NCBI RefSeq assembly: GCF_003019035.1 | Contig: NZ_CP027447.1 | Reading direction: 5' to 3' (one strand) | Source of the DNA: Escherichia coli | GTDB lineage: Bacteria; Pseudomonadota; Gammaproteobacteria; Enterobacterales; Enterobacteriaceae | DNA length: 64,000 bases | In this document: piece by piece, positions 1 through 64,000 of the stretch | Layout of the letters: each line of letters opens with the position of its first letter | How positions within the stretch are numbered: the first letter of the stretch is position 1 | Translations under genes and position numbers: made by a program | Notes under the pieces: model-generated | Seen by the model: the letters and a program-made list of their open reading frames with translations, nothing else | What the model was told of the DNA's origin: nothing | The model's database searches: none

Positions 1-10640: not shown

Positions 10641-11906
10641 GTGTCAAAGGCAACCGAACAAAACGACAAGCTCAAACGGGCGATAATTATTTCAGCAGTG
10701 CTGCATGTCATCTTATTTGCGGCGCTGATCTGGAGTTCGTTCGATGAGAATATAGAAGCTTCAGCCGGAGGCGGCGGTGGTTCGTCCATCGACGCTGTCA
10801 TGGTTGATTCAGGTGCGGTAGTTGAGCAGTACAAACGCATGCAAAGCCAGGAATCAAGCGCGAAGCGTTCTGATGAGCAGCGCAAGATGAAGGAACAGCA
10901 GGCTGCTGAAGAACTGCGTGAGAAACAAGCGGCTGAACAGGAACGCCTGAAGCAACTTGAGAAAGAGCGGTTAGCGGCTCAGGAACAGAAAAAGCAGGCT
11001 GAAGAAGCCGCAAAACAGGCCGAGTTAAAGCAGAAGCAAGCGGAAGAAGCGGCAGCGAAAGCGGCGGCAGATGCTAAAGCGAAGGCTGAAGCGGATGCAA
11101 AAGCTGCGGAAGAAGCAGCGAAGAAAGCGGCTGCAGACGCGAAGAAAAAAGCAGAAGCAGAAGCCGCCAAAGCCGCAGCCGAAGCGCAGAAAAAAGCCGA
11201 GGCAGCCGCGGCGGCACTGAAGAAGAAAGCGGAAGCGGCAGAAGCAGCTGCAGCTGAAGCAAGAAAGAAAGCGGCAACTGAAGCTGCTGAAAAAGCCAAA
11301 GCAGAAGCTGAGAAGAAAGCGGCTGCTGAAAAGGCTGCAGCTGATAAGAAAGCGGCAGCAGAGAAAGCGGCAGCCGACAAAAAAGCAGCAGAAAAAGCGG
11401 CTGCTGAAAAGGCAGCAGCTGATAAGAAAGCAGCGGCAGAAAAAGCCGCCGCAGACAAAAAAGCGGCAGCGGCAAAAGCAGCAGCTGAAAAAGCCGCTGC
11501 AGCAAAAGCTGCCGCAGAGGCAGATGATATTTTCGGTGAGCTAAGCTCTGGTAAGAATGCACCGAAAACGGGGGGAGGGGCGAAAGGGAACAATGCTTCG
11601 CCAGCCGGGAGTGGTAATACTAAAAACAATGGCGCATCAGGGGCCGATATCAATAACTATGCCGGGCAGATTAAATCTGCTATCGAAAGTAAGTTCTATG
11701 ACGCATCGTCCTATGCAGGCAAAACCTGTACGCTGCGCATAAAACTGGCACCCGATGGTATGTTACTGGATATCAAACCTGAAGGTGGCGATCCCGCACT
11801 TTGTCAGGCTGCGTTGGCAGCAGCTAAACTTGCGAAGATCCCGAAACCACCAAGCCAGGCAGTATATGAAGTGTTCAAAAACGCGCCATTGGACTTCAAA
11901 CCGTAA
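10641..11906 (+). CDS. tolA: Tol-Pal system protein TolA
   Basis: 421 aa with N-terminal anchor, long Ala/Lys/Glu-rich helical domain II and C-terminal domain III; GTG start. Confidence 0.97.
   Translation: MSKATEQNDKLKRAIIISAVLHVILFAALIWSSFDENIEASAGGGGGSSIDAVMVDSGAVVEQYKRMQSQESSAKRSDEQRKMKEQQAAEELREKQAAEQERLKQLEKERLAAQEQKKQAEEAAKQAELKQKQAEEAAAKAAADAKAKAEADAKAAEEAAKKAAADAKKKAEAEAAKAAAEAQKKAEAAAAALKKKAEAAEAAAAEARKKAATEAAEKAKAEAEKKAAAEKAAADKKAAAEKAAADKKAAEKAAAEKAAADKKAAAEKAAADKKAAAAKAAAEKAAAAKAAAEADDIFGELSSGKNAPKTGGGAKGNNASPAGSGNTKNNGASGADINNYAGQIKSAIESKFYDASSYAGKTCTLRIKLAPDGMLLDIKPEGGDPALCQAALAAAKLAKIPKPPSQAVYEVFKNAPLDFKP
11340..11520 (+). repeat. Imperfect tandem coding repeats (KKAAAEKAAAD units) in tolA domain II
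   Basis: Repeated gataagaaagc(a/g)gc(a/g)gcaga(g/a)aaagc(g/c)gc motif read directly; produces the long spurious Ala-rich antisense ORFs in the track. Confidence 0.8.
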
Positions 11907-12038
11907 TCGCGATGTTGACTGTTCCGACGGTCAACATCAGGCACCGGTTGCCACGGGGTTCTGGTAGTTTTGTGTATTTTAGTTTGTTAACATTCTGCTA
12001 AATTATCGTGGGCCATCGGTCCAGATAAGGGAGATATG

Positions 12039-13331
12039 ATGAAGCAGGCATTACGAGTAGCATTTGGTTTTCTCATACTGTGGGCATCAGTTCTGCATGC
12101 TGAAGTCCGCATTGTGATCGACAGCGGTGTAGATTCCGGTCGTCCTATTGGAGTTGTTCCTTTCCAGTGGGCGGGCCCTGGTGCGGCACCTGAAGATATT
12201 GGCGGCATCGTTGCTGCCGACTTGCGTAACAGCGGTAAATTTAATCCGTTAGATCGCGCTCGTCTGCCACAGCAGCCGGGTAGTGCGCAGGAAGTACAAC
12301 CAGCTGCATGGTCCGCGCTGGGTATTGACGCTGTAGTTGTCGGTCAGGTCACTCCGAATCCGGATGGTTCTTACAATGTTGCTTATCAACTTGTTGACAC
12401 TGGCGGCGCACCGGGTACTGTACTTGCTCAGAACTCGTACAAAGTGAACAAGCAGTGGCTGCGTTATGCTGGTCATACCGCCAGTGATGAAGTGTTTGAA
12501 AAACTGACCGGCATTAAAGGTGCGTTTCGTACCCGTATTGCCTACGTTGTTCAGACCAACGGCGGTCAGTTCCCGTATGAACTGCGCGTATCTGACTATG
12601 ACGGTTACAACCAGTTTGTCGTTCACCGTTCACCGCAGCCGCTGATGTCTCCGGCGTGGTCACCAGACGGTTCTAAACTGGCTTATGTGACCTTCGAAAG
12701 CGGTCGTTCCGCGCTGGTTATTCAGACGCTGGCAAATGGCGCTGTACGTCAGGTGGCTTCATTCCCGCGTCACAACGGTGCACCTGCATTCTCGCCAGAC
12801 GGCAGCAAACTGGCATTCGCCTTGTCGAAAACCGGTAGTCTGAACCTGTACGTAATGGATTTGGCTTCTGGTCAGATCCGCCAGGTGACTGATGGTCGCA
12901 GTAACAATACCGAACCGACCTGGTTCCCGGATAGCCAGAACCTTGCATTTACTTCTGACCAGGCCGGTCGTCCACAGGTTTATAAAGTGAATATCAACGG
13001 CGGTGCGCCACAACGTATTACCTGGGAAGGTTCGCAGAACCAGGATGCGGATGTCAGCAGCGACGGTAAATTTATGGTAATGGTTAGCTCCAACGGTGGA
13101 CAGCAGCACATTGCCAAACAAGATCTGGCAACGGGAGGCGTACAAGTTCTGTCGTCCACGTTCCTGGATGAAACGCCAAGTCTGGCACCTAACGGCACTA
13201 TGGTAATCTACAGCTCTTCTCAGGGGATGGGATCCGTGCTGAATTTGGTTTCTACAGATGGGCGTTTCAAAGCGCGTCTTCCGGCAACTGATGGACAGGT
13301 CAAATTCCCTGCCTGGTCGCCGTATCTGTGA
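12039..13331 (+). CDS. tolB: Tol-Pal system periplasmic protein TolB
   Basis: [21 protein letters not shown] signal peptide plus beta-propeller domain; start trimmed one codon. Confidence 0.97.
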
Positions 13332-13341
13332 TAATAATTAA

Positions 13342-13887
<546 letters not shown>

Positions 13888-13896
13888 GAGAATTGC

Positions 13897-14688
13897 ATGA
13901 GCAGTAACTTCAGACATCAACTATTGAGTCTGTCGTTACTGGTTGGTATAGCGGCCCCCTGGGCCGCTTTTGCTCAGGCACCAATCAGTAGTGTCGGCTC
14001 AGGCTCGGTCGAAGACCGCGTCACTCAACTTGAGCGTATTTCTAATGCTCACAGCCAGCTTTTAACCCAACTCCAGCAACAACTCTCTGATAATCAATCC
14101 GATATTGATTCCCTGCGTGGTCAGATTCAGGAAAATCAGTATCAACTGAATCAGGTCGTGGAGCGGCAAAAGCAGATCCTGTTGCAGATCGACAGCCTCA
14201 GCAGCGGTGGTGCAGCGGCGCAATCAACCAGCGGTGATCAAAGCGGTGCGGCGGCATCAACGACGCCGACAGCTGATGCTGGTACTGCGAATGCTGGCGC
14301 GCCGGTGAAAAGCGGTGATGCAAACACGGATTACAATGCAGCTATTGCGCTGGTGCAGGATAAATCCCGCCAGGATGACGCAATGGTGGCATTTCAGAAT
14401 TTCATCAAAAATTACCCTGATTCAACTTACCTGCCAAACGCCAATTATTGGCTGGGTCAGTTAAACTACAACAAGGGTAAAAAAGATGATGCGGCGTATT
14501 ATTTTGCTTCGGTAGTGAAAAACTATCCGAAGTCACCGAAGGCTGCAGATGCGATGTTTAAAGTCGGCGTCATCATGCAGGACAAAGGTGACACCGCAAA
14601 AGCGAAAGCCGTATACCAGCAGGTTATCAGTAAATACCCTGGTACTGATGGCGCTAAACAGGCGCAAAAACGTCTGAACGCGATGTAA
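13897..14688 (+). CDS. cpoB: Cell division coordinator CpoB (YbgF), TPR protein
   Basis: 263 aa with signal peptide, coiled coil and C-terminal TPR repeats; last gene of the tol-pal operon. Confidence 0.95.
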   Translation: MSSNFRHQLLSLSLLVGIAAPWAAFAQAPISSVGSGSVEDRVTQLERISNAHSQLLTQLQQQLSDNQSDIDSLRGQIQENQYQLNQVVERQKQILLQIDSLSSGGAAAQSTSGDQSGAAASTTPTADAGTANAGAPVKSGDANTDYNAAIALVQDKSRQDDAMVAFQNFIKNYPDSTYLPNANYWLGQLNYNKGKKDDAAYYFASVVKNYPKSPKAADAMFKVGVIMQDKGDTAKAKAVYQQVISKYPGTDGAKQAQKRLNAM

Positions 14689-14759
14689 TGCATAACACAC
14701 GACCAGAAGTCGCATTATTTCTGGTCGTGTCGTGCGAATCATAAGCAGTTGAGTGATCT

Positions 14760-14812
14760 ACATCGAAATTTTTGTTGCGCTCAAGTCTGAAATCAGTAAT
14801 ATATGCCGCCGT
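14760..14812 (+). promoter_or_regulatory. Candidate sigma70 promoter of the lysT tRNA operon
   Basis: TTGCGC (-35), 16-nt spacer, TAATAT (-10), GC-rich discriminator GCCGCC, AT-rich upstream element; typical stable-RNA promoter architecture. Confidence 0.55.
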
Positions 14813-14852
14813 TGCCACGGGATATCAAACAAACCGAAAGCAACGAAAAAGT

Positions 14853-14928
14853 GGGTCGTTAGCTCAGTTGGTAGAGCAGTTGACTTTTAATCAATTGGTC
14901 GCAGGTTCGAATCCTGCACGACCCACCA
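14853..14928 (+). tRNA. lysT: tRNA-Lys (anticodon UUU)
   Basis: 76-nt cloverleaf sequence GGGTCGTTAGCTCAGTTGGTAGAGC...CACGACCCACCA with encoded CCA. Confidence 0.97.
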
Positions 14929-15063
14929 ATCGCTAAGGTGGAAGCGGTAGTAAAACGTGAAGGATAACGTTGCGTCAGCAACGGCCCGAAGGGCGAGACG
15001 AAGTCGAGTCATCCTGCACGACCCACCACTAACATAGTTAGTTGTAGTATCCAGCGTAGTATC

Positions 15064-15139
15064 GGGTGATTAGCTCAGCTGGGAGAGCACCTCCCTTACA
15101 AGGAGGGGGTCGGCGGTTCGATCCCGTCATCACCCACCA
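15064..15139 (+). tRNA. valT: tRNA-Val (anticodon UAC)
   Basis: 76-nt GGGTGATTAGCTCAGCTGGGAGAGC...CATCACCCACCA. Confidence 0.97.
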
Positions 15140-15141
15140 CC

Positions 15142-15217
15142 GGGTCGTTAGCTCAGTTGGTAGAGCAGTTGACTTTTAATCAATTGGTCGCAGGTTCGAA
15201 TCCTGCACGACCCACCA
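15142..15217 (+). tRNA. lysW: tRNA-Lys (UUU)
   Basis: Identical copy of the tRNA-Lys sequence. Confidence 0.97.
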
Positions 15218-15268
15218 CTAATTACGGTGGGTTCGGTGGAAGTAGTTTGTAGTATCCAGCGCAGTATC

Positions 15269-15344
15269 GGGTGATTAGCTCAGCTGGGAGAGCACCTCCC
15301 TTACAAGGAGGGGGTCGGCGGTTCGATCCCGTCATCACCCACCA
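15269..15344 (+). tRNA. valZ: tRNA-Val (UAC)
   Basis: Identical copy of the tRNA-Val sequence. Confidence 0.97.
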
Positions 15345-15347
15345 CTC

Positions 15348-15423
15348 GGGTCGTTAGCTCAGTTGGTAGAGCAGTTGACTTTTAATCAATTGGTCGCAGG
15401 TTCGAATCCTGCACGACCCACCA
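15348..15423 (+). tRNA. lysY: tRNA-Lys (UUU)
   Basis: Identical copy of tRNA-Lys. Confidence 0.97.
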
Positions 15424-15471
15424 ATTTTAAAGATTGGTTCCGAGTAGAAATCTTTCAGGTAACACCCGTAT

Positions 15472-15547
15472 GGGTCGTTAGCTCAGTTGGTAGAGCAGTT
15501 GACTTTTAATCAATTGGTCGCAGGTTCGAATCCTGCACGACCCACCA
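15472..15547 (+). tRNA. lysZ: tRNA-Lys (UUU)
   Basis: Identical copy of tRNA-Lys. Confidence 0.97.
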
Positions 15548-15580
15548 TCCTGAATGATTAAAGCAGCATAATCCCGCAAG

Positions 15581-15656
15581 GGGTCGTTAGCTCAGTTGGT
15601 AGAGCAGTTGACTTTTAATCAATTGGTCGCAGGTTCGAATCCTGCACGACCCACCA
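15581..15656 (+). tRNA. lysQ: tRNA-Lys (UUU)
   Basis: Identical copy of tRNA-Lys. Confidence 0.97.
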
Positions 15657-15660
15657 ATGT

Positions 15661-15690
15661 AAAAAAGCGCCCTAAAGGCGCTTTTTTGCT
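15661..15690 (+). terminator. Rho-independent terminator of the tRNA operon
   Basis: aaaaaagcgcc-ctaa-aggcgcttttttg hairpin with T-run immediately after lysQ. Confidence 0.85.
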
Positions 15691-15813
15691 ATTCAGGCAT
15701 CCTCAATTTCACTGTGTAACCTGATGACATCTTCAGAGCTTACTGTGCAAGCAACTCTACGTCGGTGGAATTAGGCGTAATTCGAGTGACTTTTCCCCAC
15801 CATTCGACTATCT

Positions 15814-15831
15814 TGTTTAGCATATAAAACA
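15814..15831. promoter_or_regulatory. Candidate NadR operator (TGTTTA-N6-AAAACA) upstream of nadA
   Basis: Inverted repeat tgtttagcatataaaaca about 70 nt upstream of nadA; resembles the NAD box consensus. Confidence 0.5.
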
Positions 15832-15903
15832 AATTTCACCGATAACAGCGAATATTACGCTCATGTCGGTTTTAACGTTAAGCCTGTAAAACGAGATGGT
15901 AAG

Positions 15904-16947
15904 ATGAGCGTGATGTTTGATCCTGAAGCGGCGATTTATCCTTTCCCCCCGAAGCCGACGCCGTTAAGTATTGATGAAAAAGCGTATTACCGTGAGAAGA
16001 TAAAACGTCTGCTAAAAGAACGTAATGCGGTGATGGTTGCCCACTACTACACCGATCCCGAAATTCAACAACTGGCAGAAGAAACCGGTGGCTGTATTTC
16101 TGATTCTCTGGAAATGGCGCGCTTCGGTGCAAAGCATCCCGCTTCTACGTTGTTAGTCGCGGGGGTGAGATTTATGGGAGAAACCGCCAAAATTCTCAGT
16201 CCGGAAAAAACAATTCTGATGCCGACACTTCAGGCTGAATGTTCACTGGATCTCGGCTGCCCTGTTGAAGAATTTAACGCATTTTGCGATGCCCATCCCG
16301 ATCATACTGTCGTCGTCTACGCCAACACTTCTGCTGCGGTAAAAGCGCGGGCAGATTGGGTGGTAACTTCAAGCATTGCCGTCGAACTTATTGATCATCT
16401 GGATAGTTTGGGTGAAAAAATCATCTGGGCACCCGACAAACATCTGGGGCGTTACGTGCAAAAACAGACGGGCGCAGACATTTTATGTTGGCAGGGTGCC
16501 TGCATTGTGCATGATGAGTTTAAGACTCAGGCGTTAACCCGCTTGCAAGAAGAATACCCGGATGCTGCCATACTGGTGCATCCAGAATCACCGCAAGCTA
16601 TTGTCGATATGGCGGATGCGGTCGGTTCCACCAGTCAACTGATCGCTGCTGCGAAAACATTGCCACATCAGCGACTTATCGTGGCAACCGATCGGGGCAT
16701 TTTCTACAAAATGCAGCAGGCGGTGCCAGATAAAGAGTTACTGGAAGCACCAACCGCGGGTGAGGGTGCAACCTGCCGCAGCTGCGCGCATTGTCCGTGG
16801 ATGGCCATGAATGGCCTTCAGGCCATCGCAGAGGCATTAGAACAGGAAGGAAGCAATCACGAGGTTCATGTTGATGAAAGGCTGCGAGAGAGGGCGCTGG
16901 TGCCGCTCAATCGTATGCTGGATTTTGCGGCTACACTACGTGGATAA
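15904..16947 (+). CDS. nadA: Quinolinate synthase
   Basis: 347 aa, MSVMFDP...[13 protein letters not shown] matches NadA. Confidence 0.97.
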
Positions 16948-16984
16948 CGAATAATAAGGCGTAACGTTACGCTTTGGGGGAAAG

Positions 16985-17704
16985 ATGGATTTTTTTAGTG
17001 TGCAGAATATCCTGGTACATATACCAATAGGAGCAGGCGGTTATGATCTCTCATGGATCGAAGCGGTAGGCACGATCGCCGGGTTGTTGTGTATTGGCCT
17101 TGCCAGTCTGGAGAAGATCAGCAACTACTTCTTTGGCCTGATCAACGTCACCTTGTTTGGCATTATTTTCTTTCAGATTCAGCTGTATGCCAGCCTGCTA
17201 TTACAGATGTTTTTCTTTGCCGCGAATATTTACGGCTGGTATGCGTGGTCGCGACAAACCAGTCAGAACGAGGCGGAGTTGAAAATTCGCTGGTTGCCAT
17301 TGCCGAAGGCGCTATGCTGGTTGGCGGTTTGCGTTGTTTCGATTGGTCTGATGACGGTATTTATCAATCCGGTGTTTGCATTTTTGACCCGCGTGGCAGT
17401 CATCATCATGCAAGCATTAGGATTACAGGTTGCGATGCCTGAACTGCAACCGGACGCTTTCCCGTTCTGGGATTCCTGCATGATGGTGTTATCTATCGTG
17501 GCAATGATTCTGATGACGCGTAAATATGTGGAAAACTGGCTGTTGTGGGTGATTATTAACGTGATTAGCGTCGTTATTTTTGCACTTCAGGGCGTTTACG
17601 CCATGTCTCTGGAGTACATCATCCTGACCTTTATTGCGCTCAACGGCAGCCGGATGTGGATCAACAGCGCACGCGAAAGAGGCTCACGCGCGCTGTCCCA
17701 TTAA
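16985..17704 (+). CDS. pnuC: Nicotinamide riboside transporter PnuC
   Basis: 239 aa polytopic membrane protein matching PnuC; downstream of nadA. Confidence 0.96.
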
Positions 17705-18642
17705 TGGTGATGATGTGAATGGCCAGACACCCCTTCATTCAGGTGGCAGTCTGGCCCATGACAAGGTTGATATTCCATCTGAATAGTGGCGTGCTCAATC
17801 TGATAGTGATCCATCAGGTAGTGTTGGATCTGATCTAACAAGGCATCGTGATCGTGTGGCGGGATCACCTGCACATGCAGCGTCATCACCGGCTTCTCGC
17901 CTACCATCCATACATGTACATGGTGCACATTGCGGACTTCCGGGATTTCCCGGCACATACGACGCTTCAGTTCGGCGATATCCAGCGATACCGGTGCACC
18001 TTCAAGTAATTCATTCACGCTATCTTTCAACAGTCGCCACGCGCTACGCAGAACCAGAAGCGACACCAGTATTGAGAGAATGGGGTCAGCAGGTGTCCAG
18101 CCGGTCCAGATAATAATCAACGCGGCAATAATAGCCCCAACCGAACCCAGCAGGTCCCCGAGCACATGCAGTGCCGCTGCTCGCACGTTGAGGTTTTTCT
18201 CTTCGCTGCCGTGATGAAGTAACCAGAAAGAAAGTATATTTGCCAGCAGCCCAGCCACGGCAATTGCCATCATCATGCCGCCCTCGACCGGACGCGGAGT
18301 GCGGAAGCGTTCTATCGCCTCCCAGACAATCAAAATAGTAATCACCACCAGGGCGATGGCATTCACAAACGCCGCGAGCGTGGTCAATCTTAGCCAACCG
18401 AAAGTGTGGCGAATGGTGGGAGGACGACGGGAAAATTGCACTGCGAGTAGGGCGAAAAGCAGGGCGGCAGTATCGGTCAACATATGACCCGCATCGGCCA
18501 GCAATGCCAGAGAACCGGAAAGAAAACCACCAATGACTTCTACGAGCATAAACCCGGCAGTCACGCCGAAAGCATACAACAAGCGACGAGCATTATTATC
18601 TTCTGGCAGGTGTGAGGAAGTGTGTGAGTGTGAGTGCGCCAT
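17701..18642 (-). CDS. zitB: Zinc efflux cation-diffusion-facilitator transporter ZitB
   Basis: 313 aa CDF protein with His-rich termini ([11 protein letters not shown]... HSHHHH). Confidence 0.95.
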
Positions 18643-18755
18643 GACGAGTCATCCCTTAATTATTCTCACTTAACTTTATGACATCATACTGCTTTTAGAA
18701 GGGAAAAATTAAAAGGGAGAGACTCCGCTCTCCCATTATTGGCTATTTCGCAGGG

Positions 18756-19136
18756 TTACTGCGTGGTACCGTCGGTTTTGGTATCGACATCATTGTTGAT
18801 GCCATCACCGGTTTGGACTTTTTTATTGATATCAGGACAGCGGCCATCTTTGCACATGGTGTTCTTGTGCTCTTCATCTTTGGTCATTCCGTCATTGTTC
18901 ATTGAAGAACCATCCGAATGCAGCATTGTGCCACCAGAACCGGTATTTACCCCGTTATTGTCGACGTTATTTGGCGCGACATTTTCACGGGCGTCAGGGG
19001 CTACCTGGCCCGCATCAGCTGCGGCGTTTGCCTGGCCGTTATTAGTTTGTGCTCCGCTATCGGCAGCCAGTGCGGCACCGCTGGCAAGGCTTAGAGTGGC
19101 AGTCAAAAATAGTGTGGCCAGTTTTGTCATTTTCAT
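18756..19136 (-). CDS. ybgS: Secreted protein YbgS
   Basis: 126 aa with signal peptide [24 protein letters not shown], Asn/Gly/Asp-rich mature region. Confidence 0.9.
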
Positions 19137-19363
19137 AGGATGCTCCTGTTATGGTCGTTATGTCGGATAACCTCTTCCAACAGTGCATTTGCAGGTGAAT
19201 ATAAGGCAATGGTTTAAGATTTCAGCCAGGCAAAGATACCCAGCAGAGAATCTTGAAATAATTAACAAACAAAGGAGTTACAGTTAGAAATTGTAGGAGA
19301 GATCTCGTTTTTCGCGACAATCTGGCGTTTTTCTTGCTAATTCCAGGATTAATCCGTTCATAG

Positions 19364-19381
19364 TGTAAAACCCCGTTTACA
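19364..19381. promoter_or_regulatory. TyrR box (TGTAAA-N6-TTTACA) in the aroG promoter
   Basis: tgtaaaaccccgtttaca read directly about 70 nt upstream of aroG; aroG is a known TyrR target. Confidence 0.7.
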
Positions 19382-19451
19382 CATTCTGACGGAAGATATA
19401 GATTGGAAGTATTGCATTCACTAAGATAAGTATGGCAACACTGGAACAGAC

Positions 19452-20504
19452 ATGAATTATCAGAACGACGATTTACGCATCAAAGAAATCAAAGAGTTAC
19501 TTCCTCCTGTCGCATTGCTGGAAAAATTCCCCGCTACTGAAAATGCCGCGAATACGGTCGCCCATGCCCGAAAAGCGATCCATAAGATCCTGAAAGGTAA
19601 TGATGATCGCCTGTTGGTGGTGATTGGCCCATGCTCAATTCATGATCCTGTCGCAGCAAAAGAGTATGCCACTCGCTTGCTGGCGCTGCGTGAAGAGCTG
19701 AAAGATGAGCTGGAAATCGTAATGCGCGTCTATTTTGAAAAGCCGCGTACAACGGTGGGCTGGAAAGGGCTGATTAACGATCCGCATATGGATAACAGCT
19801 TCCAGATCAACGACGGTCTGCGTATTGCCCGCAAATTGCTGCTCGATATTAACGACAGCGGTCTGCCAGCGGCGGGTGAATTCCTGGATATGATCACCCC
19901 ACAATATCTCGCTGACCTGATGAGCTGGGGCGCAATTGGCGCACGTACTACGGAATCGCAGGTGCACCGCGAACTGGCGTCTGGTCTTTCTTGCCCGGTA
20001 GGCTTCAAAAATGGCACTGATGGTACGATTAAAGTGGCTATCGATGCTATTAATGCCGCCGGTGCGCCGCACTGCTTCCTGTCCGTAACGAAATGGGGGC
20101 ATTCGGCGATTGTGAATACCAGCGGTAACGGCGATTGCCATATCATTCTGCGCGGCGGTAAAGAGCCTAACTACAGCGCGAAGCACGTTGCTGAAGTGAA
20201 AGACGGGCTGAACAAAGCAGGTCTGCCAGCGCAGGTGATGATCGATTTCAGCCACGCCAACTCGTCCAAACAATTCAAAAAGCAGATGGATGTTTGTGCT
20301 GACGTTTGCCAGCAGATTGCCGGTGGCGAAAAGGCTATTATTGGCGTGATGGTGGAAAGCCATCTGGTGGAAGGCAATCAGAGCCTCGAGAGTGGGGAAC
20401 CGCTGGCCTATGGCAAGAGCATCACCGATGCCTGCATTGGCTGGGATGATACCGATGCTCTGTTACGTCAACTGGCGAATGCAGTAAAAGCGCGTCGCGG
20501 GTAA
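19452..20504 (+). CDS. aroG: DAHP synthase, Phe-sensitive
   Basis: 350 aa, MNYQNDDLRIKEIKELLPPVALLEKFPATE... matches AroG. Confidence 0.97.
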   Translation: MNYQNDDLRIKEIKELLPPVALLEKFPATENAANTVAHARKAIHKILKGNDDRLLVVIGPCSIHDPVAAKEYATRLLALREELKDELEIVMRVYFEKPRTTVGWKGLINDPHMDNSFQINDGLRIARKLLLDINDSGLPAAGEFLDMITPQYLADLMSWGAIGARTTESQVHRELASGLSCPVGFKNGTDGTIKVAIDAINAAGAPHCFLSVTKWGHSAIVNTSGNGDCHIILRGGKEPNYSAKHVAEVKDGLNKAGLPAQVMIDFSHANSSKQFKKQMDVCADVCQQIAGGEKAIIGVMVESHLVEGNQSLESGEPLAYGKSITDACIGWDDTDALLRQLANAVKARRG

Positions 20505-20557
20505 AGTTTAATTGTCGGATGCGCCGTCAGAGTGGCGTATCCGATTAATCACCGGAG

Positions 20558-20588
20558 GCCTGATAAGACGCGCAGCGTCGCATCAGGC
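20558..20588. repeat. REP (repetitive extragenic palindromic) element
   Basis: gcctgataagacgcg...cgtcgcatcaggc palindrome typical of E. coli REP. Confidence 0.75.
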
Positions 20589-20614
20589 AATGTGCTCCAT
20601 TGTTAGCAACGACA

Positions 20615-20657
20615 AACAAAAAAGCCGACTCACTTGCAGTCGGCTTTCTCATTTTTA
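20615..20657. terminator. Bidirectional rho-independent terminator between aroG and gpmA
   Basis: A-run, hairpin agccgact/agtcggct, T-run. Confidence 0.8.
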
Positions 20658-20669
20658 AACGAATGACGT

Positions 20670-21422
20670 TTACTTCGCTTTACCCTGGTTCGCAACGGCT
20701 GCTGCTTTCGCCGCGATCTCATCAGCATTACCCAGATAATAGCGTTTCAGCGGTTTGAAGTTCTCGTCAAACTCATAAACCAGCGGCATGCCGGTCGGGA
20801 TATTCAGCTCAAGAATCTCTTCTTCGCTCATGTTATCGAGATATTTCACCAGCGCACGTAACGAGTTACCGTGTGCAGCGATGATGACGCGCTCACCGCT
20901 CTTCATACGCGGCAGAATGGTTTCATTCCAGTAAGGGATCACGCGGTCAATGGTCAGCGCCAGGCTTTCCGTCAGTGGCAGCTCTTTCTCGCTCAGTTTC
21001 GCGTAACGCGGATCGTGACCCGGATAACGCTCATCATCTTTAGTCAGTTCCGGCGGAGTCACCGCAAAACCACGACGCCACTGTTTCACCTGCTCGTCGC
21101 CATACTTTTCAGCGGTTTCCGCTTTGTTCAGACCCTGCAATGCACCGTAGTGACGTTCGTTCAGTTTCCAGGATTTCTCAACGGGCAGCCATGCCTGATC
21201 CAGTTCGTCCAGCACATTCCATAGGGTATGAATAGCGCGTTTCAGCACAGAGGTGTAAGCAAAGTCAAAGCTGTAACCTTCCTCTTTCAGCAGCTTACCT
21301 GCTGCTTTTGCTTCGCTTACGCCTTTCTCAGACAGATCCACGTCGTACCAACCGGTGAAACGGTTTTCTTTGTTCCACTGACTTTCGCCATGACGAACCA
21401 GAACCAGCTTAGTTACAGCCAT
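20670..21422 (-). CDS. gpmA: 2,3-bisphosphoglycerate-dependent phosphoglycerate mutase
   Basis: [25 protein letters not shown]... matches GpmA (250 aa); start trimmed from track. Confidence 0.97.
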
Positions 21423-21624
21423 ATACTTACTCCTCAAATCATCTTTTAATGATAATAATTCTCATTATATTGCCGTGACGAAGCAACAGCAATGCTTACG
21501 CATAACCATAGCGAAAATAGTGTCGCAGTGTAAGGTTGTTGTGAATATTGAGTTGCAAATATGTCGGTGTTTGCTGGTGATTTGAACAATATGAGGATAA
21601 AGCCCTCATGACGAGGGCTTAACA

Positions 21625-22665
21625 TTACTGAGCAATAAACTGATATTCCGTCAGGCTGGAATACTCTTCGCCAGGACGCAGGAAGCAGTCCGGTTGCGGC
21701 CATTCAGGGTGGTTCGGGCTGTCCGGCAGAAATTCGCTTTCCAGAGCCAGCCCTTGCCAGTCGGCGTAAGGTTCGGTTCCCCGCGACGGTGTGCCGCCGA
21801 GGAAGTTGCCGGAGTAGAATTGCAGAGCCGGAGCGGTGGTGTAGACCTTCAGCTGCAATTTTTCATCTGCTGACCAGACATGCGCCGCCACTTTCTTGCC
21901 ATCGCCTTTGGCCTGTAACAAGAACGCGTGATCGTAACCTTTCACTTTGCGCTGATCGTCGTCGGCAAGAAACTCACTGGCGATGATTTTGGCGCTGCGG
22001 AAATCAAAAGAGGTTCCGGCGACAGATTTCAGACCGTCGTGCGGAATGCCGCCTTCATCAACCGGCAGATATTCGTCCGCCAGAATCTGCAACTTATGAT
22101 TGCGCGCGTCAGACTGCTCGCCGTCAAGATTGAAATAGACGTGATTAGTCATATTCACCGGGCAAGGTTTATCAACTGTGGCGCGATAAGTAATGGAGAT
22201 ACGGTTATCGTCGGTCAGACGATATTGCACCGTCGCGCCGAGATTACCCGGGAAGCCCTGATCGCCATCATCTGAACTCAGGGCAAATAGCACCTGACGA
22301 TCATTCTGGTTCACAATCTGCCAGCGACGTTTGTCGAACCCTTCCGGGCCGCCGTGCAGCTGGTTAACGCCCTGACTTGGCGAAAGCGTCACGGTTTCAC
22401 CGTCAAAGGTATAACGGCTATTGGCGATGCGGTTGGCATAACGACCAATAGAGGCCCCCAGAAATGCGGCCTGATCCTGATAGCATTCCGGGCTGGCGCA
22501 GCCAAGCAGCGCCTCGCGGACGCTGCCATCGGAAAGCGGAATACGGGCGGAAAGTAAAGTCGCACCCCAGTCCATCAGCGTGACTACCATCCCTGCGTTG
22601 TTACGCAAAGTTAACAGTCGGTACGGCTGACCATCGGGTGCCAGTGCGGGAGTTTCGTTCAGCAC
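21625..22665 (-). CDS. galM: Galactose mutarotase (aldose 1-epimerase)
   Basis: 346 aa, last gene of the gal operon. Confidence 0.96.
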
Positions 22666-23807
22666 TGTCCTGCTCCTTGTGATGGTTTACAAACGTAAAA
22701 AGTCTCTTTAATACCTGTTTTTGCTTCATATTGTTCAGCGACAGCTTGCTGTACTGCAGGCACCAGCTCTTCCGGGATCAGCGCGACGATGCAGCCGCCA
22801 AATCCGCCGCCGGTCATGCGTACGCCACCTTTGTCGCCAATCACAGCTTTGACGATTTCTACCAGAGTGTCAATTTGCGGCACGGTGATTTCGAAATCAT
22901 CGCGCATAGAGGCATGAGACTCCGCCATCAACTCGCCCATACGTTTCAGGTCGCCTTGCTCCAGCGCGCTGGCAGCTTCAACGGTGCGGGCGTTTTCAGT
23001 CAGGATATGACGCACGCGTTTCGCCACGATTGGGTCCAGTTCATGCGCAACAGCGTTGAACTCTTCAATGGTGACATCGCGCAGAGCTGGCTGCTGGAAG
23101 AAACGCGCACCGGTTTCGCACTGTTCACGACGGGTGTTGTATTCGCTGCCAACCAGGGTACGTTTGAAGTTACTGTTAATGATGACGACAGCCACACCTT
23201 TCGGCATGGAAACTGCTTTAGTCCCCAGTGAGCGGCAGTCAATCAGCAAGGCATGATCTTTCTTGCCGAGTGCGGAAATTAGCTGATCCATGATCCCGCA
23301 GTTACAGCCAACAAACTGGTTTTCTGCTTCCTGACCGTTAAGCGCGATTTGTGCGCCGTCCAGCGGCAAATGATAAAGCTGCTGCAATACGGTTCCGACC
23401 GCGACTTCCAGTGAAGCGGAAGAACTTAACCCGGCACCCTGCGGCACATTGCCGCTGATCACCATGTCCACGCCGCCGAAGCTGTTGTTACGCAGTTGCA
23501 GATGTTTCACCACGCCACGAACGTAGTTAGCCCATTGATAGCTTTCATGCGCGACAATGGGCGCATCGAGGGAAAACTCGTCGAGCTGATTTTCATAATC
23601 GGCTGCCATCACGCGAACTTTACGGTCATCGCGTGGTGCACAACTGATCACGGTTTGATAATCAATCGCGCAGGGCAGAACGAAACCGTCGTTGTAGTCG
23701 GTGTGTTCACCAATCAAATTCACGCGGCCAGGCGCCTGAATGGTGTGAGTGGCAGGGTAGCCAAATGCGTTGGCAAACAGAGATTGTGTTTTTTCTTTCA
23801 GACTCAT
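22659..23807 (-). CDS. galK: Galactokinase
   Basis: 382 aa GHMP kinase matching GalK. Confidence 0.97.
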
Positions 23808-23810
23808 TTC

Positions 23811-24857
23811 TTACACTCCGGATTCGCGAAAATGGATATCGCTGACTGCGCGCAAACGCTCTGCTGCCTGTTCTGCGGTCAGGTCTCGCTGGGTTTCTGC
23901 CAGCATTTCATAACCAACCATAAATTTACGTACGGTGGCGGAGCGCAACAGAGGCGGATAAAAGTGCGCGTGCAGCTGCCAGTGTTGATTCTCTTCGCCA
24001 TTAAATGGCGCGCCGTGCCAGCCCATAGAGTAGGGGAAGGAGCACTGGAAGAGGTTGTCATAACGACTGGTCAGCTTTTTCAACGCCAGTGCCAAATCGC
24101 TGCGCTGGGCGTCGGTCAAATCGGTGATCCGCAAAACGTGGGCTTTGGGCAGCAGTAGCGTTTCGAACGGCCAGGCAGCCCAGTAAGGTACAACGGCTAA
24201 CCAGTGTTCGGTTTCGACAACGGTACGGCTACCGTCTGCCAGCTCGCGCTGAACATAATCCACCAGCATTGGTGATTTCTGCCCGGCGAAATATTCTTTT
24301 TGCAGGCGGTCTTCGCGCTCAGCTTCGTTAGGCAGGAAGCTATTTGCCCAAATCTGTCCGTGCGGATGCGGGTTAGAGCAGCCCATCGCCGCGCCTTTGT
24401 TTTCAAAGACCTGTACCCACGGGTACGTTTTTCCCAGCTCTGCGGTTTGCTCCTGCCAGGTTTTGACGATTTCCGTCAATGCCGCAACGCTCAGTTCTGG
24501 CAACGTTTTACTGTGATCCGGTGAAAAGCAGATCACCCGGCTGGTACCGCGCGCGCTCTGGCAACCCATTAGCGGATCGTTGCTTTCTGGCGCATCTGGC
24601 GTGTCAGACATCAAGGCTGCAAAGTCATTAGTGAAAACGTAAGTCCCGGTGTAATCGGGGTTTTTATCGCCTGTCACCCGTACATTACCTGCGCAGAGGA
24701 AGCAATTTGGATCGTGCGCAGGTAACACCTGTTTGGCTGGCGTTTCCTGCGCCCCCTGCCAGGGGCGCTTAGCGCGGTGCGGTGAAACCAGAATCCATTG
24801 CCCGGTGAGCGGGTTGTAGCGGCGATGTGGATGATCAACGGGATTAAATTGCGTCAT
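23811..24857 (-). CDS. galT: Galactose-1-phosphate uridylyltransferase
   Basis: 348 aa with HPH motif, matches GalT. Confidence 0.97.
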
Positions 24858-24866
24858 GGTCGTTCC

Positions 24867-25883
24867 TTAATCGGGATATCCCTGTGGATGGCGTGACTGC
24901 CAGTGCCAGGTGTCCTGCGCCATTTCATCGAGTGTGCGCGTTACGCGCCAGTTCAGTTCACGGTCGGCTTTGCTGGCGTCCGCCCAGTAGGCCGGAAGGT
25001 CGCCCTCGCGACGCGGTGCAAAATGATAATTAACCGGTTTGCCGCAGGCTTTGCTGAAGGCATTAACCACGTCCAGCACGCTGCTGCCTACGCCAGCGCC
25101 GAGGTTGTAGATGTGTACGCCTGGCTTGTTCGCCAGTTTCTCCATCGCCACGACGTGACCGTCCGCCAGATCCATTACGTGGATGTAATCGCGCACGCCA
25201 GTACCGTCTTCGGTCGGATAATCGTTACCAAAAATCGCCAGCGAGTCGCGACGGCCTACAGCAACCTGGGCGATGTATGGCATCAGGTTATTTGGAATGC
25301 CTTGCGGATCTTCGCCCATATCGCCCGACGGATGTGCGCCAACCGGGTTGAAGTAGCGCAGCAGGGCAATGCTCCAGTCCGGCTGGGCTTTTTGCAGATC
25401 GGTGAGGATCTGTTCCACCATCAGCTTGCTTTTGCCGTAAGGGCTTTGCGGTGTGCCGGTCGGGAAGCTTTCAACATATGGAATTTTGGGCTGATCGCCA
25501 TAAACGGTGGCGGAGGAGCTAAAGATAAAGTTTTTGACGTTAGCGGCGCGCATGGCGCTAATCAGGCGCAGAGTACCGTTGACATTGTTGTCGTAATATT
25601 CAAGCGGTTTTTGTACCGATTCGCCAACGGCTTTCAGCCCGGCGAAGTGGATCACGGTGTCGATAGCGTGATCGTGCAGGATCTCGGTCATCAACGCTTC
25701 GTTACGGATATCGCCTTCAACAAACGTTGGATGTTTGCCGCCTAAACGCTCGATAACAGGCAGTACGCTGCGCTTACTGTTACAGAGGTTATCAAGAATG
25801 ATGACATCATGACCGTTTTGCAGTAATTGCACACAGGTATGACTTCCAATGTAACCGCTACCACCGGTAACCAGAACTCTCAT
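24867..25883 (-). CDS. galE: UDP-glucose 4-epimerase
   Basis: MRVLVTGGSGYIGSHTCVQLL... (338 aa); start trimmed from track. Confidence 0.97.
   Translation of the reverse strand: MRVLVTGGSGYIGSHTCVQLLQNGHDVIILDNLCNSKRSVLPVIERLGGKHPTFVEGDIRNEALMTEILHDHAIDTVIHFAGLKAVGESVQKPLEYYDNNVNGTLRLISAMRAANVKNFIFSSSATVYGDQPKIPYVESFPTGTPQSPYGKSKLMVEQILTDLQKAQPDWSIALLRYFNPVGAHPSGDMGEDPQGIPNNLMPYIAQVAVGRRDSLAIFGNDYPTEDGTGVRDYIHVMDLADGHVVAMEKLANKPGVHIYNLGAGVGSSVLDVVNAFSKACGKPVNYHFAPRREGDLPAYWADASKADRELNWRVTRTLDEMAQDTWHWQSRHPQGYPD
25850..25865. promoter_or_regulatory. gal internal operator OI (GalR/GalS site) within galE
   Basis: atgtaaccgctaccac on the + strand is the reverse complement of GTGGTAGCGGTTACAT. 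Confidence 0.7.
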
Positions 25884-25899
25884 AATTCGCTCCATTAGG

Positions 25900-25980
25900 C
25901 TTATGGTATGAAATAACCATAGCATAACAAAGATGCGAAAAGTGTGACATGGAATAAATTAGTGGAATCGTTTACACAAG
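25900..25980 (-). promoter_or_regulatory. gal P1/P2 promoter region with CRP site and external operator OE
   Basis: OE gtggaatcgtttacac at 25963-25978; TGTGA CRP half-site at 25943-25947; extended -10 region (reverse complement of TGTTATGCTATGGTTAT) at 25913-25930. Confidence 0.8.
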
Positions 25981-26143
25981 AATTTAGCCGTTTTTTATGT
26001 GCGATTAAGTGATTATAAAACAGAGGGTTTATGAATGATTGCGCTTTTTATCTGAAAAAAGTCTCGGTTTTATGCCTGGATGCGTCTAACTGTAGGCCGG
26101 AGAGGGCGCTTAGGCCGCCTCCGGTACAGTCAGCATTACCGAC

Positions 26144-27616
26144 TCAGTTTATTTTTGTCAGCGCATAGCGATAAAAGTCACCGTCCGGCACGAACTCCAG
26201 ACGATGGGTAATACAGGCAGGCGCATCTTCAGCGTGGTGCGAAACAAACAACAATTGCGTTTCACCTTCGCTAATCAGCACATCAACAAAACGGCGGATA
26301 AGCTGGCGATTGAGCGGGTCCAGCCCCTGTAGTGGTTCATCGAGAATAAGCAACGTCGGATGTTTCACCAGTGCGCGGACGATCAGCGCCAGACGCTGCT
26401 GTCCCCAGGAAAGACTATGGAACGGAGCGTCAGCCGTGCGTTTATCAATACCGAGAATATCCAGCCACTGCTGCACCAGTTTTTGCTGGCGATCCGAAAC
26501 GGCCTGATAAATGCCAATCGAATCAAAATAGCCAGAAAGAATCACATTACGCACGGTAGTGCTGACCCGGTAATCCAGATGCAAACTACTGCTGACGTAA
26601 CCGATATGCTTTTTGATATCCCAGATGGTTTCGCCGCTGCCGCGACGTCGTCCGAAAAGCGTCAAATCGTTGCTGTAACCTTGCGGATGATCGCCAGTAA
26701 TCAGGCTTAATAACGTCGATTTTCCCGCGCCATTTGGCCCGACAATTTGCCAGTGTTCGCCTGGATTCACCTGCCAGCTAAGGTTATTAAGAATGGGGCG
26801 ATCGTTATAAGAAACCACGCCGTTGTTCAGCACAATGCGCGGTTCGTTGGCGGGTAAGGCGTGACGTGCTGAAGGTTCATCCGGCTCCGGCAGTTGCACA
26901 CCTTCAAGCTGTTCGCTATGTGCCAGTTGCGCGACGAGTGCTTGTTGGAGCAGTTCTTCTTTAGCGCCAGTTTCCGCTAACGTGCAATCCGCCAGCACGC
27001 CAGCAAACTGGACAAATTCTGGGATCTCATCGAAGCGATTGAGCACCAGTACCAGAGTAATACCGGACTGATGTAACGAGGCGAGTAGCTCAGCCAGCTG
27101 CTGACGTGAGGCAACATCCAGGCCATCGAACGGCTCATCAAGAATCAACAAGTCAGGCTCCGACATCAGCGCCTGACACAGCAGGGTTTTTCGCGTCTCG
27201 CCAGTGGAAAGGTATTTAAAGCGTCGGTCGAGGAGGGCGGTAATACCGAACTGCTGCGCCAGTTGCATGCAACGCGGAGTATCCTTTACTTCATCCTGAA
27301 TGATCTCAGCCGTGGTACGCCCGGTGTCATCTTCGCCAGGACTAAGCATATCGGTGTTATTCCGCTGCCATTCGTCGCTGACGAGCTTTTGCAATTGCTC
27401 GAAGGAGAGACGAGTGATGTGGGAAAACTGGCTTTGCCGTTCACCTTTCAAAAGCGGAAGTTCACCTGCCAGCGCGCGGGCCAGCGCCGATTTCCCGCTT
27501 CCATTCGAACCGACAAACGCCCAACTATCACCCGCGTTTAACGTTAGCTGAGGCAATTGCAGCGTTTTTGTGTCGCTAAGACGAAACGTGCCTTGCAAAA
27601 TTTGCAACGATGACAT
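26144..27616 (-). CDS. modF: ABC-type ATPase ModF (two nucleotide-binding domains)
   Basis: 490 aa with duplicated Walker A (GSNGSGKS, GPNGAGKS); start trimmed to MSSLQ. Confidence 0.93.
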   Translation of the reverse strand: MSSLQILQGTFRLSDTKTLQLPQLTLNAGDSWAFVGSNGSGKSALARALAGELPLLKGERQSQFSHITRLSFEQLQKLVSDEWQRNNTDMLSPGEDDTGRTTAEIIQDEVKDTPRCMQLAQQFGITALLDRRFKYLSTGETRKTLLCQALMSEPDLLILDEPFDGLDVASRQQLAELLASLHQSGITLVLVLNRFDEIPEFVQFAGVLADCTLAETGAKEELLQQALVAQLAHSEQLEGVQLPEPDEPSARHALPANEPRIVLNNGVVSYNDRPILNNLSWQVNPGEHWQIVGPNGAGKSTLLSLITGDHPQGYSNDLTLFGRRRGSGETIWDIKKHIGYVSSSLHLDYRVSTTVRNVILSGYFDSIGIYQAVSDRQQKLVQQWLDILGIDKRTADAPFHSLSWGQQRLALIVRALVKHPTLLILDEPLQGLDPLNRQLIRRFVDVLISEGETQLLFVSHHAEDAPACITHRLEFVPDGDFYRYALTKIN

Positions 27617-27683
27617 TTTATATCCCATTTTGTGCAGCGATTACTGACAGGGATACGTGTTTCATAACAAATTGTCAACACGC

Positions 27684-28472
27684 TTAGCACAGCGTGGCGA
27701 TAATCACGCTGTCGGCATTAAAGTAGGCCGTGACATTCTGTCCTTGCTGAAGAGAAGTCGCTTCATTTACCGGCACTGTGGCGCACAGTGTTTGCCCGTC
27801 GGGTAGCGCCATTAATACTTCGCACTGCTCTGCGCCGCGCTCAATATGACTAATAATACCCGGTAATTGGTTGTCAGCGTTTTGCGCGACCGCCTCGTCC
27901 TGAGTAATCCCTACCCACGGCGCTTTTAGCAATATCAACACTTCTTTGCCTTCATCCAGCCCCAGACGTGCGCCGCTTTGTGCGGTAATTGCGACTTTCA
28001 GGCGTGTTTTTCCATCAGCCAGTAAGACATCAACATGCTGTTGAACGTCATCATGATCGCGGGCGGTGATGGTACCGAACCACTGGTTACGGGCGCTGGT
28101 TTGCAGTGAAAAACGTGAGATCGCGGCCAGCAGGCTGTTCAGCGGCAGGGCGTCATCGTCACTTAACACATCAAAGGCTTTTTGCTGGATTTGCGCCAGT
28201 AAGTCATAGAGCTGAATCAGTCGCTGACCATAGCGGGTCAGTACTGCGCCGCCTCCACCTTTACCGCCTGTTGCGCGCTCAACCAGAATATGCTCACTTA
28301 ACTGATTCATCTCGTTAATGGCATCCCAGGCGCTTTTATAGCTGATACCGGCATCTTTCGCTCCCTGGCTAATGGAACCGGAAAGCGCAATGTGTTTTAG
28401 TAGCGAAATGCGGCGCGGGTCGGCGAATAATTTTTGTTGGAGCTTAAGGGTGAGAAGGATTTCGGCCTGCAT
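27684..28472 (-). CDS. modE: Molybdate-responsive transcriptional regulator ModE
   Basis: 262 aa, N-terminal HTH and C-terminal Mop domains. Confidence 0.95.
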   Translation of the reverse strand: MQAEILLTLKLQQKLFADPRRISLLKHIALSGSISQGAKDAGISYKSAWDAINEMNQLSEHILVERATGGKGGGGAVLTRYGQRLIQLYDLLAQIQQKAFDVLSDDDALPLNSLLAAISRFSLQTSARNQWFGTITARDHDDVQQHVDVLLADGKTRLKVAITAQSGARLGLDEGKEVLILLKAPWVGITQDEAVAQNADNQLPGIISHIERGAEQCEVLMALPDGQTLCATVPVNEATSLQQGQNVTAYFNADSVIIATLC

Positions 28473-28582
28473 AACAATGTCCTGGCAAAAGTCTTATTGT
28501 GACGGAAAACGAACGCCACGCAAAGCTGACCGCACAAAAGGGGAGTGCTTTTCTGTGCTTAGCGGTTAGAATAGTCTCATGA

Positions 28583-28750
<168 letters not shown>

Positions 28751-28872
28751 TTCCCTGAATGCCCGCTTAGTCGGGCATTTTCTTTTTCTCAACTTCCTGC
28801 TTTTCCTGCCGATATTTTTTCTCATCTACCTCACAAAGGTTAGCAATAACTGCTGGGAAAATTCCGAACTTG

Positions 28873-28896
28873 CCGTTATATTGACGCCTACATAAC
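28873..28896. promoter_or_regulatory. ModE operator at the modA promoter
   Basis: cgttatat-tgacgcctac-ataacg inverted repeat just upstream of modA. Confidence 0.7.
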
Positions 28897-28916
28897 GTTA
28901 GATTAAGGGGTTACCA

Positions 28917-29690
28917 ATGGCTCGTAAATGGTTGAACTTGTTTACCGGGGCGGCACTCTCTTTCGCTGTTGCTGGCAATGCACTGGCAGATGAAGGGAAA
29001 ATCACGGTGTTCGCCGCCGCATCACTGACTAACGCAATGCAGGACATTGCTACGCAGTATAAAAAAGAGAAAGGCGTGGATGTGGTTTCTTCTTTCGCTT
29101 CGTCATCTACTTTGGCCCGTCAGATTGAAGCGGGTGCGCCTGCGGATCTGTTTATTTCTGCCGATCAGAAATGGATGGATTATGCGGTTGATAAAAAAGC
29201 GATCGATACGGCTTCGCGCCAGACACTGCTCGGCAATAGCCTGGTCGTTGTAGCACCGAAAGCCAGCGAGCAGAAAGATTTCACCATCGACAGCAAAACC
29301 AACTGGACTTCGCTGCTGAATGGCGGTCGCCTCGCGGTTGGTGATCCGGAACATGTCCCTGCTGGCATTTATGCGAAAGAAGCACTGCAAAAACTGGGCG
29401 CATGGGATACGCTCTCCCCGAAACTGGCTCCGGCGGAAGATGTTCGTGGCGCGCTGGCGTTGGTCGAACGCAATGAAGCGCCGCTGGGTATTGTTTACGG
29501 TTCTGACGCAGTTGCCAGCAAAGGGGTAAAAGTGGTTGCCACCTTCCCGGAAGATTCACATAAAAAAGTGGAATATCCGGTTGCTGTTGTGGAAGGGCAT
29601 AACAATGCGACAGTGAAAGCATTTTATGATTATCTGAAGGGACCGCAGGCAGCGGAAATCTTTAAACGTTACGGATTTACAACCAAGTAA
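28917..29690 (+). CDS. modA: Molybdate ABC transporter periplasmic binding protein
   Basis: 257 aa with signal peptide, matches ModA. Confidence 0.97.
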   Translation: MARKWLNLFTGAALSFAVAGNALADEGKITVFAAASLTNAMQDIATQYKKEKGVDVVSSFASSSTLARQIEAGAPADLFISADQKWMDYAVDKKAIDTASRQTLLGNSLVVVAPKASEQKDFTIDSKTNWTSLLNGGRLAVGDPEHVPAGIYAKEALQKLGAWDTLSPKLAPAEDVRGALALVERNEAPLGIVYGSDAVASKGVKVVATFPEDSHKKVEYPVAVVEGHNNATVKAFYDYLKGPQAAEIFKRYGFTTK

Positions 29691-30379
29691 TGATACTGAC
29701 CGATCCAGAATGGCAGGCGGTTTTACTAAGCCTGAAAGTTTCTTCCCTGGCTGTGCTGTTTAGCCTGCCGTTTGGGATCTTTTTTGCCTGGTTACTGGTG
29801 CGTTGCACGTTTCCGGGCAAAGCTCTGCTCGACAGCGTACTGCATCTACCGCTGGTGTTACCGCCCGTGGTCGTCGGTTACCTATTATTAGTTTCGATGG
29901 GACGGCGCGGATTTATCGGTGAACGTCTGTATGACTGGTTTGGTCTTTCTTTCGCGTTTAGCTGGCGTGGTGCGGTTCTCGCTGCCGCTGTCATGTCTTT
30001 TCCGCTGATGGTGCGGGCGATTCGTCTGGCGCTGGAAGGTGTTGATATCAAACTGGAGCAGGCCGCAAGAACGTTGGGTGCCGGGCGCTGGCGTGTCTTC
30101 TTCACTATTACCTTACCGCTGACGTTGCCGGGAATTATTGTTGGTACGGTACTGGCATTCGCTCGTTCGCTCGGTGAATTTGGCGCAACCATCACCTTTG
30201 TGTCGAACATTCCTGGTGAAACGCGAACCATTCCTTCTGCTATGTATACCCTGATCCAGACCCCAGGCGGGGAAAGTGGCGCGGCGAGACTGTGTATTAT
30301 TTCTATTGCGCTGGCGATGATCTCCCTGTTGATTTCAGAATGGCTGGCCAGAATCAGCCGTGAACGGGCGGGGCGCTAA
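29690..30379 (+). CDS. modB: Molybdate ABC transporter permease
   Basis: 229 aa membrane protein with ABC-permease EAA-type loop. Confidence 0.97.
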
Positions 30380-30381
30380 TC

Positions 30382-31440
30382 ATGCTGGAACTGAATTTTT
30401 CCCAGACGTTGGGCAACCATTGCCTGACGATTAATGAAACGCTGCCCGCCAATGGCATCACCGCTATTTTTGGTGTCTCTGGTGCCGGAAAAACCTCGCT
30501 GATTAACGCCATCAGTGGGCTGACACGTCCGCAAAAAGGGCGGATTGTCCTCAATGGTCGGGTACTAAATGACGCCGATAAAGGTATCTGCCTGACGCCA
30601 GAAAAGCGTCGCGTTGGCTATGTGTTTCAGGATGCACGGCTGTTTCCGCATTATAAAGTGCGTGGCAATTTGCGCTACGGCATGGCAAAAAGCATGGTCA
30701 ATCAGTTCGATAAGCTGGTGGCGCTTTTAGGCATTGAACCGTTGCTTGATCGTTTACCAGGCAGCCTGTCCGGAGGCGAAAAACAGCGCGTGGCGATTGG
30801 TCGGGCTTTGCTGACAGCACCGGAATTGCTGTTGCTGGATGAACCGCTGGCGTCACTGGATATTCCGCGTAAACGCGAACTGTTGCCTTATCTGCAACGT
30901 CTGACGCGGGAAATCAACATTCCGATGTTGTATGTCAGCCATTCGCTGGATGAGATCCTCCATCTGGCAGACAGAGTGATGGTACTGGAAAACGGTCAGG
31001 TGAAAGCCTTTGGCGCGCTGGAAGAAGTCTGGGGTAGTAGCGTGATGAATCCGTGGCTACCGAAAGAGCAACAAAGTAGCATTCTGAAAGTGACAGTACT
31101 TGAGCATCATCCGCATTACGCGATGACCGCGCTGGCGCTGGGCGATCAGCATTTGTGGGTCAATAAGCTGGACGAACCGCTGCAAGCTGCGCTACGTATC
31201 CGCATTCAGGCTTCCGATGTTTCTCTGGTTTTACAACCGCCGCAGCAAACCAGCATTCGTAACGTATTGCGGGCAAAAGTTGTTAATAGTTATGACGACA
31301 ACGGCCAGGTGGAAGTGGAGCTGGAAGTCGGCGGTAAAACGCTGTGGGCGCGTATCAGCCCGTGGGCCAGGGATGAACTGGCGATCAAACCTGGCCTGTG
31401 GCTGTATGCGCAAATTAAAAGTGTGTCGATAACCGCCTGA
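30382..31440 (+). CDS. modC: Molybdate ABC transporter ATPase
   Basis: 352 aa, Walker [11 protein letters not shown]-terminal Mop/TOBE domain. Confidence 0.97.
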
Positions 31441-32259
31441 TTAAATCAGGTGGCTATAAATGAACTGGGCAATGCTGTCGGTGGTGTTATCACCAATCAC
31501 AATGTTGGCGCGCGCTTTTACTGCGTCATCGGCGTTGCCCATCGCCACGCCTGTACCAGCGGCTTCCAGCATACTAATATCATTGAAGTTATCGCCGAAC
31601 GCCACGACGTTTTCCATCGACCAACCTTGTGCCTCAACCCATTTCGTCAAACGTTTACCTTTGCTGTTGCCGCCGCGTGCAATATCAACCTGATCGTGCC
31701 AGGACCATTCACACTCCAGTCCCAGTTCATGTTCGACATGCTTACCAAAATGCTGCAATTGCGGCAGGTCATCGTGCGTCAGGGCGAACTTCCATACGGC
31801 GTTAACTTGTTGCGCCGTTTCAGCCAGAGAAGCGACTTGTGTGAAAGTCGGACGCTGTTCCGGCGGCAGGGTTTGCGCCCAGTTAGACGTGCGAATGACA
31901 TGTCCGGTCGGGTGCTCATAGACCATTGCATCATCGACATACATCAGACCGTGAATGTGGTGTTCATTCAGCATCTCAATGAGTTGCAGGGCTTTATTAA
32001 CGGGCATTGGGTCCGCTTCCAGCACTGTTTTTGCATGATAATCATACAAATAGGTGCCATTACAGCAAATAGCAGGTGTATCCAGCGCCAGCGCCTGATA
32101 AAAAGGATGAATAGCGACGTGATGGCGACCTGTGACGATGATTAATTGATAGCCTGCTTCGCGAGCGCGGGCCAGGGCTTCTATCGATGATGGAAGCAAG
32201 GTCTTTTTCGGAGTCAATAAGGTGCCGTCTAAGTCGAGAGCAATCACGCGTGTGGTCAT
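31441..32259 (-). CDS. ybhA: HAD-family sugar/pyridoxal phosphatase YbhA
   Basis: MTTRVIALDLDGTLL... HAD motif I; start trimmed from track to 272 aa. Confidence 0.93.
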   Translation of the reverse strand: MTTRVIALDLDGTLLTPKKTLLPSSIEALARAREAGYQLIIVTGRHHVAIHPFYQALALDTPAICCNGTYLYDYHAKTVLEADPMPVNKALQLIEMLNEHHIHGLMYVDDAMVYEHPTGHVIRTSNWAQTLPPEQRPTFTQVASLAETAQQVNAVWKFALTHDDLPQLQHFGKHVEHELGLECEWSWHDQVDIARGGNSKGKRLTKWVEAQGWSMENVVAFGDNFNDISMLEAAGTGVAMGNADDAVKARANIVIGDNTTDSIAQFIYSHLI

Positions 32260-32377
32260 GGCGTATTCCAGATTAAGGTTAAGAATTTTCTTCTGCGCGA
32301 ATGGTACACCGATACCACTATTGGACAAAATTCTGCGTTTTAATTCAGCATTCACCGCCAAAAGCGACTAATTTTAG

Positions 32378-33409
<1,032 letters not shown>

Positions 33410-33449
33410 CCGCTGATTTAACCGGCGCAGTCTCTCCTGCGCCGGTGTA

Positions 33450-34403
33450 TTAACCTATCTCCTGTAACGCATGTCTCTGGCGTTCGACGATATTGGTCCA
33501 CAAATTGTCTTTATCGTCAGTCCACAAATTAATCAGCAAGGCAAAAAAGCGTTCAGCTGCCGGAGAAAGCACGGCATCTTTGCGGCGAATAATCCCCAAT
33601 GTCCGACGTATAACGGGTTCCACCAGTGGGATACCAATAATCGAAGAATAGGGCGCATGGGGCATTGCCAGACCAGGAAGCGCCGAAATCCCCAGTCCCG
33701 CCTCCACCAGCCCTAATGACGTCGAAAGATGACGCACTTCGTAAAACCAGTCCAGCTTCCAGGGCTTGTCGGCTAGCTGTTGTTCTATCAACAGTCGGTT
33801 GCCGCTGGAGGAGCGTACGCCAATCATTTTGTAACCCACTAACTCCTGCCATTCTACAAGCTGCTTTTTGGCCAATGGATGGTCACGCCGACAGGCCAGC
33901 ACGAACGGCTCGTTGACCAGTGGGGTAAAATCGATGGATGAATTTGTGACGTTGTTCATGTTTATGCCAAAGTCTGATTCGTTACACAGCACCGATTCCA
34001 TGCAATTATTCGTGCCTTGTTCCAGAATCCGCACTTTAATATTGGGATACAGCTCATTAAATTTACCGATTGCCAGCGGTAAAAAATAAAATACTGCGGT
34101 CGGAATACACGCTAATGTCACCATACCACGATGATAAGCATTCATATCACGAATATTAAAAAGCGTTTCATCGAATTTCTTTATTAATTCCCGCGCCTCC
34201 GGGAGCAATCTTTTTCCTGCTTTTGTTAACGTAACCTTGCGAGTTGTACGCTCAAATAGTTGGATATGTAAATCCTCCTCCATCTTTTTTATTCTTCGCG
34301 TTAATGCAGGTTGCGTAATATTGAGTAATTTAGCGGCATTGTTAAATGAACTGGACTCTGCCAGTATGACAAATGCCTTCATACTTGATAATTCATGCTT
34401 CAT
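33450..34403 (-). CDS. ybhD: LysR-family transcriptional regulator YbhD
   Basis: N-terminal HTH (FNNAAKLLNITQPALTRRIKKMEEDL) and LysR substrate domain; start trimmed to MKHELSS (317 aa); divergent from ybhH. Confidence 0.9.
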   Translation of the reverse strand: MKHELSSMKAFVILAESSSFNNAAKLLNITQPALTRRIKKMEEDLHIQLFERTTRKVTLTKAGKRLLPEARELIKKFDETLFNIRDMNAYHRGMVTLACIPTAVFYFLPLAIGKFNELYPNIKVRILEQGTNNCMESVLCNESDFGINMNNVTNSSIDFTPLVNEPFVLACRRDHPLAKKQLVEWQELVGYKMIGVRSSSGNRLLIEQQLADKPWKLDWFYEVRHLSTSLGLVEAGLGISALPGLAMPHAPYSSIIGIPLVEPVIRRTLGIIRRKDAVLSPAAERFFALLINLWTDDKDNLWTNIVERQRHALQEIG

Positions 34404-34586
34404 TATTACTCCGGAAAATGGAAGCGTCGATTTTGGGTGGCTGACCGTTAAAAATTTTAACTGCATTTAACCAACTTAAATTAATGAAAAAATGTTATTA
34501 ATCGTTGAGCTAAAGTCATTAGAGATGCTTTGCCCTTAATGTAACCATATCGCAATAAGTTATGTTTTTAAATTGAGGGCATTATT

Positions 34587-35639
34587 ATGAAAAAAATACC
34601 CTGCGTGATGATGCGAGGTGGAACCTCGAGGGGCGCGTTCCTGTTAGCGGAACATCTACCCGAAGATCAAACGCAGCGCGATAAAATATTGATGGCAATT
34701 ATGGGTTCCGGTAACGATCTGGAAATTGACGGTATTGGCGGCGGTAATCCGCTGACCAGTAAAGTCGCCATTATTAGCCGCTCCAGCGATCCGCATGCAG
34801 ATGTCGATTATCTGTTTGCTCAAGTTATCGTCCATGAGCAACGTGTCGATACCACGCCTAACTGCGGCAATATGCTGTCTGGCGTTGGGGCATTCGCCAT
34901 TGAAAATGGTTTGATTGCAGCGACTTCGCCAGTTACCCGCGTACGTATCCGCAACGTCAATACGGGTACGTTCATCGAAGCTGATGTGCAAACGCCAAAT
35001 GGTGTTGTCGAGTACGAGGGTAGCGCCAGAATTGACGGCGTACCGGGTACTGCCGCACCGGTTGCGCTCACTTTCCTGAATGCCGCCGGAACGAAAACCG
35101 GAAAAGTCTTCCCGACAGATAATCAGATTGATTATTTTGACGATGTCCCGGTGACCTGTATCGATATGGCGATGCCAATTGTCATTATTCCTGCTGAATA
35201 TCTGGGAAAAACAGGCTATGAATTACCGGCAGAGCTGGATGCCGACAAAGCATTATTAGCCCGCATTGAATCTATCCGTCTACAAGCGGGTAAAGCAATG
35301 GGCTTAGGCGATGTCAGTAATATGGTTATCCCTAAACCTGTACTTATTTCTCCAGCGCAGAAAGGCGGGGCAATTAATGTGCGTTATTTTATGCCGCATT
35401 CTTGCCATCGCGCTTTGGCGATAACCGGTGCTATTGCTATTTCCAGTAGTTGTGCATTGGAAGGCACCGTCACCCGACAAATCGTCCCTTCTGTAGGATA
35501 CGGCAATATCAATATTGAACACCCCAGTGGTGCGCTCGACGTTCATTTAAGTAATGAAGGTCAGGATGCCACGACGTTACGCGCATCTGTTATTCGGACG
35601 ACCAGAAAAATATTTTCCGGTGAAGTTTATCTTCCCTGA
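34587..35639 (+). CDS. ybhH: PrpF/AcnD-accessory-family isomerase YbhH
   Basis: 350 aa matching YbhH. Confidence 0.9.
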   Translation: MKKIPCVMMRGGTSRGAFLLAEHLPEDQTQRDKILMAIMGSGNDLEIDGIGGGNPLTSKVAIISRSSDPHADVDYLFAQVIVHEQRVDTTPNCGNMLSGVGAFAIENGLIAATSPVTRVRIRNVNTGTFIEADVQTPNGVVEYEGSARIDGVPGTAAPVALTFLNAAGTKTGKVFPTDNQIDYFDDVPVTCIDMAMPIVIIPAEYLGKTGYELPAELDADKALLARIESIRLQAGKAMGLGDVSNMVIPKPVLISPAQKGGAINVRYFMPHSCHRALAITGAIAISSSCALEGTVTRQIVPSVGYGNINIEHPSGALDVHLSNEGQDATTLRASVIRTTRKIFSGEVYLP

Positions 35640-35714
35640 AAAATTTTGTTGTCGTGATAATGACAATCAATAAAGGAATTCTGTATGAGTCATACAGAAA
35701 GAACAGGATATTAA

Positions 35715-37148
35715 ATGAATAAAAAATCGTTATGGAAGCTAATTCTGATATTAGCGATCCCATGTATTATTGGCTTTATGCCAGCTCCGGCAGGATTAAG
35801 CGAACTGGCGTGGGTGCTTTTTGGTATTTACCTGGCGGCCATTGTGGGACTGGTGATTAAGCCTTTCCCGGAACCTGTCGTACTGTTAATTGCCGTTGCT
35901 GCCTCCATGGTGGTGGTCGGTAACTTATCCGACGGTGCGTTTAAGACCACCGCCGTATTAAGCGGTTACTCTTCAGGTACCACCTGGCTGGTGTTCTCGG
36001 CGTTTACCTTAAGCGCCGCATTTGTGACCACCGGCTTAGGTAAACGTATTGCCTATTTGCTGATTGGTAAAATTGGTAGCACTACCCTGGGTCTGGGTTA
36101 CGTTACGGTATTCCTCGATCTGGTACTGGCTCCGGCAACACCGTCTAACACCGCGCGTGCGGGCGGCATTGTGTTACCGATCATCAACAGCGTGGCGGTG
36201 GCTTTGGGGTCAGAACCGGAAAAAAGTCCGCGTCGTGTCGGACATTACCTGATGATGTCCATTTACATGGTCACCAAAACCACCAGCTATATGTTCTTTA
36301 CCGCAATGGCGGGGAACATTCTGGCGCTGAAAATGATCAACGACATTCTGCACCTGCAAATTAGCTGGGGTGGATGGGCGCTGGCCGCCGGATTGCCGGG
36401 CATCATTATGCTGCTGGTCACCCCGCTGGTGATTTACACCATGTATCCACCAGAAATTAAGAAGGTGGATAACAAAACCATCGCTAAAGCGGGCCTTGCC
36501 GAACTGGGACCGATGAAAATCCGCGAAAAAATGCTGCTCGGTGTCTTTGTGCTGGCGCTGCTGGGCTGGATTTTCAGTAAGTCTCTGGGGGTTGATGAAT
36601 CCACCGTGGCAATCGTTGTTATGGCAACTATGCTGCTGCTGGGCATCGTTACCTGGGAAGACGTGGTTAAAAATAAAGGCGGCTGGAATACCTTAATCTG
36701 GTACGGCGGTATTATCGGCTTAAGCTCCTTATTATCGAAAGTTAAATTCTTCGAATGGTTAGCTGAAGTCTTTAAAAATAACCTGGCATTTGATGGTCAC
36801 GGGAACGTTGCTTTCTTCGTTATTATTTTCCTCAGCATCATCGTGCGTTATTTCTTCGCTTCTGGTAGTGCCTATATCGTTGCCATGTTACCGGTATTTG
36901 CCATGCTGGCGAATGTCTCCGGCGCACCGTTAATGTTAACCGCGCTGGCACTGTTGTTCTCTAACTCCTATGGCGGCATGGTTACTCACTATGGCGGCGC
37001 GGCAGGTCCGGTCATCTTTGGCGTGGGTTACAACGATATTAAATCCTGGTGGTTGGTCGGTGCGGTACTGACGATATTAACCTTCCTGGTGCATATCACC
37101 CTCGGCGTGTGGTGGTGGAATATGCTGATCGGCTGGAACATGCTGTAA
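35715..37148 (+). CDS. ybhI: DASS-family di/tricarboxylate transporter YbhI
   Basis: 477 aa polytopic membrane protein. Confidence 0.93.
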   Translation: MNKKSLWKLILILAIPCIIGFMPAPAGLSELAWVLFGIYLAAIVGLVIKPFPEPVVLLIAVAASMVVVGNLSDGAFKTTAVLSGYSSGTTWLVFSAFTLSAAFVTTGLGKRIAYLLIGKIGSTTLGLGYVTVFLDLVLAPATPSNTARAGGIVLPIINSVAVALGSEPEKSPRRVGHYLMMSIYMVTKTTSYMFFTAMAGNILALKMINDILHLQISWGGWALAAGLPGIIMLLVTPLVIYTMYPPEIKKVDNKTIAKAGLAELGPMKIREKMLLGVFVLALLGWIFSKSLGVDESTVAIVVMATMLLLGIVTWEDVVKNKGGWNTLIWYGGIIGLSSLLSKVKFFEWLAEVFKNNLAFDGHGNVAFFVIIFLSIIVRYFFASGSAYIVAMLPVFAMLANVSGAPLMLTALALLFSNSYGGMVTHYGGAAGPVIFGVGYNDIKSWWLVGAVLTILTFLVHITLGVWWWNMLIGWNML

Positions 37149-37156
37149 ATATACTC

Positions 37157-37270
37157 GTCATACTTCAAGTTGCATGTGCTGCGTCTGCGTTCGCTCACCC
37201 CAGTCACTTACTTATGTAAGCTCCTGGGGATTCACTCGCTTGTCGCCTTCCTGCAACTCGAATTATATAG
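37157..37270. repeat. ERIC/IRU enterobacterial repetitive intergenic consensus element
   Basis: Contains gtgaatccccaggagcttacataagtaagtgactggggtgagcg (reverse complement on the + strand), the ERIC core. Confidence 0.8.
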
Positions 37271-37330
37271 AGTATATCCATTTATTATCTTTCTGCGCAC
37301 TTTCCGGTGCGCAGATATCTGGAGCATTTG

Positions 37331-39592
37331 ATGATCAAGTTATCTGAAAAAGGCGTGTTTCTCGCCAGTAATAAGGAAATAATTGCCGAAGAACATTTCA
37401 TCGGTGAAATAAAAAAAGAAGAAGCAAAAAAAGGCACTATTGCCTGGTCTATTCTCTCTTCTCATAATACGTCTGGTAATATGGATAAACTTAAAATTAA
37501 GTTTGATTCATTAGCCTCTCACGATATTACCTTTGTTGGTATTGTACAGACCGCTAAAGCGTCCGGTATGGAACGTTTCCCGCTGCCGTATGTGCTGACC
37601 AACTGCCATAACTCACTCTGCGCCGTCGGCGGCACTATTAACGGTGATGATCATGTTTTTGGTTTATCGGCAGCCCAGCGTTATGGCGGTATTTTTGTGC
37701 CTCCGCACATTGCGGTCATCCATCAATATATGCGTGAGATGATGGCAGGCGGCGGCAAAATGATCCTCGGGTCAGACAGCCACACCCGTTACGGTGCATT
37801 AGGGACAATGGCAGTCGGTGAGGGCGGCGGTGAGTTGGTAAAACAGCTGCTTAATGACACCTGGGATATCGACTATCCGGGCGTGGTTGCGGTGCATCTG
37901 ACCGGAAAACCTGCGCCGTATGTGGGGCCGCAGGATGTGGCGCTGGCTATCATCGGTGCCGTGTTCAAAAACGGTTACGTCAAAAACAAAGTGATGGAGT
38001 TCGTAGGTCCCGGTGTTGCAGCGCTCTCTACCGATTTCCGCAACAGCGTTGACGTGATGACCACTGAAACGACCTGTTTAAGTTCTGTCTGGCAAACCGA
38101 TGAAGAAGTCCATAACTGGCTGGCGCTGCACGGTCGCGGCCAGGATTACTGCCAGCTTAACCCTCAACCGATGGCGTACTACGATGGCTGCATCAGCGTT
38201 GATTTAAGCGCCATCAAACCAATGATTGCGCTGCCGTTCCACCCGAGCAACGTCTATGAAATCGACACGCTGAACCAGAACCTGACCGACATTCTGCGTG
38301 AGATTGAAATTGAGTCCGAACGCGTGGCGCACGGTAAAGCCAAACTCTCGCTGCTGGATAAAGTCGAAAACGGTCGCCTGAAAGTGCAGCAGGGGATTAT
38401 CGCGGGCTGTTCTGGCGGTAACTATGAAAACGTCATCGCGGCGGCGAATGCGCTGCGCGGTCAATCCTGTGGCAATGACACCTTCTCGTTAGCGGTTTAC
38501 CCGTCATCACAGCCGGTGTTTATGGATCTCGCCAAAAAAGGTGTGGTAGCAGATTTGATTGGCGCAGGCGCAATCATCAGAACCGCGTTCTGCGGCCCAT
38601 GCTTTGGCGCGGGCGATACGCCAATCAACAACGGTTTGAGTATTCGCCACACCACGCGAAACTTCCCGAATCGCGAAGGCTCTAAGCCAGCCAATGGGCA
38701 GATGTCAGCGGTGGCGTTGATGGACGCTCGTTCTATCGCTGCGACTGCGGCAAACGGTGGCTATTTAACCTCTGCCAGCGCGCTGGATTGCTGGGACAAC
38801 GTGCCGGAGTACGCCTTCGATGTAACGCCGTATAAAAACCGTGTTTATCAGGGCTTTGTGAAAGGGGCGACCCAGCAACCGCTGATTTACGGACCGAACA
38901 TTAAAGACTGGCCGGAATTGGGTGCGCTGACTGACAATATCGTCCTCAAAGTGTGCTCAAAGATCCTCGACGAAGTGACCACCACCGACGAACTGATCCC
39001 TTCCGGTGAAACCTCTTCTTATCGTTCAAATCCGATTGGTCTGGCGGAGTTTACCCTGTCACGCCGCGATCCAGGTTATGTTGGCAGAAGTAAAGCGACT
39101 GCTGAGCTGGAAAATCAGCGTCTGGCGGGGAATGTCAGCGAGCTGACAGAGGTGTTTGCGCGCATTAAGCAGATTGCTGGTCAGGAACATGTTGATCCGC
39201 TGCAAACTGAAATTGGCAGCATGGTTTATGCGGTGAAACCAGGCGATGGTTCTGCGCGTGAACAGGCGGCGAGTTGTCAGCGTGTGATTGGCGGTCTGGC
39301 GAATATTGCCGAGGAGTACGCGACTAAACGCTATCGTTCTAACGTCATCAACTGGGGGATGTTACCGCTGCAGATGGCGGAAGCGCCAACCTTTGAAGTG
39401 GGGGATTACATTTACATCCCTGGCATTAAAGCGGCACTGGATAATCCGGGTACGACGTTTAAAGGTTATGTGATCCATGAAGATGCGCCGGTAACGGAAA
39501 TTACGCTTTACATGGAAAGCCTGACGGCTGAAGAGCGCGAGATTATCAAGGCGGGTAGTTTGATTAACTTCAATAAAAACCGTCAGATGTAA
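37331..39592 (+). CDS. ybhJ: Aconitase-family protein YbhJ
   Basis: Aconitase-like Fe-S hydratase domains; start placed at MIKLSEKG, which has a GGAG RBS 6 nt upstream (753 aa), rather than track start 37307. Confidence 0.9.
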
Positions 39593-39662
39593 AAAAAGGC
39601 GCTATGAAATATAGCGCCCAGTTTCATTAACCCGATGGTTCAGACTATCGGGTTTTCTTTTT
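39593..39662. terminator. Bidirectional terminator region between ybhJ and ybhC
   Basis: Two hairpins (ggcgctat...atagcgcc and cccgatggttcagactatcggg) flanked by A- and T-runs. Confidence 0.75.
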
Positions 39663-40946
39663 TTACTTCTTCGCCTCTGCAACCACTTTGCTACCCACGC
39701 CGCGGTTATTGTATTCCCACATGCGGTTGTAGTTAGTGTCATTCAGATTGCGCTGTACTTCGTCGTTATCATCAACGCTGCCGGTGTTACCTGCGAATGG
39801 ACGATTGGAAATCACCGCATCAGCCCACGGTTTAGCCGTGTTAAAACCTTCGTTGATGGCGCTATCACGGATCACTACCTGACCGTTGGTATTGGCATCA
39901 ACATCCAGCGAGCGGCCCAGTTGTGCCACGCCATCACCGGAAGCATTGAAACGGCTGTTTACGGCGAGGAAACCGTAGTAAATGTTGGACAGCGTAGCCG
40001 GTGCAAACACATACGCTTCTTGCTGGGTACGGGAGTTCACCACGCGGAATTCGGTGTTATCGAACACCACTGCGCCGCGACCAGAAACGATATCCACATC
40101 CCCTTCAATATAGCTGTTGGTCACCAGCGTACGCGGCTGACGGTTGGTTTCCAGACGGTTCTGCACACCGCTGTTGGTGACAAAGAAGGTGTTCTGACGA
40201 CCGAGAATGTTGACGTTATTGATCTGCACTTTGTCGCCATCAGTACGCAGTGCCACCGCCGGATGGTTACCCGCATCTACTCTATCGCCCAGCGTGTTTT
40301 CGATGGTCAGGTTTTGCAGTTGCAGGCCATTGTTTTGTGACCAGAAGACCGCAGAGCAGAGAACACCGATACTGTCGCTGCGTTTACTCTGGCAGCTGTC
40401 GTACATATACCACGCCGGTTTACCTGGCATATATTTGCCGCGCGGGTTGACGTCGTGACGCCAGTCGGCAGGGCTCATGCCACCATCAAGGGAAAGCCCA
40501 ATCTTCACATCAATCGGTTTTTCACCTGTACCGTACAGAGTAATTCCACCCGGAGCGGCAGGGACATACACCGTTCCCTGATACTCACCAGGCATCACGG
40601 CAATATACTGGCGCTTGTTGGTACGCTTGATAATTGCCGCATCTACCGCCGCCTGAATCGTGGTATGCGTTACACCTTGAGTACCCGCCGGGCCGACAAC
40701 AAAGTCAGGTTGTGCAGGCAGGGTAATCGGGGAAGGATTCCACGCTGCAGCACCTGGTGTCAGGGATGCAAAATAGTGTTGAGCATCGAAATTCTGCGCT
40801 TCTTTTGCCGACAGAATCGGGCGAGAAGAGGTACCAGGCGCGGTTTGATCAGAAGGACGTTGATCGGGCGGTGTTGAGCTACAGGCGGTCAGCGTCACGC
40901 CAAAAGCCAATGCCAGCGCCAGACGGGAAACTGAAAATGTGTTCAC
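39663..40946 (-). CDS. ybhC: Outer-membrane lipoprotein YbhC (pectinesterase-like)
   Basis: 427 aa with lipoprotein signal (LTAC) and pectin methylesterase-like domain. Confidence 0.93.
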   Translation of the reverse strand: MNTFSVSRLALALAFGVTLTACSSTPPDQRPSDQTAPGTSSRPILSAKEAQNFDAQHYFASLTPGAAAWNPSPITLPAQPDFVVGPAGTQGVTHTTIQAAVDAAIIKRTNKRQYIAVMPGEYQGTVYVPAAPGGITLYGTGEKPIDVKIGLSLDGGMSPADWRHDVNPRGKYMPGKPAWYMYDSCQSKRSDSIGVLCSAVFWSQNNGLQLQNLTIENTLGDRVDAGNHPAVALRTDGDKVQINNVNILGRQNTFFVTNSGVQNRLETNRQPRTLVTNSYIEGDVDIVSGRGAVVFDNTEFRVVNSRTQQEAYVFAPATLSNIYYGFLAVNSRFNASGDGVAQLGRSLDVDANTNGQVVIRDSAINEGFNTAKPWADAVISNRPFAGNTGSVDDNDEVQRNLNDTNYNRMWEYNNRGVGSKVVAEAKK

Positions 40947-41097
40947 AGGTTGCTCCGGGCTATGAAATAGAAAAATGAATCCGTTGAAGCCTGCTTTTTT
41001 ATACTAACTTTAGCGAAACGGGAAGGTAAAAAGACAAAAAGTTGTTTTTAATACCTTTAAGTGATACCAGATGGCATTGCGCCATCTGGCAGAGTGA

Positions 41098-41574
41098 TTA
41101 ACTAAACATCGCAGTAATCGAGGCGCTTGCCAGAGAGTGGAAATGAACGTTAAACCCGACCATCGCGCCGCTGGCACCTTCATCGACATCAATACGTTCT
41201 ACATCCAGCGCGTGAACGGTAAAAATGTAGCGATGGGTTTCGCCTTTCGGCGGCGCTGCACCATCGTACCCGGTTTTACCAAAGTCGGTACGCGTCTGCA
41301 AAACGCCGTCTGGCATTGCTACCAGACCAGAGCCAAACCCTTGCGGTAATACGCGGGTATCAGCGGGTAAATTAACAACTACCCAGTGCCACCAGCCGGA
41401 GCCAGTTGGCGCATCCGGGTCGTAGCAGGTGACAACAAAACTTTTCGTTCCCACAGGAACATCATCCCACGCCAGATGCGGTGAAATATTATCGCCATCG
41501 TAACCCATGCCGTTAAAGACATGACGATGCGGCAGCTTATCGCCATCGCGTAAATCATTACTGATGAGTTTCAT
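41098..41574 (-). CDS. ybhB: PEBP-family protein YbhB
   Basis: 158 aa matching YbhB. Confidence 0.93.
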   Translation of the reverse strand: MKLISNDLRDGDKLPHRHVFNGMGYDGDNISPHLAWDDVPVGTKSFVVTCYDPDAPTGSGWWHWVVVNLPADTRVLPQGFGSGLVAMPDGVLQTRTDFGKTGYDGAAPPKGETHRYIFTVHALDVERIDVDEGASGAMVGFNVHFHSLASASITAMFS

Positions 41575-41632
41575 GAGCCCTCCTTTCTTGTTTGCAGAAA
41601 GTGTAGCCAGAAACCCTCACGCTGACTTCCCG

Positions 41633-42922
41633 TTATTGGCAAAAAAATGTTTCATCCTGCACCGCACGATTAACCGCTGCGGTCAGACGCTGCAACTGTT
41701 GCGGGAGAATAATATAGGGCGGCATCAGGTAAATCAGTTTGCCAAAAGGCCGGATCCAGACACCCTGTTCGACAAAGAATTTTTGCAGCGCTGCCATATT
41801 CACCGGACGAGTGGTTTCGACCACGCCGATTGCCCCCAGTACGCGCACATCGGCAACCATTTCGGCGTCACCGGCGGGGGCAAGTTGCTCGCGTAGCTGT
41901 ACTTCAATAGCCGCCACCTGATGCTGCCAGTCGCCAGATTCGAGAATCGCCAGGCTGGCGTTTGCTGCTGCGCAGGCCAGCGGATTGCCCATAAAAGTTG
42001 GCCCATGCATAAAGCAGCCGGCTTCGCCGTTACTGATGGTTTCTGCAACCTCGCGCGTGGTGAGTGTGGCGGAAAGGGTCATTGTGCCGCCGGTTAAGGC
42101 TTTACCGAGACACAAAATATCCGGCGCGATTTCTGCATGTTCACAGGCAAACAGTTTGCCGGTACGACCAAATCCGGTGGCGATCTCGTCGGCAATCAGC
42201 AAGATACCTTCGCGATCGCACATTTTGCGGATTCGTTTTAACCATTCCGGATGGTAGATGCGCATCCCGCCTGCGCCCTGGACAATCGGTTCAATGATCA
42301 CTGCGGCGATTTCATGACGATGCGCCGCCATCAGGCGGGCAAAGCCCACCATATCGCGTTCATCCCATTCACCATCCAGGCGGCTTTGCGGGGCGGGAGC
42401 AAACAAGTTTTCTGGCAGATAGCCTTTCCACAGGCTGTGCATTGAGTTGTCCGGATCGCACACCGACATCGCGCCAAAGGTATCGCCATGATAACCATTG
42501 CGGAAGGTCAGAAAACGCTGGCGCGCTTCGCCTTTGGCCTGCCAGTACTGCAACGCCATTTTCATCGCCACTTCTACCGCTACGGAGCCGGAGTCCGCGA
42601 GAAAAACGCACTCCAGCGGTTGCGGCGTCATTGCCACCAATTTGCGGCACAGCTCAATGGCGGGCGCATGGGTGATACCGCCAAACATCACATGCGACAT
42701 AGCATCAATTTGCGATTTCATCGCCGCATTAAGCTGCGGGTGATTGTAACCGTGGATCGCCGCCCACCAGGACGACATACCGTCAACAAGGCGTCTGCCG
42801 TCAGACAAAATTAGCTCGCAACCTTCGGCGCTCGCCACCGGATAAACCGGTAGCGGGGAGGTCATGGATGTGTATGGGTGCCAGATATGGCGTTGGTCAA
42901 AGGCAAGATCGTCCGTTGTCAT
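41633..42922 (-). CDS. bioA: Adenosylmethionine-8-amino-7-oxononanoate aminotransferase
   Basis: [23 protein letters not shown]... 429 aa; start trimmed from track. Confidence 0.97.
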
Positions 42923-42928
42923 AATCGA

Positions 42929-42964
42929 CTTGTAAACCAAATTGAAAAGATTTAGGTTTACGAG
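42929..42964. promoter_or_regulatory. bio operator (BirA binding site) with divergent bioA/bioBFCD promoters
   Basis: Imperfect palindrome cttgtaaaccaaattgaaaagatttaggtttacgag between bioA and bioB. Confidence 0.85.
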
Positions 42965-43008
42965 TCTACACCGAATTAACAACAAAAAACACGTTTTGGA
43001 GAAGCCCC

Positions 43009-44049
43009 ATGGCTCACCGCCCACGCTGGACATTGTCGCAAGTCACAGAATTATTTGAAAAACCGTTGCTGGATCTGCTGTTTGAAGCGCAGCAGGTGCA
43101 TCGTCAGCATTTCGATCCTCGTCAGGTGCAGGTCAGCACTTTGCTGTCGATTAAGACCGGAGCTTGTCCGGAAGATTGCAAATATTGCCCGCAAAGCTCG
43201 CGCTACAAAACCGGGCTGGAAGCCGAGCGGTTGATGGAAGTTGAACAGGTGCTGGAGTCGGCGCGCAAAGCGAAAGCGGCAGGATCGACGCGCTTCTGCA
43301 TGGGCGCGGCGTGGAAGAATCCCCACGAACGCGATATGCCGTACCTGGAACAAATGGTGCAGGGGGTAAAAGCGATGGGGCTGGAGGCGTGTATGACGCT
43401 GGGCACGTTGAGTGAATCTCAAGCGCAGCGCCTGGCGAATGCCGGGCTGGATTACTACAACCACAACCTCGACACCTCGCCGGAGTTTTACGGCAATATC
43501 ATCACCACGCGTACCTATCAGGAACGCCTCGATACGCTGGAAAAAGTGCGCGACGCCGGGATCAAAGTCTGTTCAGGCGGCATTGTGGGCTTAGGCGAAA
43601 CAGTAAAAGATCGCGCCGGATTATTGCTGCAACTGGCAAACCTGCCAACACCGCCGGAAAGCGTACCAATCAACATGCTGGTGAAGGTGAAAGGCACGCC
43701 GCTGGCGGATAACGATGATGTCGATGCCTTTGATTTTATTCGCACCATTGCAGTTGCGCGGATCATGATGCCGACCTCTTACGTGCGCCTTTCTGCCGGA
43801 CGCGAGCAGATGAACGAACAGACTCAGGCAATGTGCTTTATGGCTGGCGCAAACTCGATTTTCTACGGTTGCAAACTGCTGACCACGCCGAATCCGGAAG
43901 AAGATAAAGACCTGCAACTGTTCCGCAAACTGGGGCTAAATCCGCAGCAAACTGCCGTGCTGGCGGGCGATAACGAACAACAGCAGCGTCTGGAGCAGGC
44001 ACTGATGACCCCGGACACTGACGAATATTACAACGCGGCAGCACTATGA
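43009..44049 (+). CDS. bioB: Biotin synthase
   Basis: 346 aa, radical-SAM CxxxCxxC (CPEDCKYC). Confidence 0.97.
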
Positions 44050-45200
44050 GCTGGCAGGATAAAATCAACGCGGCGCTCGATGCGCGGCGTGCTGCCGATG
44101 CCCTGCGTCGCCGTTATCCGGTGGCGCAAGGGGCCGGACGCTGGCTGGTGGCGGACGATCGCCAGTATCTGAACTTTTCCAGTAACGATTATTTAGGTTT
44201 AAGCCATCATCCGCAAATTATCCGTGCCTGGAAGCAGAGTGCGGAGCAATTTGGCGTCGGTAGCGGCGGCTCCGGTCACGTCAGCGGTTATAGCGTGGCG
44301 CATCAGGCGCTGGAAGAAGAACTGGCCGAGTGGCTGGGCTATTCGCGGGCACTGCTGTTTATCTCTGGTTTTGCCGCTAATCAGGCCGTCATTGCCGCGA
44401 TGATGGCAAAAGAGGACCGCATTGTTGCTGACCGGCTTAGCCATGCCTCATTGCTGGAAGCTGCCAGTTTAAGCCCGTCGCAGCTTCGCCGTTTTGCTCA
44501 TAACGATGTCACTCATCTGGCGCGACTGCTTGCTTCCCCCTGTCCGGGGCAGCAACTGGTGGTGACAGAAGGCGTGTTCAGCATGGACGGCGATAGTGCG
44601 CCACTGGCGGAAATCCAGCAGGTAACGCAACAGCACGATGGCTGGTTGATGGTCGATGACGCCCACGGCACGGGCGTTATCGGGGAGCAGGGGCGTGGCA
44701 GCTGCTGGCTGCAAAAGGTAAAACCAGAATTGCTGGTGGTGACTTTTGGCAAAGGATTTGGCGTCAGCGGGGCAGCGGTGCTTTGCTCCAATACGGTGGC
44801 GGATTATCTGCTGCAATTCGCCCGCCATCTTATCTACAGCACCAGTATGCCGCCCGCTCAGGCGCAGGCATTACGTGCGTCGCTGGCGGTCATTCGCAGT
44901 GATGAGGGTGATGCACGGCGCGAAAAACTGGCGGCACTCATTACGCGTTTTCGTGCCGGAGTGCAGGATTTGCCGTTTACGCTTGCTGATTCATGGAGCG
45001 CCATCCAGCCATTGATCGTCGGTGATAACAGCCGTGCGTTACAACTGGCAGAAAAACTGCGCCAGCAAGGTTGCTGGGTCACGGCGATTCGCCCGCCAAC
45101 CGTACCCGCTGGTACTGCGCGACTGCGCTTAACGCTAACCGCAGCGCATGAAATGCAGGATATCGATAGTCTGCTGGAGGTGCTGCATGACAACGGTTAA
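44046..45200 (+). CDS. bioF: 8-amino-7-oxononanoate synthase
   Basis: 384 aa PLP enzyme matching BioF. Confidence 0.97.
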
Positions 45201-45942
45201 TAAACAAGCCATTGCAGCGGCATTTGGTCGGGCAGCCGCGCACTATGAGCAACATGCGGATCTACAGCGCCAGAGTGCTGACGTCTTACTGGCAATGCTC
45301 CCACAGCGTAAATACACCCACGTACTGGATGCGGGTTGTGGACCTGGCTGGATGAGCCGTCATTGGCGGGAACGTCACGCGCAGGTGACGGCGTTAGATC
45401 TCTCGCCGCCAATGCTTATTCAGGCACGCCAGAAGGATGCAGCAGACCATTATCTGGCGGGAGATATCGAATCCCTGCCGTTAGCGACTGCGACGTTCGA
45501 TCTTGCATGGAGCAATCTCGCGGTGCAGTGGTGCGGTAATTTATCCACGGCACTTCGCGAGCTGTATCGCGTGGTGCGCCCCGGAGGCGTGGTCGCGTTT
45601 ACCACGCTGGTGCAGGGATCGCTCCCTGAATTACATCAGGCGTGGCAGGCGGTGGACGAGCGCCCGCATGCTAATCGCTTTTTACCGCCAGATGAAATCG
45701 AACAGTCGCTGAACGGCCTGCATTATCAACATCATATTCAGCCCATCACGCTGTGGTTTGATGATGCGCTCAGTGCCATGCGTTCGCTGAAAGGCATCGG
45801 TGCCACGCATCTTCATGAAGGGCGCGACCCGCGGATATTAACGCGTTCGCAGTTGCAGCGATTGCAACTGGCCTGGCCACAAAAACAGGGGCGATATCCT
45901 CTGACGTATCATCTTTTTTTGGGAGTGATTGCTCGTGAGTAA
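45187..45942 (+). CDS. bioC: Malonyl-ACP O-methyltransferase
   Basis: [27 protein letters not shown]...; start trimmed to 251 aa; overlaps bioF end. Confidence 0.95.
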
Positions 45943-46612
45943 ACGTTATTTTGTCACCGGAACGGATACCGAAGTGGGGAAAACCGTCGCCAGTTGTGCA
46001 CTTTTACAAGCCGCAAAGGCAGCAGGCTACCGGACGGCAGGTTACAAACCGGTGGCCTCTGGCAGCGAAAAGACCCCGAAAGGCTTACGTAATAGTGACG
46101 CGCTGGCGTTACAGCGCAACAGTAGCCTGCAGCTGGATTACGCAACGGTAAATCCTTACACCTTCGCAGAACCCACCTCGCCGCACATCATCAGCGCACA
46201 AGAGGGCAGGCCGATAGAATCATTGGTAATGAGCGCCGGATTACGCGCGCTTGAACAACAGGCTGACTGGGTGTTAGTGGAAGGTGCTGGCGGCTGGTTT
46301 ACGCCGCTTTCTGACACTTTCACTTTTGCGGATTGGGTAACACAGGAACAACTGCCGGTGATACTGGTAGTTGGTGTGAAACTCGGCTGTATTAATCACG
46401 CGATGTTGACTGCACAGGCTGTGCAGCAAGCCGGACTCACTCTGGTGGGTTGGGTAGCGAACGATGTCACTCCACCGGGCAAGCGTCACGCTGAATATAT
46501 GACCACGCTCACCCGCATGATTCCCGCGCCGTTGCTGGGCGAAATTCCCTGGCTTGCAGAAAATCCAGAAAATGCGGCAACCGGAAAGTACATAAACCTT
46601 GCCTTGTTGTAG
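45935..46612 (+). CDS. bioD: Dethiobiotin synthetase
   Basis: [17 protein letters not shown]-loop; GTG start overlapping bioC stop; 225 aa. Confidence 0.95.
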
Positions 46613-46771
46613 CCATCCTGTATTTGGTTAAATTGCGAGCGAGATCGCGTCTTCGGTTGACTGCAATTTAACCAATTAAATTCTAAAATAATCACGAAAA
46701 AAATTTTACTTCCGCATCATGCGGTGGATGTGGGAATTGCCCAGGCGGCGGGGGATAGGGGCTGCAGACAG

Positions 46772-64000: not shown

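Follow-up and report, generated by a model that had tools for sequence, protein, structure and literature searches.

In-frame length variation of the domain II repeat tract of Escherichia coli tolA, very probably an intragenic VNTR

Introduction

TolA relays force to the outer membrane from the TolQR motor, which sits in the inner membrane. Its domain I is the inner-membrane anchor and is bound to the TolQ-TolR motor, its globular domain III engages TolB-Pal near the outer membrane, and domain II is a long alanine-rich alpha-helical spacer that joins the two. Group A colicins and filamentous phage enter via TolA. In another species, Salmonella, the number of repeats in domain II likewise differs between close relatives: the TolA proteins of serovars Typhi and Typhimurium reportedly differ in repeat number, a difference linked to detergent resistance by Lahiri et al. 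(Microbiology, 2011).

The closest described system is the repeat of E. coli tolA itself, which has been known, together with its instability, since 2012 (Zhou, Michiels and Aertsen 2012, PLoS One, PMC3477136; companion paper by Zhou, Vanoirbeek, Aertsen and Michiels 2012, Res Microbiol 163:316). The region was described as "13 imperfect repeats of 15 or 18 bp" (PMC3477136), and Lys/Ala unit repeats in domain II also appear in PMC7391070. In the authors' own survey of 234 isolates, as cited in PMC3477136, the count ranged from 8 to 16, and 66% of the isolates carried 13 units. Contractions occur at a frequency of 6.9e-5; this frequency falls to 15% in recA, rises 3.3-fold in uvrD and is unaffected in mutS (PMC3477136). 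The most frequent contraction is a five-unit deletion, deletions may reach into degenerate units located upstream, and one laboratory deletion is the same as a natural allele from STEC (PMC3477136). Alleles of 2–39 units were constructed and all of them keep at least partial function. Deoxycholate tolerance increases with the number of units, alleles of 6–13 units best withstand high salt at pH 5, and fd plating drops to 28–43% for every allele that does not carry 13 units (PMC3477136).

Other systems are more distant. The domain II described by Levengood et al. 1991, PMC7391070 and PMC8928145 is the same Ala/Lys/Glu-rich helical spacer, leading from the anchor to domain III. In the paralogous Ton system, domain II of TonB is the corresponding spacer across the periplasm and also carries short repeats (Glu-Pro/Lys-Pro dipeptides), but it is proline-rich and extended whereas that of TolA is alanine-rich and alpha-helical. 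TonB or disordered sequence can nevertheless replace domain II of TolA, with graded function (PMC10666116). The TCT repeats of ahpC and the CTGGCG repeats of mutL (cited in PMC3477136) are likewise gained or lost in frame; however, their units are of 3–6 bp and switch an enzymatic function, whereas those of tolA are of 15–78 bp and tune a structural spacer.

The tolA locus and its repeat units

The window analysed here is a 64,000-nucleotide stretch of E. coli DNA. It carries one tolA gene, identified from an ORF call and family matches, whose main features are as follows.

10641-11906, plus strand: tolA coding sequence, GTG start, 421 aa
10998-11522, plus strand: Ala/Lys/Glu/Asp-rich low-complexity tract of domain II, residues 120-294 (flagged interval trimmed to codons)
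11532-11639, plus strand: Gly/Asn/Ser-rich linker from domain II to domain III, residues 298-333 (from the sequence; non-helical in the model, with a pLDDT of ~30-50)
11613-11897, plus strand: domain III, TolA C-terminal domain, residues 325-419 (Pfam PF06519)

The product matches the TolA equivalog NCBIfam NF007065 (554 bits, cut-off 213) and TIGR02794 (308 bits, cut-off 59), and PF06519 (TolA C-terminal) is found at residues 325-419 with an E-value of 2e-38. The three-domain layout of TolA is found in full, i.e. an N-terminal membrane helix, a long helical domain II and a C-terminal TolA domain. The N-terminal hydrophobic segment is readable in the sequence and corresponds to a helix at residues 3-34 in the predicted structure. 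Domain III is covered by the solved structures 1S62, 1TOL, 2X9A and 3QDP, and full-length TolA is present among recent PDB entries. Pfam searches on seven neighbouring ORFs, among them one for a YbgC-type thioesterase, give the canonical order ybgC-tolQ-tolR-tolA-tolB-pal-cpoB, which matches RefSeq annotation at homologous loci (ybgC-tolQRA-tolB-pal-cpoB). The tolA DNA is 100% identical to that of E. coli FDAARGOS_497 and 98.9% identical to that of K-12 MG1655 (14 nucleotide differences, mostly within the tract); the protein is the same as that of K-12 MG1655, the two rows being identical in the alignment.

The tract (175 aa) contains 94 Ala, 40 Lys, 26 Glu and 7 Asp. Its 3' portion can be parsed unit by unit.

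10998-11312, plus strand: degenerate 5' part, of low complexity, with short direct repeats and natural indels
11313-11519, plus strand: 13 classical tandem units, residues 225-293 (unit-by-unit parse; TRF period 15)
11311-11388, plus strand: first copy of a 78-bp (26-aa, five-unit) higher-order repeat (TRF period 78, score 255)
11389-11466, plus strand: second copy of the 78-bp higher-order repeat (TRF; in the register of a natural +78 allele)

The repeat region encodes the Lys/Ala-rich C-terminal half of domain II. Residues 225-293 resolve without remainder into 13 units (nine have 15 bp and four have 18 bp), with the sequences KKAAAE, KAAAD, KKAAE, KAAAE, KKAAAA and KAAAA, that is, the formula Lys(1-2)-Ala(2-4)-Glu/Asp/Ala. 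This parse corresponds to the tolA repeats described in PMC3477136; the window carries the same locus as that of Zhou et al., with nothing essential different, and nothing reported here alters the current understanding of it. Pairs of these 5/6-codon units make an 11-aa unit, and the two 78-bp copies agree at 66 of their 78 positions, including two stretches, of 20 and 17 bp, that are exactly identical.

Length variation among E. coli strains

The preliminary description of this DNA had proposed that the length of domain II can vary between strains, and a comparison across strains bears this out. Among 5,426 complete E. coli genomes, 5,425 have an annotated tolA. These 5,425 genomes were ranked by similarity and sampled twice at regular intervals along the ranking; the two samples have at least two genomes in common, and their combined size of ~119 is approximate. 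The reference length of 1266 bp was found in 40/59 and 39/60 genomes (~66%), a share equal to that of the 13-unit allele in the literature survey as PMC3477136 cites it. The remaining third or so of the ~119 genomes deviate in length, and at least 16 further in-frame classes of 394-448 aa are found among them. The 436-aa allele occurs in ~9-11 of the ~119 genomes, and the 394-aa allele was found in O157:H7 and cattle strains. The upper end of this natural range (+26/+27 aa, i.e. 447-448 aa or ~18 units) lies beyond the 8–16 units cited in PMC3477136 from the authors' survey.

Twenty-three tolA loci were retrieved for sequence detail, 22 of them with intact alleles (all 22 annotated as intact tolA). 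Together with the window, these 22 alleles show 17 different lengths, the shortest being 1185 bp and the longest 1347 bp, every one a multiple of 3. In pairwise alignments of the 22 intact alleles to the window, all length differences fall within a single zone, and domains I and III show no indels in the alignment of natural alleles.

11066-11465, plus strand: zone that contains every length difference

This zone includes part of the degenerate 5' portion, with indels at 11066 (+24), 11143-11187 (-45), 11223-11264 (-42) and 11244-11249 (-6).

The distribution of the alleles over haplotypes adds to the work of Zhou et al., since it reveals several length alleles on one SNP haplotype. Six of them (0, +24, -33, +33, -45 and -42 bp) are carried by the K-12-type flank-SNP haplotype with no extra SNP, and a B2-type flank haplotype carries the alleles -15, +78 and -6. 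Conversely, an identical 81-bp deletion (11265-11345) is present on two haplotypes, in O157:H7 RIMD 0509939 and in S1-ESP-02-A. Indels in tolA thus appear to arise faster than point substitutions, as indicated by the haplotype with six length alleles and by the 81-bp deletion that two haplotypes share. Equal lengths can also hide different events, the -45 deletion and the +33 insertion each being found at two sites.

Junctions and proposed mechanism

Most insertions are perfect tandem duplications: those of 12, 15, 24, 33, 33 and 78 bp match the adjoining sequence at 100% identity. The +78 allele (L020) is a perfect tandem duplication in register of 11389-11466, the second copy of the higher-order repeat. 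Among the clean single deletions, most are bordered by direct repeats of 7-13 bp, namely those of 6, 15, 42, 45, 45 and 81 bp. On the other hand, the deletions in alleles L008, L012 and L022 have little or no flanking homology and alleles L010 and L012 are complex; in all, five alleles (L006, L008, L010, L012 and L022) are complex or lack clear flanking homology. Judging from these junctions, not every natural length event in tolA is a simple slippage.

Taken as a whole, the process is very probably as follows. The 5/6-codon units make up an 11-codon unit, which itself lies within a 26-codon (78-bp) duplication, and this nesting places many short and some long direct repeats in one reading frame. 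Their misalignment occurs through RecA-dependent unequal recombination and probably also through replication slippage. Whole codons are then gained or lost, so that the frame is kept and the length of the helix alone is altered. An isotropic helix surface and a wide tolerance to length would finally allow many natural alleles to persist around the modal 421-aa form. The 78-bp repeat would account for the predominant five-unit deletion and is its likely substrate, because it provides the longest homology (the 20- and 17-bp blocks) and spans five units.

The tract had been described beforehand as prone to length change by slipped strands or recombination. The in-frame variants and the repeat-mediated junctions agree with this, as do the published contractions, which are RecA-dependent. 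Repeat units in excess of what composition gives are found in 11298-11522 (see below) and the in-frame copy polymorphism is confined to 11066-11465; the tract is very probably an intragenic VNTR of E. coli tolA that gains and loses in-frame units by repeat misalignment. The rate of these events, their RecA dependence and the phenotypic modulation by tolA repeats are drawn from the literature and not from this analysis.

Possible selection on repeat number

The changes in repeat number could also be maintained by selection. Under such a bet-hedging scheme, tolA would be a contingency locus whose different lengths are optimal under different stresses. We consider this doubtful. In its favour, Zhou et al. 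report opposing stress optima and name tolA a hypermutable contingency locus (PMC3477136). The stresses would be bile salts, low pH combined with high salt, and filamentous phage, and the lineage-specific alleles would then be adaptive. Certain alleles are indeed common in particular lineages, such as those of 436 aa and of 394 aa mentioned above. However, two thirds of the genomes, belonging to several unrelated SNP haplotypes, encode exactly 421 aa, a predominance that looks like stabilising selection accompanied by drift of neutral or mildly deleterious variants. Furthermore, the strong phenotypes come from synthetic extremes (2, 26 and 39 units) and not from alleles within the natural range, and expansions were not recovered under deoxycholate selection (PMC3477136), which also argues against such maintenance. 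As spacer length varies naturally, the sequenced strains already offer allelic series with which the length or rigidity of this force transducer could be tested.

Helical structure and periplasmic span

An alpha-helix rises by 1.5 Å per residue. The natural range of ±27 aa would therefore correspond, by calculation, to about ±40 Å of fully extended helix, and a change in tolA length, as the preliminary description had also proposed, may alter the reach or the mechanics of TolA across the periplasm. Nevertheless, the exact length of domain II is not critical, because constructs of 2–39 units are all at least partly functional and the domain can be replaced (PMC3477136, PMC10666116). Rigidity, together with an approximate length, seems to be of greater importance than the precise length.

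In reviews, E. coli domain II as modelled by AlphaFold is described as a 220-Å helical hairpin, and its extension through the peptidoglycan, driven by the PMF, has been proposed (PMC8928145). Two TolA alleles were modelled here from shallow alignments (10 near-identical sequences), giving models of low confidence with pTM of 0.27 and 0.26. The low-confidence model of the 421-aa allele shows a helix at residues 59-211 (~230 Å), a break at 212-227 and a second helix at 228-297; its first helix and its break agree with the description of a 220-Å hairpin, in which the 13-unit region would form the returning arm. The equally low-confidence model of the 394-aa allele, from which residues 209-235 are gone, shows a single helix at 61-269. 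The two models thus disagree on the presence of the break, and estimating the span from them was given up as anything other than a weak lead, given these pTM values and the conflict over the break.

The break, the only one in the modelled domain II helix of the 421-aa allele, lies just before repeat unit 1, and the common 81-bp deletion of the O157:H7 type takes out residues 209-235. If the break were the hinge of the 220-Å hairpin, some lineages would have a rod rather than a hairpin as ground state, and such a rod, if real, would imply a different force output, a different rate of colicin and phage uptake and a different tolerance to bile. On the strength of these models, there is only a slim chance that natural length alleles retune the mechanics of TolA rather than act as neutral spacers.

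The charged residues of the 13-unit region have a helical moment of about 0 (0.02-0.09), which fits a helix without a specific packing face, where register shifts would be tolerated. The natural indels (2, 4, 5, 6, 8, 11, 14, 15, 17, 26 and 27 aa) indeed correspond to phase shifts all round the helix. An amphipathic alanine stripe that would force indels to preserve the phase was considered and rejected, as the moment of the charged residues is close to 0. Opposite-charge pairs in the region peak at i+1 and i+4, with 11 pairs at i+4. With regard to a single alpha-helix of the ER/K type, which is charge-rich, stabilised by opposite-charge pairs from i to i+4 and devoid of a hydrophobic seam, the observations point both ways: the i+4 pairs and the moment of about 0 in one direction, and in the other a content of more than 50% Ala, unlike ER/K motifs, and published models that favour a hairpin.

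Periodicity and composition

Low-complexity coding DNA yields repeat-like hits from composition alone. For this reason, the repeats detected by TRF were compared with 300 shuffles in which codon content and reading frame are preserved. In the tract, TRF detects overlapping arrays with periods of 15, 30, 33, 48 and 78 bp, the top one being located at 11311-11469 (period 78, 2.0 copies, 88% matches, score 255), while the period of 15 is repeated 12.3 times at 11316-11509. For the whole interval, this score of 255 compares with 72±22 in the shuffles and exceeds all 300 of them. The maxima of autocorrelation relative to the shuffles are at 33, 48, 78, 111 and 144 bp, and the lags with a z above 3 in the protein are 11, 16, 26, 37 and 48 aa.

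The signal is unevenly distributed. In the 3' part (11298-11522), the score of 255 compares with 64±21 in the shuffles and none of the 300 reaches it; the longest exact direct repeat is 20 bp, a length equalled in 2 of the 300. In contrast, the 5' part (10998-11297) has no excess of TRF periodicity (70 versus 52±16, with 36 of the 300 shuffles as high), and no exact repeat in it is longer than 12 bp, which is also the mean of the 300 codon shuffles. Genuine tandem structure is limited to roughly the final 40% of the interval. What precedes it owes its low complexity to composition and has only short direct repeats. The periodicity that formal repeat analysis was expected to reveal was thus found, and the imperfect tandem repeats of an Ala/Lys/Glu/Asp unit, which had been proposed for the whole of 11000-11520, hold for 11298-11522 and fail for 10998-11297, the 5' 300 bp, where the label "tandem repeat" is an overstatement.

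It is very unlikely that the tract is mere compositional low complexity, i.e. an Ala/Lys-rich helix with neither true repeats nor special instability. The 5' part, which does no better than the codon shuffles, is what such a reading predicts, but it conflicts with the results for the 3' part and with an abundant repeat-mediated length polymorphism whose indels are found nowhere else in tolA. For 11298-11522, it is refuted by the TRF, shuffle and junction results taken together.

A heptad coiled coil was also rejected, since the autocorrelation of the tract gives no signal at 21 bp (7 aa; z of -1.4) and the moment of the charged residues at 102.9° is 0.09. The tolA repeats are called "heptads" in bioRxiv 10.1101/2024.11.27.625625, whereas only periods of 5/6, 11, 16 and 26 aa were found here.

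Reliability of the length differences

Repeats of this kind are hard to assemble, and the length differences might be artefacts of sequencing or assembly, an explanation that we regard as highly improbable. The one allele that fits it is that of NIPH17_0036, in which tolA is scrambled and frameshifted across ~10980-11660 in the manner of uncorrected read errors; this allele is the only length variant of the sampled genomes that is not in frame. It could have been taken for a natural loss of tolA, but this candidate was set aside, as the scramble of ~680 bp is made of dozens of indels of 1-20 bp and looks like read error. Apart from this one, every variant is an exact multiple of 3 and has clean junctions. 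Identical alleles are met again in independent assemblies (at least 9 times for that of 1311 bp and 5 times for that of 1185 bp), and the published work, in which isolates were sized by PCR and sequenced, led to a matching picture (PMC3477136). For annotation, differences in tolA length between strains should therefore be treated as normal, and neither as assembly errors nor as pseudogenisation.

Antisense open reading frames

Two long ORFs lie on the minus strand over the tract, both taken from the ORF list.

10979-11653, minus strand: spurious antisense ORF of 224 aa, an Ala/Phe/Ser-rich mirror of the tract
11074-11562, minus strand: spurious antisense ORF of 162 aa, rich in Leu/Gln/Pro/Phe

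The preliminary description had attributed such ORFs to the tract, and this attribution is sound. The sense strand of 10998-11522 contains only 5.3% T; antisense stops, which require an A opposite each such T, are consequently scarce (1, 0 and 1 per frame over 525 bp, compared with 6, 21 and 18 per frame over the 1296 bp of tolB), which leads to long ORFs on the minus strand. That these ORFs are real overlapping genes, as their lengths of 224 and 162 aa might suggest, is extremely unlikely, since they are low-complexity mirrors of Ala/Lys codons with no match in Pfam for either of them, their length is fully accounted for by the low T content and the 0-1 stops per antisense frame, and it would shift with each tolA indel. 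Antisense ORFs over the tolA tract should thus be ignored in annotation. The minus strand also has nine terminator-like matches (a hairpin plus a T-run), which are read as by-products of the same composition.

Nucleotide variation of tolA

The Ala/Lys/Glu/Asp-rich tract of TolA domain II (10998-11522) makes up 41% of tolA and holds 60-75% of the nucleotide differences between the allele of the window and other alleles. Despite this concentration of differences in the tract, the TolA protein encoded in the window is identical to that of K-12. The excess of nucleotide differences in a tract whose protein sequence is unchanged between the window and K-12 probably reflects its many four-fold degenerate alanine codons.

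A search of 5,426 complete E. coli genomes found a tolA match in all but one of them, and two of the matches are on sequence records listed as plasmids. Among the 23 tolA loci retrieved from other E. coli genomes, L017 has a scrambled sequence:

1242-2383 of the locus (NZ_AP024561.1, strain NIPH17_0036), equivalent to about 10980-11660 of the window

The annotation treats this tolA as a pseudogene with a frameshift, and the gene differs from that of the window by 60 mismatches and dozens of indels of 1-45 bp, which are spread throughout the repeat tract and the Gly/Asn/Ser-rich linker between domains II and III, with normal flanks. Judged from its sequence, it looks like uncorrected read error in a repeat that is hard to assemble rather than a natural allele.

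Terminator-like matches within the repeat tract

The tract is also rich in predicted hairpins:

11100-11525, minus strand: nine terminator-like matches (hairpin plus T-run), antisense to the tolA repeat tract

The plus strand of the same region carries one further match, giving 10 observed matches versus 2.9±1.5 in shuffled sequences. The matches stem from self-complementary alanine codons (GCAGC/GCTGC), which form the hairpin, and from the complement of AAA lysine codons directly after them. In single-stranded DNA, the hairpins of the tract might also promote replication slippage.

Candidate elements around the tolA-tolB junction

Two elements were found around the 3' end of tolA:

11801-11830, plus strand: predicted sigma-70-like promoter match, within the 3' end of tolA and upstream of tolB
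11911-11938, plus strand: perfect hairpin with a 12-bp stem and a 4-nt loop, within the 129-bp tolA-tolB intergenic region

The promoter-like match (TTGTCA, 18-nt spacer, TAAACT) scores 9/12. Older literature places an internal promoter of tolB in this area. The hairpin begins 5 bases downstream of the tolA stop codon, and no T-run comes after it. The full-length intergenic RNA folds better than 200 of 200 shuffled sequences (z -3.1). The hairpin may be an mRNA processing or stability element.

Other RNA elements

Three other RNA features occur in the window:

13788-13926, plus strand: CpoB/ybgF intercistronic RNA thermometer, an Rfam match across the pal-cpoB junction
14853-15653, plus strand: seven clustered tRNA genes and an RtT element, directly 3' of cpoB
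50423-50567, plus strand: molybdenum-cofactor riboswitch

The thermometer match scores 142 bits, versus a gathering score of 51.

Follow-up and report, generated by a model that had tools for sequence, protein, structure and literature searches.

The 135-nt spacer between the tRNA genes lysT and valT of the Escherichia coli chromosome analysed here very probably contains one short-type tRNA-linked repeat (TLR; Rfam RtT), which is orthologous to the first of five TLRs in the lysT operon of strain K-12. The repeat family is already known, and the sequence-only reading that had pointed to the spacer was thus a correct rediscovery: the observation is real, and it is ordinary.

The window, that is, the whole 64,000-nt stretch of DNA that was analysed, contained an operon of seven tRNA genes flanked by cpoB and nadA, as determined by ARAGORN together with the annotation, and over this 1.1-kb region it was 100% identical to E. 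coli strain FDAARGOS_497. The tRNA-Lys(UUU) gene lysT (14853-14928, + strand) scored 79.2 bits with the Rfam tRNA model, and the next gene of the operon was valT, encoding tRNA-Val(UAC) (15064-15139, + strand). These were followed by lysW (15142-15217), valZ (15269-15344), lysY (15348-15423), lysZ (15472-15547) and lysQ (15581-15656), all called by ARAGORN. The limits of lysT and valT set the spacer at exactly 14929-15063. A tRNA gene or pseudogene within these 135 nt was considered and rejected, as both ARAGORN and the Rfam tRNA model called none there and only acceptor-stem and T-stem strands were recognisable.

The repeat itself was exact. The sequence ATCCTGCACGACCCACCA at 15011-15028 was identical at 18 of 18 positions to the end of lysT (14911-14928, + strand, the first copy in the repeat-family search), with 100 nt from start to start and 82 nt between the two copies. 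This 18-mer occurred six times in the window without mismatch, namely in the five tRNA-Lys genes and in the spacer, while 100 shuffled sequences gave no occurrence even when up to two mismatches were tolerated. The earlier statement that the last 18 nt of tRNA-Lys recur about 80 nt past the intact gene was therefore confirmed far above chance, and the reservation that the repeat might turn out shorter or more degenerate on careful alignment fell away, since the full 18 nt aligned with no mismatch.

The assignment to the family was made with Rfam RF00391. The RtT model matched 14860-15028 at 60.6 bits against a gathering threshold of 45 (E = 2.4e-9 for the whole window), and the match terminated precisely on the CCA of the copy, at 15028. 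Model positions 1-59 were aligned to the genuine tRNA-Lys body, with a 44-nt insertion, and only the cassette and the 3' copy lay in the spacer, so that the short unit fits the RtT architecture over no more than its 3' two-thirds; the 5' module of the model was present in the long-type units at proK, at tyrT and after lysQ. The unit in the spacer (14929-15028, + strand) was composed of a trailer, a 5' arm, a three-hairpin cassette and the copy of the tRNA-Lys end.

The first TLRs were described at tyrT in 1978 (Egan & Landy), and a catalogue by Rudd followed in 1999; they amount to 22 copies at ten K-12 loci, with one to five per locus, and their hallmark is that the last 18-19 bp exactly repeat the 3' end of the immediately upstream gene (PMC8144298). 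The unit described here agreed with this definition in its position, its 3' end and its core. It begins at the base after the CCA of lysT, directly 3' of a stable-RNA gene in a tRNA operon, it ends in 18 of 18 nucleotides of that gene, and its core is similar to those of Lys-linked and Arg-linked units of eight genera and of the units at tyrT, proK and 5S. A K-12-type genome gave five RtT matches in the operon, after lysT, lysW, lysY, lysZ and lysQ, and all of them ended in the identical 18 nt. PMC8144298 does not name lysT; from these five matches and its figure of one to five copies per locus, we infer that the 22 K-12 TLRs include the lysT-valT unit. The PGAP label 'RtT sRNA' was attached to only the last of the five units in the K-12-type genome, and in the RefSeq annotation the unit of the window and most in-array copies carried no label, so that such copies appear anomalous to a naive reader. 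Two further structured RNAs reached the Rfam gathering level in the window, both on the + strand and separate from the TLR: a CpoB/ybgF intercistronic RNA thermometer at 13788-13926 (142 bits) and a molybdenum-cofactor riboswitch at 50423-50567 (103 bits).

Anatomy and fold of the unit

All parts of the unit lie on the + strand. It opens with a site-specific trailer of about 27 nt (14929-14955), in which CGCU (14931-14934) and AGCG (14943-14946) form a hairpin; orthologues in Citrobacter and Pluralibacter have an ATCG...CGAT-type hairpin with other letters. The closing stem follows with its 5' strand CGUGAAGGAU (14956-14965), which pairs with 15011-15020 in both the minimum free energy (MFE) and the centroid fold with a single A.G mismatch. 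Enclosed by this stem are three hairpins: hairpin 1, CGUUGC-GUCA-GCAACG (14968-14983); hairpin 2 (14984-14994), a 4-bp stem of GCCC (14984-14987) and GGGC (14991-14994) closed by a GAA loop; and hairpin 3, GAC-GAA-GUC (14997-15005), whose stem differs in length and sequence among units. The second copy of the repeat (15011-15028) serves at the same time as the 3' strand of the closing stem. It is identical to tRNA-Lys positions 59-76 and thus spans the end of the T-loop, the 3' strand of the T-stem, the 3' strand of the acceptor stem, A73 and CCA. The remaining 35 nt (15029-15063) are a second trailer, the valT leader, which stands directly after lysT in strains without the unit, as shown by the 35-nt spacers of E41-1 and O157:H7 PA20.

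Hairpin 2 had previously been described as a GNRA-type hairpin, ggcc-cgaa-gggc. The arms quoted there are not complementary, and the actual element, GCCC-GAA-GGGC, carries a GNA triloop. The loop in homologues was GAA, GUA, GCA or GGA, with the middle base varying. The spacer of the window was 98.5% identical to that of K-12, and the two differences both fell in the loop of hairpin 1 (GUCA in the window, AUGA in K-12).

The whole unit folded at -35.5 kcal/mol (z = -2.5), with z = -3.6 for 14953-15028; Arg-type and long Lys-type units adopted an identical topology with z near -4, the overall range being -2.5 to -4.4. In the predicted fold, the unit is a cloverleaf-shaped, minihelix-like pseudo-tRNA that ends in ...ACCCACCA and in which the cassette stands in the place of the T-loop. 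The MFE fold also contained an outer helix between GGUGG of the trailer (14937-14941) and the complementary CCACC of the tRNA-Lys end, which was rejected as a structural part of the unit because it was not conserved in Pluralibacter. GGTGG(G) motifs were found in several tRNA-Lys trailers of the window (14937-14941, 15226-15231 and 15235-15239), where they are complementary to the CCCACC a few bases upstream, and similar motifs occur in the Lys trailers of Citrobacter and P. vulneris; judged from the sequence, they could pair with the 3' end of unprocessed tRNA-Lys.

The fold was examined by comparison in an alignment of 20 short units (A1), which had been found via a pattern inside hairpin 2. 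Mean column identity was 81% across the Arg-linked and Lys-linked units of eight genera. The proposed pairs were formed in 86.9% of cases, as against 28-43% when the partners were slid, and the covariation score of 0.101 compared with 0.033 in shuffled alignments was reached in none of 500 shuffles. The closing stem was paired in 89.5% of cases, and its pair 16-77 read UA in the Lys units, GC in those of Arg type and AU in P. vulneris. Columns 55-57 and 62-64 of hairpin 3 were 100% paired, with the middle pair being GC in ten units, AU in four, UA in two and CG in one. Hairpin 1 was 99% paired and nearly invariant in A1; at the equivalent hairpin of eight long Lys-type units, both sides changed in a compensatory manner and the pairing was kept. 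Informative pairs in A1 were few, namely the middle pair of hairpin 3 and pair 16-77, since most stem pairs were invariant, and the invariance of hairpin 2 is circular and therefore uninformative because the search pattern lay inside it.

Not only the 3' copy but also the 5' arm resembled the preceding tRNA. The 5' strand of the closing stem in Arg units, GCACCAG-GGAGG, compares with GCATCCG-GGAGG in the 5' strands of the tRNA acceptor and T-stems, and that in Lys units, ..ACGT-GAAGG, compares with GGGTCGT-GCAGG in tRNA-Lys. With both arms tRNA-like, the short TLR resembles an acceptor/T-arm minihelix of the neighbouring tRNA in which the cassette replaces the T-loop. In P. vulneris, the first tRNA-Arg has A7-T66 and not G7-C66, and the TLR behind it has A and T at the matching positions; the next tRNA-Arg retains G-C. 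Gene conversion can explain the 3' side of this TLR. For the 5' side, either the pairing would have to be selected or the strand regenerated from the tRNA; as a single observation, the case is no more than suggestive.

Family members at other stable-RNA loci

A shared cassette of the form ..(G)AACGTTGC-N3/4-GCAACGGCCCG-N-AGGGCGAG-hairpin-GAGTnAT was found in units from Salmonella, Citrobacter, E. albertii, Enterobacter, Pluralibacter, Pseudescherichia, Superficieibacter, Erwinia and an unclassified soil MAG. The cross-species scan with the pattern ACGGCCCGNAGGGCGAG returned at least 120 loci, of which about two thirds were GC-rich chance matches, and the loci named here are accordingly examples and not a distribution. 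In 40 of the 45 units with a called upstream tRNA among the matches listed, the end of that tRNA, over at least its last 18 nt, recurred without change 11-17 nt past the cassette; the tRNAs copied among these matches were Lys(UUU), Pro(CGG), Pro(UGG) and Arg(ACG). The copy mirrored the variants of each species, such as the tRNA-Lys of Citrobacter R56 (...CACGCCCCACCA) and the tRNA-Arg of P. vulneris (CCTCCTGGATGC). Salmonella had the cassette ahead of Pro-end and of Arg-end copies, eight further genera had it ahead of Lys, Pro and Arg ends, the tyrT/rttR units finished in Tyr sequence, and a unit located after rrf opened with GAACGTTGC-GAA-GCAACGGCCCGGAGGG and finished in 5S sequence.

Among the known systems, the RtT RNA (rttR) of the tyrT-tyrV operon (RF00391; Bosl & Kersten 1991) has the cassette ..AACGTTGC-N4-GCAACGrCCCGAAGGGyGA.. 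and a tRNA-end copy, as does the lysT unit. The tyrT units are of the long type, about 178 nt each, with one between tyrT and tyrV and three in tandem after tyrV, and include an additional 5' module (GGATGAGAA..AAGGTTCGACTCGAGCG..) as well as the annotated tpr ORF. The lysT unit differs from them in being of the short type (100 nt), single and operon-internal, and in having a Lys and not a Tyr end. The RrA, RrB and RrF TLRs share with it the start of the cassette and the copy of the upstream RNA end; unlike the lysT unit, they are linked to 5S, lie between the rrn terminators T1 and T2, have GGA motifs, and bind Hfq and CsrA in vitro (PMC8144298). This binding has been shown for the three 5S-linked TLRs only, and the 19 tRNA-linked TLRs scored <0.01 in a predictor of CsrA binders (PMC8144298). 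The 3'ETS-leuZ is another non-tRNA RNA processed from a polycistronic tRNA precursor and acts as a sponge (Lalaouna 2015, via PMC8144298); unlike the lysT TLR, it is of unrelated sequence, has no tRNA-end copy, and pairs with RyhB and RybB.

A TLR cassette was located between the two terminators after the 5S rRNA in E. coli rrn operons. A 119-nt stretch taken as part of the rrnB T1-T2 fragment of cloning vectors matched E. coli chromosomes at 100%. If it does belong to that fragment, many laboratory plasmids would carry a TLR.

The comparison with other Enterobacteriaceae had been proposed as a way to see whether the extra segment is lineage-specific, and it is not. In Citrobacter werkmanii, the tRNA-Lys gene ahead of tRNA-Val was followed by an orthologous unit whose trailer hairpin was homologous and whose downstream leader was the same. 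The homologous unit of Pluralibacter gergoviae ran into the beginning of a similar leader, and this locus ended before any downstream tRNA. The subtypes crossed the genera: the 'atcg..' type of lysT was found in E. coli, Citrobacter and Pluralibacter, and a 'ttttaacatc..gatgttaa' type in E. coli, Pluralibacter and P. vulneris. This grouping by locus across genera, and not by genome, argues for vertical descent with no recent movement.

Two irregular loci were noted within the family range. In Pluralibacter gergoviae (L058, - strand, oriented 95-160), a 66-nt Lys-Lys spacer joined a 'ttttaacgtc..gacg' trailer hairpin to a 'ggtggtaacgagtgaag..tttcagg' trailer, without a cassette or repeat between the two trailers. 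Either this spacer never had a TLR or the TLR was deleted by a route other than the 18-nt repeats. At the proK locus of Salmonella houtenae (L005, 1386-1420), the third of three tandem Pro units was truncated, reading GGGCGAG-CCATCCTCTC and then unrelated sequence, with the loss of hairpin 3 and most of the tRNA-end copy.

Allelic variation, transcription and competing explanations

The lysT-valT unit was present in 3,597 of 5,426 complete E. coli genomes (at least 80% of the spacer matched), leaving about one third of the genomes without it, and some strains lacked all five units of the operon. In about a quarter of the 'spread' sample (24-28%, an estimate from this sample and two fully read loci), the match was confined to the last 53 nt of the spacer and lay directly at an annotated tRNA-Lys. 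Strain E41-1 had no TLR unit at all, with spacers of 35, 2, 51, 3, 48 and 33 nt; O157:H7 PA20 had six tRNAs instead of seven and one unit, in lysY-lysZ only; the strain of the window had one, in lysT-valT only; and K-12 had five. The 35-nt lysT-valT spacer of both E41-1 and O157:H7 PA20 corresponded to 15029-15063 of the window and is a precise empty allele. Conversely, the sites after lysW, lysY, lysZ and lysQ (15218-15268, 15424-15471, 15548-15580 and 15657-15700), which are filled in K-12, were empty in the window. About 23% of the genomes had the overall layout of the window.

The empty allele consists of the tRNA and the trailer that follows the TLR, as expected from a deletion between two 18-nt repeats. 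Slippage or recombination between the two copies would allow the precise loss of one 100-nt unit and so give rise to filled and empty alleles. Judged from these alleles, loss would be the simpler direction given the presence of the unit in other genera. The E. coli alleles with zero to five units are natural deletions with which effects on the processing of tRNA-Lys and tRNA-Val or on fitness can be tested.

The K-12 operon is transcribed as one polycistronic transcript, from which RNase P separates the tRNAs and in which RNase E cuts in the long Lys-proximal spacers. In wild-type K-12, probes for the spacers revealed few intermediates, and no stable spacer RNA was reported. A consensus scan of the + strand of the spacer gave no match to a promoter or terminator; the scan is weak, as it also missed the obvious terminator of lysQ at 15661-15687. 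The TLR would thus be transcribed inside the tRNA operon, without a promoter or terminator of its own and at operon rates, and the single polycistronic transcript of K-12 is consistent with such synthesis followed by excision. The separation of the tRNAs by RNase P and RNase E would release the TLR as a by-product, and the borrowed tRNA end would give it a tRNA-like 3' terminus, on which 3'-trimming enzymes should stop at CCA. The scarcity of intermediates in the wild type suggests that the TLR RNA may be short-lived.

Several explanations for the unit were weighed beside its membership in the TLR family. The strongest of them, possible but on balance unlikely, is that the unit is a selected functional RNA, be it a mimic of a tRNA minihelix, a decoy, a processing aid, or a sponge for a protein or sRNA. 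The structure is conserved with compensatory changes, both strands of the TLR track the tRNA-Arg variant, the same site is occupied across genera, the differences from K-12 fall in a loop, and the 5S-linked relatives bind Hfq and CsrA in vitro. Against this, the many strains without the unit, one third of E. coli and some without all five, show it to be dispensable and argue for a neutral or near-neutral passenger; the 19 tRNA-linked TLRs were scored below 0.01 as CsrA binders; and a stable spacer RNA is not on record in wild-type K-12. The function of TLRs is not known, and the sole functional claim made for rtT, a role in the stringent response, was retracted (PMC8144298). The conserved fold nevertheless argues for some constraint in the predicted structure, and the compensatory changes together with the presence/absence alleles may hint at a selected minihelix-like RNA. 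The more specific proposal that TLRs are selected mimics of the acceptor/T-arm 'minihelix' of the preceding tRNA, and not junk, rests on closing-stem strands that track A7-T66 of P. vulneris tRNA-Arg and the Lys variant of Citrobacter R56, and it must be called doubtful. If it were true, enzymes that recognise tRNA ends, namely RNase P, 3' exonucleases, the CCA-adding enzyme, synthetases or tRNA-targeting toxins, could use the RNA as a substrate or be occupied by it as a decoy, and at the DNA level the repeat could offer T-loop-targeting integrases a spare attB and so keep them off the real gene. In itself, the single lysT-valT TLR matters little.

That the unit is a non-autonomous mobile cassette, which copies itself ahead of the ends of stable-RNA genes and duplicates about 18 nt of the target, was considered improbable. 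One and the same cassette is joined to five different gene ends and the repeat length is constant at 18-19 nt; a look-alike in an Alcanivoracaceae MAG follows GGTCGA of a tRNA-Ser D-loop much as the long units follow GGTTCGA of the T-loop, and the Pluralibacter spacer with both trailer types has no cassette. The grouping of units by locus and subtype across genera, however, points to vertical descent, and neither a candidate enzyme nor copies on natural plasmids or phages were found. In addition, the repeats at lysQ, proK and tyrT run through the terminator (54 nt after lysQ), which argues that there is no fixed target duplication.

A simple local partial duplication, in which a slipped or unequal copy of the lysT end was left with an otherwise unconstrained filler, was highly improbable as an account of the unit. 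The array is indeed plastic, the number of tRNAs being six or seven and that of long spacers ranging from zero to five, and over their first ~25 nt TLR trailers are similar to those of other tRNA-Lys genes. But the supposed filler scores as RtT, aligns at 81% with units of eight genera and contains compensatory pairs, so that this explanation is refuted as sufficient and survives only as a description of how copies multiplied within the array. Of the partial gene duplication suggested in the sequence-only reading, the partial tRNA copy and a discrete unit that is present or absent were borne out, and "partial tRNA copy" is descriptively right; a simple local duplication was not, as the cassette is common to Arg, Pro, Tyr and 5S loci.

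The other suggestion of that reading, a footprint of site-specific integration, is very unlikely and close to refuted. It would have an island or prophage integrated at an attB reaching from the T-loop to the 3' end of lysT and then decayed to the att repeats and 82 nt. A direct repeat from the T-loop through CCA is reportedly the geometry of many tRNA att sites, the attL/attR repeats of islands and prophages likewise contain the 3' part of the tRNA from the T-loop, and the unit is present or absent among strains with exact boundaries. Unlike attL/attR, however, the lysT unit came with no integrase, cargo or phage similarity and encloses a structured filler common to unrelated tRNA loci, the same cassette being present at Lys, Arg, Pro, Tyr and 5S. 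No integrase, cargo or element DNA was found between or beside the repeats at the locus, whose neighbours are cpoB and nadA; only 82 nt lie between the repeats, and the longest ORFs were of 20-41 aa, apart from a 54-aa ORF running over lysT itself; the 5' arm, unlike the arm of an att site, matches 5' strands of the tRNA itself; and orthologous or homologous copies exist in Citrobacter and Pluralibacter. A phage or island origin was also rejected after the 100-nt unit had been compared by blastn ('distant' setting) with 50,697 phage records, which gave four matches and no real phage match: three were chromosomal contigs of Salmonella, and the fourth was a 7.4-kb record without annotation that had been deposited as a Salmonella phage.

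A coding role for the TLR was evaluated as well. A 20-aa ORF starting with TTG, MRQQRPEGRDEVESSCTTHH, lies over the cassette at 14970-15032 (+ strand). It shares RQxRPEGR with K-12 Tpr (RQQRPEGR in the window, RRQRPEGR in Tpr), which is itself a translated tyrT TLR. A conserved tpr-like peptide in this frame of 20-26 aa was rejected, since indels of 1 and 2 nt in hairpin 3 break the frame and the variation follows the pairing. Given such indels, the peptide is unlikely to be conserved, and the 'protamine-like protein' of tpr becomes doubtful as well.

Look-alikes beyond the Enterobacterales

Similar elements were observed outside the Enterobacterales, where Rfam named none apart from a sub-threshold RtT match in Zophobihabitans. 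The Alcanivoracaceae MAG L094 (7280-7723) contained two tandem units of 156 nt upstream of tRNA-Ser(GGA). They open with the first 22 nt of the tRNA-Ser (GGTGAGGTGTCCGAGTGGTCGA) and continue into a TLR-like cassette, a 5'-linked mirror image of the enterobacterial arrangement with no Rfam match.

Long-type TLR-like units were seen after tRNA-Ser(UGA) in the gammaproteobacterial MAG L078 (- strand, oriented 1640-1870) and after tRNA-Pro(UGG) in Zophobihabitans (L047, - strand, oriented 430-660), the latter with an RtT score of 38.4 bits, below the threshold. In both, the tRNA-end copy stopped after the T-stem strand. The copy in Zophobihabitans ran into AT-rich DNA, possibly reflecting an insertion.

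A conserved element of about 130 nt with ACGGCCCGAAGGGCGAGCGrAGCGAGTAAnATGCTCATTT, the 3' half of the cassette, was present twice in Salinicola (L025, 5856 and 8169) and once in Pseudomonas (L085, 11010); at these sites it had no adjoining tRNA and no match to an Rfam family. The 17-mer of the cross-species scan was also found in repeated elements of the Acidobacteria MAGs L026 (~8290-8800) and L107 (~600-1100), followed by CGAGTCAGCC and, about 20 nt further on, by a T-loop-like TTCRARTCCC. These acidobacterial elements may be convergent or chance resemblances. In L026, a 20-nt tRNA-like 3' end (tggtagggctaacgggattt) lay on the other strand on both sides of the element, and a weak tmRNA match of 17.7 bits was detected.

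Follow-up and report, generated by a model that had tools for sequence, protein, structure and literature searches.

Which compound do the ybhD and ybhH-ybhI-ybhJ genes of Escherichia coli act on, and is it consumed or made? The cluster occupies positions 33450-39592 of the window, the 64,000-nucleotide stretch of E. coli DNA that we analysed. An earlier note had described it as a LysR regulator divergent from an operon for a PrpF-like isomerase, a DASS transporter and an aconitase-family hydratase, together serving uptake and isomerisation or hydration of an unsaturated tricarboxylate-like substrate whose identity was not firmly established. That description stood up well: all four genes lie at the coordinates given below with domain scores far above chance, the divergent arrangement is as described, with ybhD on minus and ybhH-ybhI-ybhJ on plus, the implied chemistry agrees with all comparative evidence gathered, and a full-text search for ybhD/H/I/J recovered no published substrate, only PMC9068703 and incidental mentions. 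Going beyond that note, the comparative data point to trans-aconitate as the substrate and to YbhJ as an aconitase. The features are as follows.

33450-34403, minus strand: ybhD, LysR-type regulator of 317 aa, divergent from ybhH and annotated as ybhD in RefSeq
34480-34502: candidate LysR-binding box ATTAAT-N11-ATTAAT, read off the sequence
34587-35639, plus strand: ybhH, PrpF-superfamily allylic isomerase of 350 aa, predicted aconitate isomerase
35715-37148, plus strand: ybhI, DASS-family anion transporter of 477 aa, predicted trans-aconitate importer
37149-37277: ERIC (IRU) repeat in the ybhI-ybhJ spacer, recognised by core sequence, dispersed copies and hairpin
37331-39592, plus strand: ybhJ, aconitase-family Fe-S hydratase of 753 aa, predicted cis-aconitate hydratase
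39597-39619: converging hairpin for ybhC
39629-39654, plus strand: intrinsic-terminator-like hairpin and T-run ending the ybhHIJ unit, recognised from the sequence

The cluster is real and near-universal in E. coli, with at least 80% of it covered in 5315 of 5426 complete genomes, and E. coli SCU-301 matches this region at 100% identity. The mechanical ORF of ybhD extends to 34466, and RefSeq and homologues use the 317-aa start. A GTG at 37307 was rejected as the start of ybhJ because homologues begin MIKL..., which matches 37331. Downstream, the terminator-like hairpin consists of an 11-bp stem followed by TTCTTTTTTT. The ERIC element that the earlier note had placed between ybhI and ybhJ was confirmed on several grounds: positions 37193-37236 read cgctcaccccagtcacttactt joined to atgtaagctcctggggattcac, which we take to be the two ERIC-PCR primer sites, the 182-bp spacer has a median of 5 matching places per E. 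coli genome, and the 129-nt element folds into one long hairpin (-44.4 kcal/mol, z = -6.8). The element is also present in E. albertii, and it is absent from Citrobacter, Edwardsiella and Klebsiella, where ybhI and ybhJ lie close together; the insertion is Escherichia-specific.

Our preferred reading, to which we assign a probability of roughly 0.6, is that the cluster forms an inducible module for the uptake and use of trans-aconitate, a compound that is abundant in grasses and competitively inhibits aconitase; we hypothesise that it represents a modified form of TarR/TarA/TarB from Bacillus. YbhD would keep the ybhH promoter off via the ATTAAT-N11-ATTAAT box, with trans-aconitate as the predicted inducer, and the import of trans-aconitate would fall to YbhI, probably by antiport with a C4-dicarboxylate (succinate or malate, for instance). 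YbhH would then convert trans- to cis-aconitate by a Lys59/Cys93 1,3-proton shift that moves the double bond, the same reaction that LigU reportedly carries out on oxalomesaconate, a compound that differs from trans-aconitate by one additional carbonyl. YbhJ, an Fe-S aconitase whose gene may have been acquired from a gut-anaerobe lineage, would hydrate cis-aconitate to citrate or isocitrate, thereby pulling an unfavourable isomerase equilibrium and bypassing AcnA/AcnB, the aconitases that trans-aconitate inhibits. The product would enter the TCA cycle or, under anoxia, be passed to the citrate lyase encoded by citCDEFXG at another place in the genome, yielding acetate and oxaloacetate, the latter reduced to succinate for YbhI exchange.

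For the regulator, profile searches revealed LysR_substrate (158 bits) and HTH_1 (76 bits) domains, and YbhD is 47% (Rhizobium) and 44% (Variovorax) identical to the LysR proteins paired with the closest relatives of YbhH. The 183-bp ybhD-ybhH intergenic region (34404-34586) contains ATTAAT-N11-ATTAAT within a block, TAAATTAAT..ATTAATCGTTGAGCTAAAGTCATTAG, that is kept in Edwardsiella tarda as ATTAAT-N11-ATCAAT; we infer LysR-type binding at the box. Deletion of ybhD strongly raises ybhH expression and gives a growth phenotype with L-malate, and a tentative 'L-malate utilisation related' label was offered (Rodionova et al. 2022, PMC9068703). The same paper reports Nac control, which the trans-aconitate proposal does not account for.

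Turning to related loci, the closest non-enteric relatives of YbhH sit in modules of regulator, isomerase and transporter only: the YbhD-YbhH-type pair is accompanied by just a transporter in Rhizobium, Shinella and Variovorax. Three Rhizobiaceae have LysR and ABC genes beside the isomerase, in Variovorax the companions are LysR and a TTT binding protein, and in Pseudosulfitobacter tcuA has TctC/TctA next to it. Such pairs suggest that isomerisation alone reaches central metabolism. In Lacrimispora amygdalina (L017), a LysR gene faces a series of genes that all lie on one strand, in the order CitMHS/MatC transporter, PrpF, YbhJ (70%), citD, citE, citF, citG and citC, an order repeated in a second locus (L059), and in K. 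aerogenes the operon includes an extra CitMHS citrate-type transporter and abuts the citrate fermentation genes citAB-oadGAB-citS-citC. Assimilation of trans-aconitate is documented for isolates of Citrobacter and Enterobacter (PMC13188880); counting against our reading, engineered E. coli W3110 built up trans-aconitate to 37 g/L and did not obviously consume it again (PMC12492653).

These neighbourhoods also bear on direction, as the reactions are reversible and the same enzymes could make and export trans-aconitate, with YbhJ converting citrate to cis-aconitate, YbhH yielding the trans isomer and YbhI exporting it, much as B. thuringiensis tbrA-tbrB does. TarA and TbrA are interchangeable in the literature, which regards the transporter as the likely determinant of direction, and trans-aconitate-secreting Enterobacterales isolates have been reported (PMC13188880). 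We nonetheless consider export unlikely, given that a substrate-type LysR divergent from a DASS operon is the typical layout of catabolic uptake and that in the Lacrimispora operon these enzymes are coupled with citrate lyase and thus with a catabolic sink. Moreover, relatives of the YbhD/YbhH pair are accompanied by ABC and TTT binding-protein systems, whose function is import.

The isomerase itself raises a different substrate. YbhH, which matches PrpF (PF04303) at 558 bits and whose structure is deposited as PDB 6OTV (a full-text literature search for '6OTV' returned no paper), carries K59 and C93 aligned with a Lys/Cys pair invariant in 20 of 20 PrpF-family sequences, including TbrA and LigU, where we take the catalytic pair to be K66/C100. 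Its RefSeq product name implies 4-oxalomesaconate or a related ring-fission tricarboxylate, on which a LigU/GalD-type YbhH would act with YbhJ replacing the GalB/LigJ hydratase. In keeping with that name, YbhH scores 515 bits against NF033377 OMA_tautomer (4-oxalomesaconate tautomerase; cut-off 440) and shares the catalytic residues and 44-49% identity with LigU and GalD, and two anaerobe loci combine aconitase-family with RraA-like (CHA/HMG aldolase family) genes, one of them (L057) also with PrpF. However, TbrA, a proven aconitate isomerase, scores 413.6 bits on NF033377, so that this HMM fails to separate the oxalomesaconate and aconitate activities. A neighbour-joining tree of the PrpF family (200 bootstraps) further placed all gallate- and protocatechuate-context isomerases in one clade with 100% support and YbhH outside it, beside transporter-linked isomerases and grouped with the R. 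leguminosarum isomerase at 94.5%. Since neither the cluster nor its vicinity encodes a dioxygenase, a GalB/LigJ hydratase or a CHA aldolase, YbhD is only ~24% identical to gallate-cluster GalR proteins, and close YbhJ orthologues are tied to citrate metabolism, a ring-fission substrate appears distinctly improbable. Aconitate isomerisation by YbhH is consistent with its 41% identity to the tbr-operon PrpF protein TbrA, the PrpF+DMT pair of that operon having a 100% identical copy on plasmid pCT281 of strain CT-43, and with the ~40% identity of Shigella, E. fergusonii and Edwardsiella YbhH homologues to TarA, likewise a proven aconitate isomerase (Table S6, PMC11495376).

YbhJ matches Aconitase (PF00330) at 296 bits and PRK11413 'hydratase' (NCBIfam) at 1537 bits, and it retains C360, C421, C424, S641, R443, R448, R643, H93, H131, D149, H151 and E246; the catalytic Ser, the three cysteines of the Fe-S cluster and the aligned His/Asp/Glu/Arg are invariant across active family members. 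Three aconitase arginines align, and a fourth, recognised by motif only, is presumably the binder of the third carboxylate; counting against an aconitase, the Asp100 position is probably Cys92. Full-length orthologues 67-73% identical to YbhJ come from gut anaerobes: Lachnospiraceae, Hungatella, Megasphaera, Synergistales and Collinsella. In at least 9 loci YbhJ is followed by citrate synthase (PRK14032, 584 bits) and then by Iso_dh, the median gap being 21 nt, Synergistales have YbhJ followed by a 400-aa Iso_dh, and citD/E/F adjoins YbhJ in 6 loci. Because of the kept active-site residues and these operons, YbhJ is probably a real aconitase, although a YbhJ homologue beside a 650-aa aconitase in some anaerobe loci (L009, L026, L056-58) means that YbhJ-type enzymes there might have a distinct substrate. 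Inactivation of ybhJ reportedly left the residual aconitase activity of acnAB mutants unchanged (Blank et al. 2002), and YbhJ has been termed catalytically inactive by Krisko et al. 2014; both observations could follow from repression by YbhD. E. coli already has AcnA/AcnB, a point against a need for YbhJ.

Could YbhJ instead act first, dehydrating an imported alkyl- or hydroxy-citrate analogue, 2-methylcitrate or homocitrate for instance, to a 'wrong' aconitate isomer that YbhH corrects? Pairing of aconitase- and PrpF-family proteins is known from the AcnD-dependent 2-methylcitrate cycle (PMC5690661), and several anaerobe loci hold multiple aconitase paralogues with PrpF and Iso_dh (L009, L057). 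We give this order of events little credence, since YbhJ reaches 63.5 bits against the AcnD cut-off of 1419.85 and YbhH 187 bits against the PrpF equivalog cut-off of 440.55, PrpD already serves E. coli, and the YbhD/YbhH-type pair of Rhizobiaceae and Variovorax lacks any aconitase, so that the first enzyme to act on the imported compound must be the isomerase.

YbhI belongs to Na_sulph_symp/DASS (PF00939, 648 bits; TIGR00785, 553 bits), and the only solved relatives found were plastid DiT1 and DiT2.1 and the bacterial DASS protein 6wtw/6wu1, which we take to be the exchanger LaINDY; YbhI is possibly a C4-dicarboxylate exchanger as well. These dicarboxylate carriers, the L-malate phenotype and a 232-bit match of YbhH to 3-methylitaconate isomerase 3G7K would fit a C4/C5 dicarboxylate substrate (itaconate to citraconate to citramalate, as with Mii/DmdAB, or the L-malate-related system put forward in 2022), but we hold this to be similarly doubtful, as YbhJ keeps aconitase-type arginines (the fourth by motif), its orthologues have citrate synthase, IDH and citrate lyase as partners rather than citramalate enzymes, YbhH relatives are paired with tripartite tricarboxylate transporters, and malate as YbhI counter-substrate would explain the phenotype equally well.

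Compared with known systems, the putative trans-aconitate module resembles the trans-aconitate-assimilating TarR/TarA/TarB of Bacillus velezensis FZB42 (Zheng et al. 2024, PMC11495376) in its LysR gene divergent from an isomerase and transporter operon, its PrpF-superfamily isomerase and the proposed sense-import-isomerise logic leading to cis-aconitate. It differs in having a DASS rather than an MFS transporter, in adding a dedicated aconitase-family gene, and in that YbhD acts as a repressor in the sole published data whereas TarR is an activator. TbrA/TbrB of B. thuringiensis CT-43 shares the PrpF subgroup of YbhH, the Lys/Cys pair and the pairing with a transporter, but is biosynthetic and exporting through a DMT-family exporter, and lies on a plasmid between IS200/IS605 tnpB genes without an annotated adjacent regulator or aconitase. 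The (4E)-oxalomesaconate delta-isomerases LigU/GalD of protocatechuate 4,5-cleavage and gallate breakdown (PDB 6P3H/J/K) have the fold and Lys/Cys pair of YbhH, whose predicted substrate, in contrast, has no 2-oxo group, and whose cluster lacks the hydratase, aldolase and dioxygenase partners; YbhH also falls outside their context-defined clade. AcnD/PrpF (2-methylcitrate cycle) and Mii/DmdAB (nicotinate fermentation) likewise join a PrpF-family isomerase to an aconitase-family (de)hydratase acting on an unsaturated polycarboxylate; YbhJ, however, is neither AcnD- nor LeuCD-type, and YbhH lies outside the PrpF and Mii subgroups and would work ahead of the hydratase, on the imported compound. 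The LigU reaction is reportedly a 1,3-allylic shift from a trans (fumarate-like) to a cis (maleate-like) tricarboxylate. Finally, CitT and citrate lyase carry out the anaerobic citrate fermentation of E. coli, and in the ybh proposal, too, citrate lyase would receive a tricarboxylate through a DASS carrier, probably by exchange for succinate, except that ybh would place two extra enzyme steps ahead of citrate, uses a LysR-type regulator rather than the CitA/CitB two-component system, and has an exchange mode that for YbhI is only inferred.

The arrangement of four genes described in the earlier note, a LysR regulator facing a PrpF-like isomerase, a DASS transporter and an aconitase-family hydratase, was borne out by coordinates, divergent strands and profile matches, with pgl as the upstream and ybhC as the downstream neighbor.

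Genes of the ybhD-HIJ cluster (window coordinates)
33450-34403, minus strand: ybhD, LysR HTH and substrate-binding domains
34587-35639, plus strand: ybhH, full-length PrpF-family protein (PF04303, 558 bits)
35715-37148: ybhI, DASS transporter (PF00939, TIGR00785)
37331-39592: ybhJ, aconitase-family protein and defining member of NCBIfam PRK11413, whose name is simply 'hydratase'

This region (33450-39592) was 100% identical to strain SCU-301, and because at least 80% of the locus was found in 5315 of 5426 complete E. coli genomes, we consider it part of the species core. Beyond its annotated start, the ybhD frame continues upstream without a stop for another 21 codons, as far as an ATG at 34466 (window 33450-34466), and the conserved N-terminus of its homologues supports the shorter protein of 317 aa. 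The 182-bp spacer between ybhI and ybhJ contains the ERIC (IRU) repeat that had been noticed there earlier, recognized by a conserved core, an imperfect palindrome of ~127 bp and many genome copies: the core sequence is present and matches the two ERIC-PCR primer sites, the spacer has a median of 5 megablast matches per genome, and the element folds as a 129-nt hairpin (-44.4 kcal/mol, z = -6.8). The element is common to E. coli and E. albertii and has no counterpart in Citrobacter, Edwardsiella and Klebsiella, in which ybhI and ybhJ nearly abut; it therefore entered an already existing operon at a late stage. The 3' side of ybhJ is marked by a strong terminator-like hairpin, and the 70-bp gap between the convergent ybhJ and ybhC holds two such hairpins back to back, one per strand (39597-39654).

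Evaluating the regulatory region, we found that ybhD (-) and ybhH (+) diverge across 183 bp and that a conserved ATTAAT-N11-ATTAAT box of the T-N11-A type (34480-34502) is a candidate YbhD site, while a sigma-70 promoter scan gave matches no more frequent than in shuffled sequence. Previous work (Rodionova et al. 2022; PMC9068703) reported one YbhD ChIP-exo site, strong up-regulation of ybhH upon deletion of ybhD, control by Nac as drawn from databases, and an altered-growth phenotype involving L-malate that led to the suggestion 'L-malate utilisation related'; its supplement does not give a fold change for ybhJ.

Our preferred explanation, to which we assign a probability of roughly 0.6, is that the cluster serves trans-aconitate catabolism, such that the earlier reading of uptake, isomerization and hydration of a tricarboxylate-like substrate was sound and is sharpened to a single compound by the comparative evidence. 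Trans-aconitate, as the predicted inducer, would relieve YbhD control at the ATTAAT-N11-ATTAAT box, YbhI would import it, plausibly against succinate or malate, and the Lys/Cys pair of YbhH would shift the double bond to give cis-aconitate, which YbhJ would then hydrate, pulling an equilibrium that favors the trans isomer and sparing reliance on AcnA/AcnB, an aconitase type that trans-aconitate inhibits. Malate exchange by YbhI would likewise explain why the de-repressed strain has a phenotype with malate. Experimental support exists for the de-repression of ybhH, and we infer the other steps from sequence, context and chemistry. YbhI belongs to the DASS family (PF00939 match; 553 bits on TIGR00785 vs a cut-off of 198.6), and its only solved relatives at E <= 0.001 were DiT1, DiT2.1 and 6wtw/6wu1, a DASS protein from a bacterium, which we take to be LaINDY. 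Exchange for succinate or malate is plausible because DiT1, DiT2.1 and LaINDY are exchangers.

Among the points against the trans-aconitate explanation are that an engineered W3110 strain grown on glucose accumulates 37 g/L trans-aconitate (PMC12492653), presumably with the cluster off, and that the explanation does not account for Nac control. An alternative in which the cluster produces and exports trans-aconitate would draw on the same chemistry in reverse, and we regard it as unlikely.

A further alternative is that the cluster acts on oxalomesaconate (OMA)-type substrates, as the database name of the isomerase implies. YbhH scored 515 bits against a cut-off of 440 on the NCBIfam model NF033377 'OMA tautomerase', which is why RefSeq calls it '4-oxalomesaconate tautomerase', and it matched LigU (PDB 6P3H/J/K, '(4E)-oxalomesaconate delta-isomerase'). 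The YbhH pair K59/C93 is the Lys/Cys pair invariant in 20/20 PrpF-family sequences compared and aligns with K66/C100, the catalytic pair of LigU. The chemistries are also close, in that oxalomesaconate differs from trans-aconitate by a single additional carbonyl and LigU turns an E (fumarate-like) into a Z (maleate-like) tricarboxylate. We labeled YbhH relatives by gene context; isomerases in a gallate/protocatechuate cleavage (gal/lig) context came from a K. aerogenes plasmid, Pantoea, Azospirillum, Agrobacterium and Ralstonia, and the loci examined carry a ring-cleavage dioxygenase, a GalB/LigJ hydratase and a CHA aldolase. These isomerases formed a clade with LigU at 100% bootstrap, but YbhH fell outside it, being 44-49% identical to the clade's proteins and grouping at 94.5% bootstrap with a 57% identical Rhizobium leguminosarum protein linked to LysR and ABC transporter genes. 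Nine residues of YbhH (42, 45, 53, 171, 194, 195, 251, 269 and 278) are candidates for telling the clades apart. None of the OMA hydratase (GalB/LigJ), CHA aldolase or ring-cleavage dioxygenase genes occurs within 6 kb either side of the E. coli cluster, and YbhD is 47% and 44% identical to LysR proteins of transporter-linked YbhH-like modules and ~24% identical to gallate-cluster regulators. Tree, gene context and regulator comparison thus contradict oxalomesaconate-type substrates, which we consider improbable; we reject the tautomerase name on the context-labeled tree, and YbhH is predicted to be an allylic isomerase, not an oxalomesaconate enzyme.

The same model was evaluated with an aconitate isomerase. 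Strain CT-43, in which tbrA and tbrB of trans-aconitate production were characterized, carries on its plasmid pCT281 a 100% identical copy of the PrpF encoded in a B. thuringiensis PrpF+DMT operon, and for that identity we took this PrpF as TbrA, the aconitate isomerase. The protein shares 41% identity with YbhH and scored 413.6 bits on the 'OMA tautomerase' model, which therefore does not separate aconitate and OMA isomerase activities. A crystal structure of E. coli YbhH is available (PDB 6OTV, titled 'putative isomerase YbhH'), differing from the protein in the window at two residues (H70R, I198V), and '6OTV' was absent from the full-text literature searched.

Turning to the hydratase, alignment to mitochondrial aconitase revealed that YbhJ C360, C421 and C424 correspond to the 4Fe-4S cluster cysteines and that the DSHT motif (D149, H151), H93, H131, E246 and the catalytic serine S641 are conserved. 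R443, R448 and R643 align directly with mitochondrial carboxylate-binding arginines (among Arg447, Arg452, Arg580 and Arg644), and R565, the putative counterpart of the third-carboxylate binder Arg580, lies in a stretch that HMMER left unaligned and whose TTD..P.G....R spacing fits. The conserved Cys/His/Asp/Glu/Ser/Arg set was invariant in the six active family members aligned, and the deviations were Cys92 at the position of mitochondrial Asp100 and His64 at that of Gln72. Judged by these residues, YbhJ looks like a working aconitase. Two representative homologues, P0147 and P0154, are full-length and 37-38% identical to YbhJ; they lack DSHT and CGPC and are probably non-catalytic pseudo-enzymes of the family. 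A study that found a ybhJ deletion to be sensitive to H2O2 and low in NADPH described YbhJ as a catalytically inactive aconitase paralogue (Krisko et al. 2014, citing Blank et al. 2002). We do not accept this label because the catalytic residues of YbhJ are intact, whereas truly degenerate homologues look different. Inactivation of ybhJ reportedly left the aconitase activity that remains in acnAB mutants unchanged, which would equally be expected of a repressed gene. In a 2026 ppGpp preprint, all 11 mentions of ybhJ concern only a strain genotype, ybhJ(L54I).

We also compared isomerase-transporter modules in other bacteria, analyzing two Rhizobiaceae plasmid records by tblastn. In R. leguminosarum, R. 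lusitanum and Shinella, a divergent LysR gene precedes the YbhH-like gene and only an ABC transporter follows it; in Variovorax the isomerase occurs with LysR and a tripartite tricarboxylate transporter binding protein; and in Pseudosulfitobacter it follows TctC/TctA-type tricarboxylate transporter genes near the tricarballylate dehydrogenase gene tcuA. None of these Rhizobium, Shinella, Variovorax and Pseudosulfitobacter loci holds a hydratase or aldolase. For a sensor-isomerase pair with tricarboxylate-type uptake and a product requiring no further dedicated enzyme, trans- to cis-aconitate would fit better than the other reactions we can name. On plasmid 3 of Variovorax sp. SRS16, the isomerase is fused to a C-terminal Bug/TctC-type binding-protein-like domain (L095:4995-7019, 674 aa), with a separate gene for a binding protein immediately upstream. 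An AcnD/PrpF-like role on alkyl-citrates, in which an aconitase-family protein and a PrpF-family protein would again work together, is contradicted by these aconitase-free modules and by the model scores (YbhJ 63.5 vs a cut-off of 1419.85 on TIGR02333; YbhH 187.3 vs 440.55 on TIGR02334), and we hold it to be about as improbable as the oxalomesaconate alternative. Equally improbable are C4/C5 dicarboxylates such as itaconate or the malate of the growth phenotype, contradicted by the aconitase-type arginines, the citrate-linked YbhJ contexts and the tricarboxylate transporters.

Those citrate-linked contexts emerged from a scan of one genome per species, in which neighboring ORFs were clustered and the clusters named with Pfam and NCBIfam, and which yielded more than 590 YbhJ relatives. 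The best matches beyond enterobacteria were full-length proteins, 67-73% identical, of strictly anaerobic gut bacteria (Lachnospiraceae, Enterocloster, Hungatella, Blautia, Megasphaera, Synergistales and many Collinsella). In at least 9 loci the YbhJ gene is followed on one strand by citrate synthase (PRK14032, 584 bits) and an Iso_dh-family dehydrogenase whose nearest models are those of isocitrate dehydrogenase, the gaps having a median of 21 nt; in Synergistales it is followed by a 400-aa Iso_dh gene; in six loci it adjoins the citrate lyase genes citD, citE and citF; and in Collinsella it is a lone gene flanked by hspR and clpB. The most economical interpretation of these neighborhoods is that the family would be the citrate/isocitrate aconitase of these anaerobes, and E. 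coli YbhJ should share this chemistry because it is ~70% identical to the anaerobe orthologues. The PRK11413 'hydratase' family is thus probably the working aconitase of many gut anaerobes. Identities of 67-73% spanned Bacillota, Actinomycetota (Collinsella) and Synergistota (L010-L089, e.g. L029:686-2998, L054, L073), far above the expectation for vertical descent, which suggests horizontal transfer among gut anaerobes and Enterobacteriaceae. More tentatively, PRK11413 could be a distinct class of true, citrate-to-isocitrate aconitase in Lachnospiraceae, Collinsella, Megasphaera and Synergistales that enterobacteria captured by horizontal transfer and united with a proteobacterial YbhD/YbhH pair and a DASS exchanger, giving a trans-aconitate-tolerant route that would open a major plant acid in the gut to fermentation or respiration by E. 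coli.

Gene order in Lacrimispora amygdalina places what would be the complete pathway in a single operon, with LysR facing a one-strand run of a CitMHS/MatC-type transporter, PrpF, YbhJ (70% identical), citD, citE, citF, citG and citC, an order shared by an uncultured relative (L059). We read this operon as import, isomerization, hydration to citrate and cleavage to acetate and oxaloacetate, and its gene set would be that of the E. coli ybh cluster plus citrate lyase, whose genes in E. coli lie apart from the cluster. The ybhD-HIJ genes of K. aerogenes occupy another chromosomal position, not between pgl and ybhC (L004), with an extra CitMHS transporter between ybhI and ybhJ (L004:8683-9945), and lie ~2 kb from citAB, oadGAB, citS and citC (L004:12356-22286); this relocation beside citrate fermentation genes indicates that the four-gene module moves as a unit. 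In Edwardsiella tarda, ybhI is split between two overlapping ORFs, which account for 46% and 54% of the protein and where no gene was called, (L002/L003:8483-9915) and looks like a frameshifted pseudogene; the gene is intact in E. hoshinae.

Some anaerobe loci hold a YbhJ homologue beside a 650-aa aconitase, which hints at distinct roles there and counts against trans-aconitate catabolism as the explanation. Two clostridial loci (L057:8567-14669 and L026:7250-11250) carry an RraA-like gene (CHA/HMG aldolase family) with a 650-aa aconitase, the former also with PrpF and with a second paralogue of YbhJ that is 48% identical, and the latter with a glutamate-synthase-small-subunit-like oxidoreductase and an Iso_dh gene; they look like an uncharacterized anaerobic pathway for tricarboxylates, separate from that proposed for the ybh cluster. 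A metagenome contig (L009:199-10202) stacks three aconitase-family genes (756, 650 and 733 aa) with LysR, Iso_dh and PrpF, suggesting either that dehydration and rehydration are divided among separate enzymes or that there are several substrates.

The cluster was already known and annotated, and what is new is a specific substrate hypothesis built from comparative evidence. If correct, it would assign four remaining E. coli y-genes of unknown function together, correct the misleading RefSeq product name '4-oxalomesaconate tautomerase', have a large 'hydratase' family recognized as the working aconitase of many gut anaerobes, and add to the carbon sources of E. coli a compound abundant in grasses, cereals and sugar cane and thus in herbivore and human guts. 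A third aconitase might then be kept beside two others because trans-aconitate inhibits ordinary aconitase. Nothing would be overturned, the gain would be functions for four genes of E. coli and for a large protein family, and the hypothesis is cheaply testable with standard strains and one commercial compound. The full-text literature searched reports no aconitate isomerase activity and no induction by or growth on trans-aconitate for these genes, and, in keeping with the earlier note's view that the substrate was not firmly established, assigns none of ybhD, ybhH, ybhI and ybhJ a substrate or pathway.

The nearest characterized counterpart is the TarR/TarA/TarB system for trans-aconitate assimilation in Bacillus velezensis FZB42, whose describers list homologues from Shigella, E. 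fergusonii, Citrobacter and Edwardsiella at ~40% identity to TarA (Zheng et al. 2024, Table S6; PMC11495376). As in that system, a LysR regulator is divergent from the isomerase operon in the ybh cluster, and YbhH belongs to the PrpF superfamily, is related to proven aconitate isomerases and keeps the Lys/Cys pair. The importers differ, TarB being an MFS protein whereas YbhI is a DASS protein. We hypothesize that the E. coli cluster may be a variant of the Tar system with a DASS carrier and an aconitase of its own.

What the first reader, a model, noticed from the sequence alone, without database searches (positions are those of the whole stretch)
42929..42964. bio operator possibly carrying a substitution relative to the K-12 palindrome
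The BirA operator reads ...aggtttacGag here, whereas I recall ...aggtttacAag in K-12, which would slightly break the palindrome symmetry. If real, it could subtly change BirA repression; it may equally be my imperfect recall.
Basis: inference. Interest (0 to 1): 0.15.

Follow-up and report, generated by a model that had tools for sequence, protein, structure and literature searches.

The report
Common A/G variant in bio operator
The biotin-operon operator in this E. coli window does differ from the K-12 textbook sequence by one base, but the G is a common natural allele found in about a third of E. coli genomes, in E. albertii and in most related enterobacteria sampled, so it is ordinary.

Summary
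Window base 42962 is G where K-12 MG1655 has A. This is the only difference in the 86-bp bioA-bioB intergenic region. It lowers the operator's inverted-repeat match from 14/15 to 13/15.

It is not a private mutation. Of about 5,410 complete E. coli genomes, 1,934 carry exactly this G operator and 3,244 carry the K-12 A operator. G carriers include CFT073, JJ1887, 042, IAI39 and CE10.

E. albertii has both alleles at the same site. Among 80 distinct bioA/bioB flank haplotypes from metagenomes and genomes, 55 have G, 24 A and 1 T. Parsimony on a rough tree needs about 15 changes.

The surrounding 222 bp is otherwise identical between E. coli and E. albertii.

The window is 100% identical over the 22 kb compared to strain SCU-301. 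That strain's BirA DNA-binding domain (residues 1-69) is identical to K-12's.

My best reading is a tolerated polymorphism at an outer position of the bioB-proximal arm. It leaves the invariant GGTTTAC core intact. Any effect on repression or promoter strength is at most quantitative and was not tested. "Substitution relative to K-12" gets the direction wrong or leaves it undecidable, because K-12's A may be the derived state. Interest is low.

The parts
42927..42966 (.). bioO, the 40-bp imperfect inverted-repeat operator for BirA, 39/40 identical to K-12
   Evidence: It lies between divergent bioA and bioB as annotated in RefSeq. RefSeq annotates no operator feature here.
42928..42938 (.). 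Left (bioA-proximal) arm, ACTTGTAAACC
   Evidence: It is the same in both of the two major E. coli haplotypes.
42955..42965 (.). Right (bioB-proximal) arm, GGTTTACgAGT. K-12 has GGTTTACAAGT.
42962..42962 (.). The polymorphic base: G here, A in K-12. It is operator position 36 of 40, the 5th base from the bioB end, and its symmetric partner is T42931.
   Evidence: One search gives the alignment. Searches give the allele counts. Searches cover other species.
42930..42958 (+). Putative PbioB: -35 TTGTAA (42930-42935), 17-bp spacer, -10 TAGGTT (42953-42958). The variant lies 4 nt downstream of the -10.
   Evidence: Read directly from the sequence and from my recollection of Otsuka & Abelson 1978. 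PMC5640590 says only that bioO covers the -35 and -10 sites. The consensus scan did not call this promoter. This is inference.
42935..42963 (-). Putative PbioA by symmetry: -35 TCGTAA here (TTGTAA in K-12) at 42963-42958, 17-bp spacer, -10 TTGGTT at 42940-42935. An alternative placement is TAGACT(42968-42963)-17-CAATTT(42945-42940), which puts the variant at the first spacer base.
   Evidence: Inference from the sequence only. The transcription start was not verified, and the scan tool found neither placement.
41633..42922 (-). bioA CDS (429 aa)
   Evidence: (the listed ORF, 41633..43033, 466 aa, runs from an upstream ATG; the 429-aa start at 42922 is taken from the annotation) and the RefSeq annotation of the identical strain SCU-301.
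43009..44049 (+). bioB CDS (346 aa)
44046..46612 (+). bioF (44046-45200), bioC (45187-45942) and bioD (45935-46612), the rest of the rightward operon
   Evidence: locus coordinate + 31999 = window coordinate.

Best explanation
Window 42927-42966 is the ordinary E. coli biotin operator. It carries the G allele of a common and old A/G polymorphism at operator position 36.

Mechanism, from established knowledge of the system: a dimer of BirA carrying biotinoyl-5'-AMP binds the two arms cooperatively. This blocks RNA polymerase at the overlapping divergent promoters for bioA and bioBFCD.

The G allele changes one outer base of the bioB-proximal arm. It leaves the GTAAACC/GGTTTAC cores and their spacing untouched. 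I infer that regulation is retained, with at most a small shift in BirA affinity or promoter strength.

Shown here: the identity of the locus, the allele frequencies, the phylogenetic spread, and the identical BirA DNA-binding domain. Inferred, not shown: that the functional effect is small.
For: - **Single difference.** One base differs from the characterised K-12 operator.
- **E. coli allele counts.** The exact G 53-mer is in 1,934 complete E. coli genomes and the exact A 53-mer in 3,244, of about 5,410. The 75-mer counts are 1,920 and 3,229 of 5,419.
- **Carriers of G.** They include CFT073, JJ1887, and 042, IAI39, CE10 and ST648.
- **Carriers of A.** They include K-12, BL21, O157:H7 and O104:H4.
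- **E. albertii.** RM9973 (CP043271.1) has G and 2014C-4356 (CP024282.1) has A. The strain names come from PMC10673567.
- **Wider sample.** Among 80 unique bioA/bioB flank haplotypes, 55 have G, 24 A and 1 T. Fitch parsimony on a neighbour-joining tree needs at least 15 changes.
- **Most variable arm position.** Among the unique 54-mers, 42962 is G 21 / A 14 / T 1 once one chance non-bio match is dropped. Neighbouring 42963 is invariant.
- **Conserved surroundings.** The 222 bp around the site is otherwise identical in the window, K-12 and both E. albertii genomes.
- **Same repressor.** BirA of SCU-301, which is 100% identical to the window over the 22 kb compared, matches K-12 BirA at 318/321 residues. 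Residues 1-69 are identical.
Against: - No binding or expression measurement for the G allele was found in the accessible literature.
- As I recall from Streaker & Beckett 1998, which I could not read here, BirA contacts the terminal ~12 bp of each arm. The variant base lies inside that segment.
- If the symmetric placement of PbioA is correct, the variant is also position 2 of its -35 hexamer (TTGTAA to TCGTAA). A measurable effect is therefore not excluded.
- The site is the only variable base in a 222-bp block that is otherwise frozen across two species. That could also mean it is a selected two-state site rather than an unconstrained one.
Confidence: 0.85

Rival explanations
1. The G allele measurably weakens BirA binding to the bioB-proximal arm. 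Lineages carrying it (for example CFT073, 042, IAI39 and this strain) would then have a higher biotin set-point or higher basal bio expression than K-12-type strains.
For: The change removes one symmetric pair, 14/15 to 13/15. It lies in the outer part of an arm. The alleles appear to sort broadly by lineage. G is in strains I know as phylogroups B2, D and F. A is in strains I know as A, B1 and E (the phylogroup assignments are from my own knowledge).
Against: Both alleles recur in many separate lineages and within E. albertii. In several other genera the right arm's outer positions 36-39 diverge further (GGTTTACGATCC) while the core stays fixed. This suggests BirA tolerates changes there. The BirA DNA-binding domain is unchanged.
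Confidence: 0.2
2. The main effect is on a promoter rather than on the repressor. G turns a PbioA -35 hexamer from TTGTAA into TCGTAA, or alters the PbioB region just downstream of the -10. That would shift the ratio of bioA to bioBFCD transcription.
For: Reading the minus strand gives T[T/C]GTAA-17 bp-TTGGTT, mirroring TTGTAA-17 bp-TAGGTT on the plus strand. A review states that bioO sits on the -35 and -10 sites of the two promoters (PMC5640590).
Against: I could not confirm the promoter placement. The primary paper is not held, and the consensus scan finds neither promoter. TTGGTT lacks the conserved A at position 2 of a -10 hexamer. An alternative PbioA (TAGACT-17-CAATTT) puts the variant in the spacer. 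Most enterobacterial lineages sampled carry G, which is hard to square with G crippling an essential promoter.
Confidence: 0.15
3. The G is a sequencing or assembly error, or a recent private mutation of this isolate.
For: None found. This was the default worry for a single-base difference recalled from memory.
Against: The identical 53-mer is in 1,934 independent complete genomes. It is also in dozens of metagenome contigs and in E. albertii.
Confidence: 0.01

Closest known systems
E. coli K-12 bioO, the 40-bp operator of the bioA/bioBFCD divergent operon bound by the BirA-biotinoyl-5'-AMP dimer
   Same: The location, length, arm cores (TTGTAAACC / GGTTTAC), 16-bp spacing between cores, spacer sequence and flanking leader are the same. 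39 of 40 bases are identical. The cognate BirA has an identical N-terminal DNA-binding domain.
   Different: One base differs: position 36 is G instead of A. The right arm therefore reads GGTTTACGAGT, and the inverted repeat is 13/15 rather than 14/15 complementary.
bio operators of E. albertii and other Enterobacteriaceae-like lineages (metagenome and genome loci L005-L134)
   Same: They share the same core half-sites and spacing. Most of them (55 of 80 unique flank haplotypes) also have G at this position. The E. albertii RM9973 control region is base-for-base identical to the window over 222 bp.
   Different: More distant lineages vary in the central spacer (AAATTG/ATTTTG...), in arm positions 38-40 and in the bioB leader.
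Operator-constitutive bioO point mutations (Barker, Kuhn & Campbell 1981; recalled, not read here)
   Same: Both are single base changes inside the 40-bp operator.
   Different: Those are laboratory mutations selected for loss of repression. This is a high-frequency natural allele. I could not check whether any of them hits position 36.

Membership tests
BirA operator bioO (enterobacterial type) | Lies in the short intergenic region between divergently transcribed bioA and bioBFCD | tested here: met
   bioA is at 41633-42922 (-) and bioB at 43009-44049 (+). The RefSeq annotation of the identical strain agrees.
BirA operator bioO (enterobacterial type) | About 40-bp imperfect inverted repeat with TTGTAAACC / GGTTTAC(A)A cores 16 bp apart | tested here: met
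   Arms at 42927-41 and 42952-66 are 13/15 complementary. The pattern is unique in the window and absent from 100 shuffles. The eighth base of the right 9-mer is G instead of A.
BirA operator bioO (enterobacterial type) | Sequence identity to the experimentally characterised K-12 operator | tested here: met
   39/40 identical. The whole 86-bp intergenic region differs at this one base.
BirA operator bioO (enterobacterial type) | The genome encodes a group II BirA with an N-terminal winged helix-turn-helix domain | tested here: met
   birA of SCU-301 (L140:1338-2303) is 318/321 identical to K-12 BirA, and residues 1-69 are identical. This rests on the window being SCU-301 or a near-identical strain (100% over 22 kb). 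birA itself is not in the window.
BirA operator bioO (enterobacterial type) | Biotin-dependent binding by BirA and repression of both promoters | not testable with these tools
   This needs gel-shift or footprinting assays and reporter assays. No data for the G allele were found in the searchable literature.
Overlapping divergent sigma-70 promoters PbioA / PbioB | Recognisable -35 and -10 hexamers on both strands within the operator | tested here: inconclusive
   By eye, TTGTAA-17-TAGGTT is on the plus strand and TCGTAA-17-TTGGTT on the minus strand. The consensus scan, which needs 9 of 12 matches, reports neither promoter in either allele. Transcription starts were not available.

The most novel reading that the evidence does not exclude
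Position 36 of bioO may be a selected two-state tuning site rather than a neutral one. It is the only variable base in a 222-bp control block that is otherwise identical between E. coli and E. albertii. Both species hold both alleles, and the A/G state flips repeatedly across enterobacteria. Under this reading each allele would set a different BirA repression threshold or bioA:bioBFCD expression ratio. The two would be kept by balancing or lineage-specific selection, or exchanged between species by short recombination tracts.
Probability: 0.1. Interest if true: 0.4.

Novelty: already known. Interest (0 to 1): 0.12.

Why it matters
It matters little for biology at large. The feature is the textbook biotin operator, and the variant base sits in thousands of public genomes.

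Three small points are useful:
- The K-12 operator used in all BirA biochemistry represents only about 60% of complete E. coli genomes. Its slightly better symmetry is not the family norm.
- Natural variation marks the outer right-arm positions (36, 38-40) as tolerant, while the GGTTTAC core, which the search pattern itself required, carries no such evidence. This is a free mutational map for anyone modelling BirA-DNA recognition, for which no complex structure had been reported as of a 2016 review (PMC5640590).
- People building biotin biosensors or bio-promoter reporters from non-K-12 strains should know that two alleles exist.

Tried and rejected
- **Mis-specified genome scan.** The genome-contig scan used 16 N instead of 14 before TAGGTTTAC. 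Named outgroup genomes therefore had to be reached indirectly. The route was a metagenome scan, an exact-protein look-up and a paper that lists the accessions.
- **Base-level literature.** I looked for BirA-operator contacts, operator-constitutive mutations and the mapped bio promoters. Rodionov 2002, Cronan's EcoSal chapter, Beckett 2009, Solbiati & Cronan 2010, Sirithanakorn & Cronan 2021 and Thomason 2015 are not held. The papers that are held give only general statements.
- **Wasted search.** A search for 'bioAp/bioBp' matched only 'bioapatite' papers.
- **Promoter scan.** The promoter and terminator scan finds neither bio promoter in either allele. It cannot rank the alleles.
- **Compensating BirA change: rejected.** The DNA-binding domain is identical.
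- **Sequencing error or private mutation: rejected**.
- **Simple ancestral/derived polarity: abandoned as unprovable.** I had considered G ancestral with A derived in the K-12 clade. E. albertii is itself polymorphic. The flanks are identical for more than 100 bp on each side. Recurrent mutation, shared ancestral polymorphism and short-tract recombination therefore cannot be separated.
- **Unnamed lineages.** The non-Escherichia lineages could not be named. I describe them only by their bioB identity to the window (77-87%).

Full report
**What is at the coordinates.** The window reads CATAATCGACTTGTAAACCAAATTGAAAAGATTTAGGTTTACGAGTCTACACC... from 42920. CAT at 42920-42922 is the reverse complement of the bioA start codon. 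bioB starts at 43009. An inverted repeat has arms at 42927-42941 and 42952-42966. [quoted passage not shown] PMC4382993 and PMC5640590 describe the system in general terms. The core pattern TTGTAAACC-N14-TAGGTTTAC occurs once in the 64-kb window and in none of 100 shuffles.

**Checking the observation.** I fetched the K-12 MG1655 bioA-bioB region and aligned it with the window. Across 199 aligned bases around the operator there are two differences. One lies inside bioA. The other is window 42962, G here and A in K-12 (NC_000913.3 position 809297). The symmetric partner of 42962 is T42931, so G removes one complementary pair. The arms are 13/15 complementary in the window and 14/15 in K-12.

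**How common the G allele is in E. coli.**
- I used 75-mers centred on the site. The exact window sequence is in 1,920 of 5,419 complete E. coli genomes and the exact K-12 sequence in 3,229.
- With 53-mers covering just the operator, the counts are 1,934 for G and 3,244 for A, of about 5,410.
- The remaining roughly 4% include a third haplotype, GGTTTACAATTC. It has A at 42962 plus G42964T. It occurs in O111:H8 strain 02-3334 and in strains 95_0274 and UTME-2.
- G carriers listed by the searches include CFT073, JJ1887, 042, IAI39, CE10 and ST648.
- A carriers include K-12, BL21, O157:H7 and O104:H4.
- From my own knowledge of these strains, that is roughly phylogroups B2, D and F versus A, B1 and E. 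There are exceptions, such as the bovine strain UTAK-4, which has G.
- The window itself is 100% identical over the 22 kb compared to E. coli SCU-301, a human commensal isolate. The next-best matches are 98.7-99.0% identical and include SMS-3-5 at 98.7%.

**Beyond E. coli.**
- My first outgroup scan was mis-specified and wasted.
- A corrected scan of metagenome contigs returned 120 loci, about 105 of them real bioA-bioB control regions.
- E. coli-like contigs (bioB at least 95% identical) carry either allele.
- A lineage with bioB about 92% identical carries G in contig L123. The same BioB protein is encoded in NCBI genomes.
- Two of those genomes are named in PMC10673567. CP043271.1 is E. albertii RM9973, which has G. 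CP024282.1 is E. albertii 2014C-4356, which has A. The sister species is therefore polymorphic at the very same base.
- In more distant lineages (bioB 77-87% identical, unnamed) G is the majority state.
- Over 80 unique bioA/bioB flank haplotypes the counts are 55 G, 24 A and 1 T. Fitch parsimony on a neighbour-joining tree of the flanks needs at least 15 changes.
- That number is rough. The tree is short, and recombination would inflate it. Even so, eight or more separate clades visibly contain both states.
- The scan pattern does not include the variable base, so the A/G tally is not biased by it. The pattern does force the 18 core bases. The apparent invariance of those bases across genera is therefore an artefact.

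**Local conservation.**
- Among the unique 54-mers, 42962 is the most variable arm position. It is G 21 / A 14 / T 1 after dropping one chance non-bio match. The adjacent 42963 is invariant.
- Positions 42964-42966 vary moderately. The left-arm flank GAC (42927-42929) is almost fixed.
- Some lineages read GGTTTACGATCC and so depart from symmetry at three outer positions.
- Window 42855-43076 is 222 bp. It covers the first ~68 nt of each gene plus the 86-bp intergenic region.
- Across this block the window, K-12 and both E. albertii genomes are identical except at 42962. Coding DNA just outside is only about 92-94% identical.
- At about 7% divergence one would expect roughly 15 differences in 222 bp. 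The block is therefore strongly constrained, and 42962 is its single tolerated or two-state site.

**Same repressor.** birA is not in the window. In SCU-301 it lies at L140:1338-2303. Its product is 318/321 identical to K-12 BirA. Residues 1-69, which include the winged helix-turn-helix domain, are identical. The differences are K70E, A82T and I108V. There is no compensating change in the DNA-binding domain.

**How it most likely works.**
- From established knowledge: BirA charged with biotinoyl-5'-AMP dimerises and binds the two operator arms cooperatively. This shuts off both promoters.
- Shown here: the locus is that operator with one outer-arm base changed, and the change is common, old and recurrent.
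- Inferred: regulation is intact and any effect is small.

Two quantitative effects remain possible.
- **Weaker BirA contact at the bioB-proximal arm.** My recollection, which I could not verify, is that Streaker & Beckett 1998 place contacts in the terminal ~12 bp of each arm.
- **A promoter effect.** On the plus strand I read TTGTAA-17-TAGGTT as PbioB, which puts the variant 4 nt downstream of the -10. On the minus strand the mirror image is T[T/C]GTAA-17-TTGGTT, which would make the variant position 2 of a PbioA -35. However, TTGGTT lacks the conserved A at position 2 of a -10. An alternative, TAGACT-17-CAATTT, would put the variant in the spacer. The scan tool calls neither promoter in either allele. 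I could not obtain the primary mapping.

**Comparison with what is known, and novelty.** This is bioO itself, a member by every testable criterion. The G allele is present in thousands of public genomes. I found no paper discussing the polymorphism, but the searchable literature on bioO is thin. I rate it "already known". The one mildly interesting residue is that the sole variable base of an otherwise frozen two-species control block toggles A/G repeatedly. I give a 10% chance that this reflects selection on a tuning site rather than lack of constraint.

**Verdict.** The direction of change is undecidable, and any functional consequence is unproven and probably minor. Interest is low.

Noticed in passing
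window 42855-43076: This 222-bp block covers the first ~68 nt of bioA, the 86-bp intergenic region and the first ~68 nt of bioB. It is identical in the window, K-12 and two E. albertii genomes except at 42962. Coding DNA just outside is about 92-94% identical. Even synonymous sites at both gene starts are frozen.
   Followed up: partly
window 42964 (loci L135, L136, L137): There is a third natural E. coli operator haplotype, GGTTTACAATTC (A at 42962 plus G42964T). It occurs in O111:H8 strain 02-3334 and strains 95_0274 and UTME-2. It accounts for part of the ~4% of genomes matching neither main allele.
   Followed up: partly
L008, L056, L086, L059, L021 (right operator arm): Several non-Escherichia lineages read GGTTTACGATCC in the right arm. 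This places a GATC (Dam methylation) site inside the operator and promoter region.
   Followed up: no
L073, L074; L010, L013, L028, L035, L090, L117: One lineage (L073/L074) has about 100 extra bases between the operator and bioB, and the longest bioB ORF is extended at its N-terminus. Another group (bioB ~85% identical) has a short leader without the GGAG Shine-Dalgarno seen in E. coli.
   Followed up: no
window 43006 (L055, L064, L104, L108): A C-to-T change 3 nt before the bioB ATG (GCCCTATG) occurs in some E. coli-like metagenome contigs that carry the G allele.
   Followed up: no
K-12 birA 5' end (L139:1083-1292): The first 210 nt of birA are unexpectedly diverse at the DNA level within E. 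coli. 1,136 genomes are only 90-95% identical to K-12. Yet the SCU-301 protein is identical to K-12 over residues 1-69.
   Followed up: partly
E. coli genome searches: Two copies of the bio control region lie on plasmids, and a few genomes have two copies. Seven of 5,426 genomes lack the region altogether.
   Followed up: no
window 50423-50567: RefSeq annotates a molybdenum-cofactor riboswitch upstream of moaA in the identical strain SCU-301. RefSeq gives bioO no feature in either SCU-301 or K-12.
   Followed up: no

Follow-up and report, generated by a model that had tools for sequence, protein, structure and literature searches.

A lineage-specific inverted repeat past bioD in Escherichia: a probable RNA-level hairpin over a wider-conserved CRP-type dyad

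The window analysed here, a stretch of 64,000 nucleotides of the Escherichia coli chromosome, carries the bioBFCD operon followed by uvrB, which starts at position 47191. Its intergenic region is 100% identical to that of strain SCU-172 and about 99% identical to that of K-12, whose coordinates are obtained by adding 766335 to those of the window. An inverted repeat follows the last gene of the operon, a smaller dyad overlaps it, and a pair of DnaA boxes lies further right:

45935–46612, + strand: bioD, last gene of bioBFCD, with its stop codon TAG at 46610–46612
46624–46636, + strand: left arm, TTGGTTAAATTGC; the stem can be extended to 46621–46637, which takes in a U·U mismatch (46623) and a G·U pair (46637)
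46634–46649, either strand: dyad TGCGA-GCGAGA-TCGCG, the Escherichia ortholog of a CRP-type TGTGA-N6-TCNCA; it contains the nested palindrome at 46639–46648
46637–46662, + strand: spacer of 26 nt, in which two 3-bp mini-hairpins are possible as RNA
46663–46675, + strand: right arm, GCAATTTAACCAA; the stem can be extended to 46662–46678
46771–46795, either strand: head-to-head DnaA-box pair GTTATCCAC / GTGGATAAC (DARS1 core, uvrBp3), 95 bp right of the repeat

The 12-bp core of the repeat, TGGTTAAATTGC at 46625–46636 and its reverse complement GCAATTTAACCA at 46663–46674, belongs to a perfect pairing of 13 bp (46624–46636 with 46663–46675), and a repeat search returns 16-nt arms at 46621–46636 and 46663–46678 (94%). 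The 13-bp left arm begins 11 nt past the bioD stop codon, and the stem as a whole 8–11 nt past it. The original prediction had described a perfect inverted repeat at this place downstream of bioD, with 12-bp arms starting at 46626 and a 25-bp spacer. The repeat, its placement and the 12-bp arms are borne out; the 12-mer in fact starts at 46625, the perfect arms reach 13 bp, and the spacer figure was wrong, since 26 nt separate the 13-bp arms (24–26 nt depending on how the arms are defined). The nested palindrome that it reported, GCGA-GA-TCGC, is likewise present at 46639–46648. In RNA folds the spacer can form GCG-AGAU-CGC (46639–46648) and GUC-UUCGGUU-GAC (46649–46661), with a possible extra pair between G46637 and U46662. 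The repeat is followed by AATTAAATTCTAAAATAATC, and the stem directly by AAUUAAAUUCUAAAAU; no T-run is present. On the − strand, an open reading frame of 69 aa (46486–46695) spans the repeat and overlaps bioD in antisense. The name ybhU was formerly given to another − strand ORF, close to the uvrB promoters and clear of the repeat.

Long perfect repeats of this kind exceed chance in the window. Perfect inverted repeats of at least 12 bp with spacers of 3–40 nt occur at four loci, against 0.17 expected from first-order Markov simulations, an enrichment of about 20-fold, and a 13-bp flanking repeat is attained in 0.5% of local shuffles. The other three are all intergenic and stand at gene ends or terminator-like positions: those at 14697–14730 and 49220–49248 lie directly past stop codons, both without a T-run, and the one at 8916–8953 has the A-run/hairpin/T-run form of a two-way terminator. 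Folding the bioD 3' region, a check proposed with the original prediction, gave a 62-nt hairpin of −20.9 kcal/mol as + strand RNA (z −3.6). The − strand RNA folds at −19.8 kcal/mol (z −5.0) and the DNA at −14.5 kcal/mol (z −4.7), while a wider 121-nt fold reaches a z of just −0.9. Five Escherichia variants of the hairpin give z values from −3.6 to −4.5.

Copy number separates the repeat from mobile and dispersed elements. A 78-nt query, searched in sensitive mode (11-nt word, E up to 10) against 5426 complete E. coli genomes, is found at one place per genome in 5424 of them (median 1), and the 12-mer, whose further copies the original prediction had also proposed to seek, occurs in the 64-kb window at its two sites alone. 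Rfam covariance models run over 46000–47400 with E up to 10 return matches that all have E > 1; mir-7957, for example, reaches 19 bits where the gathering score is 76. The flanks, TAT and TTA, form no target-site duplication, and relatives carry orthologous sequence of the same length with no empty site, which argues against insertion as the origin. The original prediction had allowed for a remnant of a small mobile element. The 13-bp terminal inverted repeats around a short interior resemble a MITE, but given the single copy, the missing duplication, the lack of an Rfam match, and an interior and left arm that are orthologous at the same position in other genera, this claim fails, and membership in a MITE-like or dispersed family (REP/BIME, ERIC, BoxC) is scarcely credible.

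Other familiar classes fit poorly as well. A second BirA operator was rejected: the true bioO lies at about 42931–42964, the arms agree with a half-site at only 5 of its 9 positions, stand in everted order and are spaced 26 nt apart, and a search with the pattern TTGTAAACC-N16-GGTTTAC(A/G)A finds no second operator. A scan by eye for the IHF consensus gave no match. Extrusion as a cruciform seems unlikely given the 26-nt spacer, with the DNA fold at the −14.5 kcal/mol given above. As for RNase III, whose substrates offer about two turns (about 20 bp) of near-perfect double-stranded RNA, the repeat has 16–17 stacked pairs with one U·U mismatch.

The comparative set comprises 80 loci that encode BioD relatives, with each species represented by a single genome; 74 of the loci include uvrB. 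The conservation check on close relatives divides them: the arms are present in all Escherichia sampled (E. coli lineages, the cryptic clades, E. whittamii and E. albertii) and absent from every non-Escherichia genus in the set. At the orthologous site outside Escherichia, flanking repeats reach 5–6 bp, against a shuffle mean of about 5.6. A family-wide enclosing stem, at which the folds of several Citrobacter hinted, was set aside, as these flanking repeats are at shuffle level.

The two arms appear to differ in age. The left arm matches its Citrobacter ortholog at 10 of 13 positions, and Leclercia and Pluralibacter have the similar TGGTTAAAATG; because of this similarity it is, on the alignments, the older and nearly ancestral arm. 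The right arm aligns with CTTCGTTAGCTGA of other genera at 5 of 13 positions for Citrobacter and, by eye, about 9 of 13 for Salmonella, and this low identity marks it as the probable derived arm. It overlies a block that is strongly conserved in other genera, GTTAGCTGATAAAAATCAAAA...TAGCGATAA, where a TGAT-N4-ATCA dyad stands with a −10-like GATAAT or TATAAA. The Escherichia segment has diverged from this block without any change in length. We infer that in the Escherichia ancestor the right side was altered until it was complementary to the left, by stepwise selection or by template-switch correction. Intrastrand template-switch mutation corrects quasi-palindromes, a process reportedly described in the work of Ripley and of Lovett and by Monttinen and Loytynoja in 2022. 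A perfect repeat confined to one clade, with clustered differences in one arm and unchanged length, resembles such a corrected quasi-palindrome; by contrast, part of the right arm has an intermediate look in Salmonella, as stepwise substitution would also produce.

Variation within Escherichia was followed in an alignment of 12 sequences (A2), in which 96.9% of the outer-stem cells are paired. The pair 46636–46663 passes from C-G through U·G to U-A along one path. U·G is a common haplotype, found in UPEC 26-1 and in about 17 of 76 E. coli-like metagenome copies, and U-A occurs in strain Z1323 and in locus L194. This is the one compensated pair seen; it lies in a rare haplotype and could be due to chance. 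Among one-sided changes, five leave a G·U pair on the + strand (A·C on the − strand) and one leaves a G·U pair on the − strand; because of these five against one, the bias favours + strand RNA. About five further changes, roughly half of the arm substitutions, break pairs (L004, L005, L007 and L140). Measured against shuffle controls, covariation is not exceptional: paired cells amount to 95.5% versus 94.7%, with 80 of 500 shuffles reaching the observed value, and the observed double changes are reached in 150 of 500 shuffles, so that the controls are not exceeded.

In A2 about 7 of the 26 arm columns vary, compared with about 14 of 26 for the spacer and 9 of 26 for the right flank. Within Escherichia, variation is greatest in the 3' half of the spacer, and the arms are modestly less variable than this half and than the right flank. 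In E. albertii, 2 of the 26 arm positions are changed, both to G·U, as are 6 of the 26 in the spacer.

The nested dyad has a different and wider history. In 50 of the 74 loci the uvrB ATG is preceded, at −553 to −561, by the motif AAAATG[C/T]GAGCAAGATCTCG, and the dyad reads TGTGA-N6-TCNCA, with conserved half-sites around six freely varying bases. It is found in Escherichia (at −557 in E. coli), Citrobacter, Salmonella, Enterobacter, Leclercia, Kosakonia, Phytobacter, Pluralibacter and Siccibacter. It is matched in 46 non-Escherichia loci, 20 distinct sequences carrying the strict TGTGA-N6-TCNCA, and some genera have perfect or near-perfect CRP cores (L040 TGTGACCCAAATCACA, L050 CGTGAATGAAATCACG). 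Because the half-sites are fixed in sequence while the six central bases are free, this is what a site for a dimeric protein would show and an RNA stem would not. The distance to uvrB is the same in both gene arrangements, with bioD abutting or with a gene in between; in some genera this intervening gene is a − strand, UrtE/LivF-like orphan ABC-ATPase of about 720 bp. Since the dyad is kept whether or not bioD adjoins, it marks the edge of the uvrB/DARS1 block and is not a feature of bioD. By the alignments it is the left edge of a length-conserved block of about 560 bp that holds DARS1 and the uvrB promoters.

The consensus of cAMP-CRP is AAATGTGATCTAGATCACATTT, with the core TGTGA-N6-TCACA. 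Like a cAMP-CRP site, the Escherichia dyad spans 16 bp with 6-bp spacing, keeps the key G and C (TGnGA-N6-TCnCn) and has an A-rich 5' flank, and its orthologs in other genera match TGTGA-N6-TCNCA, some of them perfectly. Unlike one, the Escherichia copy, which is predicted from sequence, is degenerate (TGCGA/TCGCG, 7 of 10 core positions, a loose-pattern match at chance frequency), and no promoter lies at class I or class II distance. With the centre at about −41.5, −61.5 or −72, no suitable −10 is found in Escherichia, and TAAAAT at 46684–46689 would give about −55. In other genera the −10-like GATAAT or TATAAA is compatible with about −61.5 by hand count. The protein-binding site that the original prediction had raised for the repeat thus survives for the nested palindrome only, on comparative evidence of a CRP-type dyad at a fixed distance from uvrB.

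Published work places DARS1 in the bioD-uvrB spacer, with DnaA boxes overlapping the promoter uvrBp3, and reports that a DARS1 core of 70–101 bp suffices for ADP release in vitro and needs no accessory factor. The repeat lies outside this core, as the region needed for ADP release, made up of DnaA boxes I–III and a 42-bp flank, lies at and right of the box pair. In the published ΔDARS1::cat strain the left homology arm of the primer ends ...GTAGCCATTCTGTATT. This end corresponds to position 46624 of the window, so the deletion begins at the repeat and removes the repeat, the dyad, the DARS1 core and uvrBp3. The original prediction had overlooked that the repeat lies in a region deleted as 'DARS1' in published work. 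The repeat resembles a part of DARS1 in lying 95 bp from the DnaA-box pair and inside the ΔDARS1::cat segment, and differs from one in lying outside the fragment of 70–101 bp that is sufficient in vitro; DARS1 itself is without a known accessory factor. In DARS2, IHF and Fis bind the flank and regulate the element, an example of a DARS core under the control of protein sites beside it. In the literature examined we found no published statement on the repeat or the dyad, and nothing relevant on bioBFCD termination or on DARS1 with cAMP or biotin.

For the outer arms, RNA structure is the best reading, and the predicted hairpin is probably an RNA-level feature. We interpret it as a 3' stem-loop of the bioBFCD mRNA that arose around a decaying CRP-type site and would serve as a barrier to exonucleases or as a weak terminator, and give this reading a probability of about 0.4. 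In a + strand transcript the outer arms of 13–16 bp would pair into a 3'-terminal stem-loop. Such a hairpin would block 3'-to-5' exonucleases and could thereby give a stable 3' end to transcripts stopped or cut further downstream, and it might in addition reduce transcription running on into the DARS1/uvrB control region. The right arm would have diverged until it complemented the older left flank of the ancestral CRP-type dyad, leaving the dyad in the loop. By its distribution, the predicted hairpin is an Escherichia-specific innovation.

The position suits an mRNA 3' hairpin, a stable sense-strand stem just past the last stop codon of the operon. In its favour stand the stability of −20.9 kcal/mol, the base rate set by the other three long repeats of the window, all intergenic, and, among the Escherichia sequences, the 96.9% of outer-stem cells that pair, the path from C-G to U-A at one pair and the five-to-one bias towards + strand G·U. 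Where additional DNA separates bioD from the conserved block in other genera, unrelated hairpins directly follow bioD, some with U-rich tails: in Salmonella GCAGGATC/GATCCTGC stand ahead of TGTTCTCT, the hairpin of Enterobacteriaceae bacterium 89 is a canonical terminator, and Pluralibacter and Kluyvera have hairpins too. From long-read data, a preprint assigns bioBFCD and uvrB to a single transcription-unit cluster; this implies read-through, as a weak terminator would allow.

Several observations weigh against this reading. None of three intrinsic-terminator features is present: there is no U-tract, about 4–5 of 14 pairs are G-C, the loop has 26 nt, and the terminator scan was negative. The judgement in the original prediction that this is not a canonical intrinsic terminator is borne out by these points, the stem being AU-rich, and lacking a U-tract and a GC-rich stem the hairpin would be at most a weak terminator. 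Covariation stays within the shuffle controls, about half of the substitutions in the arms disrupt pairing, and the one compensated pair could be due to chance. No 3' end at bioD was found in the Term-seq supplementary data examined; this is weak evidence, as the media concerned support little expression of the bio operon. Citrobacter amalonaticus, C. koseri and C. sedlakii share the adjacency of bioD and the block and show no comparable hairpin, and the − strand folds equally well. A Rho-independent terminator is likewise a hairpin downstream of a gene, and related genera carry terminator-like hairpins at the same functional position; the present repeat differs in having no U-tract, no GC-rich stem and no short loop (3–8 nt), and the reported read-through to uvrB fits poor termination. 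Closer parallels are protective 3'-UTR stem-loops and non-canonical terminator hairpins, including processed Rho-dependent 3' ends, which also lie past the last stop codon and are stable without a U-tract; the repeats at 14697–14730 and 49220–49248 of the same window are similar in these respects. The bioD stem departs from these in being AU-rich, in its unusually large, sub-structured loop of 26 nt that carries a conserved protein-type dyad, and in being known from sequence alone.

The main alternative is that the hairpin has no function: a weak quasi-palindrome beside the dyad would have been perfected in the Escherichia ancestor, for instance by a template switch, and would since have decayed slowly. 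We consider this possible though less probable than a 3' stem-loop. Confinement of the repeat to Escherichia, with 5–6 bp at shuffle level elsewhere, agrees with such an origin, as does a right arm that differs from outgroups at many adjacent positions at unchanged length beside a nearly ancestral left arm. Within the genus roughly every second substitution in the arms breaks a pair, the comparison with shuffles is not significant, arm diversity is modestly below that of neighbouring DNA (about 7/26 against about 14/26 in the spacer and 9/26 in the right flank), and the DARS1 core of 70–101 bp works in vitro without the repeat region. A neutral by-product does not readily account for the roughly 20-fold enrichment of long perfect repeats in the window, the other three of which lie at gene ends or intergenic terminator-like positions, nor for arms that are perfect or nearly so genus-wide, with two E. 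albertii changes, both to G·U, against 6 of 26 in the spacer. The bias towards + strand G·U and the one compensated pair also count against it. These last changes bear on the strand as well. A − strand RNA, in which the hairpin might be the 3' end of a leftward transcript from uvrB/DARS1, antisense to the end of bioD, would fold as stably (−19.8 kcal/mol, z −5.0); an RpoS-holoenzyme SELEX site and the former − strand ORF annotation ybhU lie in the intergenic region, and a small hairpin (CCGCAUGAUGCGG) and a U7 run precede the repeat on that strand. One-sided changes, however, favour by five to one the outcome in which the + strand keeps a G·U pair and the − strand is left with A·C, the promoter/terminator scan flags none nearby on the − strand, no U-tract follows the hairpin there, and no leftward transcript is reported at the repeat itself. 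We regard such a role as very improbable.

A third explanation moves the function to the DNA. The dyad would bind cAMP-CRP or a relative, the AT-rich arms would add sites for a nucleoid protein, and the whole would be a protein module flanking the DARS1/uvrB promoters that modulates DARS1 or uvrBp3. Such a module would explain why the dyad keeps its place relative to uvrB (−553 to −561) in 50 of 74 loci, why its half-sites are fixed around a free N6, and why it is retained independent of bioD adjacency, by which it belongs to the uvrB/DARS1 block. Outside Escherichia the −10-like GATAAT/TATAAA fits class I geometry (about −61.5, with hand-counted spacing), and the sister element DARS2 is under flank-bound IHF and Fis. 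The arms are conserved as sequence, beyond complementarity, and in each of them G-N13-C with A/T-rich middle bases can be read as a Fis site, although this is a very loose consensus on which to rest the match. In Escherichia itself the case weakens, as the dyad is degenerate (7/10) and matches at chance level, and the −10-like element and the TGAT-N4-ATCA dyad are lost. The centre of the dyad and the approximate uvrBp3 start are about 166 bp apart, beyond the reach of standard CRP activation, the centre-to-centre arm spacing of 39 bp matches no known operator, and DARS1 needs no accessory factor in vitro. In the papers examined we found no report of CRP, Fis or IHF binding here. We therefore judge the module unlikely for the Escherichia repeat. 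By a bolder extension, dyad and arms would form a regulatory flank of DARS1, with a cAMP-CRP-type site ancestral to Enterobacteriaceae and, in Escherichia, a hairpin or insulator against read-through from the bio operon; this flank would couple DnaA reactivation, and with it replication initiation, to carbon status and to transcription arriving from bioBFCD, controlling DARS1 as the IHF and Fis sites control DARS2; we hold this to be a long shot.

The 3' stem-loop of the bioBFCD mRNA remains our preferred reading, and the repeat is best described as a real, single-copy, lineage-specific hairpin of an ordinary kind, probably RNA-level, over a wider-conserved CRP-type dyad. Taken alone, it is one more 3'-end hairpin and of little consequence. 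Its surroundings give it more weight. Published DARS1 deletions take the repeat, the dyad, the core and uvrBp3 together, so DARS1 phenotypes are not separated from those of its flanks. The block of about 560 bp upstream of uvrB keeps its length across Enterobacteriaceae and starts with the CRP-type dyad, of which we found no description and which is a testable lead for a carbon-status input into uvrB or DARS1. A perfect hairpin that belongs to one lineage and lies over an older protein site would also be useful for studying how hairpins originate, by selection or by template switching.

The region upstream of uvrB is conserved as a unit. Across many enterobacterial genera (loci L003-L082, which encode BioD relatives, compared), it keeps a length of about 560 bp, corresponding to 46634-47190 in the window. 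A CRP-type dyad, TGTGA-N6-TCNCA, forms its left edge and lies constantly at -553 to -561 from the uvrB start codon, and the interior carries the near-invariant blocks CAGTTATCCACTATTCCTGTGGATAACC, GTGTATTAGAGTTAGAAAAC, AAGCGAGAGAATACGCGGC, CTTGACAAATGTTAAAAAAG and TGGGGATAACC. This conservation exceeds what the published core of the DnaA-reactivating sequence DARS1 and promoters P1-P3 explain. The following features lie within or beside the region.

46666-46708, equivalent of the GTTAGCTGATAAAAATCAAAAAATAGCGATAA(A/T)nTTTTTT segment of non-Escherichia genera (loci L009-L082)
46709-46736, hairpin-prone segment after the A7T4 run, containing CCGCATCATGCGG
about 46914 (older K-12 coordinate 812472), RpoS-holoenzyme SELEX site
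46779-46916 / 47152-47292, minus strand, small-ORF annotation ybhU
3665-4387 of locus L033, minus strand, orphan gene for a UrtE/LivF-like ABC-transporter ATPase of 240 aa

The GTTAGCTGATAAAAATCAAAAAATAGCGATAA(A/T)nTTTTTT segment is common to the non-Escherichia genera, where it sits about 25-65 nt to the right of the CRP-type dyad. It contains an FNR-like TGAT-N4-ATCA dyad and, at a distance of about 53-58 bp from the middle of the CRP-type dyad, a -10-like GATAAT or TATAAA. In these genera, the CRP-type dyad and the -10-like element look like a putative class I CRP-dependent promoter directed at DARS1 and uvrB. Escherichia has lost both the TGAT-N4-ATCA dyad and the -10-like element.

The adjoining segment at 46709-46736 can pair as UUCCGCAUC...GAUGUGGGAA in RNA (-12 kcal/mol), and on the minus strand a U7 run follows a small hairpin by 9 nt. 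Its sequence differs among genera while folding is often retained, with a mean z of just -0.8 over 35 representatives. In Citrobacter amalonaticus (L009 and L018), a long-range stem encloses an AT-rich block about 20-100 nt 3' of the bioD stop, and the two strains differ by compensatory changes, pairing CTGCCAGA-CGCGC...GCGC-TCTGGCAG in L009 and CCAG-GTGCAC...GTGCAT-TCTGG in L018.

In some genomes, bioD is separated from the conserved uvrB block by the orphan ATPase gene, whose UrtE/LivF-like match falls under the NCBIfam cut-offs. It is convergent with bioD, overlaps the bioD end, and is found at the corresponding place in Enterobacter, Klebsiella, Kosakonia, Leclercia, Phytobacter and some Citrobacter loci; among the loci compared, it is missing from Escherichia, Salmonella, Kluyvera and some Citrobacter.

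Other perfect inverted repeats in the window are as follows.

8916-8953, 16-bp repeat TAAAAATTTATGGGCC / GGCCCATAAATTTTTA, with an A-run on one side and a T-run on the other
14697-14730, 12-bp repeat directly after the stop codon at 14688
49220-49248, 12-bp repeat directly after the uvrB stop (49212), between uvrB and convergent yvcK

The two 12-bp repeats have short loops and no T-run, exemplifying 3' hairpins without a U-tract in the same window as the bioD repeat. With its A-run and T-run, the 16-bp repeat has the shape of a two-way intrinsic terminator.

Published data also bear on the uvrB upstream region. Among the RpoS-holoenzyme sites listed from genomic SELEX, one falls in the interval from 'ybhU' to uvrB, and a tiling-array study reports that ybhU, like uvrB, is UV-induced; the ybhU annotation is missing from the current RefSeq record. 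The delta-DARS1::cat deletion (Frimodt-Moller et al. 2015), spanning 46625 to about 47066 (K-12 812960 to about 813401), removes the bioD repeat, the CRP-type dyad, the DARS1 core and promoter uvrBp3 together, so its phenotypes are not assignable to the DnaA boxes alone.
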